Shown here: piece after piece, positions 1 to 64,000 of the stretch
Layout: every line of letters starts with the position of its first letter
Position numbering within the stretch: the first letter of the stretch is position 1
Source: a phage
Length of the DNA stretch: 64,000 bases
Direction: 5' to 3' (one strand)
Assembly: GCA_033580375.1 (NCBI GenBank)
Contig: GCA_033580375.1_4527.1
Notes under the pieces: model-generated
The model's database searches: none
What the model was told of the DNA's origin: nothing
The model's input: the letters and a program-made list of their open reading frames with translations, nothing else
Program-made: the position numbers and the translations under genes

Positions 1-269
1 ATTGCTTCACTTGTAATTTTTTCAACAATTCCTGTAGGAATAAATTTAGCAAATTGTGTTTCTGGAATAGAATTTTCTTCCAAGAAAGCAGTTGTTGCTT
101 CTAAATAAGACATACCAAATTGTTCAACCATGGATTCGATAATGAATCCGTTTTCTTGACGGTCAAGCAATTTAGCGATATCATCTTTATCGTGTTTTAC
201 TGCTAATTCTTGTTCAGATAAACCGGTCTCATCAACCGGTTTAATATCACTTAGTGAAAACTGTGTCAT
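1..269 (-). CDS. 33: Late-transcription accessory protein gp33, partial (N-terminal ~89 aa in window; C-terminus beyond window start)
   Basis: Hand translation of minus strand from ATG near 269: MTQFSLSDIKPVDETGLSEQELAVKHDK...SIPETQFAKFIP..., resembles remembered T4 gp33; position downstream of dsbA as in T4. Not in ORF track because truncated by window edge. Confidence 0.55.
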   Translation of the reverse strand, partial: MTQFSLSDIKPVDETGLSEQELAVKHDKDDIAKLLDRQENGFIIESMVEQFGMSYLEATTAFLEENSIPETQFAKFIPTGIVEKITSEA

Positions 270-534
270 AAAGCTCGACTACCTCTTCGTTTTCAGCTTC
301 AAATTGGTCACGAGCATCTTTATGATAAAGAGCTAACAAACGATTAAACATTTTTCCATCGACGCCAAGCTCTTCTTTAGCACGAGTACGAATGTCTTTA
401 ATCAGTTCATTATAACCAGAAATTTTAAGTTTGTTATCAGAAGCTTCTTTGACTAGTTTAGCCAGTTCTTCACCATGCACATCTTGATTAAATTCAACTG
501 CTTCTTTCTTAGCCATGTTTACCTCAGAATTCAT
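247..534 (-). CDS. dsbA: dsDNA-binding protein DsbA (alternative start at Met7 near 516 would give the T4-like 89 aa)
   Basis: 95-aa track ORF between rnh and gene 33, same order as T4; small basic/acidic protein. Assignment mainly positional. Confidence 0.55.
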   Translation of the reverse strand: MNSEVNMAKKEAVEFNQDVHGEELAKLVKEASDNKLKISGYNELIKDIRTRAKEELGVDGKMFNRLLALYHKDARDQFEAENEEVVELYDTVFTK

Positions 535-1441
535 TAATTACACTTGTTAATTTAGAAAGTCCAGATTTTACAAAGTACGAATAAATCTTGCCTTTAGGTT
601 GTGGTTTATATGAGTTATAATACTCTATAATGGTTGAAGCAATATTATCAGGGATATAATCAAAATCAATGAGAATCAAATTTTCTTGATACCGTTTATA
701 TTCTTCTGCACTTAATAATACTTCAGCTTGAGAACGGTCATTGGCAATTGCTTCAATAATTGATGTTTTCATGCTTGGAGTTCGTTCACCATCAACTCTG
801 GTAAACCAGAAGTCGCCACGAACTCGAACAGATGCAACACCATCTTTACGGTCGCCTTTAAGAATTTTAGTCATGCAATCAATTTCAGCAGAACCATTCT
901 TAATTTTAACCCATTTTTTCTGCGGTGGCGACCACTGTTTAACGTTAGGGTATTTGTGTAATTGTGTAAAGTCACCATCTGATGCAACAATACACACCTT
1001 ATGACCAGCTAATGACAAATATTTAGTTAATACACCGATATGGTCATCCGCTTCGTATTTGTCAATATCCATTACAACGTATGGCATATATTTCTTAATC
1101 TCATCAACGACTTGATGGAGTGCAGTAAAATATCCTTCCCAATCCCACTTTGAAGCTTCACGATCAGTTTTACGATTTTTCTTGTAATAGTAAGCAAAGT
1201 CGCGTCGCCAATACCCAGAAGTAGCGTTATCCATGCACAATACAAATTTTGTATAACCTTGCTTACGGAACATCACTACGTTTTTACGAATTGAATTCAA
1301 GACCACATGGCGAACCATCGGAACAGTAATTTTATCACCGTCTTCAAAGTTGTTTAATGCAGCTGCCAATGCAATGTTACTAAAGTCGGCAAGTGCAATA
1401 CCTTCTTTGTAATCTTCATCCAACATCATTTCTAAATCCAT
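524..1441 (-). CDS. rnh: RNase H / 5'-3' exonuclease (FEN family)
   Basis: 305 aa, same length as T4 RNase H; N-terminus MDLEMMLDEDYKEGI..., motifs KYEADDHIGVL, SDGDFTQLHKYPNVKQWSP, C-terminus KIYSYFVK.GLSKLT..INEF align with remembered T4 Rnh. Confidence 0.9.
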   Translation of the reverse strand: MDLEMMLDEDYKEGIALADFSNIALAAALNNFEDGDKITVPMVRHVVLNSIRKNVVMFRKQGYTKFVLCMDNATSGYWRRDFAYYYKKNRKTDREASKWDWEGYFTALHQVVDEIKKYMPYVVMDIDKYEADDHIGVLTKYLSLAGHKVCIVASDGDFTQLHKYPNVKQWSPPQKKWVKIKNGSAEIDCMTKILKGDRKDGVASVRVRGDFWFTRVDGERTPSMKTSIIEAIANDRSQAEVLLSAEEYKRYQENLILIDFDYIPDNIASTIIEYYNSYKPQPKGKIYSYFVKSGLSKLTSVINEF

Positions 1442-1519
1442 ATGAACCTCTTGTTCAGTTAGTCAACTTGGACCATAGTAACATACTAGTTCGAAAGCGT
1501 AAATAGTCTTTTACTCATT

Positions 1520-1527
1520 TATAAATA
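1520..1527 (+). promoter_or_regulatory. T4-type late promoter (TATAAATA) upstream of gene 34
   Basis: Exact TATAAATA about 35 nt upstream of the gene 34 ATG; gp55-dependent late promoter consensus. Confidence 0.55.
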
Positions 1528-1561
1528 GTAAAATAGAACACATGATGATAAGAGGACTACC

Positions 1562-4500
1562 ATGGTTGACATCAAACGTAAGTTCAGGGCCGAAGATGGT
1601 CTTGACGCAGGCGGTGATAAGATAGTTAACGTTGCGCTTGCTGACCGCACAGTTGGCACCGATGGCGTGAACGTTGACTTTTTGGTGCAAGAAAACACCG
1701 TACAGAATTATGACGAGACGCGCGCGTATACAAAAGATTTTATTGTTCTTTATGATAATCGTTTTTATCAAGCTTTAAACGATATTCCAGCTCCGGCAGG
1801 CCCTTTCTCTTTGGCTAAATGGAAGGCAACTCGTACAGATGCAGAATGGATTACAGTTCAAGGCGGAGATTTCCAATTATCAGTAGGTAACTCTATCGCG
1901 GTTGATACTTCAGCTGGCACTGATATTAATTTCACTTTGCCTCAAAATCCTTTAGATGGCGATACAGTTATTTTGTCTGATATTGGTGGTAGAGTAGGCT
2001 ATGTAAAAGTTCAAATTACTGCAGAGGCTCAAAGTATTGTAAACTTTAGAGGACAACAGGTTCGTTCAGTTTTAATGACGCACCCAAAATCTAAAATGGT
2101 CTTCATTTTTAGCAACCGCCTATGGCAAATGTATGTTTCTGATTACGAACGTAATGCAGTCACAGTAACTCCTGCTAAGCCATATCAGGCGCAACCTAAT
2201 GATTTTATCATTCGACGTTTTACATCAGCCGCTCCTATTAATATTACATTGCCTCGTAATGCTAATAATGGCGATATTATTAATTTAGTTGATTTAGACA
2301 AATTAAACCCATTATATCACACAATTGTCAAAACTTACGATGATACAACTTCTATACGAGAAGCTGGTGTTCATGTAGCAGAAGGACGTAATACTGCGGA
2401 AGCATTCTTTGTTTATGATTCTGCTAATAGCTTATGGCGTGTTTGGGAAGGTGACCAGAAATCTCGTTTACGTATAGTTCGTAATGATACTGATTTACGC
2501 CCTAATGAAGAAGTTCTTGTTTTTGGAACTAATAATGATACAATCTCAACGGTAAATCTTACTTTGCCTACAGATATTTTGTCTGGTGATACTGTTAAAA
2601 TATCGTTGAATTATATGCGTAAAGGGCAAACTGTAAAAATTAAAGCTGCTGAAGGCGATACAATTGCTAGCAGTATTTCTTTATTACAGTTCCCAAAACG
2701 TTCGGAGTATCCACCTGATGCACAATGGGTTTCTGTTAGTGAGCTGGAATTTAATGGTGATACTTCGTATGTACCTGTACTTGAGTTAGCTTATATAGAA
2801 GATTATTCATCTGAAACAAAATATTGGGTAGTTCAACAAAACACCGTAACCGTCGAACGAGTCGATGCATCGAGCAATACCACTCGAGCTCGTTTAGGTG
2901 TTATTGCTCTTGCTTCTCAAGCGCAAGCAAATGTCGATTTAGAAAATGCTCCTGGTAAAGAACTGGCTATTACTCCGGAAACATTAGCAAATCGTACAGC
3001 AACTGAAACTCGTCGTGGTATTGCTCGTATTGCAACAACTGCACAAGTTAACCAGAATACCGATTTTGCATTCCAAGACGACTTGATTATTTCTCCTAAG
3101 AAATTGAACGAACGTACAGCAACTGAAACCCGTAGAGGTGTTGCTGAAGTTGCAACTCAGGCTGAAACTAATGCTGGCACAGATGATACCACTATTATTA
3201 CTCCTAAGAAATTGGATGCCCGTCAAGGTTCTGAAGTTTTATCTGGTATTGTAAAATACACATCTACGACTGGTACTACAGCTGCTACTATTCGTGGTAA
3301 TGCTGGGACTAACGTTTATAACAAAGCCGTAGATAATTTAACTATTTCTCCAAAGGCTCTTGACCAGTATAAAGCTACCCCTACTCAACAGGGCGCAGTA
3401 ATTCTTGCTATTGAAAGTGAAGTTATCGCTGGCGAATCACAAGCCGGTTGGGCTAATGCTGTAGTGACCCCTGAAACTCTGCATAAGAAAACTTCTACTG
3501 ATGGACGTATTGGTTTAATTGAAATTGCTACGCAAGCAGAAACTAACACTGGAACTGATTATACTAGAGCAGTAACGCCTAAGACGTTAAATGATAGGAA
3601 AGCTACGGAAGGATTATCCGGCATAGCCGAAATTGCTACGCAAGTTGAATTTGATACTGGAACTGACGATACTCGTATCTCGTCTCCACTGAAAATTAAA
3701 ACTCATTTTGATTCTTCTGACCGTACCAGTGTTAATTCTGATTCCGGACTTATTGAAGAAGGAACCTTGTGGAACCATTATACTCTTGATATTTCTAAAG
3801 CAAATGAAACACAACGTGGTACACTTCGTGTAGCGACCCAAGCAGAATCTAATGCAGGAACTTTAGATGATGTTCTTATTACTCCTAAAAAGCTTTTAGG
3901 GACTAAGTCCACTGAAACGTCTGAAGGCGTGATTAAGGTTGCTACTCAGGCTGAAACTGTAACAGGAACTTCTGCTAATACTGCTGTATCTCCTAAGAAT
4001 TTAAAATGGATTGTCCAGAATGAACCAACATGGGCTGCTACTACTGCAATAAGAGGTTTTGTTAAAACTTCATCTGGTTCAATCACATTCGTTGGTAATG
4101 ATACAGTTGGTTCAACACAACCTTTAGAATCATATGAAAAAAATAGCTATGCTATATCTCCATATGAATTAAACCGTGTACTTGCTAACTATTTGCCATT
4201 GAAAGCTAAAGCCGTAGATAGTAATCTGTTAGATGGTCTAGATTCTCTTCAGTTCATCCGTAGAGACATCGACCAGACGGTTAATGGTTCTTTAAGTCTT
4301 ACTAAACAGACCAACCTGAGTGCTCCTTTAGTATCTACAAGCACTGCTTCTTTTGGGTCCGAAGCATCTGTTACTCGTAGATTAACTCTTAATGACTCTA
4401 GCGGTTCTGAAATAGTTTTCACTAAAGGAACCCAATCTCTTAGTAATAAAGAGAATTTCGTTGTTAGAGCATGGGGTAATAGCGCTACAGATGGTGCCCG

Positions 4501-5395
4501 TGATACAATATTTGAAGCTGGTGACGAAACCGGATACCATTTCTATTCTCAGCGCGCTTCTGATAATAAAGTATCATTTAATATTAATGGAACGCTTTAT
4601 TCAACAGGTATTGTTTCTACAAATGGATTAAATGTTACAGGTGTTTCTACCTTTACCGGGCCTATTAGTGCTACAGGTGAAATTGTTTCTAGTTCTCCTA
4701 TTGCATTCAGAGCTATTAACGGTAACTATGGTGTTATGCTTTATAATGCTGGTGACAGTTCTTATATTGCATTAACTAACTCAGGTGACCAGACCGGGAC
4801 GTTTAATAACTTACGCCCGATCACGATTAACAATGCCACAGGCTTAGTTCGTCTTGACAATGGTGTTCAAATCACAAGTGGTGCAACAATAACTACCGGT
4901 GGGTTAACTGTAAATAACAGAATTATTTCTAACGGCGTTAAAACTGCCACTGTTTATACCGATAAACCAACAGCTTCTACTGTAGGTTTTTGGTCTATTG
5001 ACATTAACGATTCTGCTGTATATAGCCAATTCCCTGGTTACTGGACGCGTGATAACAAAGGTAACCGTGACCAAGAAATTAAATATCCTGGTACTTTGAC
5101 TCAATTTGGTAATAGCTTAGATTCGCTTTATCAGGATTGGATTTGTTATCCTACAGGTGCAAATGGTGGTAGTATTCGTTATACTCGTACATGGCAGAAA
5201 AATAAAGATGCTTGGACCTCATTTGCAATGGTATTTGATAGTGGCAACCCACCTTCACCTAGCGATGTCGGTGCTATCCCATCTGATAATGCTGTGATTG
5301 GAAACCTTACTGTTCGAGACTTCTTACAATTAGGAAATGTGAGAATTGTTCCAGACCCGGTTAACAAAACAGTTAAATTTATATGGGTTGAATAA
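1562..5395 (+). CDS. 34: Long tail fibre proximal subunit gp34
   Basis: 1277 aa (T4 gp34 1289 aa); first gene of late tail-fibre operon after rnh; contains repeated ~40-aa motifs typical of gp34. Confidence 0.9.
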   Translation: MVDIKRKFRAEDGLDAGGDKIVNVALADRTVGTDGVNVDFLVQENTVQNYDETRAYTKDFIVLYDNRFYQALNDIPAPAGPFSLAKWKATRTDAEWITVQGGDFQLSVGNSIAVDTSAGTDINFTLPQNPLDGDTVILSDIGGRVGYVKVQITAEAQSIVNFRGQQVRSVLMTHPKSKMVFIFSNRLWQMYVSDYERNAVTVTPAKPYQAQPNDFIIRRFTSAAPINITLPRNANNGDIINLVDLDKLNPLYHTIVKTYDDTTSIREAGVHVAEGRNTAEAFFVYDSANSLWRVWEGDQKSRLRIVRNDTDLRPNEEVLVFGTNNDTISTVNLTLPTDILSGDTVKISLNYMRKGQTVKIKAAEGDTIASSISLLQFPKRSEYPPDAQWVSVSELEFNGDTSYVPVLELAYIEDYSSETKYWVVQQNTVTVERVDASSNTTRARLGVIALASQAQANVDLENAPGKELAITPETLANRTATETRRGIARIATTAQVNQNTDFAFQDDLIISPKKLNERTATETRRGVAEVATQAETNAGTDDTTIITPKKLDARQGSEVLSGIVKYTSTTGTTAATIRGNAGTNVYNKAVDNLTISPKALDQYKATPTQQGAVILAIESEVIAGESQAGWANAVVTPETLHKKTSTDGRIGLIEIATQAETNTGTDYTRAVTPKTLNDRKATEGLSGIAEIATQVEFDTGTDDTRISSPLKIKTHFDSSDRTSVNSDSGLIEEGTLWNHYTLDISKANETQRGTLRVATQAESNAGTLDDVLITPKKLLGTKSTETSEGVIKVATQAETVTGTSANTAVSPKNLKWIVQNEPTWAATTAIRGFVKTSSGSITFVGNDTVGSTQPLESYEKNSYAISPYELNRVLANYLPLKAKAVDSNLLDGLDSLQFIRRDIDQTVNGSLSLTKQTNLSAPLVSTSTASFGSEASVTRRLTLNDSSGSEIVFTKGTQSLSNKENFVVRAWGNSATDGARDTIFEAGDETGYHFYSQRASDNKVSFNINGTLYSTGIVSTNGLNVTGVSTFTGPISATGEIVSSSPIAFRAINGNYGVMLYNAGDSSYIALTNSGDQTGTFNNLRPITINNATGLVRLDNGVQITSGATITTGGLTVNNRIISNGVKTATVYTDKPTASTVGFWSIDINDSAVYSQFPGYWTRDNKGNRDQEIKYPGTLTQFGNSLDSLYQDWICYPTGANGGSIRYTRTWQKNKDAWTSFAMVFDSGNPPSPSDVGAIPSDNAVIGNLTVRDFLQLGNVRIVPDPVNKTVKFIWVE
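2950..4010 (+). repeat. Tandem in-frame protein repeats within gp34 (about 8 units of ...TPK.L...(A/S)TE...G....ATQAE...GTD...)
   Basis: Repeated peptide motif visible in translation (e.g. RTATETRRGIARIATTAQ... / RTATETRRGVAEVATQAETNAGTDDTTIITPKKL / TQRGTLRVATQAESNAGTLDDVLITPKKL / TSEGVIKVATQAETVTGTSANTAVSPKNL). Confidence 0.6.
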
Positions 5396-5403
5396 GAGGT
5401 TAT

Positions 5404-6528
5404 ATGGAAAAATTTATGGCAAGGTTTGGACAGGGATACGTCCAAACGCCGTTTTTATCGGAAAGCAATTCAGTTAGATTTAAGCTAAGTATAGCGGGTT
5501 CATGCCCGCTTTCAACAACTAATCCGTATATTTTGTTCCAAAATGAGCCTTTAGGGTTGCAGTCTTTTGGTATTGGACTAAATGTTAGGGTAATAAATCC
5601 GGAAAATGGAACTATAGTTGATAGTAAATTATACAATTTTGCGCCTACAAATAATGCAACTTCAGCTGCATTTATTTCGTTTGTTAATACATACGCAGAT
5701 AATTTCATTTTCGCATTTATTTCTAATAACAAATTTAATTTGCCACCAGAAATAATTGAATGGTTTAAAGCTGCTGGGAGTTCAGTTATACCGTCAATTG
5801 AAGTTGCTAGTCTTGTTGATATTTCATATTCAGCGTTTTATGTTTCAGGTAAAAATACTATTGCATTGGAACACATAAAATACAGTAATAAGAAAACAAT
5901 TTCTGATTACTCAACTCCATTAGATATTGTATATGACTCTATTGCTGATATAGGTGCTACCGGCTATCCTAGACGTACATACGAAGCTCTAGAAACGTTT
6001 TTATCTCCTGTTGGAGGAACTAACAATGAAATAAAAAGGGTGCCTACATCATCCCTTGTTACTCCTATCGCAAACTATGGATTAAAGCCTACAGATTTTC
6101 TTTATTTGAAATTTCAATTAATGGCTGATGAAGCATTACTAGAGGAAGGAACCACAAGACTTTCAATTCGTTTCTTTAAGTCTCCATCTAGCTCTCCTAT
6201 ATCGTCTAAAGATATAAACTTTGACGGAACTGCTGGGGTGTGGAAGCTGTATGAAGAATACGTTGAAATACCAGCTGAAGCCGATGGTTTTACAGTATAT
6301 TGTTACCGTACGGCCCCAGTCGGTCAAGGTGGACTAAGAAATGTTATTTTCACTGAAGTATCATGTAACGGAAGTATAGCAAAACCTGCCGAGTTTGGCC
6401 TAAATGGTATTCGTGCTAATTACATCGATGAATCATTAACCGGTAATGATATAATGGACTTGCCTACTCAGTTATCTAACGACACGGGTAAGGTATTTGG
6501 GCAGGAATTTAAAGAGTACACAGAATAA
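5404..6528 (+). CDS. 35: Long tail fibre hinge connector gp35
   Basis: 374 aa (T4 gp35 372 aa), directly follows gene 34 with RBS AAGAGG. Confidence 0.8.
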   Translation: MEKFMARFGQGYVQTPFLSESNSVRFKLSIAGSCPLSTTNPYILFQNEPLGLQSFGIGLNVRVINPENGTIVDSKLYNFAPTNNATSAAFISFVNTYADNFIFAFISNNKFNLPPEIIEWFKAAGSSVIPSIEVASLVDISYSAFYVSGKNTIALEHIKYSNKKTISDYSTPLDIVYDSIADIGATGYPRRTYEALETFLSPVGGTNNEIKRVPTSSLVTPIANYGLKPTDFLYLKFQLMADEALLEEGTTRLSIRFFKSPSSSPISSKDINFDGTAGVWKLYEEYVEIPAEADGFTVYCYRTAPVGQGGLRNVIFTEVSCNGSIAKPAEFGLNGIRANYIDESLTGNDIMDLPTQLSNDTGKVFGQEFKEYTE

Positions 6529-6529
6529 A

Positions 6530-6549
6530 GGAGACTTCGGTCTCCTTTT
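6530..6549 (+). terminator. Intrinsic terminator-like hairpin (GGAGAC-UUCG-GUCUCC + U-tract) after gene 35
   Basis: Perfect 6-bp stem with UUCG tetraloop followed by TTTT immediately after gene 35 stop. Confidence 0.5.
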
Positions 6550-6553
6550 CGCG

Positions 6554-6561
6554 TATAAATA
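6554..6561 (+). promoter_or_regulatory. T4-type late promoter (TATAAATA) upstream of gene 36
   Basis: TATAAATA about 27 nt upstream of the gene 36 ATG, followed by RBS AAGGAG. Confidence 0.55.
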
Positions 6562-6587
6562 CTTTAATATTAATAAGGAGACACGAA

Positions 6588-7244
6588 ATGGCCGATTTAA
6601 AAGCCGGAAGTACAGTTGGTGGTTCCGTCATATGGCATCAAGGCAATTTTCCTTTAATGCCAGCTGGCGATGACATCCTATATAAAACATTTAAATTATA
6701 CACTGAATATAACAAGCCAAAAGCGGCTGATAACGATTTCGTATCTAAAGCAAACGGCGGGACATATCTCAAAAAGGTAATCTTTAACGAAGGTGTTGCA
6801 GTCAAAACAGCAGATGACCAAACGAATGGTATTTTTTCTGGTGGTGGTGACGCCGCGACATTCGACCAAACAAACATGGATATTGTTTCGTGGTATGGTA
6901 TTGGGTTTAAATCATCTCAAGGTACCGGTGAAAGAACTGTTGTAATTGATACTCGCACCGGTAATATAAGTTCTAAAGGCGTTATTGAAGCATCTCAATT
7001 CAGAGCCACAACGTTAGCACCTTTAAATAATTACGACCTTACTCGCAAAGATTATGTTGATAGTCAAATAAATACAGTTAATGCTAATGCAAACAGTCGT
7101 GTACTCCGTTCAGGAGATACAATGACCGGTGCGCTAACCGCCCCAAACTTTTTCTCACAGAATCCTGCATCTCAACCCTCGCATGTTCCGCGATTTGACC
7201 AAATTGTTATTAAGGATTCTGTTCAAGATTTCGGCTATTATTAA
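6588..7244 (+). CDS. 36: Long tail fibre distal connector gp36
   Basis: 218 aa (T4 gp36 221 aa), position between 35 and 37. Confidence 0.8.
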   Translation: MADLKAGSTVGGSVIWHQGNFPLMPAGDDILYKTFKLYTEYNKPKAADNDFVSKANGGTYLKKVIFNEGVAVKTADDQTNGIFSGGGDAATFDQTNMDIVSWYGIGFKSSQGTGERTVVIDTRTGNISSKGVIEASQFRATTLAPLNNYDLTRKDYVDSQINTVNANANSRVLRSGDTMTGALTAPNFFSQNPASQPSHVPRFDQIVIKDSVQDFGYY

Positions 7245-7252
7245 GAGGACTT

Positions 7253-10200
7253 ATGGCTACTTTAAAACAAATACAATTTAAAAGAAGCAAAACCGCAGGC
7301 GCACGTCCTGCCGCTTCAGTATTAGCCGAAGGTGAATTGGCTATAAACTTAAAAGACCGTGTACTTTTTACCAAAGATGACCAAGGAAATATTATTGATC
7401 TTGGTTTTGCTAAAGGCGGTAGTATTGACGGGAATGTTATTCACACAGGTAATTATAACCAAACTGGCGATTATACTTTAAATGGCACCTTCACTCAGAC
7501 AGGTAATTTTAATTTAACTGGTATTGCTCGAGTAACTCGTGATGTTATTGCCGCCGGGCAGATTATGACTGAAGGCGGAGAACTTATTACAAAAAGTTCA
7601 GGTACAGCACATGTTCGTTTTTTCGATAACAATAGTCGCGAACGTGGAATCATTTATGCCCCGGCTAATGATGGTTTAACTACACAAGTACTTAATATCA
7701 GGGTTCAAGACTACGCCGCTGGTGATGAAAGCACCTATGCATTTTCGGGCAGTGGACTATTTACTTCACCTGAAGTATCAGCATGGAAATCTATTTCGTC
7801 TCCACAAATTCTGACCGATAAAGTTATTACAAATGGGAAGAAGACGGGCGATTATGATATCTATTCATTATCAAATAACACTCCATTGGCAGAAAGCGAA
7901 ACGGCTATTAACCACCTCCGTGTTATGCGAAATGCTGTAGGAGCAGGTATTTTCCACGAAGTTAATGTTAATGACGGAATAACCTGGTATTCCGGAGATG
8001 GCTTAGACACTTATCTTTGGTCGTTTACCTGGTCCGGTGGATTGAAAGCCGGTCATTCTATCGCTGTAGGTCTTCCAGGCGGTCCAAAAGGATATTCTGA
8101 ATTAGGAACGGCCTCAATTGTTCTTGGTGATAATGATACCGGATTTAAGTGGCATCAGGATGGATATTTCCATACAGTAAACAACGGAACAAAAACTTTC
8201 ATTTACGGTCCTGCGGAAACACAAAGCCTTAGAAAAATGGTTATGGGTTATTCTCCAGATGGGCTTCTTATGACAACGCCACCGACAGAAAACTATGCTT
8301 TGGCCACTGTTGTTACTTACCATGATAATAACGCATACGGCGACGGTCAGACTCTTTTAGGATATTATCAAGGCGGTAATTATCATCACTATTTCCGCGG
8401 TAAAGGTACTACAAACATTAATACTCACGGCGGTTTGTTAGTTACTCCAGGTAATATTGATGTTATTGGCGGTTCTGTTAATATAGATGGTAGAAATAAT
8501 TCTTCTACACTAATGTTTAGAGGCAACACAACAGGATACAGCTCGGTTGATAATATGGATATTAAAGTTTGGGGTAATACGTTTGTTGATCCAAGCGGAG
8601 GTATCCGTAAAAACATTATGGAAATTTCTGATGCAACTAGCTGGATGAGCTATATTCAAAGACTTACTACTGGCGAAGTAGAAATGAACGTTAATGGTTC
8701 ATTTGAATCATCTGGTGTTACTGCTGGAGATAGAGGAGTTCACACAACAGGTGAAATTTCATCTGGAGCAGTGAATGCTCTTCGCATTTGGAATGCAGAT
8801 TATGGAGCCATTTTTAGACGTTCAGAAGGAAGTCTTCATATTATTCCAACTGCTTACGGTGAAGGTAAACACGGTGATATCGGTCCACTTCGCCCGTTTA
8901 GTATGGCTTTAGATACCGGTAAAGTTACTATTCCGGATTTACAATCAAGTTACAATACGTTCGCTGCTAACGGTTATATTAAATTTGTTGGTCATGGAGC
9001 GGGTGCCGGTGGTTATGACATTCAATATTCTCAAGCGGCTCCTATTTTCCAGGAAATCGATGATGATGCTGTAAGCAAATATTATCCTATTGTTAAACAG
9101 AAGTTTTTAAACGGTAAATGCGTTTGGTCTTTAGGTACTGAAATTAATTCGGGTACATTCGTTATTCATCATCTGAAAGAAGATGGTTCACAAGGCCATA
9201 CGTCTCGTTTTAATCAAGACGGTACTGTTAACTTCCCAGATAACGTTTCTGTCGGCGGCGGTGAAGCTACTATTGCTCGTAATGGTAACATCTGGTCTGA
9301 TATCTGGAAAACGTTTACTTCAGCAGGCGACGTAACTAATATTCGCGATGCTATTGCTACTCGCGTTGCCAAAGAAGGCGACACGATGACCGGCACTCTT
9401 TGGATTAATAAAGATGCCGCTGGAATAGTTCTTAATCCTCCTTTGACCAGTGATTCATCATTTATTCGTTCTGATACGGCCGGGGCCAATAATTGGTATA
9501 TTGGTAAAGGCGGTGCCGACAATGGTCTAGGTTTTTACAGTTACATTACACAAGGCGGTGTATACATAACAAATACCGGTGAAATATCGCTTTCTCCTCA
9601 AGGACAAGGAACATTTAATTTTAATAGAGACCGCCTTTATATAAATGCTAGTCAATGGGTTGCACATAAATCTGGCGCTTGGGGCGACCAATGGGGCTTA
9701 GAAGCTCCTGTATTTGTGGATTTTGGCTACGTCGGTAATGATAGTTATTATCCTATTATTAAAGGAAAATCTGTTATTACGAATGAAGGATACGTGTCAG
9801 GCGTTGATTTTGGTATGCGCCGTACCCCTAATATGTGGGCACAAGGTATTATCCGTGTAGGCAACCAGGAAAACGGTTCAGACCCACAAGCCATCTATGA
9901 ATTCCACAGTAACGGTACTTTTTATGCCCCTAGCCTACTTAAGAGCAACAGAGTATCAGCAGGTGGCGGTGACCCCGTATGGGCCGGGCCATGTATTGTT
10001 CTTGGCGATAATGACACAGGTCTAGTTTGGGAAGCAGATGGTATTTTCAACGCATATGCAAACGGACAAGGTGTATTCAGTTTTAGAGCCGGTCTCGCAC
10101 AAACATTTGGTAACGTAGCGTTAAACGTTAACGCAGGTATGTATGTTCGTGATAACATTGATGTTAACGACGTTTATATCCGTTCTGATATTCGCTGTAA

Positions 10201-10504
10201 GTCAGAAATTAAGCTTATTAAGAACGCTCAAGAGAAATCTAAACTCTTAGGCGGCTATACTTATCTGCTTAAAAACTCTGTTACAGACGAAGTTAAACCA
10301 TCTGCAGGTTTAATTGCTCAGGAAGTTCAAGAAGTATTGCCTGAACTTGTTTCTGAAGATAAAGAGACCGGACTGCTTCGTTTGAACTATAACGGTATTA
10401 TTGGTTTAAATACTGCCACTATCAACGAGCATACTGACGAAATCAAGGAATTGAAATCTGAAATTGCTGAGTTGAAAGCATTAATTAAATCATTGATAAA
10501 ATAA
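7253..10504 (+). CDS. 37: Long tail fibre distal subunit gp37 with C-terminal intramolecular chaperone domain
   Basis: 1083 aa; N-terminus MATLKQIQFKRSKTAGARPAASVLAEGELAINLKDR is gp37-like; position and size. Confidence 0.9.
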   Translation: MATLKQIQFKRSKTAGARPAASVLAEGELAINLKDRVLFTKDDQGNIIDLGFAKGGSIDGNVIHTGNYNQTGDYTLNGTFTQTGNFNLTGIARVTRDVIAAGQIMTEGGELITKSSGTAHVRFFDNNSRERGIIYAPANDGLTTQVLNIRVQDYAAGDESTYAFSGSGLFTSPEVSAWKSISSPQILTDKVITNGKKTGDYDIYSLSNNTPLAESETAINHLRVMRNAVGAGIFHEVNVNDGITWYSGDGLDTYLWSFTWSGGLKAGHSIAVGLPGGPKGYSELGTASIVLGDNDTGFKWHQDGYFHTVNNGTKTFIYGPAETQSLRKMVMGYSPDGLLMTTPPTENYALATVVTYHDNNAYGDGQTLLGYYQGGNYHHYFRGKGTTNINTHGGLLVTPGNIDVIGGSVNIDGRNNSSTLMFRGNTTGYSSVDNMDIKVWGNTFVDPSGGIRKNIMEISDATSWMSYIQRLTTGEVEMNVNGSFESSGVTAGDRGVHTTGEISSGAVNALRIWNADYGAIFRRSEGSLHIIPTAYGEGKHGDIGPLRPFSMALDTGKVTIPDLQSSYNTFAANGYIKFVGHGAGAGGYDIQYSQAAPIFQEIDDDAVSKYYPIVKQKFLNGKCVWSLGTEINSGTFVIHHLKEDGSQGHTSRFNQDGTVNFPDNVSVGGGEATIARNGNIWSDIWKTFTSAGDVTNIRDAIATRVAKEGDTMTGTLWINKDAAGIVLNPPLTSDSSFIRSDTAGANNWYIGKGGADNGLGFYSYITQGGVYITNTGEISLSPQGQGTFNFNRDRLYINASQWVAHKSGAWGDQWGLEAPVFVDFGYVGNDSYYPIIKGKSVITNEGYVSGVDFGMRRTPNMWAQGIIRVGNQENGSDPQAIYEFHSNGTFYAPSLLKSNRVSAGGGDPVWAGPCIVLGDNDTGLVWEADGIFNAYANGQGVFSFRAGLAQTFGNVALNVNAGMYVRDNIDVNDVYIRSDIRCKSEIKLIKNAQEKSKLLGGYTYLLKNSVTDEVKPSAGLIAQEVQEVLPELVSEDKETGLLRLNYNGIIGLNTATINEHTDEIKELKSEIAELKALIKSLIK
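10184..10501 (+). other. Peptidase S74-like intramolecular chaperone / autoproteolysis domain at gp37 C-terminus (last ~106 aa)
   Basis: Motif ...DVYIR|SDIRCKSEIKLIK...YTYLLKN...GLIAQEVQEVLPELV...LNYNGIIGLNTATINEHTDEIKELKSEIAELK: Ser-x4-Lys dyad plus IAQEV..V.PE.V core, as in endosialidase/T5 pb1 C-terminal chaperone domains. Confidence 0.6.
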
Positions 10505-10509
10505 TAAAA

Positions 10510-10523
10510 GGGCCTTCGGGCCC
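10510..10523 (+). promoter_or_regulatory. RNA stem-loop (GGGCC-UUCG-GGCCC) between genes 37 and 38, immediately 5' of the gene 38 Shine-Dalgarno
   Basis: Perfect 5-bp GC stem with UUCG loop; no U-tract; followed by tGGAGGttttt-ATG. Confidence 0.4.
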
Positions 10524-10534
10524 TGGAGGTTTTT

Positions 10535-11314
10535 ATGGCAGTAGTAGGAATACCTGGTTGGATTGGAACATCAGCAGTGGCTGAAACAGGTCAACGTTGG
10601 ATGTCAGCAGCTTCTAGAGAATTACGTCTAGGGAACCCATCTTGGATGTCACAATTCGCTGGACGTTCAAGAGAAATTATTCACACTCTTGGAGCAGACC
10701 ATAATTTTAATGGTCAATGGTTCCGTGACCGTTGTTTTGAAGCCGGTGGCGCTCCTATAGTGTTTAATATCACAGGCAACTTAGTATCATATTCTAAAGA
10801 CGTTCCTTTATTCTTCATGTATGGTGATACTCCTAACGAATATGTTACTTTGAATATTCATGGTGGTGTTCATATGTGGGGCCGAGGTGGTAATGGTAGC
10901 GTAAATGGAAGCCCAGGCACTAATGGTGGCGACGTAATCCAAAATGATATTGGTGGACGACTTCGCATTTGGAACTATGGCGTTATTGCATCAGGTGGCG
11001 GTGGCGGCGGTGCAGTGTCGTTAAAGAATAGCTGGGATGCGTATGCTACGGCTGGTGGCGGTGGTGGTAGACCATTTGGTCTCGGCGGTGCTGGCGTTAA
11101 TTGGCCTGGCGGCAATGCTAGTTATGACGCCCCGGGCGGCGCCGGTTACACTTCCCAATTCGGCGGAGGCAATGGCGGTGATGCTGGGGGCGCTGGTGGT
11201 GACGGATGGGGCAGTCACTTATCTAGATCTGGTGGTGGTGCTCCTGGTAGAGCAGTATTCGGAAGTTCACCTTCATGGGGTGCTACAGGCACAATCTATG
11301 GCTCCTGGATTTAA
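10535..11314 (+). CDS. 38: Receptor-recognising adhesin gp38 (T2-type, glycine-rich motifs)
   Basis: 259 aa; conserved N-terminal half ([11 protein letters not shown]...QRWMS...[41 protein letters not shown]) then poly-Gly islands ([29 protein letters not shown]) typical of T2/K3-type gp38. Confidence 0.85.
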
Positions 11315-11332
11315 ACGATAATACCTCTCAAT

Positions 11333-11340
11333 TATAAATA
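11333..11340 (+). promoter_or_regulatory. T4-type late promoter (TATAAATA) upstream of holin gene t
   Basis: TATAAATA about 20 nt upstream of the t start region. Confidence 0.5.
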
Positions 11341-11359
11341 TTGATAAATGGGAGGTAAT

Positions 11360-12019
11360 ATGGCAGCACCAAAAGTATCATTTTCGCCTAGTGATATTTT
11401 ATTTGGGTTGCTAGACCGCATTTTCAAAGATAACGCCTCTGGAAATATTCTTATTTCCAGAGTTGCTGTTGTAGTTCTTTTGTTCCTAATGGCACTAATA
11501 TGGTACAAAGGGAGTATTTTTATGGATTATTACGTGAGGTCGAAATATGATACTTACACAGAAGTAATTCAAAAAGAAAGAAATACACGATTTGAATCTG
11601 CGGCTTTAGAACAACTACAAATAGTCCACGTCACATCAAGGGCGGATTTTAGTTCGGTGTATTCTTTCAGACCTAAAAATCTAAATTATTTCGTCGACCT
11701 TATTGCGTATGAAGGTAAGTTACCTAGCACAGTAACTGAAAAATCTATGGGAGGATTTCCTGTCGATAAAACGACAGCAGAATATTCGGTCCATTTAAGT
11801 GGACTTCACTTTACTTCTAAAACAGATTTTGCTTTCTTACCTACCAAATCAAAAACTCCGGAACTGGCATATATGTATAGTTGTCCTTACTTCAATTTGG
11901 ATAACATATATGCTGGAACTGTTTCTATGTATTGGTACAAGGGGTCGGATGTGTTAAATGAAGAACGCTTGGCAGCAATATGCAACCAAGCAGCAAGGAT
12001 ATTAGGGCGGGCTAAATAA
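11360..12019 (+). CDS. t: Holin T (track ORF starts at 11348 but the GGAGG-spaced ATG at 11360 gives MAAPKVSFSPSDILFG... as in T4)
   Basis: Near-identity to remembered T4 holin T along whole length (SFSPSDILFG, RVAVV.LLF.MA, LEQLQIVH, YSFRPKNLNYFVD.IAYEGKLPST, YMYSCPYFNLDNIYAGT, AARILGRAK). Confidence 0.9.
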   Translation: MAAPKVSFSPSDILFGLLDRIFKDNASGNILISRVAVVVLLFLMALIWYKGSIFMDYYVRSKYDTYTEVIQKERNTRFESAALEQLQIVHVTSRADFSSVYSFRPKNLNYFVDLIAYEGKLPSTVTEKSMGGFPVDKTTAEYSVHLSGLHFTSKTDFAFLPTKSKTPELAYMYSCPYFNLDNIYAGTVSMYWYKGSDVLNEERLAAICNQAARILGRAK

Positions 12020-12292
12020 TTAGTTGTTAGAATACATCGTCAAATGGCGATAAATATTTTCAAAACCTTCATTGAATTCACTAATCAGTGTTTTCTTTTC
12101 TTCGGCAGTTAAATTTGTAATTAGTTTTCTGAACGAATTCTGATTTAGCTGTCGACCATCTTTTTTAATTCCAATCTCATTCAAGAATCCGATGAAATTT
12201 GCTCGGTCTTCAACAATATCTTCCCTCGAGAATTTAATCAAAATAGAAGCAACAGTAATAATTTCACGTACAATTTCAATATCTTTATTCAT
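12020..12292 (-). CDS. asiA: Anti-sigma70 factor AsiA
   Basis: 90 aa; MNK.I..VREIITVASILIKFSREDIVE.RANFI.FLNEIG...NQNSFRK...DEFNEGFE matches T4 AsiA. Confidence 0.9.
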   Translation of the reverse strand: MNKDIEIVREIITVASILIKFSREDIVEDRANFIGFLNEIGIKKDGRQLNQNSFRKLITNLTAEEKKTLISEFNEGFENIYRHLTMYSNN

Positions 12293-12338
12293 AACGTTTT
12301 ATTCATTCCATTTGGTTGATACGATTATAGTACCATTA

Positions 12339-12554
12339 TCAGTGTTGATTGTAAACAGCTTTTTCTACACTTTTAACGTAATCAGTGTAGTCTTCCTGTT
12401 CATACGAGTGTAAGGCCAAGAACATGGCTAATAGTTCATTATAGACTAAAGCCTCACGCTCACGTTCTGCCTCTACTACGTTCTGAAGATTATGGCTCAT
12501 ATCATTCCTTATAACTATCAATGTAGTCCTGTATGTCAAAGAATGACATTTCAT
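12339..12554 (-). CDS. hypothetical protein (start may be internal; overlaps next ORF)
   Basis: Track ORF, co-directional, in asiA-motA early region. Confidence 0.3.
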   Translation of the reverse strand: MKCHSLTYRTTLIVIRNDMSHNLQNVVEAEREREALVYNELLAMFLALHSYEQEDYTDYVKSVEKAVYNQH

Positions 12555-12789
12555 ATTCTAGGACATTAAGAGCCCGTTCTTCAGTATAGTCAGAACCAAA
12601 TACGATAGTGATTTCACCAGGCTTCATATGATTGAAATCGACACTAAAAGGAATACGAGAACATACTTCGTCTGCCATATCTGCAACAACACTACGATAT
12701 ACTTCTCGGTTAACCTGATAAAGCTCTGCAAGTTCTTCGCAACGAATAACAAGTTCAGTAGCAGGATTTTCTTTGATTTTAGTAAACAT
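12502..12789 (-). CDS. hypothetical acidic protein (possible Arn-like anti-restriction protein by position next to asiA)
   Basis: 95 aa, strongly acidic; T4 arn lies next to asiA. Positional guess only. Confidence 0.35.
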   Translation of the reverse strand: MFTKIKENPATELVIRCEELAELYQVNREVYRSVVADMADEVCSRIPFSVDFNHMKPGEITIVFGSDYTEERALNVLEYEMSFFDIQDYIDSYKE

Positions 12790-12863
12790 AGTCTTTACCC
12801 TTATGTTTTTGTTTACGCTTAGATTGAAGTTCCGATTTCTTCTTGTCCTTATGGACAGAAGCC

Positions 12864-13091
12864 TTATTGAAATCGTGTTTTGCTACAAGATTGTTCATAA
12901 TGATTTATAACCTCATTTAAACATTTATCGGTAAAAGAAAACTTTTTAGCCACAGAACATTCGATAATGTGTTCTTTCAAATCTTTAGAGTCGGTATAAC
13001 CCATCTCAGTAATAAAGTGGCGAATTAAAGCTTTATTCTTATCATTAACAGAATTAAAATAATCTGCTTTAGAATCAATTATTCTCATCAT
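12864..13091 (-). CDS. hypothetical protein
   Basis: Track ORF, co-directional. Confidence 0.35.
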   Translation of the reverse strand: MMRIIDSKADYFNSVNDKNKALIRHFITEMGYTDSKDLKEHIIECSVAKKFSFTDKCLNEVINHYEQSCSKTRFQ

Positions 13092-13356
13092 CTAATTTCC
13101 TTAATTGATATTGCAACGAGCTAATAATTTCTTCGTTCATTTTAATATACATGTCACGCAAGAAAGGTTTTAACCCTTCACGAATAATTGCTAATGTATC
13201 ACCTTTACATAAATTAACCAAATAAGGATGATCTAAAGCGTCCCAACCAGGCTGATTAGCATACATGCCATAGTTTTCTTCCATCATATGATTAAGACGT
13301 TTGATATCTTGGATACGTGATTCAATAGCATCTTTCTGGAGTTGTTTAATATTCAT
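13075..13356 (-). CDS. hypothetical protein
   Basis: Track ORF, co-directional, start abuts next ORF stop. Confidence 0.4.
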   Translation of the reverse strand: MNIKQLQKDAIESRIQDIKRLNHMMEENYGMYANQPGWDALDHPYLVNLCKGDTLAIIREGLKPFLRDMYIKMNEEIISSLQYQLRKLDDENN

Positions 13357-13817
13357 TAATAAAGGTCCTCTGAATAAAGTTCTTTCTCACTTCCACCACG
13401 TTCAATACGCACCTGTCCAGCATACGTTGCAATAATCATTGCTTCTTCGCGCGTCCAGTAATTAGAGTATTGGTCAATAAAGCCTTGGTCGTCACCACAA
13501 ACTTGTTGCGAGACTAATTGAGGACCAACTATATCAAGTACTTCAGCCATATCTTTAGAGTAATGACGAACTCCAGGAATAACCAGAGTTCCACCACTCT
13601 TCAATTTAAACCTATTAGCTGCACATACTATAACACGTTGAACTTTTTGGTCATTATTCCAATAACACGTTTGCCAACAGATTTCAGGAACTTCATTCAT
13701 TATATCATCAGCAGAATAATTATAACCGTAGGACTGGAATTTTTCTGCTAGACTTTCAGGAGTCTCACGAGACAAGGCCAAATCTAATAGCTCTAAACGT
13801 TCTTTAAATGATTTCAT
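13356..13817 (-). CDS. hypothetical protein
   Basis: 153-aa track ORF with ATGA-type overlap to neighbours. Confidence 0.45.
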
Positions 13818-14143
13818 TTAAACCATTCCTTAATACGTTGCCAAATAGATTTTTGTGCTTGTTTATTTACACCAATCGAACGAATAACAGGTTGTGACTG
13901 CTGATATTCTTTATAATCTTCTTTATAGATTTCGTAAGCCGCATCAACAAATGAACTGATCGCTGCCATGTAGTTTTTACGAAGGCCAAATGGCGCATCA
14001 TTATTTTCACGAATAACCGTATATTGGCCTGCTTTAATCTTTACAATTGTCCCTAAATAAGCCCCGTGGTACCAAATATCCCATCCTTCCTGAGTAGGTT
14101 CTGCACATTTACGAAGTTCGTTAATAATATTCAGCTTATTCAT
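13814..14143 (-). CDS. hypothetical protein
   Basis: 109-aa track ORF immediately downstream of motA. Confidence 0.45.
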
Positions 14144-14153
14144 TATGTATTCC

Positions 14154-14786
14154 TCACAGTACGTTAGTTACAAGGGTAATGATTTCTTTGGACACATTAG
14201 GGAAGTCAATGTAAGTATATTTACCACCGATCTTAATCTTAACATCATTTTCAAGAGAAGTAAACAGCTTTGATTCAGTTTCTGACATGTTGTATGCAAA
14301 GATTCTAAGAGCGCCGTCTCGTCGAATTTCAATTTGGCGAATGCCTAGAACTCGTTTTGCAAATCGAACTTCTAAGTTACTACGGTTTTCACCAATTTCT
14401 TTAACTTCAACTTTATCTTTAATATTTTCAAAAACAAAGTTTGCTAATTCATGCATTTCAGGAGTAACTCCACGTGCTTTTCTGGTGTTACGTTTCTGAA
14501 GAAGTTCTGGAGCATTTTCTTGAGCAAATAGGTCTGCAGCTTTTTGGATAATATCCATTGCTTCGCCGGTTGCCACAAGTCCATCACCAGATTTTTCGAC
14601 TAAACCTTTCTTAATCAATACACCAATGTTAGAGTTAACAACTGATGCATTGTATTCTGCTTCCAGAGCTTCACGGACATTGGCAGCAGTGGTGAAGTTG
14701 TTCTTAATGATATAAACCATTATTGCAGCAGTTTTTTCATTCAGAGCGTTTTCAGAAGCTTTGATGATGTAAGTAACTTTAGACAT
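14154..14786 (-). CDS. motA: Middle-transcription activator MotA
   Basis: 210 aa (T4 MotA 211 aa); position between asiA region and gene 52; preceded by early promoter. Confidence 0.8.
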   Translation of the reverse strand: MSKVTYIIKASENALNEKTAAIMVYIIKNNFTTAANVREALEAEYNASVVNSNIGVLIKKGLVEKSGDGLVATGEAMDIIQKAADLFAQENAPELLQKRNTRKARGVTPEMHELANFVFENIKDKVEVKEIGENRSNLEVRFAKRVLGIRQIEIRRDGALRIFAYNMSETESKLFTSLENDVKIKIGGKYTYIDFPNVSKEIITLVTNVL

Positions 14787-14823
14787 TTTATTTCTCCAAA
14801 TTAGTATTTGTTTTGATAGGTCT

Positions 14824-14852
14824 ATAATATCACGTTTGAAGCAAAAGTAAAC
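14824..14852 (-). promoter_or_regulatory. T4 early-type sigma70 promoter (GTTTAC-17 nt-TATTAT on minus strand) upstream of motA
   Basis: Minus strand reads GTTTACttttgcttcaaacgtgaTATTAT about 38 nt upstream of motA ATG. Confidence 0.5.
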
Positions 14853-14889
14853 TTTATTTTGGGCTCTTTTTCAAAAGCCCTGGTAAAAT

Positions 14890-15105
14890 TTACAAACTCA
14901 TTTCTTTAATAAGGCCAATAAGTTTTGCCTTTTTAGAACGAAGCTTTTCTAAATGATATCCGTTTGAACCGCGAACAACTAAAGAATTGATTTCAACTTC
15001 TAAGAAATTTAATTCTTCAACAAGTGCTTTACGGGGAGCATTCATACCAGGTTTAACTTTACCAAAACGAGTAGTTGTGTTTTGGGTTAATTTCATTTTA
15101 GACAT
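14890..15105 (-). CDS. hypothetical protein (52.1-like position)
   Basis: 71-aa ORF with its own copy of the motA promoter/leader module. Confidence 0.4.
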   Translation of the reverse strand: MSKMKLTQNTTTRFGKVKPGMNAPRKALVEELNFLEVEINSLVVRGSNGYHLEKLRSKKAKLIGLIKEMSL

Positions 15106-15144
15106 TTTATTTCTCCAATTTGGTTGTTTTGTTTTGATAGGTCT

Positions 15145-15173
15145 ATAATATCACGTTTGAAGCACATGTAAAC
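15145..15173 (-). promoter_or_regulatory. T4 early-type promoter, near-duplicate of the motA promoter
   Basis: Same GTTTAC-17-TATTAT module and leader (agacattttatttctccaa) as at 14781-14852. Confidence 0.5.
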
Positions 15174-15180
15174 TGTTTTG

Positions 15181-15214
15181 TGAAAAAAATGCACAAAAGG
15201 GAGCCGAAGCTCCC
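15181..15214 (-). terminator. Intrinsic terminator (GGGAGC-UUCG-GCUCCC + U-tract, minus strand) downstream of gene 52
   Basis: Perfect hairpin with UUCG loop on minus strand followed by TTTTGTGCATTTTTTT. Confidence 0.55.
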
Positions 15215-15290
15215 TAATCGCGATTGTCCAACCAATACAGCCAAATCACTAGTGCAGCTATTGCACCGAGAAATCCTAAGGCTAGGGCAC

Positions 15291-16616
15291 TCAAAGTGCC
15301 TCCAAGTCTTTAGTGTACTCTGTCACAACATCAGTAGACTTCCAATACTCGTTTTCTTCTTTCTTAGCTTTAGCTTCTTCTGCTAGTTTACGTGCTTCGT
15401 CGGAAGTGATATGGAAGATGTTAAGACCTACCAGTTTATCGACATGTTCTTTATACATTTCGATTTGTGCTAGCTCTTCAGTCAAAGCTTTACGGGTCTT
15501 GCCTTGAATCACAATTTCGCCACTGATAACTTTTTTGATGAAGTGTGCCTTAGCAAAAGCAAGTTTAAATGCTTTTTCAGATTCAAGGATTTTGTTGTCA
15601 ATACGTTTCTGAACGTAAGTCTTACGGACTTCAACAAAATCTTTGATTAAGTCTACTACATTATCATAGACCGCTAATTTACCCTTTTCATTAATCACTG
15701 TGATGTTTTGTGAACGACGTTCGATGAGACTAAAATCTTTCATGATTTTTTCATGACGTAGCTCTTCATCATCAGGAAGCGAGTACTCTTTACGGAACTT
15801 CACCTTAAACCCAAAGCCGTGTTCACCACAATCGTCTTCCCATGAGATTAGTCCTTTGTCTTCCAACGGGTCAAGAACCTTACTCACATACGTTTCACGG
15901 TCGAATTTATATGGGATTTCAGTTATCTGCATTTGAGTGCGAGATGTGAACTTATATGTTCCGTGAATCTCATAACGCCCATCAACTTCATGTACTTCAC
16001 CACGGAATTCCGGGAATTCAACTTTTGGCTTAGTGACATTTTTACCTTGAAGAGCTTGTAATACTGCCTTTTTGACAGATTTAAAACTATGAGGCAGAAT
16101 ATTTGTTGCGTAACCGGTTGCAATACCGGAGACACCATTCAAAAGAACTGTCGGAATAATAGGAAGATAGAATTTTGGTGGAACGTGTTCTTTATCTTCA
16201 TGAGCTGGAGCATATTCAGTATCTTTATAGACATTATAGAAATTTTTACTTACACGAGCAAAAATATAACGAGATGCTGCAGCTTTTTGGACTGTTCTAG
16301 AACCAAAGTTGCCTTGGCCATCTAACAGTGGATAGTTGTTGTTCCATGTGTTAGCCATCAATGCGCCTGCATCTTGTGCAGAAGATTCACCATGGTGATA
16401 ACCTAAATCTGCAACACCACCCGCAATTGACGCAAGTTTATGAAATTTTTCTTTATTACCACGAGCCAAATCTAATGCACGATGAACCACAAAACGTTGA
16501 ACCGGCTTAAATCCATCAATCATATTTGGGATTGCACGGTTTTCAACGGTGTACATCGCGTATGCTAAGGCTTCGTTATCAATAATACTTTTTAGATTAC
16601 GAGAATTCAATTGCAT
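15291..16616 (-). CDS. 52: DNA topoisomerase II medium subunit gp52 (GyrA-like)
   Basis: 441 aa (T4 gp52 442 aa); position after motA; N-terminal region typical of type II topoisomerase A subunit. Confidence 0.85.
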   Translation of the reverse strand: MQLNSRNLKSIIDNEALAYAMYTVENRAIPNMIDGFKPVQRFVVHRALDLARGNKEKFHKLASIAGGVADLGYHHGESSAQDAGALMANTWNNNYPLLDGQGNFGSRTVQKAAASRYIFARVSKNFYNVYKDTEYAPAHEDKEHVPPKFYLPIIPTVLLNGVSGIATGYATNILPHSFKSVKKAVLQALQGKNVTKPKVEFPEFRGEVHEVDGRYEIHGTYKFTSRTQMQITEIPYKFDRETYVSKVLDPLEDKGLISWEDDCGEHGFGFKVKFRKEYSLPDDEELRHEKIMKDFSLIERRSQNITVINEKGKLAVYDNVVDLIKDFVEVRKTYVQKRIDNKILESEKAFKLAFAKAHFIKKVISGEIVIQGKTRKALTEELAQIEMYKEHVDKLVGLNIFHITSDEARKLAEEAKAKKEENEYWKSTDVVTEYTKDLEAL

Positions 16617-16760
16617 ATTTTCACCATATTAATGAACGAATAATCATTATAACATCTGAAATGAAAAGCACTACTTGGATTAGTCCAAACATCACACCGT
16701 AGTACAGAACCGTAAGCAACAACAAGAGCCCGAAGGCTCCTGCTAAGATGTTCTTAATCA

Positions 16761-16907
16761 TTACTCGCCTTTTAACACGTTAATAAGAGCTAAGACCGCT
16801 AAGGTACCTTGTGATACGGCCTGTTGAAATACTGTTGTTTCGCCCGTAACTAAAGTGTTAACGAATAAAAACGACCAACACAGCAATGCAATAATCCATG
16901 CTACCAT
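16761..16907 (-). CDS. small hydrophobic membrane protein (ac-like position), ~48 aa; coordinates approximate
   Basis: Hand-found ORF MVAWIIALLCWSFLFVNTLVTGETTVFQQAVSQGTLAVLALINVLKGE between gene 52 and ndd, where T4 has ac/stp. Below track size cutoff. Confidence 0.3.
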   Translation of the reverse strand: MVAWIIALLCWSFLFVNTLVTGETTVFQQAVSQGTLAVLALINVLKGE

Positions 16908-16959
16908 TTTAATTACCTCAAAAATAAATTAAAGGCCTAACTTAATAGGTCCGTATAAA

Positions 16960-17406
16960 TTAGTAACTCTGCAGAATGAATTTGAAATTATCAGCCAGAA
17001 GACGGTTCATTTCAGTGAGTGTTTGATATTCTGACGTATGGTTGCGAGTGAATGCCAGAGCCAATTGACCTTTACCATAACCAGTAGTCAGTGGTTTCAT
17101 GTTCTTAGCTGCAACAAAGATTACATCATATTCAGTATTGTTAGTGGCCATGGTACGAGCTAGTTGTGAACGGCCTTGACGAATGTGAGAAAGAATTGCA
17201 TCTAACCCTTGTTTAGAACGTTGACGTCCTACAAAGAATCGTGCTGCTACTTGACGCCAGTCAGATGAACCTTTAACGAAGAAGTAAAAACCTTCACGAG
17301 AACGAAACTCTTTAGAAACTTCAGAACCGTATTCGCCATTACGAACTACTGCAACAACTTCACCGCCAACTTCCAGAAGGTCTTTACGAGTTAAATATTT
17401 GGACAT
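16960..17406 (-). CDS. ndd: Nucleoid disruption protein Ndd
   Basis: 148 aa; FY.GNQRSKQG..A.LSHIRQ.RSQLART.A.NN..Y.V...[42 protein letters not shown] matches remembered T4 Ndd. Confidence 0.85.
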
Positions 17407-17482
17407 GCTAATTTCCTCAATTGATTAATGTTTTTGTAATCCATGAGAGCATTATACTCTGCTCTCAAGAGTTTGTACAATT

Positions 17483-17683
17483 TTATTCGGCTATATCAGA
17501 ACGTTCAAAAAGCTCTTCAACAGTTAAACATTCAGTGTCATCTTCAATAAAGAATCGAGTCCAACACGTTGGGGCGATACAGTTATGAGTTTGTCCGGCG
17601 ATAGAAGCTACACGAATAAGCTGCTGACCATTATTCAGAACAAATTTTTCGCCAATTTCAACATCTTTAAAAAGCTTAGCCAT
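17483..17683 (-). CDS. hypothetical protein
   Basis: 66-aa track ORF with Cys pairs. Confidence 0.35.
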   Translation of the reverse strand: MAKLFKDVEIGEKFVLNNGQQLIRVASIAGQTHNCIAPTCWTRFFIEDDTECLTVEELFERSDIAE

Positions 17684-17933
17684 TTTGTGTTCCTCATGTT
17701 TCAGTAAGACTACTATACTATAATCCTACCGTGATGTAAACAATTAAATTACATTAAAATATGTTAAAGCCAACCATGTTCCAGTGAACGAACATGCAAT
17801 GTAAAAAACCGTATCACAAATTGTTTTTAGTACAATAAGAAGTGCATTTTTCATAAGTACCTCAATGCAATTGAAAATATTATACAAATCATAGGGATAC
17901 TAAGCAACCATATTCCGATCCACATTTTAGAGC

Positions 17934-18197
17934 TCATATCTCAACTTCCGCGAGTTCCATATATCCTTTGCTGATAACCTCTTTAAGGTCTTTAGAAAGA
18001 ATAACATCAAAATGGTCGTTCATATGTCCATTAACCAGACGAGTTATTTCGGCTTCAGATGACATATAAGGCACGTCCGAGTCCCAATGAGATAGGCCTA
18101 AATGGGTATAAATCATCCCTTCGTCGTCTGCAGTGTTGTACATTGAAACAAACTCACCTGTCACTTTATGTTTTGCGTAGAAAAATTTAAATTTCAT
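17934..18197 (-). CDS. hypothetical protein
   Basis: 87-aa track ORF downstream of denB. Confidence 0.4.
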   Translation of the reverse strand: MKFKFFYAKHKVTGEFVSMYNTADDEGMIYTHLGLSHWDSDVPYMSSEAEITRLVNGHMNDHFDVILSKDLKEVISKGYMELAEVEI

Positions 18198-18265
18198 GAT
18201 GTTATCCTCTTTTAGATAGGACTACTGTATCATAGTCCTACTTAGTTGTAAACACTTTTATGAAA

Positions 18266-18823
18266 TTAAAGTTGAAGATACCACCCGTTGTAGTTGCTCT
18301 TGCGGACGATTTTCTTTAGGTCTTCATGGTCTCCCACGAACTTTATAGAATAAGAGAAGACGTCAGGTGAGGTTTCTTTGACATTCAATATAATAATACA
18401 GTCTGCAACTCGATGATTCAGGAATGGCCCTATGTTGATTCCGTTGCCACCCGGATAATCACCACTGTATCCTGTGGTAACAGAAATCCATTTAGAATCC
18501 ATCTGATGTGTCTTGACTTCTACACGAATTCCACAATATTTGGGATGGGCTAACACGTCCCATGCATATGTGTACGGGTCTTCTACGTCTTCATTACCTT
18601 TATTAACATATCCGTCTAGCCAATTTGCTACTACATACTCTGCAAAGACTGCAACCTTACAACGTCGAACTACATCTTCTTTGTTTTGGTCTGGATTTTG
18701 GCTCAATGAATACCGAGCAGTGTCAGCAATCTTCACTTTCATTTCACTAGTCAAAAACTCATTCGACAGGATAAATGTCGGAAGATTCTTCAGTCTCAAC
18801 AGTCCCAAGTTCGTCTTTACCAT
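18266..18823 (-). CDS. denB: Endonuclease IV DenB-like (start taken at internal Met giving 185 aa)
   Basis: Position between ndd and rIIB as in T4; internal-start length equals T4 DenB (185 aa). Positional/size inference. Confidence 0.5.
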   Translation of the reverse strand: MVKTNLGLLRLKNLPTFILSNEFLTSEMKVKIADTARYSLSQNPDQNKEDVVRRCKVAVFAEYVVANWLDGYVNKGNEDVEDPYTYAWDVLAHPKYCGIRVEVKTHQMDSKWISVTTGYSGDYPGGNGINIGPFLNHRVADCIIILNVKETSPDVFSYSIKFVGDHEDLKKIVRKSNYNGWYLQL

Positions 18824-19046
18824 AGATACCTCTGATGTGTAGTTCGCCAAAATAAATGCGGTCTCCTTCTTCAAGATAGTTAGCATCTACCGGTGGGATT
18901 TCAATAACAACTTCGTCGCATTCTAACCAGCCATAGTGTGCATCACCAGGATGTTTTACCAATTTAGCACAATAAACTGATTTACACTTATGATGACCAC
19001 GAAGATTAGCAATTTTGGATTCTGATACGTCAAATGGATGAATCAT
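18759..19046 (-). CDS. hypothetical protein (start uncertain)
   Basis: Track ORF 18759..19085; upstream part overlaps a terminator hairpin so a later start is assumed. Confidence 0.3.
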   Translation of the reverse strand: MIHPFDVSESKIANLRGHHKCKSVYCAKLVKHPGDAHYGWLECDEVVIEIPPVDANYLEEGDRIYFGELHIRGIYGKDELGTVETEESSDIYPVE

Positions 19047-19060
19047 AATTACCCCTAAAG

Positions 19061-19083
19061 AAAAAAAGGGGACCGAAGTCCCC
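19061..19083 (-). terminator. Intrinsic terminator (GGGGAC-UUCG-GUCCCC + U7, minus strand) downstream of rIIB
   Basis: Perfect hairpin with UUCG loop followed by seven U on the minus strand, 5 nt after rIIB stop. Confidence 0.6.
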
Positions 19084-19088
19084 AATTA

Positions 19089-20024
19089 TTATTCTGCAAA
19101 TAATTCAGTAACGTCTGAAATTACTTCATAACGACAAGTACGCATCTTAGCATCGCCATAGTCAACTGGGATAGATACAACATCGCGCGGATGAACTTTA
19201 ACCTTAACAACTTTATCTGAGCTAGAACCAAAGTAACGAATATATGATTTAGCGCAAACATGTAGACCACGGGAGCAGGTTTGCGTATCATCATCGTTAA
19301 CACGAGTACGAGGCATTGAAACAACTTTACCTGGTGAGTTATCAAATGTACCGCTATAGCAATCTAAATAATCTTTACGAACTACTTTCCACGCGTAGAA
19401 ATGCCCATCTTCAGTGATTTCAATATCATTTGCAACCAAGAAGTCGAATAAACGTTGTACAGCTTTTTCGCTCGGGTTTTCTAACAGGTTTTCAAGGAAC
19501 GGCAGATAGAATTTAAAGTCTTCGCCTTTTTCCATGGAATCAATAATACGATTAACCAGACCTGAACGAATTTCTATACCTTGATAAAATAAACTACCAC
19601 CTTCAATAGTAACATTACCATCAACAAACTTAGTAATAGCTTTCTTGACGTTAATAAGTTCAACAGCTTTACTAAGGTTTCCTGCGACCAGATTAGCTTT
19701 AATTTCTTCAAAATTTGCATGACTTGATGGGGTCGCATTGTATGCTACGCGTCCTTCAATGATTGAAATAAATTTAGATGACGCGTTCCATATGATTTCT
19801 GGACGATGTCCGCCGATAATAGGTTCATCATTTTCTGGGACCTGTTCTTCGTCTTCAAATTCAGCGGCTTTCTCTTCAGCTTTAAAATTCTTAACAATCT
19901 TACGAAGAGTATCTGTTGAAATGTCGAAGTAATCGGCAATTTCTTTACGAGTCCATTTGCCTGATTCAACCAGGCCATAAGCTTCTAACTGTTCTTCTTG
20001 GGGCAAGCATTTGATATTGTACAT
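19089..20024 (-). CDS. rIIB: rIIB protein
   Basis: 311 aa (T4 312 aa); MYNIKCL..., IIWNASKKFISI, GGSLFYQ.IE.RSGLV.RI.DSMEKGE.F.FY.PFLENLLENPS.KAV.RLFDFLVANDIEITEDG.FYAWKVVR, DDDTQTCSRGLHVC.KSYIR.FGSS match T4 rIIB. Confidence 0.9.
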   Translation of the reverse strand: MYNIKCLPQEEQLEAYGLVESGKWTRKEIADYFDISTDTLRKIVKNFKAEEKAAEFEDEEQVPENDEPIIGGHRPEIIWNASSKFISIIEGRVAYNATPSSHANFEEIKANLVAGNLSKAVELINVKKAITKFVDGNVTIEGGSLFYQGIEIRSGLVNRIIDSMEKGEDFKFYLPFLENLLENPSEKAVQRLFDFLVANDIEITEDGHFYAWKVVRKDYLDCYSGTFDNSPGKVVSMPRTRVNDDDTQTCSRGLHVCAKSYIRYFGSSSDKVVKVKVHPRDVVSIPVDYGDAKMRTCRYEVISDVTELFAE

Positions 20025-20033
20025 AATGTTTCC

Positions 20034-22247
20034 TTATTTGGCTGCTTCCACAGCCTTCATGAATTTAACGATTTGAGCGACCTGTTCTTTGGAAAGAGTA
20101 CCACGTCGTCCCATGTATTCTGACACAATATGATAATTGGTTTCGAATTCAATAACCATTTTATCATCATTATCGTAAGCATTATCTTTAAGCTTATCGA
20201 AAATTTTAGCACACAATTCTAACTTTTTATTCAGTTCTCTGTTAGTAGCACCTGAGAATCGATTCCATCCCCAACGATTATTTACTGTTGAGAGTTTTGC
20301 AAAATCTTTACTGATTTCTTTGTTTTTAGAGCTAAAATACTTACTAAGGAAGTTAAGCTCTTCATTACGAGTAATATGATTCAAATAAGGTTGAGCTCTA
20401 CGACTTGGTGATACATACTCATCATAATCCACTTTATCGATTAGCGTAATATAGTCGTTAATTGATTTTTCGAACAAGCATTCTACTTCGCCAAGTTTAC
20501 GAACTTTCTTAGCAATCTGTGGACGAACTACAGTGAACTCTTTAATACCTGACAAATCAGCAATACGGGTCAAGAAATTGGAGTCATAGTTCAACCAACC
20601 TTTATCTGCGTCAAGACATTCAGCATTAGAACGATTACGAACTATAGCATAACCTTGGATTTCATCTGCTTCACTTGCCGGAATAAAGAGGTCTTCTGAT
20701 ACCCAAACATCGTTTTCATTCTTAAAGAATCGATGAGCACTTGGCGATTTAGGACGAGGCTCATTAGTCCGTTTCCTGACTTCAATCCATGGCTTAACGA
20801 TTTGTAAAAGCTCTGAAGTCTTGTACATGTTAATGTTGTCGCCATCAAAGATAACTTTAAGGCGTTCCAGAAGTTTCATTGCATCTTCGTCTGTAGGGTC
20901 AACGAATAGTACGCTTTTACCAAAACCGCGTGGAACTTTACCGGTTAATTTAACCTCGTCTTTAGACATTTCAATTGAATTAAGAGCTCGCATTAATGGA
21001 ACGCGTCCCTTAACGTCGTCAATAACAATTTCAACGTTTTTAATGTTAATGCCAATCAGGCTGTTAATTGAAATAGTTGATGATGAGCTACCACTTTCAC
21101 GAATACGACGAAGACGAGGGGATTCAACGATATCGTATACGACGCCAAGATTACACCACTCAGGCCCCATTTTAAAACGTTTGTACAACTCAGAATAAGT
21201 TAGTTGTTCTTTAGAGTATTTCAGTGATTCAATATTAGACCCGGCCTTTTCCATGTATTTACGAGCGGTATAACCAAGAGAATCAATTTCACGGAACACA
21301 TGACGTGGGTATTTACAATCAATCCATTTCTTAGAATCTTCAGCGAACAATTTAGCATCGATTTCTGCAACGCGTTTATGGATATTTGCTACTGTACGTT
21401 TATCAAATGACAACGCTTCACGAGACGGAGCTACATCTAGTTCACCCATAGGGAATTTAATATAAGCTGTAGTGCATCGCGTCATCATCCATGTTTGTTC
21501 TTTAATAACACTTCCGATTGGATATACAATACCGCCGTAAACAGCCATGATATTACCACGTTCACCCCATGGAGCTTCCTTGGCCAAATATACATCGTCA
21601 AATTCTGGGAAGTATTTGATATCTTTAACACCACGAACTTCTGCAATATCACCGAGAGGACGCATAACATAAGCAATTTCGGATGCGAACTTTTCAAAAT
21701 CTTCTGGGTTAACCGGCACAACTACTTCTACACCCGTACGGTCATCAGGGCCCATTTTATCTACGAAGGTTGGCTTAATTTGTGGACCTGTGTCATCTTG
21801 GTAGATTACGTAACCACGAACTTCGCCGTTGTGATAAGACGTAAGGTTAAACGTATCGGTATATGCTAGTGGAGCTTTAGAGCCTAGACCGAATCCACCA
21901 ATGAAATCGTTACTCGATGTTTTAGTTGAAGCAAAATATGAGTTATAGATTCCTGGCTCTTCGTCATTACCTCGAATAGTGAAATCACTCATACCAGGAC
22001 CAAAGTCTCGAACTACAAAGCGTGGGTCTAAACGACCTGGAGCCTGAACAATAAACTTATCAGTGCAACCATTAAGAATTTGTCCATCAATACAGTTTGT
22101 GATTAATTCACGTACACAAGCCAATTCTTTGTTTGTATAAAGGTCATTAGACAAAATCTTATAAACTTTACTATTGCCTTGAATAGTGAATGCCGTGCTC
22201 TTACCGCCTGAACCAATAATCGTTTCTTTAGCCGTTTCAATAATCAT
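20034..22247 (-). CDS. rIIA: rIIA protein
   Basis: 737 aa (T4 725 aa); position upstream of rIIB; N-terminal GHKL/GyrB-like ATPase-type region. Confidence 0.85.
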   Translation of the reverse strand: MIIETAKETIIGSGGKSTAFTIQGNSKVYKILSNDLYTNKELACVRELITNCIDGQILNGCTDKFIVQAPGRLDPRFVVRDFGPGMSDFTIRGNDEEPGIYNSYFASTKTSSNDFIGGFGLGSKAPLAYTDTFNLTSYHNGEVRGYVIYQDDTGPQIKPTFVDKMGPDDRTGVEVVVPVNPEDFEKFASEIAYVMRPLGDIAEVRGVKDIKYFPEFDDVYLAKEAPWGERGNIMAVYGGIVYPIGSVIKEQTWMMTRCTTAYIKFPMGELDVAPSREALSFDKRTVANIHKRVAEIDAKLFAEDSKKWIDCKYPRHVFREIDSLGYTARKYMEKAGSNIESLKYSKEQLTYSELYKRFKMGPEWCNLGVVYDIVESPRLRRIRESGSSSSTISINSLIGINIKNVEIVIDDVKGRVPLMRALNSIEMSKDEVKLTGKVPRGFGKSVLFVDPTDEDAMKLLERLKVIFDGDNINMYKTSELLQIVKPWIEVRKRTNEPRPKSPSAHRFFKNENDVWVSEDLFIPASEADEIQGYAIVRNRSNAECLDADKGWLNYDSNFLTRIADLSGIKEFTVVRPQIAKKVRKLGEVECLFEKSINDYITLIDKVDYDEYVSPSRRAQPYLNHITRNEELNFLSKYFSSKNKEISKDFAKLSTVNNRWGWNRFSGATNRELNKKLELCAKIFDKLKDNAYDNDDKMVIEFETNYHIVSEYMGRRGTLSKEQVAQIVKFMKAVEAAK

Positions 22248-22259
22248 ATTTTTCTCTCA

Positions 22260-22460
22260 TCACAAGTTACGTTTAAAAATTTCTGCTACTTCAAGAAGTT
22301 CTTCTTTAGTGGCTGTATCGGTTTGTATTTTATATCGAATTTCTTTAAAGCGTTCTTTAAAGGACTCTGCTGACTCGATATCAAAAAATCTTTGGATAAG
22401 CCGGAATTCCCGGAGCACTGCTTTATCAAAAAGTTCCAAGTCCACGTTATATGTTCTCAT
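22260..22460 (-). CDS. hypothetical protein (rIIA.1 position)
   Basis: 66-aa track ORF immediately upstream of rIIA. Confidence 0.45.
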   Translation of the reverse strand: MRTYNVDLELFDKAVLREFRLIQRFFDIESAESFKERFKEIRYKIQTDTATKEELLEVAEIFKRNL

Positions 22461-22552
22461 AATATTCTCTTCAGTAGATTCCTAGGGCACTATTACTAAA
22501 GACCATATAATCTATCATCTTATGTGTAATAGCGCCTCAGGCGATTCAGGAT

Positions 22553-23653
22553 TTACGCTGTGAAGATTTTATCCCACATTGCAACAACTGCATCTCGGTT
22601 ATACTTCTTCCATACTGCTTCAGCACGTTTAACTCGAGCTTCGTACGTGTCAGTGAATTCTAATACAGCTTTTGTGTAAAGCGCAACTACTTCTTTCTTA
22701 GGAGTAGAGGAATCAATTTCTACACGCACAGTATCTGGGTCATATTCGAATGTCGCATGCGGATAATCCTTAAAAACTAACTGAATTACAGGGACACCTT
22801 TAGAGATGGCTTCAATAGAACTATTCTCTACCGTACCCGTGTCAGGACACGTATTAATAAGTGCTTTAGCTGTTTTAAGACGTTCCATGATTTCACTGTG
22901 TGGAGCATCAATAATAACAGGATACTTAGCTGGTGGTGCCCATTTGCTTGGACAATAACCAATACCATTTTCGCCTAGTGCTTTAATCGCTTCAAGAGCA
23001 ACATCAGTACGACGCATCTTAGTGTCATAACGTTGAGCACTAATAATCAAATCAGTTGCTGGAAGAACTTCAGGTTTCTCATTCAAACAAATAACCGGAT
23101 AATCTTCGGCTTCAAACAACGGATTTGCTCGCCAATAATCATAATCAATTTTGTCAGTCAGACCCGAAGTCATATAACAATATTTACGTTCAAATTCACG
23201 GAAGGCTTTAGTAGGAGCATAACTCTTACCACCATTCTTATGAATTTGAATAGTCTGGTCCCAAATTTGAACAATGCCACGAGATACCGGTTCAAATGGT
23301 GTTGCCATAAAATTCTTATGAACTTTAGAGAGACCTGCGTCTTTAATTGCCTGAACGGTTAGTTTGGTCGGTTCCATTGTAACAACGAAATCGTACTCAT
23401 TAATGCCGGCTAGTTCAACAATCTTACGAGCCATAGTATAACTCATACCTAGACTGAATTTAGTCAGATGACCAACAGGATGGTGTGTAACTTTCCAATC
23501 ACCAAATGTGTCATTATCAAAACCAATATAATCAATATCAGCACCGATGGACACAAGATATTTCAACACATTTAAATGTACTGCTTCAAGACCACCTTGT
23601 ACACGCTCTGGGTTAAACGGGACTGCGCGAGATGGGATAAACATAACTTTCAT
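22553..23653 (-). CDS. Putative GT-B-fold glycosyltransferase (candidate DNA hmC glycosyl/arabinosyl-transferase)
   Basis: 366 aa at the rIIA-39 junction where T4 carries gene 60/mobA; C-terminal E..SIEAISKGVPVIQ resembles the GT1/GT4 E-x7-E donor-binding region; size typical of GT-B enzymes. Confidence 0.5.
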   Translation of the reverse strand: MKVMFIPSRAVPFNPERVQGGLEAVHLNVLKYLVSIGADIDYIGFDNDTFGDWKVTHHPVGHLTKFSLGMSYTMARKIVELAGINEYDFVVTMEPTKLTVQAIKDAGLSKVHKNFMATPFEPVSRGIVQIWDQTIQIHKNGGKSYAPTKAFREFERKYCYMTSGLTDKIDYDYWRANPLFEAEDYPVICLNEKPEVLPATDLIISAQRYDTKMRRTDVALEAIKALGENGIGYCPSKWAPPAKYPVIIDAPHSEIMERLKTAKALINTCPDTGTVENSSIEAISKGVPVIQLVFKDYPHATFEYDPDTVRVEIDSSTPKKEVVALYTKAVLEFTDTYEARVKRAEAVWKKYNRDAVVAMWDKIFTA

Positions 23654-23679
23654 AATTAAGCCTTATTAAAATTAAAATG

Positions 23680-23697
23680 AAGCTCCCGAAGGAGCTT
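23680..23697 (-). promoter_or_regulatory. RNA hairpin (AGCUCC-UUCG-GGAGCU) overlapping gene 39 stop, 26 nt before glycosyltransferase start
   Basis: Perfect stem with UUCG loop; short U-rich tract after; too close to downstream ATG for a separate promoter, so read-through or attenuation likely. Confidence 0.4.
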
Positions 23698-25513
23698 AGG
23701 ACATCCATTCTTTACGAAGTTCTGAATCATCACCCAACAACATTTCAAAGAGTTCTTTCCAATTTTCAGGAAGTTTAACTACGTCGTACACAGGGTTTTG
23801 AATCATTTCACGATATTCTGACTTTTCAAGGGAGCCCAATCCCTTGATGTATCGAATACTATGCTTAGGCAGTGTATCTTTAGCTTCTTCATACTCAGCT
23901 ACAGTATAAAACCATTTTTGAGATTTGCCAATTTGTGCAATAATTACAGGCGTTTTAACGAAGCGAATACGTCCTTGTTCAAACAATTCAGGCCAATTAC
24001 TAAAGAAAGCAAGCAAAGCCGGATAAATACTTCCAAGGCCGTCATGATCGGCATCGGTCATAATTGCAATATTACGATAGTTCGTATTCTCTGCCTTTTC
24101 ACCAAGAATAAGACCTGTGATAGCACAGATATCAAAGAGCTCTTTGTTCTTCATCATATCAGCATATGACATACCCCAGCTATTCATCACCTTACCACGT
24201 AATGGGAATCCACCGTGTAGTTCACGGTCACGAACATCAATGAGATAACCAATTGCCGAATCACCTTCTGTTAAAAACAATGTCGTATCTGCATCTTTAC
24301 CACATTGGTTAGCTTTAATATGCTTATGAACCTTAGCTTTAGTTGCCTTTTTAGCGGCTTTAGTTTCTGCAGCCTTTTCTGCCGCTAATTTACGAGCTAA
24401 TGCTGCTTCAACAATAGGCATAATCAAGGCTTCGTTTTTAAGAAGTGCCTGAGCAATTTTCTTAGCATCTAATTGGATATGATTACGAATATCACCATAC
24501 GTTGACGTTAAACGTTCTTTAGTCTGAGAATCAAAACGCATGTTACTCATGTCTCTAATAAACATCAACATTGTGAGGCATTCTTTAACACGAGCTTTAG
24601 TGACTTCAATACCCTTATATTTCTTTTTAATACCGGGCAAAAGATGTTCGCAGATATCATCCATTACACATTCAACATGATGACCACCATTTTTAGTATG
24701 GATGTTATTCACATAAGTTAAATGACGGAAGCCATCTGGTGATGTTGTGAATGCTATAGAGACTTTATCATTTTCTTGAATGATGTTATCTTCACCAAAT
24801 TGTTTAGCAAATCGTTTAAAATTGCCATCAACCTTTTTACCATTAAATGTGAACTTGATATCAGGATAAACGACTGCCAATGTTTGAAGTCGGTCTAAAG
24901 TAATATCTAAATAAATTTGAGATAAATTATGCTCTTCAAATGAAGTGAAATCAGGAGTGAAGATTACTTTAGTGCCTTTACCTTTAGATTTCTTAGAAGA
25001 CCATGATTTGTTTTCCATTCCGTTTGAACAGTTAACAGTGATTTCATTTTCACCATCTGACGTGATGCCTGTAAACAACGTAGAGAAGATATTAGTTAAA
25101 CTACTCCCGACGCCGTTCATACCACCAGTCTTGCGTTCAGAGTCATCACCAAAGTTACCACCGGCCTTTGGAATAGTCCAGGCTGCTACAGGCCCAGGAA
25201 TTTGTTCGCCCGTTTGGTCGGTAACTAAACCTTGAGGAATACCACGTCCGTTATCTTCCACCGAAACTTGATTATTTTTAATTTGCACATCAATTTTATT
25301 TGCAAACTTAAATGATGTACGAATAGCTTCATCAACCGAGTTGTCAATAATCTCATCGATTAATTTTACCAGACCAGGAACATATTCAACTTGTTGATAT
25401 TTACCAAACAAAAAACGTTCATGTGCTTCTTTAGCAGAAGAACCAATATACATACCACTACGTTTCTTAATATGTTCTACATCTGACAATACCTTAATTT
25501 CATTTTTAATCAT
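23696..25513 (-). CDS. 39: DNA topoisomerase II large subunit gp39 (GyrB-like ATPase), uninterrupted 39+60 form
   Basis: 605 aa; GyrB-type ATPase motifs (E..DNS.DE, DNGRGIP, GG.FGDD, GG.NGVGSSL) and TOPRIM-like C-terminal part; T4 has this split into 39 (516 aa) plus 60. Confidence 0.9.
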   Translation of the reverse strand: MIKNEIKVLSDVEHIKKRSGMYIGSSAKEAHERFLFGKYQQVEYVPGLVKLIDEIIDNSVDEAIRTSFKFANKIDVQIKNNQVSVEDNGRGIPQGLVTDQTGEQIPGPVAAWTIPKAGGNFGDDSERKTGGMNGVGSSLTNIFSTLFTGITSDGENEITVNCSNGMENKSWSSKKSKGKGTKVIFTPDFTSFEEHNLSQIYLDITLDRLQTLAVVYPDIKFTFNGKKVDGNFKRFAKQFGEDNIIQENDKVSIAFTTSPDGFRHLTYVNNIHTKNGGHHVECVMDDICEHLLPGIKKKYKGIEVTKARVKECLTMLMFIRDMSNMRFDSQTKERLTSTYGDIRNHIQLDAKKIAQALLKNEALIMPIVEAALARKLAAEKAAETKAAKKATKAKVHKHIKANQCGKDADTTLFLTEGDSAIGYLIDVRDRELHGGFPLRGKVMNSWGMSYADMMKNKELFDICAITGLILGEKAENTNYRNIAIMTDADHDGLGSIYPALLAFFSNWPELFEQGRIRFVKTPVIIAQIGKSQKWFYTVAEYEEAKDTLPKHSIRYIKGLGSLEKSEYREMIQNPVYDVVKLPENWKELFEMLLGDDSELRKEWMS

Positions 25514-25535
25514 GTTGTCTCCTCGTTATGAAGGT

Positions 25536-25562
25536 ATTCTATCATCCGAAATCTAAAGCAAA
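25536..25562 (-). promoter_or_regulatory. Candidate MotA-dependent middle promoter for gene 39 (MotA box TTTGCTTTA, 12 nt, TAGAAT)
   Basis: Minus strand: TTTTTGCTTTAgatttcggatgaTAGAATacc about 23 nt upstream of gene 39 ATG. Confidence 0.4.
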
Positions 25563-25578
25563 AAGGGCCGAAGCCCTT
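25551..25578 (-). terminator. Intrinsic terminator (AAGGGC-UUCG-GCCCUU + U-tract, minus strand)
   Basis: Hairpin with UUCG loop overlapping the stop codon of the upstream 141-aa ORF, followed by TTTTTGCTTT. Confidence 0.5.
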
Positions 25579-26002
25579 ATTTAAATTTAATTTTCTGAAG
25601 TGCATCAATTGCAGCCAAACGCCCTTGTTCACTTTTAACTGTAATGACCACATCGCCTGATATGATCACCGAACCATCAACAAATTCTATAGAGCCTTTT
25701 TTGAAACCGACAGCTGTATCTTGTTCCGGGACTTCTTCAAAGAATTTAAATTCTGCACCATAAAGCAGAATATCACCTTGCATACTATGAATAGTTCGGC
25801 CATAATCGCCTACGGCTTCTACAGCAATAACCGAAACGCCGTAACCAATCATCTCTTCCACAATAAAATCTTTGGACAATAAAGTAGTATGCAGATTAGT
25901 ATTAAGACGTTTACCAGTCGTATTAAGAATTCTCAAGAAATTATCTTCCTGTCCTTTGATAATACGGTATTTCTTGCCAATTTCAAAACCTTTAAAAGCC
26001 AT
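25577..26002 (-). CDS. hypothetical protein (39.1/goF region)
   Basis: 141-aa track ORF. Confidence 0.45.
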   Translation of the reverse strand: MAFKGFEIGKKYRIIKGQEDNFLRILNTTGKRLNTNLHTTLLSKDFIVEEMIGYGVSVIAVEAVGDYGRTIHSMQGDILLYGAEFKFFEEVPEQDTAVGFKKGSIEFVDGSVIISGDVVITVKSEQGRLAAIDALQKIKFK

Positions 26003-26004
26003 AA

Positions 26005-26184
26005 TTATCCCTTCTTAAGTAAGTCGTAAAAACCACCGTTCACATGTTTAGGAGCAGAAACCCGACGAGTAGACAGACGGTGACATTCAGGGCAAACATC
26101 GTTTTCTCGTTCAGAAATCCTTTTAATTTTTTCATATTCATGACCACAATCTTCAGATTGACATTTATAGTCGTATAACGGCAT
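26005..26184 (-). CDS. small zinc-ribbon protein (CxxC...CxxC, FmdB-like), ~59 aa
   Basis: Hand translation MPLYDYKCQSEDCGHEYEKIKRISERENDVCPECHRLSTRRVSAPKHVNGGFYDLLKKG: two CxxC pairs. Below track cutoff. Confidence 0.45.
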   Translation of the reverse strand: MPLYDYKCQSEDCGHEYEKIKRISERENDVCPECHRLSTRRVSAPKHVNGGFYDLLKKG

Positions 26185-26186
26185 TA

Positions 26187-26615
26187 TTATTCCTTAAAAT
26201 GTGCTTTCAACATTTGATACAAAGACCATGCCTGGTCGTTATTTTCGATAGTAATCGTCATCACCGGAAATTCGGTCAATTCATCAAGTTCTCCAGAGTC
26301 TTGCTCTTCAGACGCTTGATATGGATTTCCAACTTCATCAAAAAACTCTGCTTCACTAGTAGAGAGCCAGATAAAGTTTTCATCAAGAATATCACCACCA
26401 GTGGCGTATCCAACCATGCCAGTAGATGTCACAATTTTAGTAGGTCGTCCAAGATGGTCAACATCTAATACTTTAAATGGTTCCATGCCAAGACGTCGTG
26501 CATAAATCCCATTATCAGTGTGGTTTTTAATAAACTCTTCTTGGGCACGTTTATCTTTAAATTGGTACCATGAGTTAACGCGGAATTTATTAGCCATTAG
26601 TAAGTTTCCTTCCAA
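26187..26615 (-). CDS. hypothetical protein
   Basis: 142-aa track ORF. Confidence 0.4.
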
Positions 26616-26869
26616 TAAGTTGTACCATTTTCAGTGATTTCACGGAAGATACCATAGATAGGCATTTCATCACCGAGTTTTTCGTAAACGTAAACCACTT
26701 CAGTGTAGCATAAAAATTCAGTCCAGTTTTTCTGTACAACAACTAAATCAGGATTAAATAGAACATCTTCAAACTCATCGATGTTTGAATCAGTAGTTAC
26801 GTTTTTAATGATTTGACGTTTCATAATATTCTCCTCTTGTTTTGATAGGTCTATAGTATCATAGCCCAT
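26597..26869 (-). CDS. hypothetical protein
   Basis: 90-aa track ORF. Confidence 0.4.
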
Positions 26870-26881
26870 AGTTGTTGTACA

Positions 26882-27406
26882 TCATTTTAGCAAAATAAAA
26901 TCAACTTGTTCTGCCAATGAACGTCTGAACATTAATTGACAACTTCCGAGGATGAAATCAGGTGCTTCATAGACCGCGATGTAGTATCCTTTAGCTTTCA
27001 AGAGTTCAACATCTACCTGGTCATCAAACCATGCATAAACCGCGTCAACACTTTCAAATCCAAAATAGAACCCTTGAGCCCAATCTTCACTCAATTCAAA
27101 TGTGTGCTCAATTCTATAGTATCTTAAGATATTTTTTTCAAGGAGTTTATCTTCATTTACTGTAGGACGATTAGGGACATTATAGTTGTCGCCGTGATGG
27201 TAGAAATTACCTGAGAGTATTCCATGTTTATCAAGGAACTCCCATGTTTCTTCAGAGTTGTCGGTGCCCGACCAACCGTATGGCGAACGAGGTTCTTTAT
27301 TCCAAGAGGTTTCCCAAATTCTGACGGCTTTACCGTCTTCAATAGCAATTCCTGGTAATGATTCACGTTGAGTACAAAAACTACGTTCTACGCGGTAAAC
27401 TAACAT
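26882..27406 (-). CDS. hypothetical protein
   Basis: 174-aa track ORF. Confidence 0.45.
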   Translation of the reverse strand: MLVYRVERSFCTQRESLPGIAIEDGKAVRIWETSWNKEPRSPYGWSGTDNSEETWEFLDKHGILSGNFYHHGDNYNVPNRPTVNEDKLLEKNILRYYRIEHTFELSEDWAQGFYFGFESVDAVYAWFDDQVDVELLKAKGYYIAVYEAPDFILGSCQLMFRRSLAEQVDFILLK

Positions 27407-27465
27407 ATTATTCTCCTCTGGTTGATATGGTTATAATATCAAAACCAGAGGAGAAGTAAACAACT

Positions 27466-27885
27466 TTATGCGAAAGCAGCCGGGCTATATTTTTTAATTT
27501 GGAATTCAGGAACTACCATGAACTGACCAGCGAAAACGATGTTATAAAGCTTAACACCATCTTCTACCCAACGGTCGCTAATAAATCCGGCGATTTGCTT
27601 AGTTTTCCATGGCGTTCCATCGGTTGCCGCAGCAATAGTGAATTCGTGGTCTTTTTCAACAGAAACTGATCTGCATAGTCCCCATTTGAACGCTTTTTCT
27701 TCTGGTTCAATGAATTGGCTTGAGACGTAACCAATGTTGCCATCAGCATCACGAACTTTAACTTGATGTGGACTAAAGAGTCCACAACTTACAGAAAGAA
27801 CTTCAACCAACTTCCCAGCAACTTTAGAGCGAGAAGCAACAGGTACATATACGTAATCACCAATAGAGAGATTTGCAATATTCAT
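27466..27885 (-). CDS. hypothetical protein, paralog family member 1
   Basis: 139 aa; shares N-terminal SRSK.AGKLVEV and C-terminal GFISD.WVEDG.KLYNIVF.G.F.VV with the next ORF. Confidence 0.5.
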   Translation of the reverse strand: MNIANLSIGDYVYVPVASRSKVAGKLVEVLSVSCGLFSPHQVKVRDADGNIGYVSSQFIEPEEKAFKWGLCRSVSVEKDHEFTIAAATDGTPWKTKQIAGFISDRWVEDGVKLYNIVFAGQFMVVPEFQIKKYSPAAFA

Positions 27886-27894
27886 AATAATTCC

Positions 27895-28380
27895 TTAAGC
27901 TTTACGAGGAGACACATAACGAGTGATTTCGGATTCTTTAACAACTCTGAAGTCACCTAAGAATACGATATTGTATAACTTTTCACCATCTTCAACCCAT
28001 TGGTCACTAATGAAGCCACACATAGTATCAGTTTTGCTTGGATAACCGTATTCATCGATGAAGTCAAATTCTTTATCAGTCTGGAATTCAACACCTTTAC
28101 ACAAGGCCCATTTGAACTGTGCATTATGCTCTGTGGATTCAACTTTTTCTCTTGAAGCAAAAGCACTACTCACAGGCGTTTCCAAGAACTTTGCACGAAC
28201 ATAAGCAAATTTGGTTTCCTGTGTCCCAAAACTAGGAATAATACGAACTTTTACCTCAGAATCTTCATCTTTAACGCCTTCTTTAAGTTGAATACTTACA
28301 ACTTCGACCAATTTTCCTGCGGCTTTAGAACGAGATTTGTTAGATACGCGAACGATTTCACCAATAATACCAAGATTCAT
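27895..28380 (-). CDS. hypothetical protein, paralog family member 2
   Basis: 161 aa; paralog of 27466..27885. Confidence 0.5.
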   Translation of the reverse strand: MNLGIIGEIVRVSNKSRSKAAGKLVEVVSIQLKEGVKDEDSEVKVRIIPSFGTQETKFAYVRAKFLETPVSSAFASREKVESTEHNAQFKWALCKGVEFQTDKEFDFIDEYGYPSKTDTMCGFISDQWVEDGEKLYNIVFLGDFRVVKESEITRYVSPRKA

Positions 28381-28412
28381 AATTTCTCTCTCTCTTTGTT
28401 TAAATTGAATTC

Positions 28413-28442
28413 ATTATACTCCGTCCATCCTTGGATGTACAA
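28413..28442 (-). promoter_or_regulatory. T4 early-type promoter (TTGTACA-17-TATAAT, minus strand)
   Basis: Minus strand: TTGTACAtccaaggatggacggagTATAAT, about 30 nt upstream of 28380 start. Confidence 0.5.
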
Positions 28443-28444
28443 CA

Positions 28445-28939
28445 TTAATTAAGGATATTAACCACAGCACTACGTGGAACTACACTAAAATCACCTGCAT
28501 GAACAACGTTCAGAAGTTCAACACCGTCTTCAATCCACTGGTCAGTTACCCATCCATTTACTGGATAAGCGAACGGGCGTCGAATTGAAACATATTTACA
28601 CAGCAAATCAGTAGGCTCAATAGGCTTAATCAGAGTACCGTACATACAAGCGATATCCATATCAATACAGACGTCTTTAACGGGTTCTACTTCTTCAATC
28701 AACAGTTCAAAGTCGGTGCTTGGAAGGGCGGTAGTAGAAATTGTATCGTATGAATTTTTAATTTCTAAGAATAACCAAGGGCCTTCAGCTTGTTTGATGA
28801 AGTTAACAATAGTGAAACTATTACCTTGAGTGGCACCTAAAATTTCACAAAACTTTTCGTAAGCTCGCACTGAAGCACTGTACCAGTTGATTTGTTTTTC
28901 GTCTTTCAGGATGTAAGTAGCCGTAGTATTGATATTCAT
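28445..28939 (-). CDS. hypothetical protein, paralog family member 3 (C-terminal module only)
   Basis: 164 aa; C-terminus WVTDQWIEDGVELLNVVHAGDFSVVP matches the family motif. Confidence 0.5.
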   Translation of the reverse strand: MNINTTATYILKDEKQINWYSASVRAYEKFCEILGATQGNSFTIVNFIKQAEGPWLFLEIKNSYDTISTTALPSTDFELLIEEVEPVKDVCIDMDIACMYGTLIKPIEPTDLLCKYVSIRRPFAYPVNGWVTDQWIEDGVELLNVVHAGDFSVVPRSAVVNILN

Positions 28940-28970
28940 AATGTTTTTCCTGTTTGGTTAAGATAGAAAG

Positions 28971-29000
28971 ATTATACTCCAACCATCCTTGGTTGTAAAC
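28971..29000 (-). promoter_or_regulatory. T4 early-type promoter (GTTTACA-18-TATAAT, minus strand)
   Basis: Minus strand: GTTTACAaccaaggatggttggagTATAAT; spacer nearly identical to promoter at 28413-28442. Confidence 0.6.
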
Positions 29001-29005
29001 TGATT

Positions 29006-29683
29006 TTATCGCTGTTTTACACTTAACGGGTCAGGATTCTCAGGGACATCTTCAAGACCAAGCGCATAACGCTGAGCATATTTTAACATCAAAATATCTT
29101 TAGCACAATCATGAATACTATCATGGGCAACGAATCCTTTTAGCGTACCCATCGGTAATGGACACATACTTAATCCTCGTGTCAACGAGTAAGCTTCGAT
29201 TGCCGTACGAATATCGCGTTGAGCCCAGAATTTAACCGGTTCTAATTTATCAGTATCAATATCTGGTTCAAGAACACCTTCATCACGATAGAGGTCACGA
29301 ATCAAATCGACCAAGATCGGGAAGTCAAAGCTCATACCACGGCACCACATTTGTGATTTCCATTGGTCAACTTTATTAGCTCGACAATAATCTAAAAAGA
29401 TTTTAATGCCTTCAAGCGTAGTGACATCGTCTTCAGACGGGGCCAGGTTTTTACGTGCTTCTGCCGATTGTTCTTTCCACCATTTCATAGTGGATTTAGC
29501 GAAAACTCGCTTCCCTTTTTGAGAAGCTAAATTAAATTTAATTCGCTTACCTCGTTGAACAAGTTCTTCGAATGTTTCAACAATTTCAGGGTCGGAATTA
29601 TATGCAATAACCGCAAGGTCAATAACAGCCGCTTTTGATGTATTGCCGAATGTTTCAAAATCTATAATAACATCAGTGCTCAT
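29006..29683 (-). CDS. dexA: Exonuclease A (DnaQ-like 3'-5' exonuclease) DexA
   Basis: 225 aa (T4 DexA 227 aa); N-terminal IIDFETFG exonuclease motif I; position next to dda. Confidence 0.8.
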   Translation of the reverse strand: MSTDVIIDFETFGNTSKAAVIDLAVIAYNSDPEIVETFEELVQRGKRIKFNLASQKGKRVFAKSTMKWWKEQSAEARKNLAPSEDDVTTLEGIKIFLDYCRANKVDQWKSQMWCRGMSFDFPILVDLIRDLYRDEGVLEPDIDTDKLEPVKFWAQRDIRTAIEAYSLTRGLSMCPLPMGTLKGFVAHDSIHDCAKDILMLKYAQRYALGLEDVPENPDPLSVKQR

Positions 29684-29692
29684 AATTTTCTC

Positions 29693-31006
29693 TCAAATAA
29701 AATGGACGTCAAAACGACCACGAGTTGTGCCGACATACAATAGTTGTTTAGCTAATTCTGAATCGGCATAATGGATACACGGTGTATAAACAAAGGCCGT
29801 GTCAACAGACATACCCTGAGCCTTATGGAAGGTTGATACTGGTAGTGCCTTCACCTTAGTGAACATACGTTTAGCATCCCAGAATTCACTCCATGGAGCT
29901 TTACCACCTTTATTCCAGAATTTGTATGTTTCTGCGGTCTTAGCCAAAAACAAATTGAATTTATAAAGCTCTTCTTCGGAAGAAATAACCTTTATATCCT
30001 CGCGGACGTATTCTTCATCATCCCCATATGTTTCTACTGTAAGATTCCAGTATCGTATCATATATTCGCCTGAAACACCACGTGCTTTAACGAATGTAGA
30101 CGTTTCTACAGCATCTCGAATACGAACGAATTGCCCGTTATTGAAAAGCATTTCGGTCATATTTTTGCCATCTAGCTTATATGTCTTAGTAAATGGCTCT
30201 TGTAGAACAATGACCTCGTCTTTAATAAATGGTTTTTCTGTTTCAAGAAGTTTTCGGCGAATAATTGAATTCAACTTGTCAACCGACTTATTTGTGAATG
30301 CCATCATTCGATTTTCGAAAAGGTCTTCAGGAGTTTTAACGACATTAAAATAGTTCATCATATACGATTTAAGGTCTGTATATCCATGAACACCATGTCC
30401 GTCAACTACTTTATCATAAATCCATTTGCCATTACGAATATCAGTCGCAACATCAATAATTGGTGCATTGCTACGTTTAACTTCTGTAAGGTTGCATTGC
30501 ACGAAGTCTTTGTGAGTGAAGAAAGGACTTAGATACGCAGTGGATTCGCCTGGGTCTACAGGTCGAATCTGACATCGGTCACCAATTCCAATTACTGTGC
30601 ACCATTTAGGGATACTAGCTAACATTATTTTAAACAGAGAACGGTCACACATTGATGCTTCATCAAATAACAGTACACGACACAAGGCTAAGTCGGGAAC
30701 CTTTTTCTGTTCAAACAATACGTTTTCTTCGTATGTGGTTGGGTTGATTTTAAGAATGCTATGAATGGTTGATGCTTCTTGTCCGGCAAGTTTGCTTAGA
30801 ACCTTTTTAGCAGCGTGTGTTGGTGCTGCTAAAATAATACCTGATTCTCCAGAAGAAATAAGGGCTTCAACGATGAATCTAGTAAGGGTTGTTTTACCTG
30901 TACCAGCAGGCCCATTAATAGTTACATGATGTTTCTTTTCTTTAATAGCGTTCATAACAACGTTGAAGGCGTTTTTCTGGCCGTCAGTCAAATCATCAAA
31001 TGTCAT
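29693..31006 (-). CDS. dda: SF1B DNA helicase Dda
   Basis: 437 aa (T4 Dda 439 aa); MTFDDLT.GQKNAF, Walker A GPAGTGKTT, helicase motifs. Confidence 0.9.
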   Translation of the reverse strand: MTFDDLTDGQKNAFNVVMNAIKEKKHHVTINGPAGTGKTTLTRFIVEALISSGESGIILAAPTHAAKKVLSKLAGQEASTIHSILKINPTTYEENVLFEQKKVPDLALCRVLLFDEASMCDRSLFKIMLASIPKWCTVIGIGDRCQIRPVDPGESTAYLSPFFTHKDFVQCNLTEVKRSNAPIIDVATDIRNGKWIYDKVVDGHGVHGYTDLKSYMMNYFNVVKTPEDLFENRMMAFTNKSVDKLNSIIRRKLLETEKPFIKDEVIVLQEPFTKTYKLDGKNMTEMLFNNGQFVRIRDAVETSTFVKARGVSGEYMIRYWNLTVETYGDDEEYVREDIKVISSEEELYKFNLFLAKTAETYKFWNKGGKAPWSEFWDAKRMFTKVKALPVSTFHKAQGMSVDTAFVYTPCIHYADSELAKQLLYVGTTRGRFDVHFI

Positions 31007-31314
31007 CGTAAAGTCCCTGCAATTGGAATACTAACAATACGGCCTGTGTCCAGGATTCGTTGATATAATCTTTGCGTCTCCGCATCTAGTTTAATGTGTT
31101 TCATTTCAAGCTTATTAAACCAGAACTTACGCGGAGTTTCGACCATTCTTAGAACTCCCATTTTTAAATCTGTTTTATACTGTGTTTTCAAAGTATCGAA
31201 AACTTTATCTGCAATATCCTTTCTAAAAAATACTGCAGGACGATGCTCATCAAGTGGAACCGGGACAGTAAATCCTTCCATATCTCGATAAACTATTGCA
31301 TATACATAAACCAT
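31003..31314 (-). CDS. hypothetical protein (dda.1 position)
   Basis: 103-aa track ORF overlapping dda start by 4 nt. Confidence 0.45.
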   Translation of the reverse strand: MVYVYAIVYRDMEGFTVPVPLDEHRPAVFFRKDIADKVFDTLKTQYKTDLKMGVLRMVETPRKFWFNKLEMKHIKLDAETQRLYQRILDTGRIVSIPIAGTLR

Positions 31315-31316
31315 AA

Positions 31317-32063
31317 TTAACCTTTAATTAGTTGGAATAATGATGCGCTAAGTGGTAAGCCACGTTTCAATTTTAATTTACCAATGAAACCAATCTTTTC
31401 AAAACGTTGCAAACCTTGGATAACTTTATCATATGTATCGAAAAGCGATTCAGCGTCAGTTAATTTAGTTTTAGTTTTCCAGTCAGAGCCTTTAAGAAGA
31501 ACGTTGAGTTTAGTAAGTTCATGGCCTTCTGCTTGATGTGAGCCATTAATGCGTGCCTTCAAAGCAACAATTCTAAGTTTAGATTCGTTAGATAAAGGTT
31601 GATTTTTCATCATGTTAGCCATATGCTTAACACGATTTTCACGTTTTGCTCGGATTTTTAAAATAGTACCATAAACCTTTTTAATTTGGGCCCATTTCTT
31701 CTCATCAAGATTAAGTTTCTCTACTTTACGGACAGAAGGATTAGCGATACGTCTTGCAATGGCATCACGTTTCTCAATAAGTTCTTCTAATGTTAAATCA
31801 GAACGAGCCGTGTTATATTTTTTCTTAACTGGGATAACATTACCTTTAATGTAGCCGATATCGTTATCAAAACGTTCTAAGGATAATTTCTCACCTTCAA
31901 CAGAGTTATTGAAAGATTCACCTGAGTAAGCGCAGACCTTTTGATCAAGAATGTTTTTAAGGTAATTAAAGTCTAAGTTAAAATCCTTAGAGCGTCTCTT
32001 CGCAGAAGCTCTGGTGTGGTCAAGACGACGATTGATTTTGTTAATTTTATTATTTGATAACAT
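31317..32063 (-). CDS. hypothetical basic protein (Srd-like by position and size)
   Basis: 248 aa, lysine/arginine rich; T4 srd lies after dda.1. Positional guess. Confidence 0.35.
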   Translation of the reverse strand: MLSNNKINKINRRLDHTRASAKRRSKDFNLDFNYLKNILDQKVCAYSGESFNNSVEGEKLSLERFDNDIGYIKGNVIPVKKKYNTARSDLTLEELIEKRDAIARRIANPSVRKVEKLNLDEKKWAQIKKVYGTILKIRAKRENRVKHMANMMKNQPLSNESKLRIVALKARINGSHQAEGHELTKLNVLLKGSDWKTKTKLTDAESLFDTYDKVIQGLQRFEKIGFIGKLKLKRGLPLSASLFQLIKG

Positions 32064-32215
32064 AATATTTTCCTCTGTCTTACGGACGTTAGGTCATTTA
32101 GCTGATAAGCTTATAATATCATGCCCTCAGGCAGTGTACACTCTTTTTTCATAAAATGCTTTAATTTTTTATGTGTTATAATGGTTCTGAGTTCCATCCG
32201 GTTATTCCAATCCAG

Positions 32216-32824
32216 TCAGTAACTGACAATAGTCAGATTCCAGATTGTATAATTTCCGTCTTGAATAATAGAATCTACACGCAGTGTAGTCCCTATAGGG
32301 AGCATAAATTCACATTCGTCAGATATAAGTCTAGCATTAGACCGTCTTGTCGCTTCAGGGAAAGCTCCATTGAACTCACAAGACGGCGCAGCCAGAATCA
32401 TATTAAGCATATGTTCACGGAAGTTGAAAGCAAATGGTGCATCTTTGATGCAGAACATATTAAATGTTCCGTAAAAATTATACGAAGCGAAGTTACGTGC
32501 TACACCGAACACCGGGCTGAAGCTCATTACTCTATCAAATTTAATAATACTACCAACGCCTTTATCATCAAGTGTGGCCATAGTTTTCTTAGAGATTCCA
32601 CGATACATTGTCTCAGGAACAGAAGACGACCAATTTCTACGAACAATTGCACTTAAATCTTGTTGGATGCTATCAGGCTTGTTTTCCATACACTGCCATA
32701 GTACACTTTGTTCAATGTCGCTGAATTGCTCATCGATTTTGTACTGAAGCATATCTTGATAATCTGGACATTGAGCACGTCGAACCATTTCCTCAATTTC
32801 ACATTCATTATACGGCATAAACAT
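32216..32824 (-). CDS. ADP-ribosyltransferase (ModA/ModB-like)
   Basis: 202 aa; R-S-E triad motifs visible: MYRGIS (Arg), MSFSPV (S-x-S), SDECEFMLP (catalytic Glu-x-Glu); position matches T4 modA/modB. Confidence 0.65.
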   Translation of the reverse strand: MFMPYNECEIEEMVRRAQCPDYQDMLQYKIDEQFSDIEQSVLWQCMENKPDSIQQDLSAIVRRNWSSSVPETMYRGISKKTMATLDDKGVGSIIKFDRVMSFSPVFGVARNFASYNFYGTFNMFCIKDAPFAFNFREHMLNMILAAPSCEFNGAFPEATRRSNARLISDECEFMLPIGTTLRVDSIIQDGNYTIWNLTIVSY

Positions 32825-33232
32825 TTTGGTTTCTCCTATGGTTGATAAAGGTATAGTATCATCATCGGAAGAGTTTGTACACTAAAAATTCAACATTTTC
32901 AAATGAATGATTTTGTATAATCGAGATAAAGGGATATATTCTAAGTCTTCAATTTCCACAATCTCAAATCTAGAGATACTTGAGACCATGTACTCTTATT
33001 CAGATTGACATGTCATGATAGACCTCCATTTAAAGATAAGCCTATCATAACACGAAAGGAGGGAATGTAAACTACTTTTTAAGCTTTCCTACTAAAGGAC
33101 CGTCAGGCCCAGGTTGTTCTAACATGAATGGTGATGCTTTAAGAAGCAATGCCAACCCTTTCACCATTCGATACCATATCTCAAAGTCCTTTTTCTTGGT
33201 TTCCACTAAGAATTGCTCTTTCAAATGCTCTT

Positions 33233-33421
33233 TCATTTCCAAGGACTCCACGGTGGTGGGTCGTCATAATAAGAGGCTAGGTCTTTCAGGACTTCTAATG
33301 GTAAACTAAAACCATGACGTTGTATAATACTATCAATTTCATTGACAAGTTCACCACGTTGTTCTTTAGGAGCCTTGACTTCAGGCTCATCAAACATACT
33401 CATCAAGTCCATATTATTCAC
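33233..33421 (-). CDS. hypothetical protein
   Basis: 62-aa track ORF. Confidence 0.35.
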   Translation of the reverse strand: MNNMDLMSMFDEPEVKAPKEQRGELVNEIDSIIQRHGFSLPLEVLKDLASYYDDPPPWSPWK

Positions 33422-33878
33422 CGAGATAAAAACTAGCCGGTTCAGAGAATGTTTCTAGTGCTACACCTTTTGTCTTAAAAAATTTCCAAATAGCTCGTTG
33501 CAAATGGATTAAATCTGCTAATGATGTAATAAAGTATTTTTTGGCAAAATACTTATGGTCTCGCTTTTCAAACAGGTCTAAACGCTTTTCAGGATTCACA
33601 TAAACAGCATTTTCTGTAGATTCGTACCCTAAATCCTTTATGCCTTCTTCAAGACTAAATGGAGAATTTTTAGAATGAGTAATAGCTCCAACTCGCTCTA
33701 CACGAATTTTGTAACCTTTAGGAATCTGCAATTTACAGAATTCTTCTACGATATATTGCGGATTATTTAGACTTTTGTTAATGAGAATAGCTATTTCTAG
33801 TGGAGTCTTATCTTCTACTGGTATATGTTTAAATGACTTGGCTTCAAGCAAATACATTTTAAATAACATAGCATCCAT
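33414..33878 (-). CDS. hypothetical protein
   Basis: 154-aa track ORF. Confidence 0.45.
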   Translation of the reverse strand: MDAMLFKMYLLEAKSFKHIPVEDKTPLEIAILINKSLNNPQYIVEEFCKLQIPKGYKIRVERVGAITHSKNSPFSLEEGIKDLGYESTENAVYVNPEKRLDLFEKRDHKYFAKKYFITSLADLIHLQRAIWKFFKTKGVALETFSEPASFYLGE

Positions 33879-34053
33879 TATAATTTCCTCAATGGTTCAC
33901 CCATATAAAGTTTTACAATACGTTCGCCTTCATCTTCGACGAGCTTTTCTTCATGTTTCTGGAGTTCTTTGACCATTTTCTCTTCAAAAACATCTAACCA
34001 ATCTTCTGGACCGACACCATCATTCAAGCTTTTAAACCATTTTACTATTCTGT

Positions 34054-34302
34054 TCATTCACAGCTCCCTGAGCTTGAACTACAATCAGAATCACTTGTCC
34101 CAGAATCACCAGGCCAAGACGATACGTATGAATGATTATAACTTGAAGAGCTTGAAGCATTAACCTGTTTTGTTTTTGGACGAATAATTTCTTCCATCAT
34201 TCCGTCACCGATATATTCCCAACTTTTTTCATGTGTATCAGGAATAGGCATCATCCCCTCGCCTGGTTTAGCAGCAAACAACTTCTTCAGCATCGTAAGC
34301 AT
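34054..34302 (-). CDS. hypothetical protein with Ser-rich C-terminus (start at internal ATG after RBS GAGGAA)
   Basis: Track ORF 34054..34377 trimmed to the ATG that follows the stop of the upstream ORF. Confidence 0.35.
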   Translation of the reverse strand: MLTMLKKLFAAKPGEGMMPIPDTHEKSWEYIGDGMMEEIIRPKTKQVNASSSSSYNHSYVSSWPGDSGTSDSDCSSSSGSCE

Positions 34303-34495
34303 TAATTGTTCCTCGAACAAAACGAACACCACCATCATCCCAACGGATTTCGGCATTAAATTTGACGTCTTCACCATCCATCATGAATGAGTGTACGACT
34401 ACATCATCGTAATATCCAAGACCGTATTTCAACGAAACTTCTTGAGCAATCAAAGCACCTAATGTGTTATTAGGTTTAATCCAACGATTTAACAT
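34268..34495 (-). CDS. hypothetical protein
   Basis: 75-aa track ORF preceded by early-promoter-like GTTTACA-17-TAAGAT. Confidence 0.4.
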   Translation of the reverse strand: MLNRWIKPNNTLGALIAQEVSLKYGLGYYDDVVVHSFMMDGEDVKFNAEIRWDDGGVRFVRGTINAYDAEEVVCC

Positions 34496-34560
34496 ATTGT
34501 TCTCCTCTTGAGTAAGTAAGAATATCTTAACATAGTTTTTAGTGGTTGTAAACTCTAGAA

Positions 34561-34587
34561 ACGAAAAAAGGAATCCCGAAGGATTCC
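34561..34587 (-). terminator. Intrinsic terminator (GGAAUCC-UUCG-GGAUUCC + U6, minus strand) downstream of soc
   Basis: 7-bp perfect stem, UUCG loop, followed by TTTTTTCG on minus strand. Confidence 0.6.
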
Positions 34588-34596
34588 TTAAATTAT

Positions 34597-34833
34597 TTAA
34601 CCACTTACTGGTGTAGGGGTAAACATTGTAGCGTTCTTAGTACGCCAATCTTCTGCGCTTGACACTACCGTAGTGTAAGCAGCTTTTTCAGATGGGAAAG
34701 TCTGATAATGAGCATCAGCAATTCGGTGCTCATTTGAGTAAATCTCAAACGGAACCGAAACTTCCATACCTTTAACTTCTTTGCCTTCACCAGCAGGATG
34801 CGTAAAGGTTTTGATGTTTACATAACCACCCAT
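34597..34833 (-). CDS. soc: Small outer capsid protein Soc
   Basis: 78 aa; GYVNIKTF...HYQTFPSEKAAY.TV matches remembered T4 Soc. Confidence 0.85.
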   Translation of the reverse strand: MGGYVNIKTFTHPAGEGKEVKGMEVSVPFEIYSNEHRIADAHYQTFPSEKAAYTTVVSSAEDWRTKNATMFTPTPVSG

Positions 34834-34864
34834 AATTAACTCCTTTGTTGTTTAATTACAGGTG

Positions 34865-34872
34865 TATTTATA
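34865..34872 (-). promoter_or_regulatory. T4-type late promoter (TATAAATA on minus strand) upstream of soc
   Basis: Minus strand TATAAATA about 30 nt upstream of soc ATG. Confidence 0.5.
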
Positions 34873-34878
34873 ACTTAA

Positions 34879-35415
34879 TTAGTACCCATTATCCTGACGT
34901 TCAAAGTTGTGTTGGTTTTTCAAGTAGTAAAGTTTAAAGATTTCTTCAGCCGAAAGACCTAGACCCTGGAACATATTTAGAACGAAATGCAGAATATCAA
35001 TCATTTCAAATTTAATTTCAAGTTGGTCTTCAGGAGACAGTTCATCGATACGACGATTTCGATATTCAGCATGTTGTGCTTTCCAAGGCTTCCATACACT
35101 GCTGGCAGCTTTTTCACCATTGCTCATACCACCAAGTGAAGTCAGCAGTTCACGGAATTCATCATCAATATAATCTTTCTGATTACGCAGCCAATCAACA
35201 ACATCGCCAGCAGTGACCAATTCATCAGGATGTTTGTTATGTTCAGGCTTGTCATTTGCCAGACGAACCTGTAAAGATTTCTGCATATCAAGCATTACCT
35301 GCAGTGGGTCTTTATCTTCGTGAATCAGAGCATTAAAATAAGCTTCTTCTGCTTTATCAACACCAGAAATAAGTTGTGAACATTCATTAAAGTGTGCCAT
35401 TATTTTTCCTTTCAA
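34879..35415 (-). CDS. 56: dCTPase/dCTP pyrophosphatase gp56 (MazG-like)
   Basis: 178 aa (T4 gp56 171 aa); position between soc and primase. Confidence 0.8.
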   Translation of the reverse strand: MKGKIMAHFNECSQLISGVDKAEEAYFNALIHEDKDPLQVMLDMQKSLQVRLANDKPEHNKHPDELVTAGDVVDWLRNQKDYIDDEFRELLTSLGGMSNGEKAASSVWKPWKAQHAEYRNRRIDELSPEDQLEIKFEMIDILHFVLNMFQGLGLSAEEIFKLYYLKNQHNFERQDNGY

Positions 35416-35489
35416 TTCAGTATAAGAGAGTTAATTCTAACATTAATTTTATAAAGCGTAATAAATAATAAGGTAACTAAGGAGATATT

Positions 35490-35687
35490 ATGTTTAAACT
35501 TCCATCGTTAATCAATGCTATTAAAGGCAATAAAAAGAAAACTGCTATCGCTGCAATAGTTGTAGGTGGCATTATTTCATGGAACTTCGGTATCGCACCG
35601 GTGTTAGTTGCTAATGGTATTATAGTTCCTTCTGTTCCGTTGGATACTGTTGTTGACCTAGCTTTTGCTGTTATAGGGCTAGTCTAA
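35490..35687 (+). CDS. small hydrophobic protein on opposite strand (candidate membrane peptide)
   Basis: 65-aa plus-strand ORF with strong RBS (AAGGAG, 7 nt spacing) in a minus-strand block; predicted hydrophobic helices; 3' end overlaps primase stop by 4 nt. Confidence 0.35.
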   Translation: MFKLPSLINAIKGNKKKTAIAAIVVGGIISWNFGIAPVLVANGIIVPSVPLDTVVDLAFAVIGLV

Positions 35688-36718
35688 ATTTTAGAATACC
35701 GAGATAATCTCATTTTAGCATGCAACCCACTTGAAATATTCTGTTTCATATATTCTAAAATTTCTTGTGGTGTTGCATTTTCTTTCATTACCATATCATT
35801 CACATCCTTTGATCTCCATGGAGCTCTATCCCAGAACATGACACGTTCGCCTGCATCAACTAATCGCTTCATACGAGCTATAGTATCCGGATGCCTAGGT
35901 TCATTATCCATTACCCATACCCGACGTTCTTTAAATGGTACCACATCTAAATCTATTGAGCCGCCTGTAATAGCGATTGCATTAGGTATGAATAAACTAT
36001 CAATAGGGCCTTCCATTACCCAGACGTCTCCTTCCTTAACACGTTCAACACCATAAATTTTTGTTGCGGACTCAAAAGCTTTAATAGTGATATATTTTTG
36101 AGGAGCATCTTTGCGAAGTGCACGTCCTTGAAATGACTCGGCCTTCCCGTCTTTATTAAAAATAGGAATCACTAAACGCGGTTCGGGAATCTCTTTCTTA
36201 TACGTACCAGGTTGAATCTTGTTGACCAATTTAGGCCATTCTAATGTGAACCATAATCTGTTCCACGATTCTTTAGGAATACACCGAGACTTAACATATT
36301 TCACAATAGGATGCTCTTCAGGCAACTTGTCCAGACGAGAACAAGACGGCAAAGAATTTATAGTCTTTTTCTCCGGTTCTGGTTTATGTTCAGGAACCTT
36401 TTCGATCTTTGGTTCCATTCTAGCTTTTTCTTTACGAACTTCCATTAGATATTCGCGATAAAGCTCTTCGTCATACTCTTTTAAGTATCCAGAAATCGTA
36501 TTATGATATTGGCAGTTATAGCAATGCACATTACCTGGAGTACCGCCATAATACCATCCGCGGGCTTTCATTGCATCTGTCTGAGAGTCGCCACAAACTG
36601 GACAACGAAACGTTAATTTAAATGTGCTTGAATTATTGATTTGTCTAAAACGAGGTAGGTGAGAAAACGCACGATAAGCAAATTCATTATCTATCCATTC
36701 AGCCATAGTATTCTCCAA
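35684..36718 (-). CDS. 61: DNA primase gp61
   Basis: 344 aa (T4 gp61 342 aa); zinc ribbon CPVCGDS...CYNC and TOPRIM motifs (VMEGPIDSLF, VWVMDNEPRH); N-terminus WIDNEFAYRA matches T4. Confidence 0.9.
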   Translation of the reverse strand: MENTMAEWIDNEFAYRAFSHLPRFRQINNSSTFKLTFRCPVCGDSQTDAMKARGWYYGGTPGNVHCYNCQYHNTISGYLKEYDEELYREYLMEVRKEKARMEPKIEKVPEHKPEPEKKTINSLPSCSRLDKLPEEHPIVKYVKSRCIPKESWNRLWFTLEWPKLVNKIQPGTYKKEIPEPRLVIPIFNKDGKAESFQGRALRKDAPQKYITIKAFESATKIYGVERVKEGDVWVMEGPIDSLFIPNAIAITGGSIDLDVVPFKERRVWVMDNEPRHPDTIARMKRLVDAGERVMFWDRAPWRSKDVNDMVMKENATPQEILEYMKQNISSGLHAKMRLSRYSKI

Positions 36719-36745
36719 AGGCCTTAAATTAATAAGGCCATCATA

Positions 36746-37240
36746 TCACAACTTATTGATATTTACTTTAATTCGCTTTCTTTTCTTGTAAGGAATTTGT
36801 TCTGGACCTTTATTTACGACTGCACCTGTAGTTGTTCCTGATGCAATAGCTTGAGGGCTGCCACCTGAATCACCGGCCACCATATCCTCAAATAAAGGGA
36901 GTTCTTTAAATATTTCTTTCTGTTGTTCTTCAGTAATGTTATAGCGTGAAGCTACAGCACTCCAAGCAGACATCATTGAGGCCATTCCATTAAGACCCGG
37001 AACAGTGCTCATCATTCGCTTCATTGAACGAACTGAAGCATGAAAAGGTGTATAAGCCGCTTTCTCTTCAGGAGTAGAAGGACGTTTAAGAACACTTCCA
37101 CGTTCGTCGATTATTTTGGCTTCGTACGCTTTCCATTCTGTAAAAGGTTTTTGCATTAGTCGAATAAACTTATATGCATAAACTGAATCTATTGCAGTGT
37201 TAATAATACCCATAGGTACCTCCTGAGTATATTTAATCAA
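36746..37240 (-). CDS. hypothetical protein
   Basis: 164-aa track ORF. Confidence 0.45.
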   Translation of the reverse strand: MIKYTQEVPMGIINTAIDSVYAYKFIRLMQKPFTEWKAYEAKIIDERGSVLKRPSTPEEKAAYTPFHASVRSMKRMMSTVPGLNGMASMMSAWSAVASRYNITEEQQKEIFKELPLFEDMVAGDSGGSPQAIASGTTTGAVVNKGPEQIPYKKRKRIKVNINKL

Positions 37241-37430
37241 TCACAAAGATCGCTTTATCGCCGTTCGCATCTGTGACTTCATATGTAGTGTCTTCATAGT
37301 GTGGAATATTCCAAATTACACCATCATTAGCTTTTACGCTAATATGACATTGGTGTTTTGAAACAACTTCATAATCTTCAAAACTTGTAAAAACACTAAT
37401 TTTAGAACCAGTGCAAATTGCAGTAGTCAT
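37233..37430 (-). CDS. hypothetical protein
   Basis: 65-aa track ORF. Confidence 0.35.
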   Translation of the reverse strand: MTTAICTGSKISVFTSFEDYEVVSKHQCHISVKANDGVIWNIPHYEDTTYEVTDANGDKAIFVID

Positions 37431-37431
37431 T

Positions 37432-38091
37432 TTAACCTCGATTCATAAATGCATTAAATATTTGGTCATCAACAGAAATTTCTAATTCGACTTCAATTGC
37501 TTCAGCCTTTTCTTCAGGTGGTAATTCGTATCCACACACTACAATTTTTTCATCGATATCAAAATATACAGAAGCAATATGATTAATGTTATTTTCAGTT
37601 AAGTCTAAATCAACATCAACATCTTTTTGACCTACACTTAAAGGATAACTAATACGGGTTATTTTATTATCTTTAACAAAGAGTCCACCAACATACTCTG
37701 TACTACGTTTGAAGTTTACACGTTTCCGAATTGAAAGATATGATGCATCTTTACCGTGGGCTCGGCTCATAGGACATAATGAATAACTAGAATAAGAGAT
37801 ATCAAATCCTACGCCTTCAACATGTGCCAGAGTATCATGAGTAAACCAATTATAGTCGTATGCCAAATCCATTAAATTATAATATGTGAATGGAACCGGA
37901 TTAACGTCATACGTTGTACCTTTAAAATCTGCCCAGGCAACGATTTCGTTATCTTTAACAATTACAAAAATTACACCAATATGGTATCCGTTATTATTTT
38001 CATTCGGCGTTATATTATAACATTGTGCATTAGGAAATTTACCATATTTAAATGGCGCGTTTTTGTGCATATAATAAATCATATTATTCAC
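37432..38091 (-). CDS. hypothetical protein
   Basis: 219-aa track ORF. Confidence 0.45.
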   Translation of the reverse strand: MNNMIYYMHKNAPFKYGKFPNAQCYNITPNENNNGYHIGVIFVIVKDNEIVAWADFKGTTYDVNPVPFTYYNLMDLAYDYNWFTHDTLAHVEGVGFDISYSSYSLCPMSRAHGKDASYLSIRKRVNFKRSTEYVGGLFVKDNKITRISYPLSVGQKDVDVDLDLTENNINHIASVYFDIDEKIVVCGYELPPEEKAEAIEVELEISVDDQIFNAFMNRG

Positions 38092-38377
38092 CTGTGATTT
38101 CGGTTACGATATCTTTGTTATCGAAATTAGGGTCACAATACAAAACATAGTTGTACTGCATGATACCGCCAGACTTAAGTTGTTCAACAACTTTATTAAC
38201 CATATTAGGACGGTCTCGTTTAGTGATGTTCATGATATCAGAGAAGATTTGTTGTTCAACATCTTCTTGATTTGCAGTCATTGACCACTCACAGAGGTCT
38301 TTATCATAACCTGCTGTAACTGGAGCTGGTGCACATGATACTGCAAGTAAGATTGCTGCCAATGATAACTTTTTCAT
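38084..38377 (-). CDS. sp: Spackle periplasmic protein Sp (lysozyme inhibitor / superinfection exclusion)
   Basis: 97 aa with signal peptide; GYDKDLCEWSMTA...DIMNI.KRDRP...QLKSGG.MQYNYVLYCD.NF.NK.I matches remembered T4 Sp. Confidence 0.8.
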   Translation of the reverse strand: MKKLSLAAILLAVSCAPAPVTAGYDKDLCEWSMTANQEDVEQQIFSDIMNITKRDRPNMVNKVVEQLKSGGIMQYNYVLYCDPNFDNKDIVTEITGE

Positions 38378-38440
38378 TTTAACTCCTTAGTTGATTTGAT
38401 AGGACTACTATACTATAGTCCATCTATAATGTAAACAAGT

Positions 38441-38689
38441 TTATTCTTTTTCGCGAATAATAATTACTTGTTGAGGCTGCTGAGCAGATTTCTTTTCGGC
38501 AACGATAGACCAAATTAAAGTTCCAATCCAACCAACCATCGTCCAGTTAAAGAGCAAAGATACAAAGAAGATTGCTGTTGTGCTTTTTGTGCCACGAATA
38601 AGTGCGATTACCCAAGGCAACATGTAAATGATGATTGAACCAATACCTGCGATTAAAACTGCTACTGAACTAGCTACGAATAATTCCAT
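38441..38689 (-). CDS. small integral membrane protein (two predicted TM helices; Imm-like?)
   Basis: 82 aa, hydrophobic (LIAGIGSIIIYMLPWVIALI...FFVSLLFNWTMVGWIGTLIWSIV). Confidence 0.45.
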   Translation of the reverse strand: MELFVASSVAVLIAGIGSIIIYMLPWVIALIRGTKSTTAIFFVSLLFNWTMVGWIGTLIWSIVAEKKSAQQPQQVIIIREKE

Positions 38690-38750
38690 GTTAATTTCCT
38701 CTTGATTTGTTATGTTTATAGTATCTTGTTTTAACTTTGGCGTAAACCAA

Positions 38751-39119
38751 TTAATTAAATTTGTTTAAACGTTCAATACACTGGACGTAGTTATTCGCGA
38801 TTTGTTTCTGGGTAGGCTCTTTACCAGTTGTTTCAACATAGCGAATGAATGCGATTTCAGTAGCCTGTAGACAATGTTCTTTAACGCGTTGTTCTTTTGT
38901 CAATGCTACAGTATCAGAGTCACGATAACGTTGAGCATGGGCATCGGCTTGAATCATTCGATTACCTACAGTAACCGGGTCTTCCACTTCAACTTTAGGT
39001 TGGTTGTACTGTTTAACATTCGGGTTATAAATCAATTGGCCAACATTATTAGGGATAAAGCCATGAGCACCACATCCAGTTAATCCGAATACCATTGCTA
39101 AAGCTATTAATTTTTTCAT
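38751..39119 (-). CDS. putative lipoprotein
   Basis: 122 aa; signal peptide with lipobox L-T-G-C (MKKLIALAMVFGLTGCG). Confidence 0.5.
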   Translation of the reverse strand: MKKLIALAMVFGLTGCGAHGFIPNNVGQLIYNPNVKQYNQPKVEVEDPVTVGNRMIQADAHAQRYRDSDTVALTKEQRVKEHCLQATEIAFIRYVETTGKEPTQKQIANNYVQCIERLNKFN

Positions 39120-39190
39120 TTCAATTTCCTCTGTAGTTGATAGAAAGATAGTAACACAGTATGCGGTGCTTGTAAACAGTTATTTTAAAA

Positions 39191-39379
39191 TTATCGAAAA
39201 TCTGCTTCAAAAACTTTCTCGTCATTAATAAATGCTTTAACTAATGCGTTGTTCACTTCAGCAAGTTGTACCGCAACCCACTCGATTTCTTCACGATCAC
39301 CTGATAACATGATATCTTTAGTGAACATCTCACCGCTTTTAAACCAGCCAATAAAAGTAATTTTAGTTAATTTGCTCAT
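39191..39379 (-). CDS. dmd: Dmd antitoxin (discriminator of mRNA degradation); track ORF trimmed to RBS-preceded Met
   Basis: ITFIGWFKSGEMFTKDIM...EVNNALVKAFINDEKVFEADFR matches remembered T4 Dmd; about 62 aa. Confidence 0.75.
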   Translation of the reverse strand: MSKLTKITFIGWFKSGEMFTKDIMLSGDREEIEWVAVQLAEVNNALVKAFINDEKVFEADFR

Positions 39380-39693
39380 ATTTCCTCGCAAAATGCCCAT
39401 TCAGCGTGATAAACTGTAGCACCTTTAGTATCATTCATTTGAACTACATCTACCGGAGAAATTACTCGATAGAGACGTGGTTCACCTCCATAAGAGCGTG
39501 CTGCTCGTCCTGCATAAATCTTTGCTAAACCGATATCTTCAGTAAAGAATACACGATCCAAGTTTTTCTTACGTCCGGTTTCAGACAGAACTCCTGTTTC
39601 TTCAGGAGGACAAAGCATGTTTTCGATGTTAGCTGAACTACTTGAACCGTGATAAAAAATCTTAAATTCTGCTTTACAATCAATGGTTTTCAT
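39376..39693 (-). CDS. hypothetical protein
   Basis: 105-aa track ORF; ATGA-type overlap with dmd start. Confidence 0.4.
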   Translation of the reverse strand: MKTIDCKAEFKIFYHGSSSSANIENMLCPPEETGVLSETGRKKNLDRVFFTEDIGLAKIYAGRAARSYGGEPRLYRVISPVDVVQMNDTKGATVYHAEWAFCEEI

Positions 39694-39748
39694 TTTGTTC
39701 TCCAGTAGTTGATATGTCTATAATAACACAACTACTGGAGAAGTAAAC

Positions 39749-40123
39749 TTAAAAACGTAATTTAGATATATCTGCGTTGATTTCGTTTTGGTTTGCGTCG
39801 TATGCAATTAAACGAACCGCTTTAGATGGGTCATTCAATGCATAGAAATGATGGAACATTGCTCGAACGATATCACCATTTACGAGTTCTACCTGGATAG
39901 GAGAACCTTTTTCGAGTTGGAAATGTTCATAAGCTTTGATGGTTCGCAGATAATCAAGTTTTTGATTTCCGGCTCCAACGATTTGTACGATACGTTTGCC
40001 CATGTTTTCCATACGAGATACAATAGTTTTAGGAGCAAGAATAACGTAGGTTGCCAGCGGAGAAACTACTTCAACAGTTGTGTTTTCGGTGATTGCAGTA
40101 AAAATTGCTTGAGACATATTCAT
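39749..40123 (-). CDS. hypothetical protein
   Basis: 124-aa track ORF preceded by early promoter. Confidence 0.45.
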   Translation of the reverse strand: MNMSQAIFTAITENTTVEVVSPLATYVILAPKTIVSRMENMGKRIVQIVGAGNQKLDYLRTIKAYEHFQLEKGSPIQVELVNGDIVRAMFHHFYALNDPSKAVRLIAYDANQNEINADISKLRF

Positions 40124-40152
40124 AATGTTTTCCTCTTGGTTGGTGTAAGTAC

Positions 40153-40182
40153 ATCATATCATGCCTAGAGGAAGATGTAAAC
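40153..40182 (-). promoter_or_regulatory. T4 early-type promoter (GTTTACA-18-TATGAT, minus strand)
   Basis: Minus strand GTTTACAtcttcctctaggcatgaTATGAT about 30 nt upstream of 40123 ATG, directly after the gene 41 terminator hairpin. Confidence 0.5.
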
Positions 40183-40189
40183 CCCGAAA

Positions 40190-40210
40190 GGAGACCGAAG
40201 TCTCCTTTTT
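40190..40210 (-). terminator. Terminator-like hairpin (GGAGAC-UUCG-GUCUCC) just after gene 41; orientation ambiguous (T5 tract on plus side, UUUCGGGGUUU on minus side)
   Basis: Perfect stem with UUCG/CGAA loop; same stem as the gene 35 terminator. Confidence 0.45.
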
Positions 40211-40211
40211 A

Positions 40212-41654
40212 TTAAAATTTTAACTCATTGGCTAAGCTATCTAGGTCAGCCCGTGTTGCCTTGGCTTTACCTACGCGTTCCGTGCGATTCACCTCTGCCT
40301 GACGCATCTGAGCACCTGCGTTTTCATTTACCGTGTTAGGTGTGTTCATGCCTTCTTGCTCAATCTCAACCCATTTCTGATTGCCTTTACGTACACCCAT
40401 CAAGAACTTGTTCCACTTATTCTTATCACCATATCGTGATTTGATTTGTTTGATAAGTTGTTGTTCAGCTTGTGCAAGTTCTTCGGTTTCAATTACGGCC
40501 AACATGAAATCTGCTGTCGCCGGTAAACCTGCTGATTCTGCAATATCACTCATGTTCATGTCTGAAGCATCCCATGCTGCACGTCCTACTTGAGCTGCAG
40601 TCCATAGAACTGTTTCAGATTCTACTGCTAATGCACGAAGTTCTTCTGCGATAGCTTTAACTAATGTGTAACTATTTTCAGTGTAAACTCTGATACGACA
40701 AGACCCACAAATACCTAAGTAATCGACTATAATTACAGACGGCACAAAGTTCTTCTTAAGTTTCAATTCATTAAGCAATGCACGGAATGTATTAGCATTA
40801 GCTCCACCAGTAGGATACTGTTTAACTACTAAACGTCCTAATGTTGATTTTGAACGCCATTTTTCCATCTTGGCTTTATATTCAGCATAAGATACGTTAC
40901 CATCATCGATATCATCGAGTGATACGTCAAGCATGTTTGCATCTATACGCTTAGCACAAACTTCTTCAGCCATTTCCATGGAAATATAAAGAACATTATG
41001 TCCTGTTTGAAGATAATCTGCAGCAAGTGAACAAAGGCCTAAAGATTTACCAACGTTAACACCAGCCATTAAAACGTTTAGTGTACCTGTTTCTGCACCA
41101 CCTTTAGTGATTTTATTCAGAATGTTTAATTTGAACGGGACCTTACGTGCTTTATTTAGATAAGAAAGCCAGCGTGATTCGTAGTCTTCCATCCAGTCAT
41201 GACCAACATAACTATCAAACGAAATTGAAAGTGCTTGACGCATAATATCAGGAATAGCTCCTACGTCAGGCATTTTCTTGTTACGTTGTTCTGGAGGTAG
41301 TTCGGCATTAGTCTGAATCTCAATGATTTTGGACGTGGCATTATACATCGCTTTTTGCTGGACATATTTCTCAGTTTCTTTAACCAACCATTCGTGGTCT
41401 TCAGGAGTATCAGCCAATTTTTCAATTAGGTCTGAAGTTCCTTTATATTCGGCTTCAGTTAAAGAACTGTTATCTAAAGCCACCTTTAATGCATTGATAG
41501 ATGGCATTGCATTATATTCGTTAACGTGGCTCTTTATAATTTTAAAGACATTTTTTGCCGGTCCACGCTCAAAATACTCAGAATCCATATAAGGCCAGAC
41601 CTTAGAAAAATAAGCCTGGTCGTATACGAGATGAGACAAAATAATTTCTACCAC
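40212..41654 (-). CDS. 41: Replicative DNA helicase gp41 (DnaB-like)
   Basis: 480 aa (T4 gp41 475 aa); Walker A GVNVGKS, DnaB-family motifs. Confidence 0.9.
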   Translation of the reverse strand: MVEIILSHLVYDQAYFSKVWPYMDSEYFERGPAKNVFKIIKSHVNEYNAMPSINALKVALDNSSLTEAEYKGTSDLIEKLADTPEDHEWLVKETEKYVQQKAMYNATSKIIEIQTNAELPPEQRNKKMPDVGAIPDIMRQALSISFDSYVGHDWMEDYESRWLSYLNKARKVPFKLNILNKITKGGAETGTLNVLMAGVNVGKSLGLCSLAADYLQTGHNVLYISMEMAEEVCAKRIDANMLDVSLDDIDDGNVSYAEYKAKMEKWRSKSTLGRLVVKQYPTGGANANTFRALLNELKLKKNFVPSVIIVDYLGICGSCRIRVYTENSYTLVKAIAEELRALAVESETVLWTAAQVGRAAWDASDMNMSDIAESAGLPATADFMLAVIETEELAQAEQQLIKQIKSRYGDKNKWNKFLMGVRKGNQKWVEIEQEGMNTPNTVNENAGAQMRQAEVNRTERVGKAKATRADLDSLANELKF

Positions 41655-41663
41655 GATAACTCC

Positions 41664-42026
41664 TTAAAAGAATTTAAATTTTTTCTTGGTTCGTTCATTA
41701 AAAGCTTGTTGTACCTGCATTGTAACACATTTTTCAACATGCGGCGCAAGTTCTGCTTTTCTGTCCTGGTCAAGAACTGCAAAGTCCATTACGATTTTAC
41801 CATCAACCCAGTCTAGTTTTGTAATATAGACTATATGATGAGAACCGTCTTCAAGTGTAATCAGAATCTCTTGAATGACGTTTTCCATTGCTGAACGGAT
41901 AATTTTAAGAGATTCATTAAACACTCGTTCTTTGCGAATGTCTTCCCCTTCCGAAGAAGGGGATTCATCAACGATTTCTAGATTTAAATCATCGAGATTA
42001 TTCATCGAAATCTTCCATTTCGTCAA
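41664..42026 (-). CDS. hypothetical protein at the gene 40 position
   Basis: 120-aa track ORF between uvsX and 41; assignment positional only. Confidence 0.4.
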   Translation of the reverse strand: MTKWKISMNNLDDLNLEIVDESPSSEGEDIRKERVFNESLKIIRSAMENVIQEILITLEDGSHHIVYITKLDWVDGKIVMDFAVLDQDRKAELAPHVEKCVTMQVQQAFNERTKKKFKFF

Positions 42027-43170
42027 GGTCGTTTTCTATATCTGCTGCAGATGGAGCATCAGAAGTTTTAACCGGAACTTTAGTTGTTGCTTTGCAATTA
42101 ATAAGGTCGTTAACTGCGTCATCAACTTCTTTAATAGAAGAGATAGCGCCTAGTTTATATTTAGTTTCAATTGCATCTCGGAAAGGTTTGTGTTTAAACA
42201 ACGGTCCCCAGAATTCTACGCAATCAGTAGCTTTAGCACGCCATGATTTCTCTTCACGAATCATTTCACCTGTTTCTTCGTCAAGGAATTCACGAGCATA
42301 CCAACCGGCTTTAGGTTTAACCACAAAACCAATTTCAGTTGCCATTTCTAACAAGCCACTGAATGGGTCAATACCGCCATCAAAATTAACCGTGATCGGG
42401 AAAGTAGATTTCTCTTTAACAGTACGAGATTTTTCTGCTTTCAACGTGAAGTCATAACCGGTCAATTCTGTACCTTCTTTAACCTGACGTTTAGAGATAA
42501 AGAATACAGTGTTAGCAGAGTAAAGAATACCTGTACCACCACCCATAATCTCTTTAGGATATAGTCCACCGATTTCCATTGCTGTATGGTTAATTGCAAC
42601 ACATGGAATATCTTTAATAGTCAGATACGGGGTCACAATACGGAACAGAGATTTAAGTGCCTTAGCACGAGACATATCACCTACGACTTTCTCGTTCAAT
42701 GCATCTTCGGTTTCTTTCTTAGATGCAGTATTACCGATTGAATCGATAAAGATAATAACTTTATCACCGCGTTCAATAGCGTCAAGCTGATTAGTCATAT
42801 CAACTTTAAGTTGTTCGACGGACTGAATTGGTGTGTGAACTACACGGTCTAAATCAACACCCATTGAACGAAAATAAGATTCTGAAGCACCGAATTCTGA
42901 ATCATAGAACAAACAAATTGCATCTTTATATTTCTTCATATACGCTGCAACCATGGTCAGCCCAAACAATGTTTTAAAATGTTTAGAAGGTGCAGCAAAA
43001 ATAGTCAAGCCTGATTGCAATCCTGCATTCAGAGCACCACCTAGTGCAATATTCAACATCGGAATACGAGTAGGGACTTCATCGCGATTATTAAACAGCT
43101 TAGACTTAGTCAAGTCTGCAGTCATTTTAGAAGTAGAAGCTTTAATCAGACGAGATTTTAAATCAGACAT
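41998..43170 (-). CDS. uvsX: RecA-like recombinase UvsX
   Basis: 390 aa (T4 UvsX 391 aa); N-terminus MSDLKSRLIKASTSK.TA.L.KSK.FN..D...RIPMLNIALGG; RecA core. Confidence 0.9.
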   Translation of the reverse strand: MSDLKSRLIKASTSKMTADLTKSKLFNNRDEVPTRIPMLNIALGGALNAGLQSGLTIFAAPSKHFKTLFGLTMVAAYMKKYKDAICLFYDSEFGASESYFRSMGVDLDRVVHTPIQSVEQLKVDMTNQLDAIERGDKVIIFIDSIGNTASKKETEDALNEKVVGDMSRAKALKSLFRIVTPYLTIKDIPCVAINHTAMEIGGLYPKEIMGGGTGILYSANTVFFISKRQVKEGTELTGYDFTLKAEKSRTVKEKSTFPITVNFDGGIDPFSGLLEMATEIGFVVKPKAGWYAREFLDEETGEMIREEKSWRAKATDCVEFWGPLFKHKPFRDAIETKYKLGAISSIKEVDDAVNDLINCKATTKVPVKTSDAPSAADIENDLDEMEDFDE

Positions 43171-43269
43171 TGTATTTTTCCATAGGCATCATTATATTTT
43201 ACTCATGTTTAAAAGATAAGATGATTATATACTAATGATTATACAGCATTTAAAACTTTAAACAGGCTC

Positions 43270-43818
43270 TTAACGAGCCCATTTGATGATTTCTGTAATC
43301 AAATCATTACGTTCGCTTGCATTAAATCCTATAACTTTGTTAGCACCATCATGATTAAGTAATTGATACGTTTGGATTTTGTTATGAATTGCAAACTCTT
43401 CAAAATGTGAAATGACTGTATTAAAACTGAGTGAAGACAAAGTAATAAGATCGTCTTCAAAACTTTCAGTCATTTCGTTACGTGTTAAAATAATTGTGAA
43501 CACGTCATGGTTTTGGCAAAGACGAACATAATCCTGCTCATAAACATCAAGAACCGAGTCCGCATCTTGTCGAATACGTCCATAAACCCAGTTACTAATA
43601 TATCCACGGTCTAACAGATAAATCTTAGTAGGGTCTAAATAATTCAACATCGTTTCGAAACAACCAACTTCATTTCGAGACTTAACATCGAAACGTCCAT
43701 CAACTGTTCGTTTAGGGAAATCAATCTTTACATATCTTTCACTAATTTCCATTATGACATTAATGAAAGTTGTTTTGCCGGCATTATCTGGGCCATCTAC
43801 TAAAATAATTTTAGCCAT
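43270..43818 (-). CDS. P-loop kinase-like protein (thymidylate/dNMP-kinase fold); function unknown
   Basis: 182 aa; Walker A ILVDGPDNAGKTT near N-terminus, DRGY motif (LLDRGYISNWVYG) like the DRY/DRX motif of nucleoside monophosphate kinases. Occupies the slot of T4 beta-gt. Confidence 0.5.
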   Translation of the reverse strand: MAKIILVDGPDNAGKTTFINVIMEISERYVKIDFPKRTVDGRFDVKSRNEVGCFETMLNYLDPTKIYLLDRGYISNWVYGRIRQDADSVLDVYEQDYVRLCQNHDVFTIILTRNEMTESFEDDLITLSSLSFNTVISHFEEFAIHNKIQTYQLLNHDGANKVIGFNASERNDLITEIIKWAR

Positions 43819-43819
43819 T

Positions 43820-44716
43820 TTATTCCTCGATTACGACATCTTCGTATTTAGGTATATTATACGGCGAAGAAATTAAAGCATTAAAGTAGATGAACTCACC
43901 AAGACCTGGATGGAATACTTCTTCAGGATTTTCGAAATATTGAATCTTCGGACGTCCTTTAAGAATTTGATAGTACTCAGTTTTAGTTGGTTTAAAAATT
44001 CGAATCAGCGCTTCTTCAGGATACTTATTTCTGTCGAAGCTATTATTTGGATCGGTTATATAAAGTGGTTGTCCTAATTGAATTGCACATTCAACCACTT
44101 GTTCAAAATGATAACACGGATCACTAATTCGAAATGGATGAAAAATACCATCTACATGAATAGGAGCCAAATCACCTACAAGACGCTGCATGATGGAAGG
44201 ACGTATAACTTTCTGCGTTACGATAATCTTATTATCTGCGCCAGCGTTAACCAGCACTTCTTTTTGACGTTCATTCAACACAGTAGTTTGAAGTGAACGA
44301 TTAACCGACAACATGTCGGTTTTTAAGAATTCGTCAATATAAAAACGTGGTTTATTAGGGTCTGCAGTGATATTGAAATTGAATTCTACATCAAAAGCGC
44401 CGTCATATCCAGTGATATCTGTGATTAGAAAATCACAATCATAATAAGCAATTAATGAATCAACAACAAATTCATTTTCAGACCAGAAATATTTACGAGT
44501 GTTATACGCGTTATCTTTATACCATAATGGAACAAACTTAAATTCTGGGAAAAGACGTTCACATTCTTTAATATCAGATGCATTACGTGGATATGTAATC
44601 ACATCACCCGGATTAGCACGGTGCAAATGAAGTTGGAAGTTGCCATCCTTAAGGATAGCATACTGTCCAGTTTCATAAGACCGCATACTCAAGATTGGTA
44701 CGCGGAAAATAGCCAT
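43820..44716 (-). CDS. hypothetical protein (298 aa) in beta-gt position; no motif recognised
   Basis: Track ORF tightly packed (2-nt gap to next gene, 1-nt overlap with gene 42 homolog). Confidence 0.4.
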   Translation of the reverse strand: MAIFRVPILSMRSYETGQYAILKDGNFQLHLHRANPGDVITYPRNASDIKECERLFPEFKFVPLWYKDNAYNTRKYFWSENEFVVDSLIAYYDCDFLITDITGYDGAFDVEFNFNITADPNKPRFYIDEFLKTDMLSVNRSLQTTVLNERQKEVLVNAGADNKIIVTQKVIRPSIMQRLVGDLAPIHVDGIFHPFRISDPCYHFEQVVECAIQLGQPLYITDPNNSFDRNKYPEEALIRIFKPTKTEYYQILKGRPKIQYFENPEEVFHPGLGEFIYFNALISSPYNIPKYEDVVIEE

Positions 44717-45432
44717 TAGTCAAGGAATCCTTTAACATAATCAAAATCACGTTCAAACACATGGGCACTTACCATGGTATGAGTATAATCACCAACTTCT
44801 ACACCGCATTCGTTAGCGATATAATGAAGTAATTTTCCTTGGAGATAAAAATCCAACTGCATAACAACAGCACAGTTCTGAGAACGCATATGACAGTGGG
44901 TATAAAGCTTACCATCACGAATATAATAAGTCACTGAGTCAGTACATGGATATTCAAGTGTTTCATCTGAATCAAGCAAAGCCTGATCAGAACTTTCTAG
45001 AATTTGGAACACAACTCTTCGAGAGTTAGGTTTTTCTTTAAGTTCTTTTAGAAGAGCTGGTAATTGAGCCGCAATGCGAGGACCATAGAAAGTGTTGAAG
45101 TTTGCAGGCAAAGCATCTGATTTTGGTTTAGAAATAAATTTAGCGACATTAGGATATGCCTTAAACGCTTCTTCTGCATCAGTACCACCGGAAATCATAA
45201 ACTTCCAGAAGTCTTCGGCATATTCATAAGATATGCGATTAATACGTGGGTCGGTCATTTTGAATGATGATGGAGTGTCAACAACTACTGTCATAGACCC
45301 AATTTCATTACAACGTCCAATACGAGAATCAGTTACGAATTCTGGGTTTTCTAAAATTTCACGATTGACTGCTTTAAATGCGGTTTGAAAATCTGCGGCT
45401 TTGATATATTTCATTGTGTTATGTTTTCCCAT
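44716..45432 (-). CDS. 42: dCMP hydroxymethylase (thymidylate-synthase superfamily), gene 42 homolog
   Basis: 238 aa; catalytic region YPCTDSVTYYIRDGKL...HMRSQN...MQLDFY aligns by eye with T4 gp42 FMCTNTVQYLIRDKKI...NMRSND...FRNDY (Cys148 nucleophile, Asp179 equivalent retained). Confidence 0.7.
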   Translation of the reverse strand: MGKHNTMKYIKAADFQTAFKAVNREILENPEFVTDSRIGRCNEIGSMTVVVDTPSSFKMTDPRINRISYEYAEDFWKFMISGGTDAEEAFKAYPNVAKFISKPKSDALPANFNTFYGPRIAAQLPALLKELKEKPNSRRVVFQILESSDQALLDSDETLEYPCTDSVTYYIRDGKLYTHCHMRSQNCAVVMQLDFYLQGKLLHYIANECGVEVGDYTHTMVSAHVFERDFDYVKGFLD

Positions 45433-45557
45433 GTTTACCTCAATACAATTTATTATATACTCAATTCGTAAAGCTTATTTGAATTTCTTGGCAATGTTGA
45501 TATAACGTAAAGCTTCAGCATCGATACTTCCAAGAACACTATGAAGAAATGCATCAG

Positions 45558-45713
45558 CTTAGTATTCTAATTGAACAGGTTCTTTAATCACTTTAGCCGC
45601 TTTGGTTTCAAACAGGCCCATAAGGGCCTTTTTAAGAATTTGTTCGTTAGTGTTCAGTTTCATAGTCAAAATCTCTTCATTAAGTTTATAATTAAAAGCT
45701 TTTCTAGAAATCA
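45558..45713 (-). CDS. small ORF (~51 aa) translationally coupled (ATGA) to the U32 gene; coordinates approximate
   Basis: Hand translation MISRKAFNYKLNEEILTMKLNTNEQILKKALMGLFETKAAKVIKEPVQLEY; start overlaps U32 stop. Confidence 0.25.
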
Positions 45714-46871
45714 TTCCGGGTACCTCAAAGCGTCATCAGAGTTAGTTATATCAATAATAGATATGGAGTTTTCTGCTAACCCGTTTTTAGATAATTGACG
45801 TTTGTAATATCTTTCACAATATGTACACGTTGACCCACAGATTTCATTAGCACAATCGAAATCCGGATGTCTGAACCACCTTTTTTCTAAAAAGCCATCT
45901 AACAAAGAGGTTTCAATATTTACTGTATGTGAAAACTCAGTCTCATTTTCAAGAGTGAAAATAGTCTCTAAAGGCTTCCACAGTTCTAACAAATTACCTT
46001 CAAACTTTTCAGAAGCGTATGCTTCAAGAACTTTCAAAATGTAGTCTGTGCTACCTGTACGTCCTGAAACTTTGAATTGAGTGATACCAATATCATTATA
46101 AAGTTTCAAATCTTGAGGACGAACAAAACGAGTTCTCAGCCAGTTAAATGGGTCTGTATCACGAGCTTTAATGCAGTGTTGCATTGGATATCCATTTAAG
46201 GATTTAGCATCATCAGCGGTAACATCAGTACTATGGAAAATATAGCAAGAGTCACGATAACTACAATGTGTTGTATACCCTTTACCAGCATTAGAACAGA
46301 ACTCATTTACAAGAACTTCAAATATTATATTGTTCTTATTGCAAAACTCTGCTGCACGCTTCAGGAAAGAAACTGAACGGTTCTTATGAATTCCACAGCA
46401 GACCTTTTTGATATTATATTGGTCATGCAAGTATTTGATTTGAGTTACGGCATCAACATGTAGAATTGTTGAAACTTCAATCTCAATATCTTTATTGACT
46501 TCACGAACAATTTCCATAACAACAGGGTTAGCGATAGTAATACGCCATACACCTATTGACCAAAGATACTGAACATAATCCTGAATAGCTTTCTTCTTCC
46601 ACTCAACTAGTTCTCTTTTTGAACCAGGATTTATCGTGTTGAGTGTATAGTTAAAGCAAATACCTAATTCGTTACAACGTTTAACATAGTCTTCTAACAT
46701 TTTTTTGTCAACGTCAGGAAGCCTAAAATCAGGTCTGGCTGCTACAAAAGCCATTTCTCTTGTAGAGCCATATACTTCGTTTATCAAGCTATTAGGATAA
46801 GTTTTATTGAGCTCTACGATTTTATCAAGAAGAGCTAAATCAAAATTCGTTCCGATTTTAAAAGTATTCAT
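45711..46871 (-). CDS. Peptidase-U32-family protein (RlhA/TrhP/UbiU-like putative oxygen-independent hydroxylase)
   Basis: 386 aa; N-terminal TIM-barrel signature NEVYGS...FVAARPDF...ICFNYTLNTI (cf. U32 DAVY.G...NAR.F...YVTLNTL), central ITIANPVVMEIVRE...EIEVS and Cys cluster EFCSNAGKGYTTHCS, plus C-terminal CANEICGSTCTYC. Confidence 0.6.
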   Translation of the reverse strand: MNTFKIGTNFDLALLDKIVELNKTYPNSLINEVYGSTREMAFVAARPDFRLPDVDKKMLEDYVKRCNELGICFNYTLNTINPGSKRELVEWKKKAIQDYVQYLWSIGVWRITIANPVVMEIVREVNKDIEIEVSTILHVDAVTQIKYLHDQYNIKKVCCGIHKNRSVSFLKRAAEFCNKNNIIFEVLVNEFCSNAGKGYTTHCSYRDSCYIFHSTDVTADDAKSLNGYPMQHCIKARDTDPFNWLRTRFVRPQDLKLYNDIGITQFKVSGRTGSTDYILKVLEAYASEKFEGNLLELWKPLETIFTLENETEFSHTVNIETSLLDGFLEKRWFRHPDFDCANEICGSTCTYCERYYKRQLSKNGLAENSISIIDITNSDDALRYPE

Positions 46872-46929
46872 TTTTTTGCATCTCGCGTTAATTGATGCGA
46901 TGGGTTTTTTGCAGGTCTTACTTAAATTA

Positions 46930-47331
46930 TTATAGATTCGGTTTATACGATTTAAATGTTTCGAATTCGCCTTTATTCATAAGAGCTTTGAATTCGTCAG
47001 GACGCATAGCTTTGTCGTCGATAATCCAATCATATACTGGTTTATGTGTTAGCAAATTATGGTACTTCAAACCAATGTTTTCCAAGTTCTGAATCAGACT
47101 TGGGAGAATGTCAATTGCTATACGACCAGGACCTACTGACTTCATACCACGAGCAGTGTAAAGCGTTATGGTATGCCCTGCATCATACAGGGCATTAATG
47201 GCGGTCACCATTTCGACGTCTGGTTTGAAGTTCGCGTAATCACGATTGTTATTCCATTCCGTGATGCAATCATCGACATCAAAACAAAGATTAAGCATGT
47301 TTTCTACACGGCGCATTAGATTCGTTCCCAT
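46930..47331 (-). CDS. HAD-superfamily phosphatase (KdsC-like sugar-phosphate phosphatase)
   Basis: 133 aa; HAD motif I FDVDDCIT, motif II LYTAR, motif IV YDWIIDD. Confidence 0.6.
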   Translation of the reverse strand: MGTNLMRRVENMLNLCFDVDDCITEWNNNRDYANFKPDVEMVTAINALYDAGHTITLYTARGMKSVGPGRIAIDILPSLIQNLENIGLKYHNLLTHKPVYDWIIDDKAMRPDEFKALMNKGEFETFKSYKPNL

Positions 47332-49001
47332 TGATGAGTGATATCGCCACCGATTGGACGATAGGAAACACCAGTTTCTTTATCAGTTAGTACCCATTTA
47401 CCAGGATTTTTTGTAATCAGAGTAGCCGTTACAGGTTCTGCTACGTCATAACTAATAGAGCCGTCTTGAAGTACACGACCCATGTTACGTAATTGCTTAG
47501 TCAGAAGTTCCATACCTTTATAATATGCGGCTACCGCTTTAAGTGGATTATTCTTGAAATAACCACCTAATGCAATCCAGATAATCGCCACTGCCAAATG
47601 ATGATACTCGTTAAACGAACTCATCTTTCCATATTTGTAAACTAATGGATTGATGTTAATAGTCACATTACAAGTTGTTTCGTCAATAGTAAACTGTCCC
47701 CAGGTCGGATTAGCATTGAATTCATCATAACCTGAAACAGCATAAAGCACTTTAGCTTCATCGTACAATTTTGGCCCGTAAATCTTGGTTTCACCAAAAT
47801 ATCCACGAGGGTCGATAAACTTGACTTCGCCGTTATCAGTAATCATAGTATTACTGAAGTTCGGGTCACCGTGAATAACAGAGTACTGTCCCTGAGAACG
47901 GTTATGATAACGAATAAGGTGTTCTAAAGCTTGTTTCAACATTGGCTTCAGACGTCCAATCTTAGTGTAGTTCACATGTGTGATTTTACCAAATGAATCA
48001 ATCAATGGTTGAATGCTTTCACAACGATCAATAACTTTCGTATAGAATTCTTTAGTGAAATCACGACGAACAGTTTCAGGACTTACAAAATAAATGTCTG
48101 TGCTGAATTTCAGTGCATCTAAAATTGCATCAACAATTTGTGGACGAGCAAGACTTGATTTGGATTTAATATATTCAAATGCTGGCTTACCTTTAATGCG
48201 TTCCATTTCAAAGTTATTTTCATTAACAGAAACTAACTGAGGAACTGAATCTGATTTTACTTTCAAATACCATGAAATCTCATCTTTTTGAAGAGCTCGT
48301 CCCTGTTCTGTTAATGCGAATTTAGTTACAGTTTCTTCACCAATTTCAACTGCATTAAAACTACGATTAAGTTCACGAACTTCATGAGCCTTTTCAAGTT
48401 TAGGCATATCACCTAAATCAATTAGATTCATAAGCTCTGATTTATTGAATGCACTGCCGTAAAGGAATTCTACAAAATCACGTCCTTTACAGTATTCGTG
48501 AATTTCCTCGTCAGTAGAACCCATGTAGAATTCCCAGTCTTTGAACTGATAAATTCCTACAACATTACCGCCTGTTGAACCTACGTTAGTGATATTTTCA
48601 CCATCGAAATTATATCGACATTCATCACCCTTAACATAGATTGCGTTAACATTCCAAGACCATGAACCAAAATCTGGAATAATATCACACCAGTTAACAA
48701 CTACGTTATGGCCGTCTAAATCTTTATGTAATTTAGCAAGAGCATAAGCAGAACCATACGCTTCATCAACTGTACGAATAGTCACATTGAACCCTTCTTG
48801 CTCACAATAAGCTCGAACAGTTTCAGCAAATTTTGAATGAACTACTACAATAATTTCATCTGCACCAAGGTCAGAATAAATTGTATACAAATTGCTCAGA
48901 ATAGTGTCTTGTTTATAGTTCACAAGAACTTTTGGAATATGGTGAGTAATTGGATATAAACGAGTTGCCAGTCCAGCACCAAGAATAACAGCTTTTTTCA
49001 T
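47316..49001 (-). CDS. Bifunctional sugar-1-phosphate nucleotidyltransferase (N-terminal) / sugar kinase (C-terminal, APH/ChoK-like)
   Basis: 561 aa; N-terminus KAVILGAGLATRLYPITHHIPKVLV matches the RmlA/GalU G-x-G-T-R-L signature; C-terminal HGDPNFSNTMITDNGEVKFIDPRGYFG resembles the catalytic loop of aminoglycoside/choline/anomeric-sugar kinases. Confidence 0.7.
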   Translation of the reverse strand: MKKAVILGAGLATRLYPITHHIPKVLVNYKQDTILSNLYTIYSDLGADEIIVVVHSKFAETVRAYCEQEGFNVTIRTVDEAYGSAYALAKLHKDLDGHNVVVNWCDIIPDFGSWSWNVNAIYVKGDECRYNFDGENITNVGSTGGNVVGIYQFKDWEFYMGSTDEEIHEYCKGRDFVEFLYGSAFNKSELMNLIDLGDMPKLEKAHEVRELNRSFNAVEIGEETVTKFALTEQGRALQKDEISWYLKVKSDSVPQLVSVNENNFEMERIKGKPAFEYIKSKSSLARPQIVDAILDALKFSTDIYFVSPETVRRDFTKEFYTKVIDRCESIQPLIDSFGKITHVNYTKIGRLKPMLKQALEHLIRYHNRSQGQYSVIHGDPNFSNTMITDNGEVKFIDPRGYFGETKIYGPKLYDEAKVLYAVSGYDEFNANPTWGQFTIDETTCNVTININPLVYKYGKMSSFNEYHHLAVAIIWIALGGYFKNNPLKAVAAYYKGMELLTKQLRNMGRVLQDGSISYDVAEPVTATLITKNPGKWVLTDKETGVSYRPIGGDITHQWERI

Positions 49002-49041
49002 GTTGAAGTCCTCATTGGTAAGTAGGAGTATTGTACACTAT

Positions 49042-49185
49042 TCTAGTTAAAGCATTCATACTTTGCTTGTAGTCCAATCATAATCCATCCAATTACAAGT
49101 GTTGGAATCATTACTGGAGCCGTTAAGCTCCAGTAGATAGTCATGACAAGCATCAATAGTAAAAGTCCTATTGTTATTGCTTTCA
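49042..49185 (-). CDS. small hydrophobic membrane peptide (~47 aa), ATGA-coupled to the SIS-domain gene; coordinates approximate
   Basis: Hand translation MKAITIGLLLLMLVMTIYWSLTAPVMIPTLVIGWIMIGLQAKYECFN. Confidence 0.3.
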
Positions 49186-49818
49186 TTGCTCGCCTCGTAA
49201 CATGGCACCTAGAGCACCGCCAGGGTGGAACTTAAGGAAATCATTAGAGGTAAATCCACGTTCAGACGAAAGGTTGATAGCAAACGTATCGATAAGCGCT
49301 AACAACAATGTAGTGGACATGGTCGGAGCTAAAGAGTTCTCGTCAACTTCTACCGCGATACCGGTACAGAACGTATAATCAAAAAGAGCTTCGTATTCTT
49401 GCGGAATGTCAGGGTTACAATGTAACAGAATCTGTTTAACCTGAGGACGAATCATACGAAGATGTTTAGCAACACCTATCATTTCTTCAGTCTTACCAGA
49501 ACGACTGATGTGAACTAATACATCATTAGGTGCAATAAATCCTGCGTCGCCATGAGAATAATGCCCAGTGTTCAAATACATGCTAGGAATACCGAGTGAA
49601 GCAAATGTCTCAGAAGCTTTAGTTGCAATATTAGCATTCTTACCAACACCTGTAATAATTACACGACTTTCATAATTACTCAGTCCAGGGCGTCGAAGAG
49701 TTTCAAGAATAGCATTATAACGAGCAGGGTTTTGACTAATTACTTTGGCCATAGCGGCCAAAGAAGAAGCTTGTTTTATGATTGCGTCAATAGCGATAGT
49801 AATAGGAGTAGTTTTCAT
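49183..49818 (-). CDS. SIS-domain sugar-phosphate isomerase (KpsF/GutQ/KdsD-like arabinose-5-phosphate isomerase, no CBS domains)
   Basis: 211 aa; SIS motifs VIITGVGKNANIATKASETFASLGIPS...HGD...DVLVHISRSGKTEEM and C-terminal HPGGALG. Confidence 0.7.
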   Translation of the reverse strand: MKTTPITIAIDAIIKQASSLAAMAKVISQNPARYNAILETLRRPGLSNYESRVIITGVGKNANIATKASETFASLGIPSMYLNTGHYSHGDAGFIAPNDVLVHISRSGKTEEMIGVAKHLRMIRPQVKQILLHCNPDIPQEYEALFDYTFCTGIAVEVDENSLAPTMSTTLLLALIDTFAINLSSERGFTSNDFLKFHPGGALGAMLRGEQ

Positions 49819-49858
49819 ATTTCTCTCATTTAATTAGTTTACCGTCCTTGGCATTATA

Positions 49859-52570
49859 TCAAAAATCGAACATATCGAATAGAGATGCTTTCTTCTCGTA
49901 ATCGAGTTTCGCTGCTGATGTGAATCCTTCAAGTGGTTTAATAAATGTCTTCTCAAGGAGAACAGTGTAGTCCATCCAATGAAGTACATCATCTTTGATT
50001 AAATCAGTGATTTCAGTACCAGAAGGCCATGCGATACATTTATCACCGAACGGGTTTCCTTCACGTAAAGGCAGAACATATACTTTTTCACCTTCTACAA
50101 CTTGTGGTGCATCGATATTACCTTTGATAGCCCGGTTATACGTCAGAATTCCACGAATATGGAACGGACATTTAGGACCAGGGAATCCACCTACATCATA
50201 TTTAGCAATGTTATTCGCAGAAGATACCGACGCGATGCTAATATAATTCAATTGACGGAATTCTTTTTCAAACTCTTTAAAATATTCTTGTAATGATTCT
50301 TCACCTTCTTGAAGCATACGACGAATACATTCTTTAAGAGCTTTCTGTACCGCTTTAGGAGTTGAAGATTTCTGTGTTTCGAGACCCATGATTTTGAGTT
50401 TAGGCTCAGCGTAACGAGTACCTTCCATATCCCACACGTTTAATGCATAACGTTTCTTACCAGTCCAGAATCCGCCAATACCTTTAGAACCGAGCGGAGG
50501 ACCAGCGATAGCTTCTCGGTCCATGAACATTAAGTGTTGTTTATTGTTCATGTATTCACACATTTCACGGAAACCTCTATCAATAGCCGGTTCCATACGT
50601 TCACGAGCGAACTTATCTAAGAAGTCTACCCAATGGTTGGTATCACGGAATTTAGATTCACCAACCTTATCAATAATTTTATCTGCAGATACATAAATGG
50701 AGTCTGTATCACCATAAAGAACGAAAGCTTCACCTTCTGTACCACAAACTTCGTTCAGATATTCATTAACTTTACGTTCAATCCACTGTAAAGCCATTTG
50801 CCCGAATGTTGTGATTGCAGTAGCATTACGCAAATCGTAATAACGGAACCAAACGTTTCCAAGTGCACCATAAAGCGAGTTGATGAGTAATTTACGGTTA
50901 ATCTGTGCAGTCATACCTGCAACTTCAGTACGTTGAGCTCTAAACAACATTTCATTAAGAGATTTAGCAGACAACTTTTTAATCTTTTCTTTAATCTCGT
51001 CAGTGAAGTCGAAACGATAATCAACATCTAATGGTTCATCAACAGAAAGATTAGGATTATGCAATGCCTCTTTAATTATTTCACCATTACGTTGAGCTGC
51101 AAGCATGTAACCTTTATGTTCTTTACGCTGATTAAAGACCTTAGTGATTTCGGTTGGAACTACACCATCACGGTCTTTATAATACATCATGCCATTAGGA
51201 GAGCAACTGTACACATCTGAAGGACGTTCAGCAACAGCGTTAATATAATCATGCAATGGAGCTACTTTAAACGTTCCTGCTATTGTTTCTGGGCTAATAT
51301 TCACTTGGCGAATAATACTTGGATACAGAGATGTAAGGTCGAAACTCATTACATATTTGTATCGATTTGGAATAGGTTCCTTAACAAAAGCGCCAGGATA
51401 AGGTTGAACCGGGTGAGAACGACCTTGTGGAATCACCTTGTTCTGCTCTTTAAGGCTATTAAAAATAATAGCATCCCATGTTTTAATTGGGCTAAACACA
51501 GATTGAATCTGTATCTTAGCATAATAACCCATGTCCAAACTCAAGTTGATGAACTGACGCTTAGCATCAATTTGCAATACACGATACACGTCGATAATGT
51601 TATAAGAAATATATCGTTGGTGATTGCTTTCACGAAGCTTAGAAATAGGGCCTTCATATTTCAGTTTACCAACGTTCAATTCAAATTCTGAAATGTAATC
51701 CAGAGAATACGACGGTTGATTGGTAAAAGAGAATTTTTTGTAAAGGTCAATGTAATCAAGAACAGAGATACCGAACAATGTAATGATTTCACGAGAACCA
51801 TACATGTTTTCGATAACTTTAACACGAGTTTTACGATGTGGTGATAAACGTTTCGCAGTAGATTCGCCAAAAATATTCTTGATTCGGTTATACACATATG
51901 GAATATCAAATGACTCAACGTTCCATCCAGTCAAAATGACAGGAGTTTTCTGTTGCCAGAAGTTGAGATATTCCATCAACAATTCTTTTTCGTTATCGAA
52001 CGGCATATAAATGATTTTATCAATAATTTCGGATGGAACTTCATCACCACCTTGTTCTTGAAGCTTAGCCGCAATTTCGATAGACCATTCTTCCACATTA
52101 CCATATGGAGAATTCAATAGATCAAATACGTAGAACCTGTCGTCAATTGAGTCATAATGGGTGATAGCATCAATCGGATGTTTTGCTTGTGACGGCTCAG
52201 GGAACCCATCCGGAGATGTTACTTCGATGTCGAAGTTAGCCACACGAATTTTTGTATGGTCGTATTTGATTTCATAGTTATAAGTGTCAGACAAATACGC
52301 TAATTTGAAATCGTCCATGCCAAGTGCTTCAAGTCCGATATCTTCCATGCGTTTAATCCATTGGGAGGCATCACGCATATTAGCGAACAACTTACGAGTA
52401 CATGGCTTACCGTAGATATCGAAATATTTCGTAGCCTGACTTTCTGGACAATGAGCAAACAGTGATGGTTTATATTCTACTTCACGAGTACGTTCACGGC
52501 CGTTAGAATCGATGTAACGTTCAAAAATTGAATCACCGATCTGTTCAACCGTTAAGTAAAATTCTTTCAT
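49859..52570 (-). CDS. 43: DNA polymerase gp43 (family B, with 3'-5' exonuclease)
   Basis: 903 aa (T4 gp43 898 aa); MKEFYLTVEQIGDSIFERYID N-terminus, exo motifs (FDIE), pol motifs (SLYPSII, YGDTDS). Confidence 0.95.
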   Translation of the reverse strand: MKEFYLTVEQIGDSIFERYIDSNGRERTREVEYKPSLFAHCPESQATKYFDIYGKPCTRKLFANMRDASQWIKRMEDIGLEALGMDDFKLAYLSDTYNYEIKYDHTKIRVANFDIEVTSPDGFPEPSQAKHPIDAITHYDSIDDRFYVFDLLNSPYGNVEEWSIEIAAKLQEQGGDEVPSEIIDKIIYMPFDNEKELLMEYLNFWQQKTPVILTGWNVESFDIPYVYNRIKNIFGESTAKRLSPHRKTRVKVIENMYGSREIITLFGISVLDYIDLYKKFSFTNQPSYSLDYISEFELNVGKLKYEGPISKLRESNHQRYISYNIIDVYRVLQIDAKRQFINLSLDMGYYAKIQIQSVFSPIKTWDAIIFNSLKEQNKVIPQGRSHPVQPYPGAFVKEPIPNRYKYVMSFDLTSLYPSIIRQVNISPETIAGTFKVAPLHDYINAVAERPSDVYSCSPNGMMYYKDRDGVVPTEITKVFNQRKEHKGYMLAAQRNGEIIKEALHNPNLSVDEPLDVDYRFDFTDEIKEKIKKLSAKSLNEMLFRAQRTEVAGMTAQINRKLLINSLYGALGNVWFRYYDLRNATAITTFGQMALQWIERKVNEYLNEVCGTEGEAFVLYGDTDSIYVSADKIIDKVGESKFRDTNHWVDFLDKFARERMEPAIDRGFREMCEYMNNKQHLMFMDREAIAGPPLGSKGIGGFWTGKKRYALNVWDMEGTRYAEPKLKIMGLETQKSSTPKAVQKALKECIRRMLQEGEESLQEYFKEFEKEFRQLNYISIASVSSANNIAKYDVGGFPGPKCPFHIRGILTYNRAIKGNIDAPQVVEGEKVYVLPLREGNPFGDKCIAWPSGTEITDLIKDDVLHWMDYTVLLEKTFIKPLEGFTSAAKLDYEKKASLFDMFDF

Positions 52571-52630
52571 TTAATTTCCTTTAGACGAGTTATTGTCTTT
52601 TGTTTGTTGATGAACTTATTATACTCCAAA

Positions 52631-52646
52631 TGGGACCGAAGTCCCA
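52631..52646 (-). terminator. Terminator-like hairpin (UGGGAC-UUCG-GUCCCA, minus strand) between regA and gene 43
   Basis: Perfect stem, UUCG loop, followed by UUUGGAGUAUAAU on minus strand. Confidence 0.45.
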
Positions 52647-52651
52647 TTGCT

Positions 52652-53029
52652 TTAATTACCAATTGTATATTTTGCTTTCAAAGTCCAGTCATCTTTCTGT
52701 TTAAAAGAGATAACACGGAAGTTATTAGTCAGGCTAAATAGATCTTCACGAGCAGAGTCTTCAATAACAATTAATCCCCAGTCTTCAAGCAACTGAGCAA
52801 TCGAATCACGTCGCTGATAGTCTTCACCATCAATATCAACCTGACGTCCGTCCATACGCAGCATTTCTTTAAAGTGGACGATGTAATATTTACCTTGCTT
52901 TTGGAGGATATGACAGGACTGATAAAGGATTTTATCCTTGTTATTAGCGATGCCCATACGGGTCAAAGTCTCTTTGACTTTCAGAAAATCTTCAGGGTTC
53001 TTCAATTTAATTTCAATCATTTTTACCAT
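52652..53029 (-). CDS. regA: Translational repressor RegA
   Basis: 125 aa (T4 122 aa); [23 protein letters not shown]...[20 protein letters not shown] matches T4 RegA. Confidence 0.85.
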
Positions 53030-53586
53030 TCCAATGCTAATTTTTTAAATTGTTTTTGTTCTTTTACGTTTTTAGTAACTTCTTTGAGAAATTCATCAGT
53101 GACCATGGCCTTCAGTTCTTTAAGGACTATTGGCAGCTTGTTATTTTTTTCAAGGAGCCGCTTATACTCGGTAGCATCATTCATGTTGATTGTGTAATGT
53201 TTCATCAACAGTTTGATAACTAGTAACTCTGAAGTGTCTTCGACTAGTTTAGCCCATTTAGAGAATCGACGACCACGCGGAATTGCCGCCATCATATAGT
53301 TGAAGTGCGCTTCATCACTTAATTCAGAACCGACTAAGTTCATCATGTAAACGGCTGGCATACATTCTGGGAACTGGGATAATGAGTTCTCAATCATAAA
53401 TTTTGAGTAGTCGACCTGAGCAATTGACATAGATTTCTTTTCATTAATGGCATTAATGATTTTAAAGAATTCATTCTCAGGTTTTTCTTTAAACATATCA
53501 GCACATTTTTGAATCGCATCAGCGTCATTAGACTTCCATGCAATTTGGTGCTCGTTAAGCTGGACGTCATCATCGAATAAGTTCAT
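53023..53586 (-). CDS. 62: Clamp loader small subunit gp62
   Basis: 187 aa, same as T4 gp62; position between regA and 44. Confidence 0.8.
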
Positions 53587-53587
53587 A

Positions 53588-54550
53588 TTATTTCCAAGTC
53601 AGTTCACAGGTCAGTTGAAGAAGCATATACATAACATGTAATTCAATATTACTTGCTAGTCCATGAAACTTATTATTTTCGCCTGCAATTTCGTAAAGCG
53701 AAATAATACTTTTACCAGGTGCAACTTGGTCATAACATTCTGAAACTAATTTATCGATGAACCACGAATAATCTGCAGCATATTTTGGAGCTAATGCACG
53801 AAGCTGTTTGATATCTTTGTTCTTCATTGCTTCGATAACATCAGAGACTGTTCCACGGTCATTAGTTACGATAGACAGAATACCTGCATCAAGAACACCT
53901 TTAGACGAGTACTGGTCTAATTGGCCGATTGTGCGACGAAAGTCTGGGAAGTTCTTTTTAACCAGAGCTGCAACAACTTTCATATCAGCGATTTCGATAT
54001 TTTCATTCTTACAGATTTCAACCATACGATGAATCATTTTCTTCATCATCGAGATTTTATCTTCTTCGGTCGGACGACCGAATTCGATAACTCGACAACG
54101 GCTACGTAATGGTTCAATAATTCCATCGATGTTGTTAGCAGTAATAATAATAGAACAGTTACTAGAGAATTCTTCCATGAATGTACGAAGGTGACGTTGT
54201 GATTCGGCGAGGCCACTACGGTCAAATTCATCAATAACAATAACTTTAGGCTTGCCTTCCATTGAGACTGAACGAGCGAATGCAGTTAACGGACCACGCA
54301 CAAAATCAATTTTACAATCAGAACCGTTGACGAACATCATTTCGGCATTGATATCATTACATAATGCTTTTGCTACGGTTGTTTTACCTGTACCAGGAGA
54401 TGGAGAGTGTAAAATAATATGAGGAAGTTTTCCTTTAGATACTAAAGACTTGAATGTTTCATGGTCATACGCAGGCAGAATACATTCGTCAATGGAAGAA
54501 GGACGATATTTCTGTTCTAGAATGTGTTCTTTGGAATTGATAGTAATCAT
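53588..54550 (-). CDS. 44: Clamp loader large subunit gp44 (AAA+ ATPase)
   Basis: 320 aa (T4 319); Walker [11 protein letters not shown], Walker [12 protein letters not shown] motif LRSRC. Confidence 0.9.
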
Positions 54551-54625
54551 GTAATTTTCCTCATTATCATTAAACTGGAGGATTTCTCCTCCATAATCGT
54601 ACTACATTAAACGTAAAGCTTTAAC

Positions 54626-55327
54626 TTAGAAGTCGTGGGTAGAATCGGCTTCCATCGCAATAACATAACTTACTTGAGAGCTTTCAAACTTAGCTGCAAC
54701 TTTATCACCAGCTCCCCACAACATTACTTTATAGTTACCTGGCTGGATTTTCATATTAGCCATATTGATTACGAAGTTAAAGTTATTAGAACCATCATAA
54801 TCGGTAAGAGTCAAAGAATACTTAGGACGAGTTAGTCCAGAATCTTCAACTTTATTATAACCGTTGATAACAATTTTACCATCTTTATTTGTAATAGCAA
54901 TTGTATCAATCTGAAGACCACGTGAAACTCGAAGCAATTGTTGAAGGTCTTCAGCTTTAATTTCAGTAATCACCGAAGCCACTGGGAATTGAATTGGCTT
55001 ATTAGGAAAAACAATGGTGCTCTTGTCGGCAGCAGGCCAATAAACTGTGGAACGTGTATCTGCAATTTTAATATTGCCATCGGTGTGCATTGAAATTTCA
55101 GCATCATCAGACACTAGACTCAAAATGCTTAAGAAGCTATTCAAATCATAAAGTGCTACGTCAAAATCAATTTCATCAGAGATATTTGCTTCCGCATAAG
55201 TGGTGCCATTAACTGCACGGGTCATAATAAATTTACCTTGACTCAGCAGAATGCCGGAGTTAATAGAGGCAAAGTTTTTCAGAATAGCGATAGTATCTTT
55301 AGACAGTTTCATTTTATTTCCTTTCAA
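54626..55327 (-). CDS. 45: Sliding clamp gp45
   Basis: 233 aa (T4 228); MKLSKDTIAILKNFASINSGILL N-terminus as in T4 gp45. Confidence 0.85.
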   Translation of the reverse strand: MKGNKMKLSKDTIAILKNFASINSGILLSQGKFIMTRAVNGTTYAEANISDEIDFDVALYDLNSFLSILSLVSDDAEISMHTDGNIKIADTRSTVYWPAADKSTIVFPNKPIQFPVASVITEIKAEDLQQLLRVSRGLQIDTIAITNKDGKIVINGYNKVEDSGLTRPKYSLTLTDYDGSNNFNFVINMANMKIQPGNYKVMLWGAGDKVAAKFESSQVSYVIAMEADSTHDF

Positions 55328-55354
55328 GACAATTCAAAGTTTAAAAAAAATTTA

Positions 55355-55771
55355 TTATGCAGCAACCATCTGCTTTTTAATAGCTTCAGGCAGTGATTCA
55401 ATATATTCTGGAATTTTAGAAGCAACAATTTCGCCGGCTGCAATTAATTGTTCGTCGGCATCAACACAGTAGAAATCTTCCAGACGCTCAGAACCATCTT
55501 TATCAAGAACGATTTTTCCACCAGCTTCAATAGAATCTTTATAGTGCTTACGCATCAGATGAATCCACATATCAGATACATCGTTGTCGATAAAACCATA
55601 AATCATAAAACGAGTTTCTTGTGGCAAAGATTGAAGCTTTTTAGCACTTGCGTCATCACAATGCAGGACCCATGCTTTACGAACACGATTATGGTTATGT
55701 GGGTTAGCGTCAGTACGGATAGAAGTAACTTTCAGATCAGCAGCAGTAAAACCTTTAGCAGTAGTAAACAT
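55355..55771 (-). CDS. rpbA: RNA polymerase-binding protein RpbA-like
   Basis: 138 aa at the position of T4 rpbA (between 45 and 46). Positional. Confidence 0.5.
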   Translation of the reverse strand: MFTTAKGFTAADLKVTSIRTDANPHNHNRVRKAWVLHCDDASAKKLQSLPQETRFMIYGFIDNDVSDMWIHLMRKHYKDSIEAGGKIVLDKDGSERLEDFYCVDADEQLIAAGEIVASKIPEYIESLPEAIKKQMVAA

Positions 55772-55783
55772 ATTATTTCTCTC

Positions 55784-55984
55784 TTATTCGTAGAAGTCGG
55801 TAACTGTCCATGCGGAATTGCGATTAGACATTATTTTATTATACTCATCTTTAAAAGCAGATTTGAGCATTTGTTCAGTAACAATATGTTCTTCACCTGA
55901 AAACGTATTGGTCAAAACATATTTTTTAATTTCAGGGACAACAAGAAGATGTTGTCCGGTTGAATACTCCATGTTGTTCTCCAT
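55784..55984 (-). CDS. hypothetical protein (45.2 position)
   Basis: 66-aa track ORF. Confidence 0.4.
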   Translation of the reverse strand: MENNMEYSTGQHLLVVPEIKKYVLTNTFSGEEHIVTEQMLKSAFKDEYNKIMSNRNSAWTVTDFYE

Positions 55985-56026
55985 TTAATTTGATGTGGTC
56001 ATTATAACCACATCGTGTTAAAGCGT

Positions 56027-57715
56027 TTATGAAACAGTCATTACCGTAAATCGTCCAACTTTGCTCATCTGAAGATGTTGTCCATAAGCTTGTGGGTCAT
56101 GGTCTCTGTGACTAATTATAAACACGTTTGCATCGGTTAGAGAGTTAAGAATTGTTGAAATAGCTTTAATACCTTCAGAATCAGTCGCGGAATCCATGAC
56201 TTCGTCCATAATTAATGTATTGATTCTAACACCAGAAACCTTTTCAGCAATATCTCGCCATGTAAACAACAATGCGATATCGATACGTGCTTTTTCACCT
56301 TGACTAAATGAAGCATAACTAAAATCTTCACGGCCGCGTGATTTTATAGATTCATTGAATTCTTCGTCAATAGAAAACACATAATCAGCTTCCATGATTT
56401 TAAGATAATGGTTAATCTGCTTGTTGAACAGAGGCACATATTTTTTAATGATAGCACCTTTAATACCAGAATCTTTTAACATATCTGTGATAATACCACG
56501 ATGGTATTTTTCAAGAACGATATCCGATTTTGTTTTAATGATTTTATCAAGTTCTTTTTGAAGCAAAGCTATCTCATCGGCATGGTCGATAAATTCCGCC
56601 GAGGCTTGTTCTATTGCAGCTTTAACTTTCTTAGCTTTATCAATAGTGGCAATCATTGCTTGTTTCTTGGTACGAATATCGGATGCAAGGTCCTGTTTAG
56701 TCTTAACATTAGCTCGATATTCGTCCACTAGGACACTCAGATTATCTCTGTGACAGGTAAGTTGCTCGAATGAGTGATTACATTCATGAAGCTTATCGGT
56801 AATCTTAGAGACAATAGGATCACCCTGGTGCAACTGCGATGCACAAGTAGGACATGTGCCACCATCGTGATACATCTTAATAACTTTGTTATATGAGTCA
56901 ATTTTAGATTTAATCAAGAATGCTTCTTGTCCGATCTTGTTGAACGCCTCAGTAGGGTCTTCATCAAGAACGATATTAAGTAGACGCTCATTAGCTTCTT
57001 CGATTTCTGCTTTTAATGAACGAGCTTCTTTGGCTAGGTCGTCATACATATTCTGTAGACGTGCTACATTATCGCCAGATAATTTCTTTTGACGTTCGAT
57101 ATTCTCGTTATAAATCTTAATTTGTTGGATAATACCATCTTTCTTGGCATCGAGAACTTGTCCCTGGGAATTAAGTTCGCGAACTTGAGACTTATTGATT
57201 TTATCCATTTCAGCGAGTGTGCCGACTTCTAAAAGGTCTTCGACAAGTTTTCTACGAGCAGGGGTGCTAAGAGCCATGAAAGGGGTATACCCTGCCGTCC
57301 CAAGCACAACGATTTGTTTAAAAGACGCGTATGACATTCCGATGCTACGTTCAAATTCTTCTTGGAAGTCACGACTGCTGGCAGATTCATCGAGACGAAC
57401 ACCGTCAACGGAGATTTCGAAAATATTGGGCTTTTGGCCACGTTTAATGAAGTATTTTTTACCATCGAATTCCATCCAAAGCTCAACTAAGAGCTCTTTC
57501 TTGTTCGTGCTATTAATGATTTGTCCTTTCTTAACATCACGAAATGGTTTACCGAAAAGTCCGAAAGTAATGGCTTCTAACATCGTAGATTTACCACCGC
57601 CATTTTTACCAGTGATTAATGTCTTTTGGACTTTATCTAATTGGATATCGATAGGATTCCCACCTACCGACATGATGTTTTGATAACGAACACGATTTAA
57701 TTTAAATGATTTCAT
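56027..57715 (-). CDS. 46: Recombination endonuclease subunit gp46 (Rad50/SbcC-like ATPase)
   Basis: 562 aa (T4 560); Walker A GKNGGGKST, coiled-coil middle, CxxC zinc hook (CPTC), C-terminal D-loop/signature region. Confidence 0.9.
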   Translation of the reverse strand: MKSFKLNRVRYQNIMSVGGNPIDIQLDKVQKTLITGKNGGGKSTMLEAITFGLFGKPFRDVKKGQIINSTNKKELLVELWMEFDGKKYFIKRGQKPNIFEISVDGVRLDESASSRDFQEEFERSIGMSYASFKQIVVLGTAGYTPFMALSTPARRKLVEDLLEVGTLAEMDKINKSQVRELNSQGQVLDAKKDGIIQQIKIYNENIERQKKLSGDNVARLQNMYDDLAKEARSLKAEIEEANERLLNIVLDEDPTEAFNKIGQEAFLIKSKIDSYNKVIKMYHDGGTCPTCASQLHQGDPIVSKITDKLHECNHSFEQLTCHRDNLSVLVDEYRANVKTKQDLASDIRTKKQAMIATIDKAKKVKAAIEQASAEFIDHADEIALLQKELDKIIKTKSDIVLEKYHRGIITDMLKDSGIKGAIIKKYVPLFNKQINHYLKIMEADYVFSIDEEFNESIKSRGREDFSYASFSQGEKARIDIALLFTWRDIAEKVSGVRINTLIMDEVMDSATDSEGIKAISTILNSLTDANVFIISHRDHDPQAYGQHLQMSKVGRFTVMTVS

Positions 57716-57960
57716 ATGTATTCTCTTCGAATGAAGTCCTCTACATATTTTAACATGTCATCCCTATCAGCAAAATATTCATCTAGTTCTGCATACATAA
57801 CAACACCCGGTGCATACTCACAGGTAACATACATTGTTCCAAAGAAACGAGGAGATGATTCCTCGTAATTCTCAGTCCATTCAACGATACCAATATAACC
57901 GTCGCCAATACTAAATTCATGACGATGGATTTCATAGTCAGTCTTCGTCATTATACGCAT
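57712..57960 (-). CDS. hypothetical protein (46.1 position)
   Basis: 82-aa track ORF. Confidence 0.4.
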   Translation of the reverse strand: MRIMTKTDYEIHRHEFSIGDGYIGIVEWTENYEESSPRFFGTMYVTCEYAPGVVMYAELDEYFADRDDMLKYVEDFIRREYI

Positions 57961-58195
57961 CCTCGATACATGCTTCAGCCATTTTAAGAATAGAGCCAGG
58001 AGTATCGTTGTCCATTATATTAAAGCTAAATTCAATAGCCCAGTCGGTACAGACATGAACGGCTTTAACTTCATTGCCTTCAACGCGTAATGGCTCAATC
58101 CAATACTTGATGGTGTTCTCGAATCCATCATCATCTTTAACGTCTATTTCAGCTTCAAGTCCGAGCCCAGCATTGTTAAATTCATCTAAAGTCAT
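57938..58195 (-). CDS. hypothetical protein (46.2 position)
   Basis: 85-aa track ORF. Confidence 0.4.
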   Translation of the reverse strand: MTLDEFNNAGLGLEAEIDVKDDDGFENTIKYWIEPLRVEGNEVKAVHVCTDWAIEFSFNIMDNDTPGSILKMAEACIEDAYNDED

Positions 58196-59211
58196 TGTGT
58201 TGCCTCAATATAAAGTTCGTTGGAATATTTGACCAGCGCTTCTCTGTCTTCGTCTGAGATATCTGGAATCGCGTCAATATATTCTTTAATGATATCTTGA
58301 AGTGATTTAATCTCGATTTCCTGGTCGTCATCAGATTCAACACTGTTATCAACTTTAGAAACCATACGAAGAGAGTGAACTACTTTTTCAAGTTCAGATT
58401 CAAACTTAGTCAACTCTGAATCAATTTCTGATACTATAACACGTACGGCTAGATTAGTATAATCAGAATAATTGATTTTGCCTTTAAACGGATAAGTGAT
58501 TCGTCGATGCCATGTTGTTTCATTAGGAATAAATTCCATACGTTCAACATCAGTGTCAAATACCCAGAATCCGCGCGGGTCGTTCTCGTCACCTGCAGTA
58601 AGGGTCCATGGTGTCCCAATATATTTGACGTTAGCAGCTTCAGAGATTGTGTGGAAGTGGCCAGACCAGACTTGTTTATAGGTCTTTAAGAAATCAGGTT
58701 CAAGCCCATGAGACTTCATTCCTTTATAGAAATAAAAGCCATTCAGTTCCCAGTGCCCAACACAATATGCCGCAGAAGAAGTCTTGATGTGCTCTAAGAT
58801 TTCACCTGTATTTTCTTCACACATCCACGGAACGATATCAATCAGACATCCGTCAAAATCTACAGTAGTTGGATGTTCGTAAATAGTAAAGTTTTCAAAT
58901 TGAGTTAACAATTCAGAAACAGTGTTAGGTGTTATTGTATTCTTAAACGCCATGTCATGGTTTCCTATCGTGACATGAACGTGAATGCCTGCTTTAGAAA
59001 TCATATCAACGATTTCACGATTGAATTCCATTGTACGATGTGTAATTGCTTTACGGACGTCAAACCAATCACCGTACTGAATCCAAGTTTTAATCCCGTG
59101 TTTCTTAGAGTATTCAATTGCTTGACGAATACCATCACGTTGAATATCTTGAACCCATGGGTCATCTTGTTTGACTCCGATATGGAAGTCGCCTAAGTGC
59201 AAAATTTTCAT
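58192..59211 (-). CDS. 47: Recombination nuclease subunit gp47 (Mre11/SbcD-like phosphoesterase)
   Basis: 339 aa (same as T4); MKILHLGDFHIG, calcineurin-like phosphoesterase motifs (GNHD, GHFH). Confidence 0.9.
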   Translation of the reverse strand: MKILHLGDFHIGVKQDDPWVQDIQRDGIRQAIEYSKKHGIKTWIQYGDWFDVRKAITHRTMEFNREIVDMISKAGIHVHVTIGNHDMAFKNTITPNTVSELLTQFENFTIYEHPTTVDFDGCLIDIVPWMCEENTGEILEHIKTSSAAYCVGHWELNGFYFYKGMKSHGLEPDFLKTYKQVWSGHFHTISEAANVKYIGTPWTLTAGDENDPRGFWVFDTDVERMEFIPNETTWHRRITYPFKGKINYSDYTNLAVRVIVSEIDSELTKFESELEKVVHSLRMVSKVDNSVESDDDQEIEIKSLQDIIKEYIDAIPDISDEDREALVKYSNELYIEATQ

Positions 59212-59234
59212 ATTATTTCCTCATTAGTTAATTC

Positions 59235-59260
59235 ATTCTATCATCCGTTTATAAAGCAAA
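59235..59260 (-). promoter_or_regulatory. Candidate MotA-dependent middle promoter for gene 47 (TTTGCTTTA, 11 nt, TAGAAT)
   Basis: Minus strand TTTGCTTTAtaaacggatgaTAGAATgaattaactaatGAGGaaataatATG; shares CGGATGATAGAAT with the gene 39 candidate. Confidence 0.4.
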
Positions 59261-59283
59261 AAAAAAAGAACTCCGAAGAGTTC
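59258..59283 (-). terminator. Intrinsic terminator (GAACUC-UUCG-GAGUUC + U10, minus strand)
   Basis: Perfect stem, UUCG loop, followed by ten U on minus strand. Confidence 0.55.
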
Positions 59284-59457
59284 CTATCCACATAGTACAC
59301 CGTACAGAGGCTCATTTGAACTTTTAAATCGAATGGGCTTGTGCGTAATAGTTCCTTCGGCTTTAGCTTTATCATAAGACTCTTTAAAACGTCTCATTCT
59401 TTCTGCTTTGCCTTTACGGATTTTATCGAAATTTTCAGAGGTCAGGTCGTTCGTCAT
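59284..59457 (-). CDS. small basic hypothetical protein (~57 aa); coordinates approximate
   Basis: Hand translation MTNDLTSENFDKIRKGKAERMRRFKESYDKAKAEGTITHKPIRFKSSNEPLYGVLCG; below track cutoff. Confidence 0.3.
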   Translation of the reverse strand: MTNDLTSENFDKIRKGKAERMRRFKESYDKAKAEGTITHKPIRFKSSNEPLYGVLCG

Positions 59458-59496
59458 GCATAAGCACCTCTCAGAAAATGCCTAAATCGATTTCTC

Positions 59497-59718
59497 TCAT
59501 CGTTTCCACCATTTCTTAACTTGAAATGAATCGACCCACACGAGTTGTTTTGGGTCTGCCTTTACAATAGGCGGACAAATTTCTGTAATAGAACCGTCGT
59601 GATATTCCTTTTCAGAAATTTTAACACAAAGAGGACCACCCAATTTAATGGTGAACCCTGCGTTCAGCTTCAGACGTTTAAATTTTGTTTGAACTAGCGC
59701 CATTAATGATGTCCTCAA
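59497..59718 (-). CDS. hypothetical protein
   Basis: 73-aa track ORF in the region where T4 carries alpha-gt. Confidence 0.35.
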   Translation of the reverse strand: MRTSLMALVQTKFKRLKLNAGFTIKLGGPLCVKISEKEYHDGSITEICPPIVKADPKQLVWVDSFQVKKWWKR

Positions 59719-60001
59719 TAGCCTGACGAGTAGTAATCCACTGGATTTTAATTAACTTGTCATTATATGGTTGTCGTAGAATATCCCGAGATTTCTTAAT
59801 AGCATATTCGTAAGCTTCGAAGTTGTTTTGAATTGCTGCTTCTTGAGCATGTGCATAAAGACGGTTTAGTTCAAAACGATTCTTTTTAAGAATCTTTTCA
59901 GATTTTTTACGTGCTTCAGCTTCATTTTTCTTTTGGATTTCTTGTAGCATTTTAGCCACTGCATCTTCTGCTTCTTTATTTTCAATAATCTCGGTAGTCA
60001 T
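59678..60001 (-). CDS. hypothetical protein
   Basis: 107-aa track ORF, Lys/Glu rich. Confidence 0.4.
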   Translation of the reverse strand: MTTEIIENKEAEDAVAKMLQEIQKKNEAEARKKSEKILKKNRFELNRLYAHAQEAAIQNNFEAYEYAIKKSRDILRQPYNDKLIKIQWITTRQAIEDIINGASSNKI

Positions 60002-60002
60002 A

Positions 60003-60216
60003 TTATCTCATTAAATTAAAATAAAAACGTCCGTCCTCTTCAATACAGAACTCGTACTCAACTGGAGTCCCATTTATCGAAAATGACACGTCATGTGGGT
60101 TCAAAGGGTCGATGTCAAAATTAATTTTAAATTCTCGACCCAACAGTTTTACCAAATAAGGGATTGCTTCGTCAAAAGGTTCTTCTAAGTAGTTAGAGAT
60201 ATCAATTGTCATCCTC
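60003..60216 (-). CDS. hypothetical protein (start trimmed to Met just after gene 55 stop)
   Basis: Track ORF 60003..60296 overlaps the gene 55 3' end in another frame; internal Met chosen. Confidence 0.35.
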
Positions 60217-60759
60217 ATATAAAAAATCCAAACTAGGTGAATCGCTAACAACTTCCTTCTTTTCAGCCCCAGGAGCTTTATAAGCGGATTCTTCATAATG
60301 CGTCATTTTATCGTAGATGTCTTGAATAAACGTTTCATCTACCAACGCTACCATATCATCGTCATGACTGTCGTAGACGTTATGAACGAAGTAACTATAT
60401 TTCTTTGCAACTTCCTTACGTTCTTTTTTGATACGTTGGACAAAAGCATTAAAACAAGCTCGAGTTATGTATGCATGTGGGTTATTGTACTTAGTTTCGT
60501 CGAAATTATGAAGTCCCTTAATAGAGGCTTCAATCCCATCTGCAATCATCTCCTGCTTCCAAGACTGGGTATATCCTGAAAAGTTGAAACGTTTGGACAG
60601 GCCTTCGGCGATAAGCATAATTGCTAAACCGATGGTATCATTCTGACGAATAATTTTGTTTGGGTCTTTATTATTTAAGAGCTCCTTTTTCCACTCGATT
60701 ATAGCGGCGAGAAGCTCTTTATTATTCACATAGTTATTTTTAGGTTTTTGTTCAGTCAT
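60202..60759 (-). CDS. 55: Late sigma factor gp55 (track ORF uses upstream TTG; ATG at 60759 gives the T4-like 185 aa)
   Basis: [27 protein letters not shown]..., region 2-like sigma motifs; length and sequence match T4 gp55. Confidence 0.85.
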
Positions 60760-60914
60760 AAGTACCTCTTGGCTCAATTCATAGGTCTATTATATCATAA
60801 TATTTAGAGACCTATCTTAAAGCACGAGATACTATCAAAGATACGTAACTTTCATAAAGTTGACGACTTAAAATTCACCAAACTTTTCTTCGGTTATAGC
60901 AATTCGAGATAGTT

Positions 60915-61142
60915 TCATTCTAATTCCTTCGCTGCAAATAAGGCAGCATCCAACGAATCAAATTGGTCAACGAAATCAATATTCAACGCATCGTCAACCG
61001 TAGCATATAACCACCATTGTTTGAATTCGTATTCTAGAATAAATCCAGGACCTTCAATCTGAGGAAGACCTAGGCTATTTGTACCAACTTCGTAACCAGC
61101 TAGACGCAGGTCATTAATCAAAGTTTCTGTTAATACGCTCAT
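60915..61142 (-). CDS. hypothetical protein
   Basis: 75-aa track ORF. Confidence 0.35.
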   Translation of the reverse strand: MSVLTETLINDLRLAGYEVGTNSLGLPQIEGPGFILEYEFKQWWLYATVDDALNIDFVDQFDSLDAALFAAKELE

Positions 61143-61519
61143 TTTACCGCCTTAACAATTTTCAGGTCAACGAATTTTTTCTTACGTTGATTTTTCATAC
61201 GACGGATAGTCTTTTCAGAGATTTCATGTTTCTGATAAGCTTTAGATTCAACACCAAATGCAGCAACGTCAAATTCAGAAAGAATATATTGTACTAGAAT
61301 TTCGCGAATAGAATTACGTCCAATTTTCTGGTCGTGTTTTTGCATGATTTCATAAAGACGGAATTCCCACGCATCAAGAACTTGAGGAGTAACAATATTG
61401 CCGGATTCCAGAAGAGCAACAACTTTATCGAAAGCGAAAGAATTAACTACGTTTTTGATTTTAGTAGACATATTATTTTCCTCGGTTATTTTATTATCCA
61501 ATGAGAGAATTATACTCAT
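61139..61519 (-). CDS. hypothetical protein
   Basis: 126-aa track ORF. Confidence 0.4.
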   Translation of the reverse strand: MSIILSLDNKITEENNMSTKIKNVVNSFAFDKVVALLESGNIVTPQVLDAWEFRLYEIMQKHDQKIGRNSIREILVQYILSEFDVAAFGVESKAYQKHEISEKTIRRMKNQRKKKFVDLKIVKAVK

Positions 61520-61776
61520 CTCTCAAGAGTTTCTATACTATTTTTAAGCATGAAAAGTAAGTAATTTGTATCACGTGGAGTAATATCAACACCCATATCA
61601 AAGATGCCTTTATAGATTGGGTATTTGTTTTCGGTTGTATCGAAGCTGAAACTATTTCCATCACATCTAACAGTAATAGCATCTGTTAAAATGTCATACT
61701 CAATCCTAACAATTGAATCCCCAATTTTAACGTCGAGGTGTTTTTTGAATTTGATAAAATCTAATTCTTCGGCCAC
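61516..61776 (-). CDS. hypothetical protein
   Basis: 86-aa track ORF. Confidence 0.4.
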   Translation of the reverse strand: MAEELDFIKFKKHLDVKIGDSIVRIEYDILTDAITVRCDGNSFSFDTTENKYPIYKGIFDMGVDITPRDTNYLLFMLKNSIETLER

Positions 61777-61839
61777 GATATTTTCCTCATTTTAAGACGA
61801 TAGGAAGATAATAACATGTCTTCCTATCGTTGTACATTA

Positions 61840-62040
61840 TTAACCGAACTTTTTAGCGCCTTTCCAGCCTTCGTACATAACTGCACAAGTCAGTAGTACA
61901 GCGTGCTGGCATTCTTTGTATTTGTAAATCCAGAACCAGCGTAAGAAGTCTTCGTCCTCAACACCATTGAGTTTCATATTGGCAAAGAATTCTGCACGTT
62001 CTTCACGAAGTTGCCATGACACAATATTTTCAGGATTCAT
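61840..62040 (-). CDS. hypothetical protein
   Basis: 66-aa track ORF. Confidence 0.35.
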   Translation of the reverse strand: MNPENIVSWQLREERAEFFANMKLNGVEDEDFLRWFWIYKYKECQHAVLLTCAVMYEGWKGAKKFG

Positions 62041-62265
62041 TTAAATTTTCCAGTTACCGTTTTCATCAATAAATTTAATCCAGTCATTTACTGACCACTT
62101 AGTTGTATCGCCTTTTGGAGCAGAATTTAAAGTGTAGAACCCTTGCTTAAAAAGCCAGCGTTTGATATTCATAATTTCCTCAACTGTAACGATAACATTC
62201 GTTAGCTTTACGTTTGGCTTCAGTATGAGAAGTATTATAATCATACTCTTCTTTACTGTAAACAT
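62041..62265 (-). CDS. hypothetical protein
   Basis: 74-aa track ORF. Confidence 0.35.
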   Translation of the reverse strand: MFTVKKSMIIILLILKPNVKLTNVIVTVEEIMNIKRWLFKQGFYTLNSAPKGDTTKWSVNDWIKFIDENGNWKI

Positions 62266-62500
62266 CTTTTTTCAACTTACGAACTTCTTTGCGGAGTTGT
62301 CGATTCATTTCATTCTTGACTTCAGAATCAACGCCTTTCATACGTTTCCATTTATCTGAGCGGAAGATGTTTTCAACCATGTCTTTGTGGCTAACACCGT
62401 CAGGAGCTTTACGCTTACCAAAATAGTCGTAATCGCGAACTTTCAAATCTTTACGACGATATGTTTTACCCATAAGTACCTCAGAGGTTGATTGATACAA
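62180..62500 (-). CDS. hypothetical basic protein (true start probably internal)
   Basis: 106-aa track ORF overlapping neighbour. Confidence 0.3.
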   Translation of the reverse strand: MYQSTSEVLMGKTYRRKDLKVRDYDYFGKRKAPDGVSHKDMVENIFRSDKWKRMKGVDSEVKNEMNRQLRKEVRKLKKDVYSKEEYDYNTSHTEAKRKANECYRYS

Positions 62501-62729
62501 TGCGTTTGATAAAATTCACTTCACTTACTGAAAGGTCTTTAAGACCGATTGATTCTAAACGCTGAGTAAGCGTCAACATTGGGATATAGTCCCAATGAGT
62601 TTTATTTGCTTGATAAGTACGAACGTCATTAGCAATTTCAACATGCAAATCGGAAATGGTAATGAATACCTGATGCTCGTCATTAACTTTAAGGGTTAGA
62701 ACAACCTTCTTTGAATCTAAACTAATCAT
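62481..62729 (-). CDS. hypothetical protein
   Basis: 82-aa track ORF. Confidence 0.35.
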   Translation of the reverse strand: MISLDSKKVVLTLKVNDEHQVFITISDLHVEIANDVRTYQANKTHWDYIPMLTLTQRLESIGLKDLSVSEVNFIKRIVSINL

Positions 62730-63070
62730 GGCTTAATTTCCTTCGCAATTGAACAGAAGATACTACGGTCACAAAGCATTTCACCAATTTCTGGATATTT
62801 GATTGAACGGTACCAAACATCCAGGCTTGAAACTCTGGTTATCTGTACTGCGTTACCGTTGACAGAATAGTACTGCTCAACCTTAATTTCTTTATCTTCA
62901 ATTGTCATTTTGTTTTCCTCTATAGCAGTTGGTTTAATCTTAACACATCTATCGAGGATGTAAACTGTTTTATGAAAAATATTTTTGATTTGAGAGGGGC
63001 ACAAGGAGATAGTGAAGTGAAGATTCCAATGGATTATATTAGAAATAGGATAAAGAAGACCAGGCGGCAC
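62726..63070 (-). CDS. hypothetical protein
   Basis: 114-aa track ORF. Confidence 0.4.
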   Translation of the reverse strand: MPPGLLYPISNIIHWNLHFTISLCPSQIKNIFHKTVYILDRCVKIKPTAIEENKMTIEDKEIKVEQYYSVNGNAVQITRVSSLDVWYRSIKYPEIGEMLCDRSIFCSIAKEIKP

Positions 63071-63074
63071 CTGG

Positions 63075-63380
63075 TCAATCTTCTATGATATCAGAGTCGT
63101 ATCCTAATGAAATCAAGGACTTTTTAAACTCTGCAATATTCTTTTGTTTCTTATCATTTAAAAATATGACAGGATAACGAATATTAAGTGAAGTGAATCC
63201 TGCACGTTTAGCAAGAGATACGATTAAAGGACGGTCGTATTCAATCTTACCATTATTAGTGAGGACTTTATAAAATGTATAAGGAACATTGAGCTCCTTT
63301 AAAAGTTTTGTAACAGTATAACATCCTGGACAACGTCCAACTTCTTCAGGGATGCCATAAATTTCAATCTTGTTCTTTAA
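63075..63380 (-). CDS. Glutaredoxin/NrdH-like redoxin (C-P-G-C active site); start uncertain
   Basis: C-terminal ~100 aa of track ORF 63075..63527: KIEIYGIPEEVGRCPGCYTVTKLLKELNVPYTFYKV is a thioredoxin-fold redox motif; N-terminal 50 aa of the track ORF overlap the upstream gene and are probably not translated. Confidence 0.45.
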   Translation of the reverse strand, partial: LKNKIEIYGIPEEVGRCPGCYTVTKLLKELNVPYTFYKVLTNNGKIEYDRPLIVSLAKRAGFTSLNIRYPVIFLNDKKQKNIAEFKKSLISLGYDSDIIED

Positions 63381-63681
63381 GTTCGAGTTTTGTTCCACGA
63401 GAAATAATTCCTTGGTAAGCCCAATAAGGAGGATTAACAGAATCCTCACCCGAGTTTTCTTCAGGAAAATAAACCTGGATAACGAAGCCGGATTCATCAA
63501 ATGTAAAATAAACTGTAGGCAGTTCACCTAACAATTCGGCGCGAGCATTAATTTCTTCGAGATCTCGTTCACGTCCAGCCCAAAAACTAGGATTTAGATT
63601 ACATTCGTAAAAATAATAGTCATTACCGAACATATCAAACCCATTCCAACTCTCTACCACGTACCGCTCAAAACTAATCAT
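63364..63681 (-). CDS. hypothetical protein
   Basis: 105-aa track ORF. Confidence 0.4.
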   Translation of the reverse strand: MISFERYVVESWNGFDMFGNDYYFYECNLNPSFWAGRERDLEEINARAELLGELPTVYFTFDESGFVIQVYFPEENSGEDSVNPPYWAYQGIISRGTKLELKEQD

Positions 63682-63683
63682 AA

Positions 63684-63899
63684 TTAAGCCTTTTTATCAA
63701 GAACAGAATTCAGTTTGTTAGTAATTTTATCCAGACGCTCATTGAACTCATTAGAAGATAAGCCCTTTTCTGGAGAAATTAAACTAATCACGAAAAATAC
63801 ACCAGTAAAAGGAATAAGAAAAATAGCTCCAACTGCCATAAACAAAAAGAACGTTACAGTTGTAAGAAAATCAGCTAAACCTTTACGAAATTTATACAT
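63684..63899 (-). CDS. small membrane protein (hypothetical)
   Basis: 71-aa track ORF with hydrophobic core FFLFMAVGAIFLIPFTGVFFVISLI. Confidence 0.4.
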   Translation of the reverse strand: MYKFRKGLADFLTTVTFFLFMAVGAIFLIPFTGVFFVISLISPEKGLSSNEFNERLDKITNKLNSVLDKKA

Positions 63900-64000
63900 A
63901 TTTACCCTTAATTAATTAACCAAGCATTGATAAGCACTAAACTATATTGCGAATAAAATTCTGGACCAAAATGAAAAATCATATCATTTATAGTATCCAT

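Follow-up and report, generated by a model that had tools for sequence, protein, structure and literature searches.

The T2 gp38 adhesin was reportedly described by Riede et al. in 1987, and the C-terminal intramolecular chaperone domains of the endosialidase and the GA-1 neck appendage are said to have been described by Schulz et al. in 2010. For phage S16, the gp37-gp38 crystal structure (PDB 6F45) was reported by Dunne et al. 2018 and is described in PMC6851490. The S16 (gp37)3-gp38 structure has Trp prongs and a polyglycine-II (PGII) sandwich, and three conserved Trp residues fill pockets on gp37 (PMC6851490). Autoproteolysis of the S16 chaperone takes place at DLNVS^SDRRIKK (PMC7917993). 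T2 uses FadL as its receptor (PMC8594841), and PMC3157838 cites Drexler, Riede and Henning 1986 for the proteolytic processing of T2 gp37 and states that gp38 caps the gp37 of T2 and T6 after its cleavage. A processed gp37 capped by gp38, with the loops between the glycine islands setting host range, is the published model for T2, T6, S16, and the fPS phages (PMC3157838, PMC6851490, and PMC7917993).

We analyzed a 64,000-nucleotide stretch of phage DNA (NCBI GenBank assembly GCA_033580375.1, contig GCA_033580375.1_4527.1), hereafter called the window. Its plus strand carries gene 37, which encodes the distal subunit of the long tail fibre (7253-10504; 1083 aa, 116.8-kDa precursor), followed after a 30-nt gap by gene 38, which encodes a T2/S16-type tail-fibre adhesin (10535-11314; 259 aa, 26.2 kDa). 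These two open reading frames are flanked by those for gp35, gp36, and holin t. The gene order and domain content point to the canonical module for the distal end of the long tail fibre in a T-even phage (Straboviridae) of the T2/S16 type, a reading to which we assign a probability of about 90%. A gp37 with an S74 tail joined to a gp38 adhesin tip is a known system and textbook biology. The preliminary description had spoken of a tip that combines the two, and the pairing is present, but the unusualness implied by that wording did not hold up, as the arrangement was canonical both in the window and in 28 of 28 related loci, defined as gp37 tails with an adjoining gene for a gp38 N-domain. Many GenBank records call the homologous gene "tail fiber assembly chaperone/catalyst," a name inherited from T4.

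The window resembles S16 in gene order, in the C-terminal S74 chaperone (51% identical), and in the S-D-x-R-x-K site. The S16 gp38 (6F45_D) was matched across aa 8-259 (E=6.1e-51, 47.5% identity) and shares the three-domain layout, the three conserved Trp residues, and the glycine-rich motifs. Conversely, the window gp37 has a much longer shaft (1083 aa compared to 749 aa), DVYIR takes the place of DLNVS as the strand ahead of the predicted cut, the hypervariable loops are unlike those of S16, and the receptor is probably E. coli OmpF rather than Salmonella OmpC. The T2 gp37 (1341 aa compared to 1083 aa) also ends in PF13884 (E=1.3e-16), with SDIRLK 99 aa from its end and NVYIR before it, and the T2 gp38 is 53% identical to that of the window, with the same layout of glycine motifs and hypervariable segments. 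The T2 chaperone is of another subtype, however, with only 33% identity, and the window chaperone is nearer to the S16 type. The gp37 of Bas47 (Escherichia phage AlbertHofmann) has the same length of 1083 aa and is 91.5% identical to that of the window, with a 98% identical chaperone.

The domain identities of gp38 were clear along its full length. The Pfam profiles Gp38_N (PF21721; aa 1-42, E=7.7e-21, 74.3 bits) and GP38 (PF05268; aa 47-259, E=1.1e-82, 277.6 bits) were both matched far above their cut-off of 25, and the receptor-binding domain of PP01 gp38 (9V85) was matched at 2.1e-72 over aa 40-258. These results identify the window protein as a full-length adhesin of the T2/S16 type, and its full-length homology to solved adhesins suggests that it would adopt the PGII sandwich fold. 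The N-terminal attachment domain (aa 1-42; 10535-10660, plus strand) contains the docking tryptophans W9, W22, and W37, which were invariant in seven sequences (window, Bas47, fPS-2, ESh24, FL33, S16, and T2). Across 22 gp38 sequences, W37 was invariant and W9 and W22 were at least 80% conserved, so the conserved N-terminal attachment region claimed in the preliminary description is borne out by the Gp38_N profile and by the docking residues. A linker and central beta-helix, assigned by aligning gp38 with the structures from S16 and PP01, follow at aa 43-114 (10661-10876, plus strand; mean column entropy, 1.10 bits) and lead into the specificity region (aa 115-243; 10877-11263, plus strand). 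There, glycine-rich motifs (aa 115-121, 153-159, 173-185, 211-221, and 233-243) alternate with hypervariable segments (aa 122-152, 160-172, 186-210, and 222-232), and 34% of the residues in aa 115-259 are glycine. Among 22 distinct full-length gp38 sequences, the motifs had mean column entropies of 0.22 to 1.02 bits and 45 to 86% Gly, and the segments between them had entropies of 1.19 to 2.38 bits (HVS2, 2.38; HVS3, 1.88; HVS4, 2.36). This contrast agrees with the earlier claim that polyglycine islands separate variable segments.

The comparison of gp38 with phages of known receptor that the preliminary description had proposed pointed to a single porin. The gp38 of the window was 97.7% identical to that of ESh24, 95.8% to that of Bas47, 91.9% to that of Yersinia phage fPS-2, and 90.7% to that of Escherichia phage FL33. 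The relatives with a mapped receptor are Bas47, whose ompF dependency was complemented (PMC8594841), fPS-2, whose receptor is OmpF and LPS (PMC7917993), and FL33, whose receptor is OmpF (PMC12032242). Because the window gp38 is so close to the adhesins of these three OmpF-dependent phages, OmpF is probably its receptor too, and the LPS core possibly contributes to recognition. It is possible, if somewhat unlikely, that the architecture is as described here and that this gp38 allele binds a different receptor, such as OmpC, Tsx, OmpA, FadL, or LPS alone. Between the window gp38 and those of the OmpF-mapped relatives there are 11 to 24 differences, which outside the attachment domain lie mostly in hypervariable loops. 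The 11 differences from Bas47 are S24T, A54T, S122T, S126N, K164Q, D168A, A169P, Y170N, A186G, A220W, and S227N, nine of which fall in the specificity region of glycine motifs and hypervariable segments, as do all six differences from ESh24. Three window residues, A186, A220, and S227, were found in none of the four close relatives compared, which have W or R at position 220. Small loop changes alter specificity in the gp38 family (PMC3157838), and the OmpF assignment could be wrong because even a single such change can shift it. Against a different receptor stand the use of OmpF by three of three receptor-mapped relatives at 91 to 96% identity and a phylogeny of 223 sequences in which close gp38 sequences share a receptor (PMC12032242).

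The extreme C terminus of the gp37 homologue, its last 106 aa (aa 978-1083; 10184-10501, plus strand; 11.8 kDa), corresponds to an intramolecular chaperone of the Peptidase_S74 type. The preliminary description had started this domain at 10184 and given it about 106 aa, and the Ser978 codon begins at exactly that position, from which 106 residues remain. The profile search that it had suggested for this tail matched Peptidase_S74 (PF13884) at aa 978-1033, covering profile positions 1 to 57 of 58 (E=9.8e-12; 45.4 bits, with a gathering cut-off of 22 bits). The hallmarks that it had named were all located, with SDIRCK at the domain start, the core motif IAQEV at aa 1021-1025 (10313-10327, plus strand), and LNYNG at aa 1044-1048 (10382-10396). 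The last of these is a strand and opens a stretch at aa 1044-1082 (10382-10498, plus strand) that continues into a long C-terminal helix, the predicted trimerising coiled coil of the chaperone. PF13884 was present in 29 of 29 database homologues of the C-terminal fragment, and G1019, A1022, Q1023, P1030, and V1033 were invariant when 27 PF13884 proteins were aligned. A further Pfam match in gp37, to Gp34_trimer, lies at aa 453-550. The window tail matched S16 gp37 (6F45_A) with E=2.9e-24, and a seven-sequence profile matched MyRF ICA (7DC3, 1.8e-9), with the helical tail of 7DC3 homologous to the LNYNG and C-terminal helix region, as well as the tail fibre 8JOV (2.2e-7) and the GA-1 neck-appendage chaperone (3GUD, 1.6e-3).

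An AF2 model of the C-terminal fragment had an overall pLDDT of 83.6, with values above 90 across aa 980-1083 and of 91 to 98 in the helix (fragment residues 107-143, or aa 1046-1082). Residues 940-977, just N-terminal to the chaperone, reached only 41 to 73 when modelled as a monomer, and the gp37 docking face therefore lies outside the model. The best Foldseek match of this model in the PDB was 7DC3 (prob 1.0, TM 0.60-0.62), the endosialidase chaperone 3GW6, another comparison proposed earlier, was matched with prob 0.94-0.99, and no unrelated fold with E<0.3 was returned from the PDB. The predicted fold shows the small beta-sheet core and long C-terminal helix that characterise the family. 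The endosialidase and GA-1 chaperones and MyRF ICA share PF13884, the Ser-x4-Lys arrangement at the domain start, and the predicted fold with the window chaperone, but their identity to it in structural alignments is only 12 to 23%. Their cargo also differs, being a tailspike enzyme or a transcription factor rather than a tail-fibre beta-helix that is later capped by a separate adhesin. Four tests, namely the Pfam profile, the profile matches to the PDB, the dyad alignment, and the predicted fold, identify the gp37 tail as an S74 chaperone domain.

The putative catalytic dyad lies in SDIRCK (aa 978-983; 10184-10201, plus strand), with Ser978 as the predicted nucleophile and Lys983 as the predicted general base. 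A bare S-x4-K motif, which occurs only twice in gp37, is weak evidence by itself, unlike the profile match. SD.R.K occurs only once, at this site. SDxRxK was found in the window and in 28 of 28 related gp37 tails, 94 to 117 aa from the C terminus and just upstream of gp38, in most cases directly preceded by (N/D)VYIR, and S978, D979, and K983 were at least 90% conserved in the 27-sequence alignment. SDIRCK aligned with SDRRIK of S16 gp37, with SDERHK of 3GUD, and with A-D-L-R-A-K of 7DC3, which has A-x4-K at the dyad position. Ser978 aligned with the residue at which the chain of 3GUD, the GA-1 chaperone in its released form, starts (residue 1). By homology, cleavage would fall at R977|S978, immediately after DVYIR (aa 973-977; 10169-10183, plus strand), which is predicted to be the final beta-strand of mature gp37 and to belong to the face on which gp38 docks. 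For the fPS phages, an alignment with the S16 site led to the proposal of cleavage at DVYIR^SD (PMC7917993; 2021). PF13884 is also present in the gp37 of T2 and S16, both with documented processing.

That cleavage here rests on homology leaves room for a very improbable alternative, in which the S74-like tail stays in the mature fibre with an inactive dyad or as a permanent cap and gp38 binds elsewhere or to the chaperone itself. Position 982, which adjoins Lys983, is Cys in the window and Leu, Ile, or Val in most other tails compared. The same SDIRCK variant was nevertheless found in Bas47 (L001), ESh24 (L003), and three further related loci (L007, L008, and L010), and Ser978, Asp979, Arg981, and Lys983 are intact and fit the conserved SDxRxK. 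The gp38 docking face of S16 stays covered until the chaperone is released (PMC7917993). In addition, the gp38 proteins of fPS-2 and FL33 are 91 to 92% identical to that of the window, but their chaperones are of another subtype (33 to 34% identity) and their gp37 tips are unrelated to the window tip (11 to 23% identity), the conserved element being NDVYIR. Such a pattern would be expected of a gp38 that contacts the mature gp37 end rather than the chaperone.

For a released chaperone, the following assembly sequence is suggested by analogy with the described phages. The gp37 subunit would be synthesised as a 1083-aa precursor whose last 106 residues, S978-K1083, fold as the Peptidase_S74 intramolecular chaperone. 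The long C-terminal helix would trimerise the chaperone, and the trimeric beta-helical end of the fibre would fold on that template. The Ser978/Lys983 dyad would then cleave between R977 and S978, releasing the 11.8-kDa chaperone and leaving a mature subunit of 977 aa (105 kDa) that ends in NDVYIR. One copy of gp38 would cap the exposed trimeric face, in the 3:1 stoichiometry of its homologue, with aa 1-42 fitting W9, W22, and W37 into gp37 pockets. The C-terminal glycine-rich motifs would build the polyglycine-II sandwich, and the hypervariable loops would touch the outer-membrane receptor. A mature tip of gp38 on processed gp37, as predicted in the preliminary description, would match the published T2/T6/S16/fPS model and is supported by it.

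We rejected the extremely improbable reading that gp38 is an assembly chaperone of the T4 type, which would aid gp37 folding without being part of the virion and leave receptor binding to gp37, because, although the gene occupies the position of T4 gene 38 and records name its orthologue "long tail fiber assembly chaperone" or "distal long tail fiber assembly catalyst," BLASTP showed no significant similarity to T4 gp38 (18% identity across 60 aa, E=0.13), the full protein matched the adhesin families as well as the solved S16 and PP01 adhesins, and T4 is the exception among these systems, its gp37 ending in Collar and Phage_fiber domains without PF13884 and its own record calling the gp38 of the T2 subfamily an unrelated adhesin.

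Between the two genes of the tip module, the gene 37 stop is followed by a GC hairpin, GGGCC-UUCG-GGCCC (10510-10523, plus strand; -12.3 kcal/mol by RNAfold), and then by the gene 38 Shine-Dalgarno sequence GGAGG (10525-10529, plus strand). Counting the window, 25 of the 29 sequences (24 of the 28 related loci) had a hairpin at the equivalent position, with stems and loops that differed among them.

The window carries a T-even long-tail-fiber block on the + strand that spans 5404-12019 and encodes the hinge protein gp35 (5404-6528, 374 aa), gp36 (218 aa, PF03903), gp37 (7253-10504, 1083 aa), gp38 (10535-11314, 259 aa) and, downstream of gp38, holin t (PF11031). The preliminary description had placed the hallmarks of a Peptidase_S74 intramolecular chaperone in the last ~106 aa of gp37. 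The motifs SDIRCK (aa 978-983), IAQEV (aa 1021-1025), and LNYNG (aa 1044-1048) were all found there. Nucleotide 10184, where the described stretch starts, opens the Ser978 codon, and the C-terminal fragment is 106 aa long, as had been stated. A bare S-x4-K motif occurs twice in gp37 and is therefore weak evidence, but a chance occurrence was rejected because a true S74 domain was favored by profile match, alignment of the dyad, and fold alike. In Pfam, gp37 aa 978-1033 matched positions 1-57 of the 58 in the PF13884 profile (E=9.8e-12; 45.4 bits versus a curated cutoff of 22 bits), which bears out the likeness to S74 domains that had been claimed. The last 139 aa of gp37 aligned to the deposited S16 gp37 sequence (6F45_A) at 2.9e-24, and a profile of seven gp37 tails compared to the PDB matched the MyRF ICA domain (7DC3, 1.8e-9), a tail-fiber protein (8JOV, 2.2e-7), and the GA-1 neck-appendage chaperone (3GUD, 1.6e-3). 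The 3GUD chain, which is the released chaperone, starts with SDERHK, and its residue 1 aligned to Ser978. The 7DC3 residues aligned to SDIRCK were A-D-L-R-A-K, and thus Lys983 pairs with the 7DC3 Lys. In an alignment of 27 PF13884 proteins from a large protein database, S978, D979, and K983 were at least 90% conserved and G1019, A1022, Q1023, P1030, and V1033 were invariant.

An AlphaFold2 model of gp37 aa 940-1083 had a mean pLDDT of 83.6, rising above 90 over the chaperone, and consisted of a small beta core followed by a 37-residue C-terminal helix. When this model was compared to the PDB with Foldseek, the best match was 7DC3 (probability 1.0, TM 0.60-0.62), followed by 3GW6, an endosialidase chaperone (probability 0.94-0.99); besides these two, no match fell below E=0.3. 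The S16 chain 6F45_A was not among the matches, even though its deposited sequence includes the chaperone; presumably the cleaved chaperone is missing from the crystal coordinates, which would explain its absence. Taken together, four independent tests, drawn from sequence and modeling, support the assignment of the gp37 tail as a true S74 intramolecular chaperone domain. We also found an NCBI record, P0001, in which a 166-kb contig labeled Escherichia coli encodes a "tail fiber domain-containing protein" of 121 aa, which matches the gp37 C-terminus at 100% identity. This suggests that a phage genome was deposited under the name of its host and that the annotation splits or truncates gp37.

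The gene that follows, whose stop codon ends at nucleotide 11314, had been described as encoding a T2-type glycine-rich adhesin, and the family matches and alignments agree. Gp38_N (PF21721) matched gp38 aa 1-42 (E=7.7e-21) and GP38 (PF05268) matched aa 47-259 (E=1.1e-82), and gp38 aligned over its full length to the crystallized adhesins of PP01 (9V85, 2.1e-72) and S16 (6F45_D, 6.1e-51). A role as a T4-type assembly chaperone was rejected: T4 gp38 gave a BLASTP E value of 0.13 and no Pfam overlap. The two gp37 proteins also differ at their ends, that of T4 having Collar and Phage_fiber domains without S74 whereas that of the window has S74. Variability was measured across 22 distinct gp38 sequences, all of full length, taken from annotated phages and from viral contigs. 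The glycine-rich motifs had mean column entropies of 0.45, 0.22, 0.58, 0.97, and 1.02 bits and the segments between them 1.19, 2.38, 1.88, and 2.36 bits, a contrast that upholds the proposed separation of variable segments by glycine islands. Judged from these sequence comparisons, among which the matches to the two solved adhesins were decisive, gp38 is assigned as a T2-type adhesin. Two open reading frames that overlap gene 38, 11021-11218 (-) and 11037-11321 (+), were treated as by-products of GC-rich glycine codons, gene 38 itself having family support at E=1e-82.

The pairing of an S74-ended gp37 with a gp38 adhesin, to which the preliminary description had drawn attention, is present but, on sequence comparison, is not special. 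In the window and in all 28 related loci with a gp38 N-domain gene, the reading frame directly upstream of gp38 has SDxRxK 94-117 aa from its C-terminus, usually directly preceded by (N/D)VYIR. These loci include RB43-like ones, in which gp38 is short (155-174 aa). The two cases with documented gp37 processing, T2 and S16, have the same Pfam domain (PF13884). The mechanism is explicit in the literature: in T2 and T6, the gp37 C-terminus is cut proteolytically, after which gp38 caps it (PMC3157838, citing Drexler et al. 1986). S16 gp37 ends in a 113-residue intramolecular chaperone that cleaves itself off at DLNVS^SDRRIKK and whose release exposes the gp38 docking surface, and a cut at DVYIR^SDGRLK has been proposed for the fPS phages (PMC7917993). 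The pentapeptide before the fPS cut is identical to that of the window (DVYIR^SDIRCK). In the S16 structure, three gp38 tryptophans plug into pockets of the gp37 trimer (PMC6851490). These correspond to W9, W22, and W37 of the window gp38, which are invariant in the window, four close relatives (ESh24, AlbertHofmann [Bas47], fPS-2, and FL33), S16, and T2.

By analogy with these systems, the 116.8-kDa gp37 precursor would trimerize, nucleated by its C-terminal chaperone, and Ser978/Lys983 would then cut at R977|S978. The 11.8-kDa chaperone would leave, and the mature gp37 subunit of 105.0 kDa would end in DVYIR. A single gp38 would dock through its Trp-bearing N-domain, for a predicted gp37-to-gp38 stoichiometry of 3:1, and its PGII sandwich would hold the hypervariable loops toward the receptor. 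The comparisons directly established the domain identities, the dyad, the fold as predicted, the pattern of motifs and variability, and synteny; cleavage, the 3:1 stoichiometry, docking, and the receptor are inferred by homology. The earlier observation is confirmed and its interpretation supported. For this tip system the mechanism, structure, and distribution are already known: earlier work established T2 gp37 processing, the structure of S16 gp37-gp38, and the function of the hypervariable loops. The significance here is limited to correct annotation and opens no new question: the receptor-binding protein of this phage is identified as gp38, not gp37, and the predicted mature gp37 end at R977 is useful for recombinant fiber or adhesin constructs.

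The backbone is that of a T-even-like Straboviridae genome, with 30000-36000 of the window 97.4% identical to phiE142, and no phage of the GenBank-derived collection exceeds 90.4% identity to the g37-g38 DNA of the window. No tRNA genes were found across the 64-kb window by ARAGORN. The window gp37 is strongly mosaic: its identity to ESh24 gp37 was 91-100% in aa 1-700, 41-44% in aa 701-900, and 96% in the chaperone. For fPS-2 and FL33, gp38 was 91-92% identical to that of the window, the gp37 tips, which are unrelated, 11-23%, and the chaperones, which are of another subtype, 33-34%. At the junction they share with the window gp37 only NDVYIR|SDxRxK, an element with the look of a recombination joint. 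A contig of a public read-set assembly (L032, Logan SRR24624930 contig 59) has the exact gp38, and its locus DNA matches the window at 100% identity across the 5.4 kb that were compared; locus copies in two other runs (L030 and L031) are 99.3% identical, with four gp37 substitutions and the same gene calls.

The gp38 of the window is 97.7% identical to that of Shigella phage ESh24, 95.8% to AlbertHofmann, 91.9% to fPS-2, and 90.7% to FL33. AlbertHofmann has a complemented dependency on ompF (PMC8594841), the fPS-2 receptor is OmpF plus LPS (PMC7917993), and that of FL33 is OmpF (PMC12032242). Since related gp38 sequences generally have a receptor in common (PMC12032242) and these close relatives map to OmpF, OmpF is our best guess for the receptor, with a probability of roughly two in three; this suggestion aids host-range prediction and the choice of phages for cocktails. 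The N-terminal attachment domain aside, gp38 differs from its close relatives mostly in the hypervariable region, which leaves some room for altered specificity: A186, A220, and S227 are absent from all four relatives compared, and K164, D168, A169, and Y170 are found among them only in ESh24. It is quite improbable that these loop substitutions redirect the adhesin from OmpF or widen its receptor range beyond it; if true, the allele would be a natural example of a receptor switch made in a single step on a scaffold that is otherwise of the OmpF type.

A stable hairpin, GGGCC-UUCG-GGCCC (10510-10523, -12.3 kcal/mol), follows the g37 stop codons and precedes the g38 Shine-Dalgarno sequence (10525-10529). 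The window and 24 of the 28 related loci, 25 of 29 sequences in all, keep a GC hairpin at this position. Its stems and loops vary (e.g., GGGGC-UUUG-CCCC, GAGCC-UACG-GGCUC, and GGGGCG-UAAU-GCCCC), and the stem changes are compensatory. It resembles the intercistronic C(UUCG)G hairpins known from T4 mRNAs; it could act in mRNA stabilization, translation tuning, or transcription attenuation. Across all 64 kb of the window, no match to an Rfam family attained the gathering threshold. The T4 late-promoter consensus TATAAATA occurs at 11333-11340, in the gap between g38 and t. The mechanical call of the t reading frame started at 11348 (223 aa), which is probably wrong. Holin t is 219 aa in relatives and independent gene calls, and therefore 11360, a candidate start preceded by GGAGG at 11353-11357, is the likely one. 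In the hinge protein gp35, aa 58-131 matched PF15711 (ILEI, interleukin-like EMT inducer) at 30.2 bits versus a gathering threshold of 27 (E=6.5e-7), a family name that one would not expect for the hinge of a phage fiber.

Follow-up and report, generated by a model that had tools for sequence, protein, structure and literature searches.

The analysed window (i.e. the whole stretch of 64,000 nucleotides) belongs to a Mosigvirus, an RB69-like relative of T4 within the Straboviridae. At the DNA level, the locus described here shows 95-99% identity with some 155 genomes of Mosigvirus, which forms the RB69 group among T4-like Straboviridae; its closest match is Shigella phage ESh15 (98.4%). All genes of the locus lie on the minus strand, and they succeed one another in the order gene 52, a 26-aa ORF, a hairpin, a promoter-start module (module B), a 71-aa ORF, a second hairpin, a second module (module A) and motA, after which come an arn.4-like and an arn.3-like ORF (Table 1). 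The orthologous position of gene 52 carries the gp52 annotation in ATK48, RB69, T4 and JS98, while the motA product falls in PHROG 1345 (E = 4.8e-90) and its orthologues in related phages are annotated as motA. In the record of phage Bp7, motA is annotated as two CDS (210 + 426 nt; L024 1622-2256), which suggests a frameshift or a sequencing error.

Table 1. Features of the gene 52-motA locus, listed from gene 52 to motA
Feature	Position	Strand	Details
gene 52 (DNA topoisomerase II medium subunit)	15291..16616	-	441-aa ORF; upstream neighbour
26-aa ORF (tiny, hydrophobic)	15214..15294	-	translation (L/M)SALALGFLGAIAALVIWLYWLDNRD, then stop
stem-loop B	15183..15214 (hairpin 15199-15214)	-	GGGAGC-UUCG-GCUCCC, then U-rich UUUUGUGCAUUUUUUU; -19.2 kcal/mol, z = -3.0
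module B, before the 71-aa ORF	15097..15173	-	GTTTAC through ATG TCT AAA; -35 GTTTAC 15173-15168; 17-nt spacer; TGa and -10 TATTAT 15150-15145; predicted start A 15138; SD GGAG 15116-15113; ATG 15105-15103, then TCT AAA
71-aa cargo ORF	14890..15105	-	present or absent among relatives; PHROG 6200 (no assigned function)
stem-loop A	14861..14880	-	GGGCUUUU-GAAA-AAGAGCCC; -12.3 kcal/mol, z = -3.2; part of the putative PeSL A
module A, before motA	14778..14852	-	GTTTAC through ATG TCT AAA; -35 GTTTAC 14852-14847; 17-nt spacer; TGa and -10 TATTAT 14829-14824; predicted start A 14817; SD GGAG 14797-14794; motA ATG 14786-14784, then TCT AAA
motA (activator of middle transcription)	14154..14786	-	210-aa ORF; downstream gene of the locus

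The 26-aa ORF opens with a TTG that overlaps the TGA stop of gene 52 and is preceded by GGAGG; it is the positional analogue of T4 motA.1, which likewise overlaps the gene 52 stop. In G2285 and in Dhakavirus an unrelated 34-aa version takes its place, the mosaic boundary being the terminator hairpin. This hairpin (stem-loop B) follows gene 52 and the tiny ORF, 25 nt upstream of the -35 of module B, and bears a terminator annotation in ATK48, KAW3E185, G2285 and NBG1. We consider it a terminator-like hairpin, with presumed terminator activity, that would also provide the stem-loop part of a PeSL-type cassette (PeSL B; see below). Stem-loop A lies 8 nt upstream of the -35 of module A and is followed by AAAAUAAA, with A residues in place of U; since a U tract is absent, it does not look like a canonical terminator. 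Its pairing is kept in Dhakavirus by compensatory change (G-C in Mosigvirus, A-T in JS98, G.T in VR5). An earlier note on this DNA, made from the sequence, had missed the stem-loops upstream of each promoter; a simple terminator scan listed neither of them, and an Rfam search of positions 14100-15400 gave no RNA family at E up to 1.

For the 71-aa protein, a Pfam search returned no family above the cut-off. The AF2 single-sequence model depicts a disordered basic N-terminus followed by a helical hairpin (pLDDT 79.6), and a BFVD structure search retrieved the Bp7 orthologue only, with no informative neighbour.

Likeness of the two promoter-start modules

The earlier note had pointed to two nearly identical segments in front of motA and its neighbour, and direct alignment bears this out on the minus strand: from GTTTAC to the third codon, 70 of the 77 aligned columns are identical between B and A (15173-15097 versus 14852-14778). 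It was equally right that a GTTTAC-17-TATTAT promoter stands in front of each ORF and that both ORFs begin with MSK. The string it named as leader (gataggtctataatatcacgtttgaagc) is, however, the plus-strand text of the -10 hexamer and spacer, the real leader being agacctATCAAAACAAA...TTGGAGAAATAAA. The likeness is not confined to the promoter hexamers, which would have spoken against the note; spacer, leader, SD and the first three codons are common to both copies. Two mismatches lie at the spacer start (ATG versus TTT), and the leader accounts for the other differences, with three mismatches and a 2-nt indel. The longest exact stretch (36 nt, GCTTCAAACGTGATATTATAGACCTATCAAAACAAA) covers spacer, -10 and the start of the leader, and the second one (22 nt, TTGGAGAAATAAAATGTCTAAA) is the translation initiation region, where GGAG stands 8 nt before ATG in modules A and B alike. 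Each leader is about 30 nt long and unstructured (RNA fold; z = 0.08 for module B).

In a repeat search of the window, the A/B pair was recovered as D1 (55 nt, 91%) together with D3 (37 nt, 84%), the start-to-start spacing of the repeats being 319-321 nt. For a 20-nt core (allowing <=3 mismatches), the window has three occurrences where 100 shuffles give an expectation of 0.00; chance can be excluded as the source of the likeness.

Selection alone could, in principle, also have made the modules similar, by pulling two strong T4-type early promoters to one optimum without duplication or recombination. T4 early promoters do share an extended consensus beyond the hexamers (Hinton 2010, PMC2988021), and a third early promoter of the window (26839-26890, minus strand) has TACTATAGACCTATCAAAAC in common with A and B, so that the -10 and the initial transcribed region belong to a wider promoter-family consensus. 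The identity between A and B, however, includes the non-consensus spacer, the leader and three codons. Ten early-promoter-like sites were found in the window, all on the minus strand; compared two by two without gaps over 71 nt, they are on average 46% identical (sd 8.5), and no other pair reaches the identity of A/B (72% ungapped, 91% gapped). Given that the family background is only 46 ± 8%, the A/B likeness exceeds what the promoter consensus provides, and selection acting by itself appears scarcely credible, the more so in light of the junctions described below.

Some other early promoters of the window, at 39691-39757 and 27404-27461 (both approximate, minus strand) and also at 17431-17487 and 61489-61545, have a 17-nt spacer complementary to their own leader/SD (e.g., ttctccagtagttg...caactactggagaa). 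As the spacer/SD stem-loop spans the -10, masking of the SD would be confined to read-through transcripts; promoters with spacer/SD pairing constitute another PeSL subclass in Arbiol 2010 (PMC2839356). Elsewhere in the window, positions 2966-3979 (plus-strand coordinates) harbour imperfect in-frame direct-repeat families (units of 36-45 nt, spacings of 108-120 and 375), which probably are the repeated motifs of a tail-fibre gene.

Presence, absence and junctions of the cargo unit

A motA-only query (>=95% identity) recovered 154 phage records. The cassette with the 71-aa gene was present in half of these motA-type records (77/154), always at one place per record, and the remaining Mosigvirus records were short of exactly one repeat unit (~320 bp), aligning in two pieces over ~902 bp versus 1221 bp. 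In the alignment of KAW3E185 and G2285, module B runs straight into motA (at the joint between ATGTCTAAA and GTTACT), and the short forms are thus devoid of the 71-aa ORF, stem-loop A and one module. Scanning IMG/VR with MotA retrieved only two loci, both of them short, and the GenBank phage collection served for the comparison in its place. Cassette DNA and 71-aa protein were each also found in 17 records at 60-80% identity, namely those of Dhakavirus and Manna.

The junctions were surveyed in 11 short and 9 long forms, by using as markers the spacer start (AYRTGC in B, TTTTGC in A) and the leader (CAAAACAAAACAACCAAATT in B, CAAAACAAATACTAATTT in A). The single copy of the short forms proved to be a B/A chimera with two types of junction. 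In 10 of the 11 sampled short forms the context, spacer and leader of B are fused to motA, and the B leader places the crossover within the 22-nt patch; two of these ten (F2 and mar009P5) have an A-type spacer start. RB69 combines the B context with the A leader, which places its crossover within the 36-nt patch. The existence of two junction classes means that the copies recombined at least twice, and two is also the number of independent events demonstrated, as 10 of the 11 short forms share one class. Patches have moved between the copies of long forms as well: in EP02SG the A copy bears the B leader, including the 2-nt indel (raising the A/B identity up to 74/77), and in JN02 the B copy has the A-type TTTTGC spacer start. 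Parallel point mutation cannot account for such multi-site patches. Concerted evolution of the 41-nt core as a general process gained no significant support from permutation (p = 0.33 in Mosigvirus, p = 0.10 in Dhakavirus), and the claim is limited to the multi-site patch exchanges.

These observations support the recombination footprint that the earlier note had offered as one of its two explanations, and they run against the convergence of two promoters under selection, for which neither relatives differing by exactly one unit with chimeric junctions, nor multi-site patches with an indel common to both copies, would be anticipated (the indel junctions contradict it already). Given the Sanger-sequenced RB69 and ~77 independent genomes, it is unlikely that the short forms are assembly collapses.

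Short and long forms are intermingled in the neighbour-joining trees of both flanks, although flank recombination spreading one allele could be an alternative source of this pattern. Both forms occur within single ICTV species (mar005p1, with NBG1 long and mar009P5 short; phapec2, with PhAPEC2 long and ChristianSchoenbein short), and the motA of the window (a long form) is 99.8% identical to that of O157 typing phage 3, a short form.

In Dhakavirus (JS98, VR5, C6, Bp7) the order is gene 52, promoter, 71-aa ORF, hairpin, promoter, motA. Compared copy against copy within each genome, the 41-nt promoter core is identical in JS98 and VR5 and shows 1-3 mismatches in Bp7 and C6, while the leaders of the two copies differ and the 71-aa gene begins with MNK. 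The unlike leaders and the MNK start indicate that the Mosigvirus identity, reaching through the SD to MSK, is a copy of the initiation region of motA. In IME08 a further ORF, of 73 aa, lies between the 71-aa gene and motA (L025 ~1520-1920), and the third module that would drive it is an exact repeat of ~70 nt, leader included; no copy of this 73-aa ORF was found in the window or in the other loci compared.

Salmonella phage Manna has a T4-type arrangement of gene 52, motA.1, hairpin, motA promoter and motA, and carries between that promoter and motA a 71-aa ORF and hairpin of the Dhakavirus type (L023 ~1200-1620), with junctions at the SD/ATG and within the promoter spacer. The presence of the cassette on a T4-like backbone indicates that it crossed genus boundaries. 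The cargo gene is absent from T4 and RB69. In the Klebsiella phage Marfa the interval between gene 52 and motA holds three other small ORFs (L027 1994-2511), and in the Serratia phage X20 a 223-aa ORF with an HExxH motif (L028 2120-2791), from which we conclude that the content of this slot varies. Mosigvirus, Dhakavirus, Marfa and X20 all keep the promoter next to motA, down to its spacer, and this conservation in four genera points to copy A as the native promoter of motA and to B as its duplicate.

Neither leader similarity between genera nor the distribution of the forms gives the first event (insertion or deletion) a polarity: the leaders are too short to decide, and the structure is symmetrical, with short forms in T4 and RB69 and long ones in Dhakavirus. 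The comparison with Marfa and X20 goes no further than identifying A as the conserved motA promoter.

Possible shared early expression of the cargo gene and motA

Coordinated immediate-early expression, the other explanation offered by the earlier note, is plausible: the near-consensus T4-type early promoters of the 71-aa gene and motA are the same, as are the 22 nt of their initiation regions. Judging by these signals, transcription of the two genes would begin immediately after infection, at UP/-35/TGn/-10 promoters of equal strength, and translation would start from the same initiation region.

The motA mRNA of T4 is a good RegB substrate, cut in its GGAG SD (Durand 2006, PMC1702504; Uzan and Miller 2010, PMC3014915; Hinton 2010, PMC2988021), and the RegB/S1 consensus is a single-stranded 11-nt GGAGRAYARAA in the initiation region of early mRNAs (PMC1702504; PMC3014915). 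The modules resemble such sites in having GGAG as SD, an A-rich tract after it and an unstructured early-gene leader. The shared GGAGAAAUAAA agrees with GGAGRAYARAA at 9 of 11 positions, the exceptions being positions 7 (Y) and 8 (A), and, unlike in the consensus, its pyrimidine is displaced by one. The regB of RB69 has been reported as divergent. Joint RegB shut-off of both genes, through cleavage at the shared GGAG, is plausible on this basis.

It could be argued that the duplication has been kept because the 71-aa protein must accompany MotA (with the same promoter strength, initiation and RegB shut-off), either working together with MotA or modulating it or the early-to-middle switch. Wherever it occurs in Mosigvirus, Dhakavirus and the T4-like Manna, the cargo gene does indeed directly precede motA, its 22-nt initiation region is identical to that of motA in Mosigvirus, and GGAGAAAUAAA is A-rich like the RegB/S1 consensus GGAGAAUAAAA, the T4 motA mRNA being a good substrate. 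Yet the gene is absent from half of Mosigvirus and from T4, Marfa and X20; MotA, therefore, does not need the 71-aa protein. Moreover, recombination guided by homology predicts a constant position anyway, the match to GGAGRAYARAA fails at two positions, and the two leaders are unlike in Dhakavirus. We regard this selective explanation of the duplication as unlikely.

The spacers of both modules (14837-14846 and 15158-15167, minus strand) hold the MotA-box core TGCTTCA, in copy A within TTTTGCTTCA. In Mosigvirus as in Dhakavirus, both copies keep the core, as TGCTT(C/T)A; the Marfa motA promoter has it too, and it was found in none of the other early promoters of the window. X20 has TGCATTA, and T4 is without the core. 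In functional middle promoters the MotA box, (a/t)(a/t)(a/t)TGCTTtA, lies 12 ± 1 bp upstream of the -10 (Hinton 2010, PMC2988021). A reading of A and B as MotA-dependent middle promoters was rejected, the box being only 7 bp from the -10; boxes at the canonical spacing of 11-13 bp occur elsewhere in the window.

The spacer might instead serve as an operator, through which MotA would act as a repressor of the early promoter of its own gene and, likewise, of the duplicate. The sequence TTTTGCTTCA of copy A fits the 10-nt MotA-box consensus, and the retention of the core in both copies and in Marfa (together with its confinement to these promoters in the window) speaks for this possibility. Against it stand the distance of 7 bp rather than 12 ± 1 bp from the -10, the TGCATTA of X20 and the missing core of T4, the weak binding of DNA by MotA alone (Hinton 2010, PMC2988021), and the 34 box-like sites present in the window, many of them within genes. 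Repression of this kind seems to us quite improbable, and we would give little credence to its extended form, in which the spacer conserved in four genera is a MotA feedback operator and the duplication puts the cargo under the same feedback and RegB shut-off. If the operator did exist, the duplication of the promoter would go beyond a scar of recombination, in that it would connect cargo genes to the early-to-middle switch.

Probable tandem PeSL-type cassettes at the motA locus, and known systems

We favour (with a probability of roughly 0.8) the interpretation that modules A and B, together with their stem-loops, are tandem PeSL-type cassettes bracketing an accessory ORF, and that recombination between them removes or inserts one unit. 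Each cassette would begin with a stem-loop and continue through a strong sigma70 early promoter and a leader to an SD and a start codon. The small accessory ORF would be an insert separating gene 52 from motA in a Mosigvirus, with copy B, presumably a duplicate of A placed behind the gene 52 terminator, driving the 71-aa gene; the cargo would be expressed early and motA would keep its own promoter. The ~75-nt direct repeats, 320 bp apart, would then be a substrate for the very active homologous recombination machinery of the phage. By a crossover between A and B, exactly one unit would be lost, presumably in the form of a mini-circle that carries the cargo ORF, stem-loop A and a single module, and insertion would proceed by the reverse reaction or by recombination with a donor genome, while non-reciprocal exchange would copy patches from one module to the other. 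A single crossover between the putative circle and an RB69-like short form would generate the exact marker pattern of the long form, and the reverse crossover, at either of the identical patches, would generate the two short classes observed.

Viewed in this manner, the locus illustrates cleanly, with natural isolates, the way in which T4-like phages can acquire small accessory genes, or shed them, with their essential neighbours undisturbed: the cargo would move together with a duplicate of the promoter and start signals already in place, and the repeats would become sites of precise excision or insertion. The 50:50 polymorphism of the sequenced Mosigviruses, the two junction classes and the transfer across genera make it a convenient system for measuring rates of PeSL recombination, and the natural isogenic pairs allow the role of the 71-aa early protein to be addressed.

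In the PeSL model, recombination deletes an ORF as a mini-circle or inserts it, and leaves a relative with one chimeric PeSL, as exemplified by ORFan192 of RB49 versus phi1 (Arbiol 2010, PMC2839356; Comeau 2014, PMC4122927). The gene 52-motA locus of Mosigvirus and Dhakavirus is not mentioned in these two studies, and motA, RB69 and JS98 were not found in the text of Comeau 2014. The architecture nonetheless agrees with theirs, at the level of sequence, in every component. The T4/PST consensus TTTACW-N17-TAYWAT is matched by B (TTTACA-N17-TATTAT) and by A (TTTACT-N17-TATTAT), both with TG at -15/-14; a stable stem-loop lies just upstream of each promoter; the composites contain the AT-rich stretch and end, at their 3' side, with the SD and the start codon of the downstream gene; and tandem copies surround a small variable ORF (carried by 77 of 154 records), with a single chimeric copy left after its loss. 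Unlike the published PeSLs, one copy here is the conserved promoter of an essential regulator and not that of an ORFan, and the homology extends three codons into coding sequence. The population-scale 50:50 polymorphism and the two junction classes documented at this locus likewise go beyond the published cases.

The locus also shares with general direct-repeat deletion, or unequal crossing-over, in phages the precise loss of one unit with the junction inside the homology. It differs from it in that the repeats are predicted to be functional regulatory cassettes, owing to which both recombination products would stay viable and expressed. With T4 early promoters, that of T4 motA among them (Hinton 2010, PMC2988021, and Uzan et al. 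1990, cited there), it has in common a UP-like AT-rich region, the GTTTAC -35, TGn and the -10; with the motA promoter it also shares the immediate-early class and the location directly upstream of motA, following the terminator of gene 52/motA.1. The upstream context TTTTCACAAAAC(A/G)GTTTAC occurs both in T4 and at this locus, where that of module B (TTTTCACAAAACAGTTTAC) matches the context of the T4 motA promoter. T4, however, has a single copy, with another spacer and leader, whereas at this locus a second copy is predicted to serve a further gene. The locus is best seen as an ordinary, if clear and well-documented, new case of the known PeSL shuffling, which leaves the current understanding unchanged.

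Follow-up and report, generated by a model that had tools for sequence, protein, structure and literature searches.

What does the 366-aa ORF between rIIA.1 and gene 39 transfer, to which acceptor, and at which step of phage DNA modification? In the 64,000 nucleotides of phage DNA analysed here (the window), the initial annotation took it for the enzyme that puts the first sugar on hmC. We think it likely that the ORF is instead the chain-extending, second-step DNA beta-arabinofuranosyltransferase of Mosigvirus. In the proposed pathway, dC would be replaced by 5-hydroxy-dC through a ThyA-type synthase (44716-45432), UDP-D-arabinofuranose would be made by the module at 46.9-49.8 kb, and the initial arabinose would be joined to the 5-hydroxyl in alpha linkage by a different GT-B enzyme, GT1 (43820-44716), a reaction that might take place on the mononucleotide. 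With UDP-Araf as donor, the ORF enzyme would then add another arabinofuranose at O3 of the sugar already in place on DNA, and the product would be beta-D-Araf-(1-3)-alpha-D-Araf-5-hydroxycytosine, which is dominant in Mosigvirus DNA. That the enzyme acts second rather than first, and that it makes this linkage, is what we infer as most likely. Other parts of the picture are already known: the glycosyltransferase call was published in 2018 (PMC6024577), and the Bas46 annotation and the crystal structure of the ORF's orthologues are public.

The ORF call confirms a real minus-strand gene at this junction (Table 1). The corresponding place in T4 had been given as that of gene 60 and mobA, and this does not hold. 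By blastp, T4 gp39 and gp60 are fused in the unsplit gp39 of the window, with T4 gp39 residues 1-473 aligning with residues 1-474 of the window protein and T4 gp60 residues 27-159 with residues 473-605; hence what corresponds to the ORF in T4 is the gap of 54 nt that separates gene 60 from rIIA.1, and the 60.1/mobA insertion does not. Base composition gives no signal of horizontal transfer, the GC content of the ORF (38-40%) being unremarkable and like that of the flanking DNA.

Table 1. Features of the glycosyltransferase locus and of the modification cluster, in coordinates of the window.
Feature	Position	Strand	Remarks
rIIA	20034..22247		downstream of the glycosyltransferase gene
rIIA.1	22260..22460		downstream neighbour of the glycosyltransferase gene
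Long conserved hairpin	22481..22541	-	in the 92-nt spacer from glycosyltransferase stop to rIIA.1 start; -32.6 kcal/mol, z -4.2
GT-B glycosyltransferase gene, 366 aa	22553..23653	-	ATG start; proposed role, second-step (chain-extending) DNA beta-arabinofuranosyltransferase
AAGG Shine-Dalgarno-like element	23661..23664	-	8-11 nt 5' of the glycosyltransferase ATG; sequence reading
7-bp hairpin with UUCG tetraloop, then CAUUUUAAUU	23680..23697	-	terminator-like in pattern scan
Gene 39, topoisomerase II large subunit, 605 aa	23696..25513	-	upstream neighbour of the glycosyltransferase gene
MotA-box-like middle-promoter motif (TGCTTTAG...TAGAAT)	25536..25560	-	upstream of gene 39; nearest promoter-like element 5' of the glycosyltransferase gene
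Putative nucleotide kinase, 182 aa (RB69 gp45)	43270..43818	-	position, faint dTMP-kinase NCBIfam match, PMC13326640 Table 1
GT-B glycosyltransferase 'GT1', 298 aa (RB69 gp46:47, DLP3 gp79)	43820..44716	-	proposed base-proximal alpha-arabinosyltransferase
Thymidylate-synthase homologue, 238 aa, 5-hydroxy-dCMP synthase signature	44716..45432	-	Pfam Thymidylat_synt; proposed to supply the acceptor base
Peptidase-U32-family protein, 386 aa (RB69 gp50)	45711..46871	-	Pfam PF01136, E 7e-11; in 222 phage records
HAD-type sugar phosphatase, 133 aa (RB69 gp51, HY126 AfhF)	46930..47331	-	NCBIfam TIGR01689 (capsule biosynthesis phosphatase), E 1.5e-13; PMC13326640
Bifunctional sugar-1-phosphate nucleotidyltransferase + kinase, 561 aa (RB69 ORF53_52c, HY126 AfhE)	47316..49001	-	Pfam NTP_transferase, weak kinase matches
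SIS-domain arabinose-5-phosphate isomerase, 211 aa (RB69 gp55)	49183..49818	-	Pfam SIS; PMC13326640

The protein itself is well anchored. It is identical to RB69p003 at 361/366 residues (99%) and differs by 6 substitutions in 366 residues (98% identity) from the protein in PDB 9IQZ, an apo structure; the companion entry with UDP, 9IR0, shows by its title ('phage HY126 glycosyltransferase with UDP') that the 98%-identical HY126 protein binds UDP. As judged from sequence, the ORF product is the orthologue of RB69 ORF003c/gp3 (NP_861693), Bas46_0103 and the crystallised HY126 glycosyltransferase, each of them likewise 366 aa long, encoded between gene 39 and rIIA.1, and different from it by five or six conservative substitutions only. 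Bas46_0103 is annotated as 'putative hmC-arabinosyltransferase'; the hmC acceptor of older annotations was revised to 5-hydroxycytosine by later chemistry (PMC13326640, PMC13390438). An AlphaFold2 model of the ORF product built on a 6-sequence alignment (pLDDT 63, poor at residues 115-187) was sufficient for Foldseek, which puts 9ir0 and 9iqz on top, scores many GT-B structures at probability 1.0 and, beyond those two entries, returns GT-B/GT4 enzymes only (BshA, tll1591, PimA, MshA and WaaG; E 1e-9 to 1e-7). A glycosyltransferase fold under structure prediction is thus recovered, in agreement with the UDP crystal structure of the near-identical protein, and the ORF product is a soluble, GT4-like GT-B enzyme with two Rossmann-like domains that binds a UDP-sugar.

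The C-terminal region first singled out as a GT-B nucleotide-sugar motif is borne out by this fold and by family conservation: no block of the gp3 family is better conserved than ENSSIEAISKGVPVIQ, residues 276-291, with E276, S279, E281, A282, I283, S284, G286, V287, P288, V289 and Q291 invariant there and G20, G21, R208 and R214 invariant elsewhere. The C-terminal domain has no EX7E motif, the spacing being shortened to E276-x4-E281; the second Glu (E281) and the ensuing A-I-S-x-G-x-P-V block are conserved in the family. The profile search suggested at the outset came back empty: the single ORF sequence drew no Pfam match with the cutoff as loose as E<=10 and nothing in NCBIfam at E=0.01, and PHROGs offered only an 'unknown function' family. 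The GT4 relationship is visible only by fold comparison and transitive searches; remote full-length matches of the family profile (P0073-P0087) carry Glyco_transf_4 and Glycos_transf_1. Two sequence features link the ORF product to the bacterial GT4-type enzymes that are its best structural matches, a GG loop in the N-terminal part and the nucleotide-sugar block E...EA..G.PV in the C-terminal part. The ORF product departs from them in its shortened EX7E, in the lack of a direct Pfam or NCBIfam match and in having a DNA-bound sugar as its proposed acceptor; moreover, GT4 enzymes are retaining, whereas the product proposed here is beta-linked (PMC13326640).

The acceptor base is probably 5-hydroxycytosine rather than hmC, to go by the synthase. 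At the position of E. coli D169 the window's ThyA homologue has N, where T4 gp42 has D, and at N177 it has D, the same combination as in DLP3 gp80; it is 71% identical to DLP3 gp80 and 26% to T4 gp42, in an alignment for which the T4 gp42 and DLP3 gp80 sequences were taken from records. DLP3 gp80 is an experimentally verified 5hodCMP synthase, and D169N is the signature of such synthases (PMC13326640). PDB entries 9IQC, 9IR2 and 9IQU are near-identical to the window protein. On the side of the DNA, the RB69 type contains beta-D-Araf-(1-3)-alpha-D-Araf-5-hydroxy-dC (PMC13326640), and papers of 2025-2026 describe arabinosyl-5-hydroxycytosine, not hmC, in Mosigvirus DNA. Because the window homologue matches the DLP3 gp80 signature and RB69-type DNA carries 5-hydroxy-dC, hmC is an unlikely acceptor.

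The D169N ThyA homologue, GT1 and the genes for UDP-Araf synthesis are encoded together (43.3-49.8 kb). The NDP-pentose module reported some 20 kb away is present at 45.7-49.8 kb, 22-26 kb from the ORF, and its 561-aa enzyme makes the donor, UDP-arabinofuranose (PMC6024577, PMC13326640). The absence of the T4 glucosyltransferases also stands for beta-gt, which found chance matches only when searched by tblastn against the 64-kb window; for alpha-gt it rests on PMC6024577. Inside the module lies a second glycosyltransferase, GT1, that had been overlooked. It holds the place that beta-gt has in T4 and is 46% identical to DLP3 gp79, its start codon shares one base with the synthase stop codon, and as a single sequence it has no Pfam or NCBIfam match; its AlphaFold2 model (pLDDT 93.6) is matched in Foldseek by MshA, tll1591, sucrose-phosphate synthase, PimA and BshA. 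Descent of gp3 and GT1 from a common duplication was considered and rejected: neither profile-profile comparison nor blastp relates the two families, which are therefore independent GT-B lineages.

Which of the two enzymes acts first is a question for the relatives of gp3. DLP3 gp77 and gp76 match the ORF product over its full length at 43% (E 5e-109) and 40% (E 1e-97) identity, respectively. In vitro, RB69 DNA gains a third Araf, donated by UDP-Araf, when gp76 and gp77 are combined, whereas gp76, gp77 and gp79 are each inactive alone and only the combination of gp76 and gp77 is active (PMC13326640); since none of them works singly, step assignments within the gp3/gp76/gp77 family are tentative. 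RB69 gp3 has been named 'beta-arabinosyltransferase 2' (Lee et al. 2026). Orthology by itself is silent on the linkage that gp3 makes. Nor can a beta-1,3 step be carried over to gp3 through orthology to gp77, a route that we tried and rejected: gp76 and gp77 are 58% identical, nearer to each other than either is to gp3, which branches outside their clade. The DLP3 pair (beta-arabinosyltransferases 2 and 3, gp77 and gp76) and the ORF product have conserved motifs in common, co-occur with GT1, a 5hodCMP synthase and UDP-Araf genes, and are proposed extenders of the arabinose chain on DNA. In DLP3, two paralogues sit inside the cluster and the DNA bears a tri-arabinoside, whereas the window phage carries a single copy, relocated to the gene 39/rIIA.1 junction, and its relatives make a di-arabinoside.

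The distribution of the family speaks more directly to the step. The gp3 family is limited to phages with the arabinosyl-5hoC pathway (212 records, 268 places in total), with one copy in every non-Acinetobacter record and two in every Acinetobacter-phage record. GT1 occurs in 349 phage records, and it is present where the gp3 family is absent in Klebsiella, Serratia and Yersinia genera, in Dhakavirus and in Shewanella phage Thanatos; in a large protein database the gp3 family makes up 10 clusters and the GT1 family 58. The DNA of Thanatos, with no gp3-family copy, is mono-arabinosylated (PMC13326640); that of RB69, NP, Bas46 and Bas47, each with one copy at least 99% identical to the ORF product, is di-arabinosylated (PMC13326640, PMC13390438, PMC12923530); and that of DLP3, with two copies, is tri-arabinosylated (PMC13326640). 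Because absence and copy number of the family follow the sugar count, and because gp76 and gp77 extend the chain, the ORF product would be a chain extender. The phyletic argument presumes that the phages with GT1 only carry no other, unrecognised transferase.

From the same perspective, it is unlikely that the ORF enzyme is base-proximal and sets the first sugar on the modified cytosine, with GT1 extending the chain or doing something else, as the initial annotation and Thomas et al. (2018) had it. This would suit the sole candidate from the HMM searches of 2018 (PMC6024577), a UDP-binding GT-B enzyme as T4 alpha-gt and beta-gt are, and the published in vitro data that we found assign no first step to GT1. 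However, at least 137 phage records hold GT1, the synthase homologue and the sugar module and yet lack the gp3 family, mono-arabinosylated Thanatos among them; gp3-family copies track the number of extra sugars; the characterised relatives lengthen an existing chain; and across genera the base-modifying gene is coupled to GT1, not to gp3. The original assignment as a DNA sugar transferase therefore survives in part: the fold, the UDP binding and the place of the family in the phage DNA-glycosylation pathway (PMC6024577, PMC13326640, PMC13390438) agree with it, while the hmC acceptor probably gives way to 5-hydroxycytosine, given the D169N synthase, and the first sugar probably falls to GT1.

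Two related suggestions bear on how the ORF enzyme works. Since the nearest structural relatives of gp3 are all retaining GT4 enzymes, yet a beta linkage is assigned to it, one of the two GT-B enzymes would have to invert and the other to retain, given a beta (gp3) and an alpha (GT1) linkage made from the same donor; if gp3 retains, the donor would be beta-configured UDP-D-arabinofuranose and GT1 would be inverting; and gp3 may be physically coupled to GT1, as gp76 is to gp77, in a two-enzyme di-arabinosylation on DNA. We regard this reading as possible, if doubtful. It is quite improbable that the ORF product is inactive alone and works only in a complex with another transferase (GT1 in Mosigvirus), where it might serve for acceptor or DNA binding besides or instead of catalysis. 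The dependence of DLP3 gp76 and gp77 on each other (PMC13326640) would favour such an arrangement, and the several chains per asymmetric unit of the PDB entry (chain H is listed) would allow oligomers, but the nucleotide-sugar motif and the basic and acidic residues that mark active GT-B enzymes (G20, G21, R208, R214, E276 and E281) are invariant in the family, UDP is bound by the 98%-identical protein, and Mosigviruses, with a single family member, have no paralogous partner to offer. That the ORF enzyme sugars something other than phage DNA, be it a protein, a small molecule or part of the host envelope, and goes with DNA modification by coincidence, is very hard to credit. Although the enzymes nearest to it in structure use lipids, thiols, pterins and LPS as substrates and its gene stands apart from the modification cluster in Mosigvirus, the family is confined to phages with the pathway, its genes stand in or beside the cluster in Acinetobacter phages and immediately upstream of a GT1 homologue in a metagenomic phage contig, and DNA is what its relatives modify in vitro.

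Like the ORF protein, the T4 alpha- and beta-glucosyltransferases are GT-B enzymes that use a UDP-sugar and act on DNA; they sugar the hydroxymethyl group of the base directly, whereas the ORF enzyme is proposed to act on a base-attached sugar. T2 and T6 possess a beta-1,6-glucosyl-alpha-glucose transferase that makes gentiobiosyl-hmC by placing a second sugar on a sugared cytosine in DNA. The logic is the same, that of an accessory glycosyltransferase that diversifies the modification against host defences, with glucose and 5hmC in the one case and arabinofuranose and 5hoC in the other. By blastp the ORF product has no homology to T4 beta-gt (E=3), and the similarity of its family to alpha-gt is at HHpred level only (PMC6024577). 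Sugar-coated cytosines let T4-like phages evade restriction enzymes and CRISPR and bear on therapeutic phage engineering and on sequencing, and the number of arabinoses alters sensitivity to defence systems; hence the value of knowing which enzyme adds which sugar. What our analysis would add is a correction of the acceptor, to mono-arabinosyl 5-hydroxycytosine from hmC, and of the step, to the second from the first.

The expression of the gene had been ascribed to read-through from the topoisomerase transcript, past a hairpin that overlaps the gene 39 stop 26 nt from the ORF. Both the overlap and the distance are seen in the sequence: the hairpin (AAGCUCC-UUCG-GGAGCUU, 23697..23680 on the minus strand) shares two bases with the stop codon (23698..23696), and 26 nt separate its end from the ATG. 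It appears in the centroid structure, and its 81-nt context is no better folded than shuffles (z -1.0); between the two genes it would serve as a weak terminator-like structure or stabilise the mRNA. Read-through is plausible, the sole upstream MotA-like box preceding gene 39 and the gap between the genes being 42 nt. The MotA-box-like motif has 18 matches in the window against 6.0 expected, and the motif scan places none of them between the start of gene 39 and that of the glycosyltransferase gene; a scan for sigma-70-type promoters (11 matches, 13.7 expected) was not above chance. On these sequence features, the gene is probably co-transcribed with gene 39 on a middle or early transcript, through the weak UUCG hairpin. 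Beyond its 3' end lies the long hairpin of Table 1. An Rfam search of the locus, this element included, found no match, and in the Mosigvirus comparison its variable pair reads A-U, G-U or A-C, which gives no compensatory support either way; the hairpin is kept in RB69, Bas46 and JK45, and T4 is without it.

The ORF between rIIA.1 and gene 39 encodes the orthologue of RB69 gp3 (ORF003c), a DNA arabinofuranosyltransferase already known as an accessory enzyme of Mosigvirus. The initial annotation is a correct re-discovery of an already published gene under an outdated chemical interpretation. Both the reading frame and the C-terminal peptide it quoted (ENSSIEAISKGVPVIQ, residues 276-291) are present. 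Arabinose was found in RB69 DNA and ORF003c nominated as its transferase by custom HMMs, HHpred, and Phyre2, with Gly20, Arg207, and Glu281 singled out (Thomas et al. 2018, PMC6024577); our ORF is identical to ORF003c at 361 of 366 residues. The orthologue in the BASEL phage Bas46 record, at the same position, is labelled “putative hmC-arabinosyltransferase.”

Positions of the features discussed
Feature	Position	Strand	Remark
ORF, 366 codons	22553..23653	minus	glycosyltransferase gene
Gene 39, topoisomerase II large subunit, 605 aa	23696..25513	minus	upstream of ORF
rIIA.1	22260..22460		downstream of ORF
rIIA	20034..22247		downstream of ORF
Hairpin AAGCUCC-UUCG-GGAGCUU	23697..23680	minus	gene 39/ORF gap
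Spacer hairpin	22481-22541	minus	GT stop codon to rIIA.1 start codon
GT1, 298 aa	43820..44716	minus	GT-B model
ThyA homologue, 238 aa	44716..45432	minus	5hodCMP synthase signature
Peptidase-U32-family gene	45711-46871	minus	inside arabinosyl-5hoC module
T4 middle-promoter-like motif	25560..25536	minus	just upstream of gene 39
T4 middle-promoter-like motif	43854-43880	minus	inside GT1 3′ end
T4 middle-promoter-like motif	49030-49054	minus	upstream of UDP-Araf synthesis gene

The protein is a glycosyltransferase, as had been proposed. The profile search recommended at the outset matched no Pfam family, even at E≤10, and no NCBIfam family with the single sequence, and in PHROGs the ORF matches only a family of “unknown function.” The AlphaFold2 model is moderate (pLDDT 63); in Foldseek it ranks PDB 9IR0 and 9IQZ first, followed only by GT-B/GT4 enzymes (BshA, tll1591, PimA, MshA, and WaaG), and remote full-length family matches carry Glyco_transf_4 and Glycos_transf_1. 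The 2 PDB entries, from which the ORF has six differences, are the apo and UDP-containing forms of the “phage HY126 glycosyltransferase.” These crystal structures presumably come from He et al. 2026.

The proposed acceptor, hydroxymethylcytosine (hmC), is probably wrong. The ThyA homologue of the window shares 71% identity with DLP3 gp80, whose activity as a 5hodCMP synthase has been verified by experiment, and 26% with T4 gp42. At the position of E. coli D169, it has N, as does gp80, where T4 gp42 and ThyA have D, and at N177 it has D, like cytosine-specific enzymes; the acceptor pathway is therefore that of 5-hydroxycytosine (5hoC), not hmC. Near-identical crystal structures exist (9IQC, 9IR2, and 9IQU). 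By MS/MS and NMR, RB69 DNA carries beta-D-Araf-(1-3)-alpha-D-Araf-5-hydroxy-dC (Araf, arabinofuranose) and DLP3 DNA a tri-arabinoside, the base being 5-hydroxycytosine, whose mononucleotide form is made by a ThyA homologue (Lee et al. 2026, PMC13326640). Bas46 and Bas47 likewise carry double arabinosylation (PMC12923530), and for phage NP the reported mono:di ratio is 1:4. Deletion of an arabinosyltransferase renders Bas46 sensitive to a defence system, according to a passage of PMC13216743 citing Mahler et al. 2025.

Between gene 42 and uvsX, the position of T4 beta-gt, lies a second GT-B gene, GT1 (equivalent to RB69 gp46:47), whose start codon shares one base with the stop codon of the synthase gene. 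Searches of Pfam, NCBIfam, and PDB sequences gave no match, and GT1 has no solved structure, but the model is confident (pLDDT 93.6), and its Foldseek matches are GT-B glycosyltransferases. GT1 is 46% identical to DLP3 gp79; neither sequence nor profile comparison relates it to the ORF. In the proposal of Lee et al., gp46:47 makes the first transfer and gp3 is “beta-arabinosyltransferase 2” (PMC13326640). In the mechanism we consider best supported, and probable, 5hoC would first receive arabinose from GT1, and the ORF product would then move a second, beta-linked Araf from UDP-Araf onto that GT1-attached arabinose.

Orthology, judged from sequence, cannot tell which linkage gp3 makes: DLP3 gp76 and gp77 are 58% identical, and gp3 branches outside this pair and is therefore co-orthologous to both. 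The main alternative, that the ORF performs the base-proximal transfer, is improbable, and with it that part of the initial proposal; the role as a DNA sugar transferase stands. GT1 is more widespread: it forms 58 database clusters, and the 349 phage records that carry it come from phages of Escherichia (Dhakavirus among them), Klebsiella, Serratia, Yersinia, Proteus, Edwardsiella, Shewanella, and Acinetobacter. By tblastn against 50,697 phage records, the gp3 family is matched in 212, made up of 156 from RB69-type phages of Escherichia or Shigella (≥90% identity) and 56 Acinetobacter-phage records (<60% identity; 55 named Acinetobacter phage plus one Tegunavirus). The family is very narrow, with 10 clusters among 5.8 billion proteins and, at E≤1e-3, 25 profile matches in 1.84 billion representatives; the window itself is ~97% identical to Mosigvirus genomes. 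The published chemistry fits a rule by which the sugars outnumber the gp3-family genes by one: in Thanatos there is 1 sugar and none of these genes, in Mosigviruses there are 2 and one, and in DLP3 3 and two. Copies occur at one place per non-Acinetobacter record and two per Acinetobacter-phage record, since 212 + 56 = 268 places. Both DLP3 members lie inside the modification cluster, and on a metagenomic contig a gp3-family gene is immediately upstream of a GT1 homologue. That the ORF needs a partner enzyme is similarly unlikely. In its favour, DLP3 gp76 and gp77 use UDP-Araf to put a third Araf on RB69 DNA jointly, neither doing so alone (PMC13326640); against it, Mosigviruses have a single family member and so no paralogous partner.

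The locus differs from that of T4 (rIIA, rIIA.1, 60, 60.1, mobA, 39). The gene 39 product aligns to T4 gp39 residues 1-473 and then gp60 residues 27-159 and is therefore unsplit, one protein corresponding to gp39 plus gp60, and the topoisomerase locus lacks the split of gene 60, the bypass element, 60.1, and mobA. Thus, the ORF is an insertion at T4's short gene 60/rIIA.1 gap; the rIIA.1-39 interval was correctly named initially, but not gene 60 and mobA as the exact equivalent. T4-like phages vary in what is inserted at this junction. Dhakavirus JS98 (L010) encodes GT1 and some of the sugar module but no gp3-family gene, and its junction is occupied by 588 unannotated bases (2437-3024) in which ORFs of 107 and 53 aa lie. 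In Shigella phage JK45 (L008, MK962757.1, 2694-3104), a chimeric 136-aa ORF joins the first five codons of rIIA.1 to GT residues 237-366 (100% identical), and the 92-nt spacer then appears a second time; the gene junction thus carries a partial duplication in tandem.

Within the 42-nt gap between gene 39 and the ORF lie a UUCG hairpin, a few U-rich bases, and AAGG as a ribosome-binding element; the hairpin described initially is present, shares two bases with the gene 39 stop codon, and ends 26 nt before the ORF ATG. T4-type middle-promoter motifs (a MotA box, then TAnnnT; scanned as TGCTTNA-N10-14-TANNNT) are enriched three times in the window (18 versus 6.0 expected), with none from the gene 39 start to the ORF; sigma-70-type matches in the scan were not above chance. 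Cotranscription with gene 39, as suggested initially, is plausible, and the motif positions suggest a common middle-mode timing for the topoisomerase-GT unit and the sugar module. The 92-nt spacer that separates the GT stop codon from the start of rIIA.1 folds into a stable hairpin of some length (−32.6 kcal/mol, z −4.2 versus shuffles), kept in RB69, Bas46, and JK45 and absent from T4, with no U-tract after it and no Rfam match.

The most interesting side observation is the peptidase-U32-family gene of the module (also L012, 4992-6502). In the phage-record search, 222 records with Enterobacterales and Shewanella hosts had it at ≥80% identity, and phages of Acinetobacter, a strict aerobe, lacked it. 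Its RB69 orthologue is listed only as a “sugar or heterocycle reductase” in the pathway paper, which makes no mention of U32, prephenate, or an anaerobic route (PMC13326640). The gap between it and the ThyA homologue (45433-45710) has only 51-aa and 33-aa ORFs, neither similar to the chorismate mutase at the same position in Erwinia phage Virsaitis27, where a true chorismate mutase gene (CM_2, E 1.7e-11) comes after the U32 gene and immediately precedes that of the ThyA-type hydroxylase. The U32-family enzyme TrhP hydroxylates C5 of uridine in tRNA in a reaction that depends on prephenate and needs no oxygen (PMC6599085). Together, this chemistry, the chorismate mutase neighbour, and the host distribution suggest an anaerobic route to the hydroxylated pyrimidine, and the U32 gene may provide one to 5-hydroxycytosine.

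Follow-up and report, generated by a model that had tools for sequence, protein, structure and literature searches.

The window analysed here is a 64,000-nucleotide stretch of phage DNA (GenBank assembly GCA_033580375.1, contig GCA_033580375.1_4527.1), in which the locus under study lies between the genes mrh and srd (Table 1). All genes of this locus are on the minus strand, and judging from its database matches the source is a T4 relative of the RB69 group (Mosigvirus-like). Megablast placed the window in this group, which comprises Mosigvirus and the phiE142 'Carettavirus', and found 154 GenBank records matching the 1.5-kb locus at 90–98% identity. Over 24 kb the best matches are ESh27, phiE142 and phiC120 (97.4–97.7%); the window phage thus appears close to deposited phages yet identical to none of them. 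The phiE142 record is described as a 'complete genome' of 121,442 bp and has its own genus, Carettavirus, but, as with the ~168-kb Mosigviruses, it shows 97.6% identity to the window over 24 kb, and it may represent an incomplete or rearranged assembly.

The order of genes, modA.2 - [ORF020c] - modB - modA - srd - dda.1 - dda, is shared with RB69 and T4, except that the RB69 group has an additional gene of 54 aa (ORF020c) between modA.2 and modB. The C-terminus of the modA.2 orthologue (...DPPPWSPWK) resembles the end of T4 ModA.2. The region 31317-33878 is strongly mosaic among RB69-group phages: the nearest neighbours switch between the 54-aa gene, the remnant of modB described below, modA and srd within ~2.5 kb, and modA itself occurs in at least three haplotypes, ~4–7% apart, among the RB69-group phages compared. 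Two annotations in this neighbourhood deserve a comment. The mrh gene of RB69 is annotated as two CDSs (RB69p023 and RB69p022; RB69 locus 1182-1647), while in the window and other relatives it is one intact gene, which suggests that RB69 may itself carry a disrupted mrh. The ModA.2-like protein (59–62 aa) is labelled [quoted passage not shown] in ESh15, ESh27, ST2, CAU_ECP01 and mogra; in these RAST- or PATRIC-annotated phages the label is apparently an error of name propagation via the symbol modA, which also denotes the bacterial molybdate-binding protein.

Table 1. Features of the mod locus and its surroundings, with further early-promoter matches (positions in the window)
Feature	Position	Strand	Evidence or remark
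gp56 dCTPase	34879-35415	-	ORF list, Pfam
soc	34597-34833	-	ORF list, Pfam
several small ORFs	between soc and mrh	-	ORF list
mrh (154 aa)	33414-33878	-	Pfam T4_MRH, E 3e-38
modA.2 orthologue, 62-aa ORF	33233-33421	-	phrog_1647, E 4e-26; RB69 annotation modA.2
conserved small gene, 54 aa, RB69ORF020c family	33072-33236	-	phrog_5790, E 7e-23
T4-type early promoter of modB, orphaned, GTTTAC-17-(TGt)TATGAT	33044-33072	-	sequence, promoter scan
orphaned modB Shine-Dalgarno, GGAGG	33023-33027	-	6 nt before ATG 33016-33014
modB pseudogene stump, 135 bp	32882-33016	-	alignment with intact genes, translation, phrog_26695
deletion junction, single repeat copy (AATCTGAAT here)	32998-33006	-	alignment
premature stop TAA, codon 7 of the stump	32996-32998	-	32998 C>T; relatives aligned all have CAA
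spacer, modB stop to modA start, 57 bp	32825-32881	-	conserved in all relatives aligned
weak promoter-like TGTACA-17-TACTAT, putative activity	32853-32881	-	below the scanner's threshold
modA Shine-Dalgarno, AGGAG	32833-32837	-	sequence
Mod-type ADP-ribosyltransferase, 202 aa, positional orthologue of RB69/T4 modA	32216-32824	-	ORF, phrog_832, alignment
srd	31317-32063	-	ORF list, Pfam
dda.1	31003-31314	-	Pfam Phage_Y01A
dda	29693-31006	-	ORF list, Pfam
seven further GTTTAC-N16-18-TATNAT matches	14824-14852, 15145-15173, 27433-27461, 28971-29000, 39720-39748, 40153-40182, 62234-62263	-	

A previous sequence-only reading of this DNA had described a single Mod-type ADP-ribosyltransferase of 202 aa with an intact R-S-E triad, and our analysis agrees with it on the open reading frame, the family and the catalytic residues. 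The protein matches phrog_832 "RNA polymerase ADP-ribosylase" (E 1.6e-38) and is 99% identical to ModA of RB69; in BLASTP comparisons with the T4 enzymes it obtains 110 bits (E 4e-35) against ModB and 71 bits (E 3e-20) against ModA. Alignment to T4 ModA and ModB places its catalytic motifs at R75 (YRG), S101 (SFS) and E170-C-E172, in the same columns as R73, S99 and E171-Q-E173 of T4 ModB and R72, S96 and E163-Q-E165 of T4 ModA. These positions follow from our alignment taken together with the report that the R-S-EXE motif is common to both T4 Mod enzymes and that mutation of R73 inactivates T4 ModB (PMC10468400). Based on the homology and the motifs, we predict that the 202-aa protein is a Mod-type, Arg-specific mono-ADP-ribosyltransferase. 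Recognition of the Mod paralogues required the PHROGs collection; Pfam models were insufficient, giving no ADP-ribosyltransferase match for either paralogue and only a chance match to MukF_M, and a PDB sequence search with the surviving Mod protein returned no relative. The 152-bp spacer between modA and srd (32064-32215, minus strand) contains a promoter-like TGTACA-16-TATTAT with TG at 32140-32113, and its flank (AAAGCATTTT...) is similar to the spacer that precedes srd in T4, where GTTTAC-N18-TATAGT is found. An ORF of 28 aa in the modA-srd spacer of the window (32111-32197) has no PHROG match.

Upstream of the 202-aa gene the same reading had seen a segment of ~400 bp poor in ORFs. This holds for the gap 32825-33071 but not for the remaining 165 bp, which encode a conserved protein of 54 aa, overlooked because it falls just below the 60-aa cut-off used. 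The ATG of the 54-aa gene overlaps the stop codon of the upstream modA.2 orthologue (ATGA), its frame is open in 11/11 related sequences, with the only indels being of 12 bp and hence multiples of three, and its pN/pS ratio is 0.30–0.46 among 11 aligned genomes. Relatives annotate it as a CDS, RB69ORF020c. It is an ordinary conserved early gene, separate from the modB remnant. A conserved small protein in the segment had been named as a finding that would speak against a degraded gene; it accounts for the 165 bp only, and 135 bp of the segment belong to the remnant. The impression of an unusual gap in a tightly packed genome was also correct, as the 247 non-coding bp at 32825-33071 form one of the two largest gaps in the window, where the median is 39 bp. 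The other gap of ~250 bp (17684-17933, minus strand) contains no ORF of 45 aa or more by the same count, but does contain short hydrophobic frames, such as a 28-aa MSSKMWIGIWLLSIPMICIIFSIALRYL whose ATG overlaps the stop codon of the upstream gene, as well as a 47-aa frame starting with TTG; these frames may represent unannotated small membrane proteins.

The early-promoter-like GTTTAC-17-TATGAT that had been noticed in the segment is present, with a TGn extended -10 element and an A-rich AAGCTTAAAAAGTA preceding GTTTAC. It combines all features of a T4-type early promoter, namely GTTTAC at -35, a 17-bp spacer, TGn, a -10 hexamer close to TATAAT and an A-rich upstream part, in line with the published consensus (PMC1524935, PMC2988021), of which GTTTAC at -36 to -31 is the signature (PMC1524935). 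The pattern GTTTAC-N16-18-TATNAT occurs eight times in the window, always on the minus strand, versus 0.3 occurrences expected by chance. Two of the other matches, at 14824 and 15145, have near-identical spacers, (T/A)T(T/G)TGCTTCAAACGTGA, pointing to duplication of a promoter cassette. The promoter at the mod locus is conserved in all relatives aligned and is homologous to the promoter upstream of modB in T4, also GTTTAC-17-TATGAT. The likeness extends downstream: the Shine-Dalgarno arrangement is that of T4 modB, GGAGGctatcATG, and the entire layout is shared, with an A-rich run, GTTTAC, 17 nt, TATGAT, ~20 nt and GGAGG-(t)ctatc-ATG.

A strong early promoter followed by ~210 nt devoid of a long ORF could in principle serve a small non-coding RNA or a structured regulatory element, which the sequence-only reading had offered as an alternative. 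Rfam searches, however, found nothing at E<=1 in 31900-33600 (a chance snoRNA match lies elsewhere) and no match at the gathering score in the whole window, and the 221-nt region from the promoter to modA folds no better than its shuffled versions (z = +0.98; 168 of 200 shuffles folded as well). There is no terminator-like site between the promoter and modA, and the sequence is fully accounted for as a coding remnant plus the normal modB-modA spacer. We therefore regard an RNA element as exceedingly improbable.

What is missing behind the promoter becomes clear from the relatives. In O157 typing phage 3, RB69 (where it is annotated as 'modB', RB69p019), LF82-1, CAU_ECP01 and ST2, a gene of 193 aa lies between the 54-aa and the 202-aa genes, with an intact ORF in 5/5 genomes translated; its product matches both phrog_832 (E 6e-38) and phrog_26695 (E 4e-41). 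About 147 of the 154 related GenBank records have roughly 447 bp extra at the modB spot. Among the 30 matches listed, 25 consist of two pieces spanning ~1,940–1,970 bp, versus 1,501 bp in the window, and the relatives with such two-piece matches have two adjacent ADP-ribosylase genes. Alignment of the window to its intact relatives reveals one clean gap of 447 bp, bounded by the 9-bp direct repeat AATCTGAAC. In each of the five intact genes the two copies of this repeat lie at a distance of exactly 447 bp, and the pair is the joint-longest or second-longest direct repeat of the modB-position gene. The missing part corresponds to 149 codons and is in frame, removing residues 7–155 from the 193-aa product of the 582-bp gene. 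The remaining stump joins the first six codons of modB to the last 38 and reads MTCQSE*EYMVSSISRFEIVEIEDLEYIPLSRLYKIIHLKMLNF*.

The deleted block includes the catalytic R63 and the S89 motif, so that the stump retains only E-x-E and the C-terminal strand(s). A search of the segment for remnants of ModA- or ModB-type genes, which had been suggested as a check, was successful: the 35-aa frame that is left gives a match (E 1.3e-15) to the C-terminus of phrog_26695, an ADP-ribosyltransferase family. In addition, the stump has acquired a nonsense mutation, and with TAA at codon 7 at most a six-residue peptide could be translated from the old start. The stump is thus homologous to a gene that relatives keep intact at this locus, and it has lost essential parts, as expected of a pseudogene. 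It is predicted to have no enzymatic function, and it could not encode an ADP-ribosyltransferase fold. Comparison with RB69 modB and its Mosigvirus orthologues summarizes the situation: the locus, promoter, Shine-Dalgarno sequence and start codon are the same, and the first six and last 38 codons are 95–100% identical in DNA to the window, but the orthologues keep codons 7–155, whereas the window lacks them and carries the codon-7 TAA.

Based on these results, we propose, with a probability of about 0.93, that the 247-bp segment represents the scar that a 447-bp deletion left when the positional orthologue of modB was recently lost. The suspicion that a second mod gene had been degraded or deleted is thereby borne out, with a loss between 9-bp repeats and a nonsense codon on top of it. 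We also considered the opposite polarity, in which the short form would be ancestral and the 447 bp an insertion, and rejected it, as the full-length protein can be aligned with T4 ModB from one end to the other and two of the three catalytic motifs are absent from the stump. The junction suggests the following course of events. An in-frame deletion of 447 bp would have arisen between the two copies of AATCTGAAC inside the 582-bp gene, by replication slippage or by microhomology-mediated illegitimate recombination, leaving behind the early promoter, the Shine-Dalgarno sequence, the first six codons and the last 38 codons of modB; a later C>T change in the lineage of the window phage would have made codon 7 a TAA. 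In T4, short direct repeats are known end points of spontaneous deletions, the classical rII deletions being an example. Such deletions resemble the present case in that the end points lie in a direct repeat (of 9 bp here) of which one copy is retained; the rII-type deletions, however, are laboratory mutants, whereas the deletion described here is a natural allele circulating in wild isolates. A literature search on T4 deletions at short direct repeats found nothing relevant.

The window is not the only carrier. A 121-nt query across the junction could not separate deleted from intact genomes, as two-piece matches outranked one-piece matches, but a 44-nt query with a strict E-value did, and it retrieved seven records only, corresponding to five phages: phiE142, phiC120, ESh15, ESh27 and G2285, from Mexico, the USA and Germany. 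None of the seven is 100% identical to the window across the junction, and the codon-7 TAA is private to the window. Searches for the junction in IMG/VR returned only phiE142 itself, and in the JGI metagenomes it was not found. The other carriers bear on the trivial explanation that the missing 447 bp are an artefact of assembly or sequencing. Short repeats do flank the deletion, and assemblers and polymerases can slip at such places; yet a 9-bp repeat is far too short for an assembly collapse, and the window has further private substitutions inside its stump. Since five phages from three countries, each sequenced independently, have exactly the same junction, we conclude that it is a real allele and that the probability of an artefact is practically negligible.

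In phiE142 (YP_010088506), phiC120, ESh15 and ESh27, the junction is identical to that of the window and the stump is annotated as a 44-aa CDS, named 'ADP-ribosylase', 'ribosyltransferase' or hypothetical protein; in G2285, again with the identical junction, it is a frameshifted CDS of 52 aa. The allele itself is therefore already in GenBank, auto-annotated as a 44-aa "ADP-ribosylase", although our literature searches found no description of it as a deletion of modB. The 44-aa ORF is open in 4/6 carriers (phiE142, phiC120, ESh15 and ESh27); only the window has the nonsense codon and a G>S replacement. Relative to the intact genes, the stump of the window carries Q>stop, G>S and D>I, those of phiE142 and phiC120 carry D>I, that of ESh27 carries D>I and R>K, and that of G2285 has two 1-bp insertions, one of which frameshifts the ORF, together with S>F; the ESh15 stump has no amino-acid change. 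The D>I replacement results from a dinucleotide change (GA>AT, i.e. GAC>ATC), which is shared by four carriers and occurs in none of about 130 records with an intact gene. By comparison, 105 of 138 Mosigvirus-level records show no change in the last 38 residues. Disruptive or non-synonymous changes are thus seen in 5/6 remnants, although these changes represent a small number of events, some of them inherited in common; with this reservation they would fit relaxed constraint on a decaying pseudogene.

These data also allow us to judge whether the leftover could have been put to a new use, either as a functional micro-protein made from the C-terminal fragment of 35–44 aa or as a six-codon mini-ORF or leader that regulates modA. 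The deletion is in frame and the promoter, Shine-Dalgarno sequence and ATG are all kept; a small peptide could be made in the four phages with an open 44-aa ORF, of which ESh15 has kept it without an amino-acid change, and in the window an internal ATG opens the 35-aa frame. On the other hand, the window frame is cut by TAA at codon 7, and the internal ATG has AAGAG only 3 nt upstream, which is poor Shine-Dalgarno spacing. In G2285 the ORF is frameshifted, the D>I replacement in four carriers is non-conservative and affects a position invariant in the intact genes, and the fragment is without two of the three catalytic motifs. Such an exaptation is in our view very unlikely, and we keep to the interpretation of the segment as a deletion scar.

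The history of the deleted allele can be traced in part. The left flank of the window is closest to LF82-1, a phage with the intact gene (7 differences in 600 bp), whereas ESh15 and ESh27 have a modA haplotype ~6% different from that of the window, and G2285 has the common left-flank haplotype. The deletion allele is found in at least three flanking haplotype combinations. Possession of the same ATC marker by the window, phiE142, phiC120 and ESh27 speaks for descent from one deletion allele, and recombination would later have carried this allele into different backgrounds. In the case of ESh15 and G2285, the sequences fit equally with shared descent and with an independent deletion at the same repeats, and the variety of flanking haplotypes likewise fits either heavy recombination or independent deletions. 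A bolder proposal is that loss of the modB-position gene is recurrent and/or positively selected in RB69-group phages, the repeats being a deletion hot spot or the null allele spreading by recombination into various backgrounds; we consider this unlikely. If it were true, the enzyme might impose a cost or trigger a host defence in some hosts, with its role being taken over by the ModB-like survivor.

The assignment of the lost gene as the positional orthologue of T4 modB, and of the survivor as that of modA, follows from the match in the promoter/Shine-Dalgarno layout and in gene order. The T4 modB-modA tandem resembles the RB69-group locus in gene order, in the architecture of the early promoter upstream of modB and in the R-S-EXE motifs, but the proteins share only ~30–37% identity with their RB69-group counterparts; modB and modA overlap by 4 bp in T4, whereas the RB69 group has the 57-bp spacer. 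Nor is the equivalent T4 region equally poor in ORFs, a finding that would have weakened the case for a lost gene: there, only 67 bp separate modA.2 from modB, which runs into modA. Similarity scores do not follow position. The lost paralogue obtains 91 bits against T4 ModB and 44 bits against T4 ModA, and both RB69-group paralogues score higher to T4 ModB than to T4 ModA; for the lost gene, a biochemical activity can therefore be assigned from synteny only. The survivor looks mosaic relative to T4, with an N-terminal FSDIEQSVLWQCME near-identical to FTDFEQSVLWQCME of T4 ModB and with APFAFNFREH and SDECEFMLPIG resembling APMVFNFQEY and SDEQEVMIPAG of T4 ModA, its overall score being higher against ModB. 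Counts of matches per record were not used to enumerate the paralogues across T4-like phages, as LF82-7 and CAU_ECP01, which have two genes, show only one place.

EF-Tu and trigger factor are among the targets of T4 ModB. This enzyme also modifies ribosomal protein S1 and others, and RNAylates them, while T4 ModA modifies Arg265 of the RNA polymerase alpha subunit (PMC2988021, PMC10468400). As the survivor occupies the position of modA but scores higher to ModB, target specificity is not transferable by name, and the target specificities of RB69-group proteins named ModA and ModB may differ from those of their T4 namesakes.

The orphaned promoter, being near consensus, would probably fire immediately after infection. 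Transcription would start near 33037 and presumably read through the stump into modA, crossing the six-codon mini-ORF on the way, which would yield an additional modA transcript with a leader of ~210 nt beside any initiation within the 57-bp spacer. Polarity caused by an early nonsense codon is possible in principle (PMC2988021), and so it could occur at the stump, but only a short stretch is left untranslated. Instead of two Mod enzymes the phage would depend on a single one, plus Alt if this is present elsewhere in its genome.

The event itself, a microhomology-mediated deletion that left a remnant of a paralogous accessory gene, is of a known and ordinary kind, and the practical value of the finding is modest. 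New are the exact anatomy of the deletion, the private nonsense mutation and the recognition of a few wild RB69-group phages as natural nulls at the modB position. One consequence is a correction of annotation: what several GenBank phages list as 44-aa "ADP-ribosylase" CDSs are stumps and not enzymes. Another is that viable wild RB69-group phages exist without the modB-position enzyme. In T4, inactivation of ModB lowers the burst size 4- to 12-fold and delays lysis by ~20 min (PMC10468400). The carriers of the deletion and their near-isogenic intact relatives such as LF82-1 form a natural pair of knock-out and wild type, which could be used to ask whether the ModB-type activity is dispensable in these phages or is covered by the remaining paralogue.
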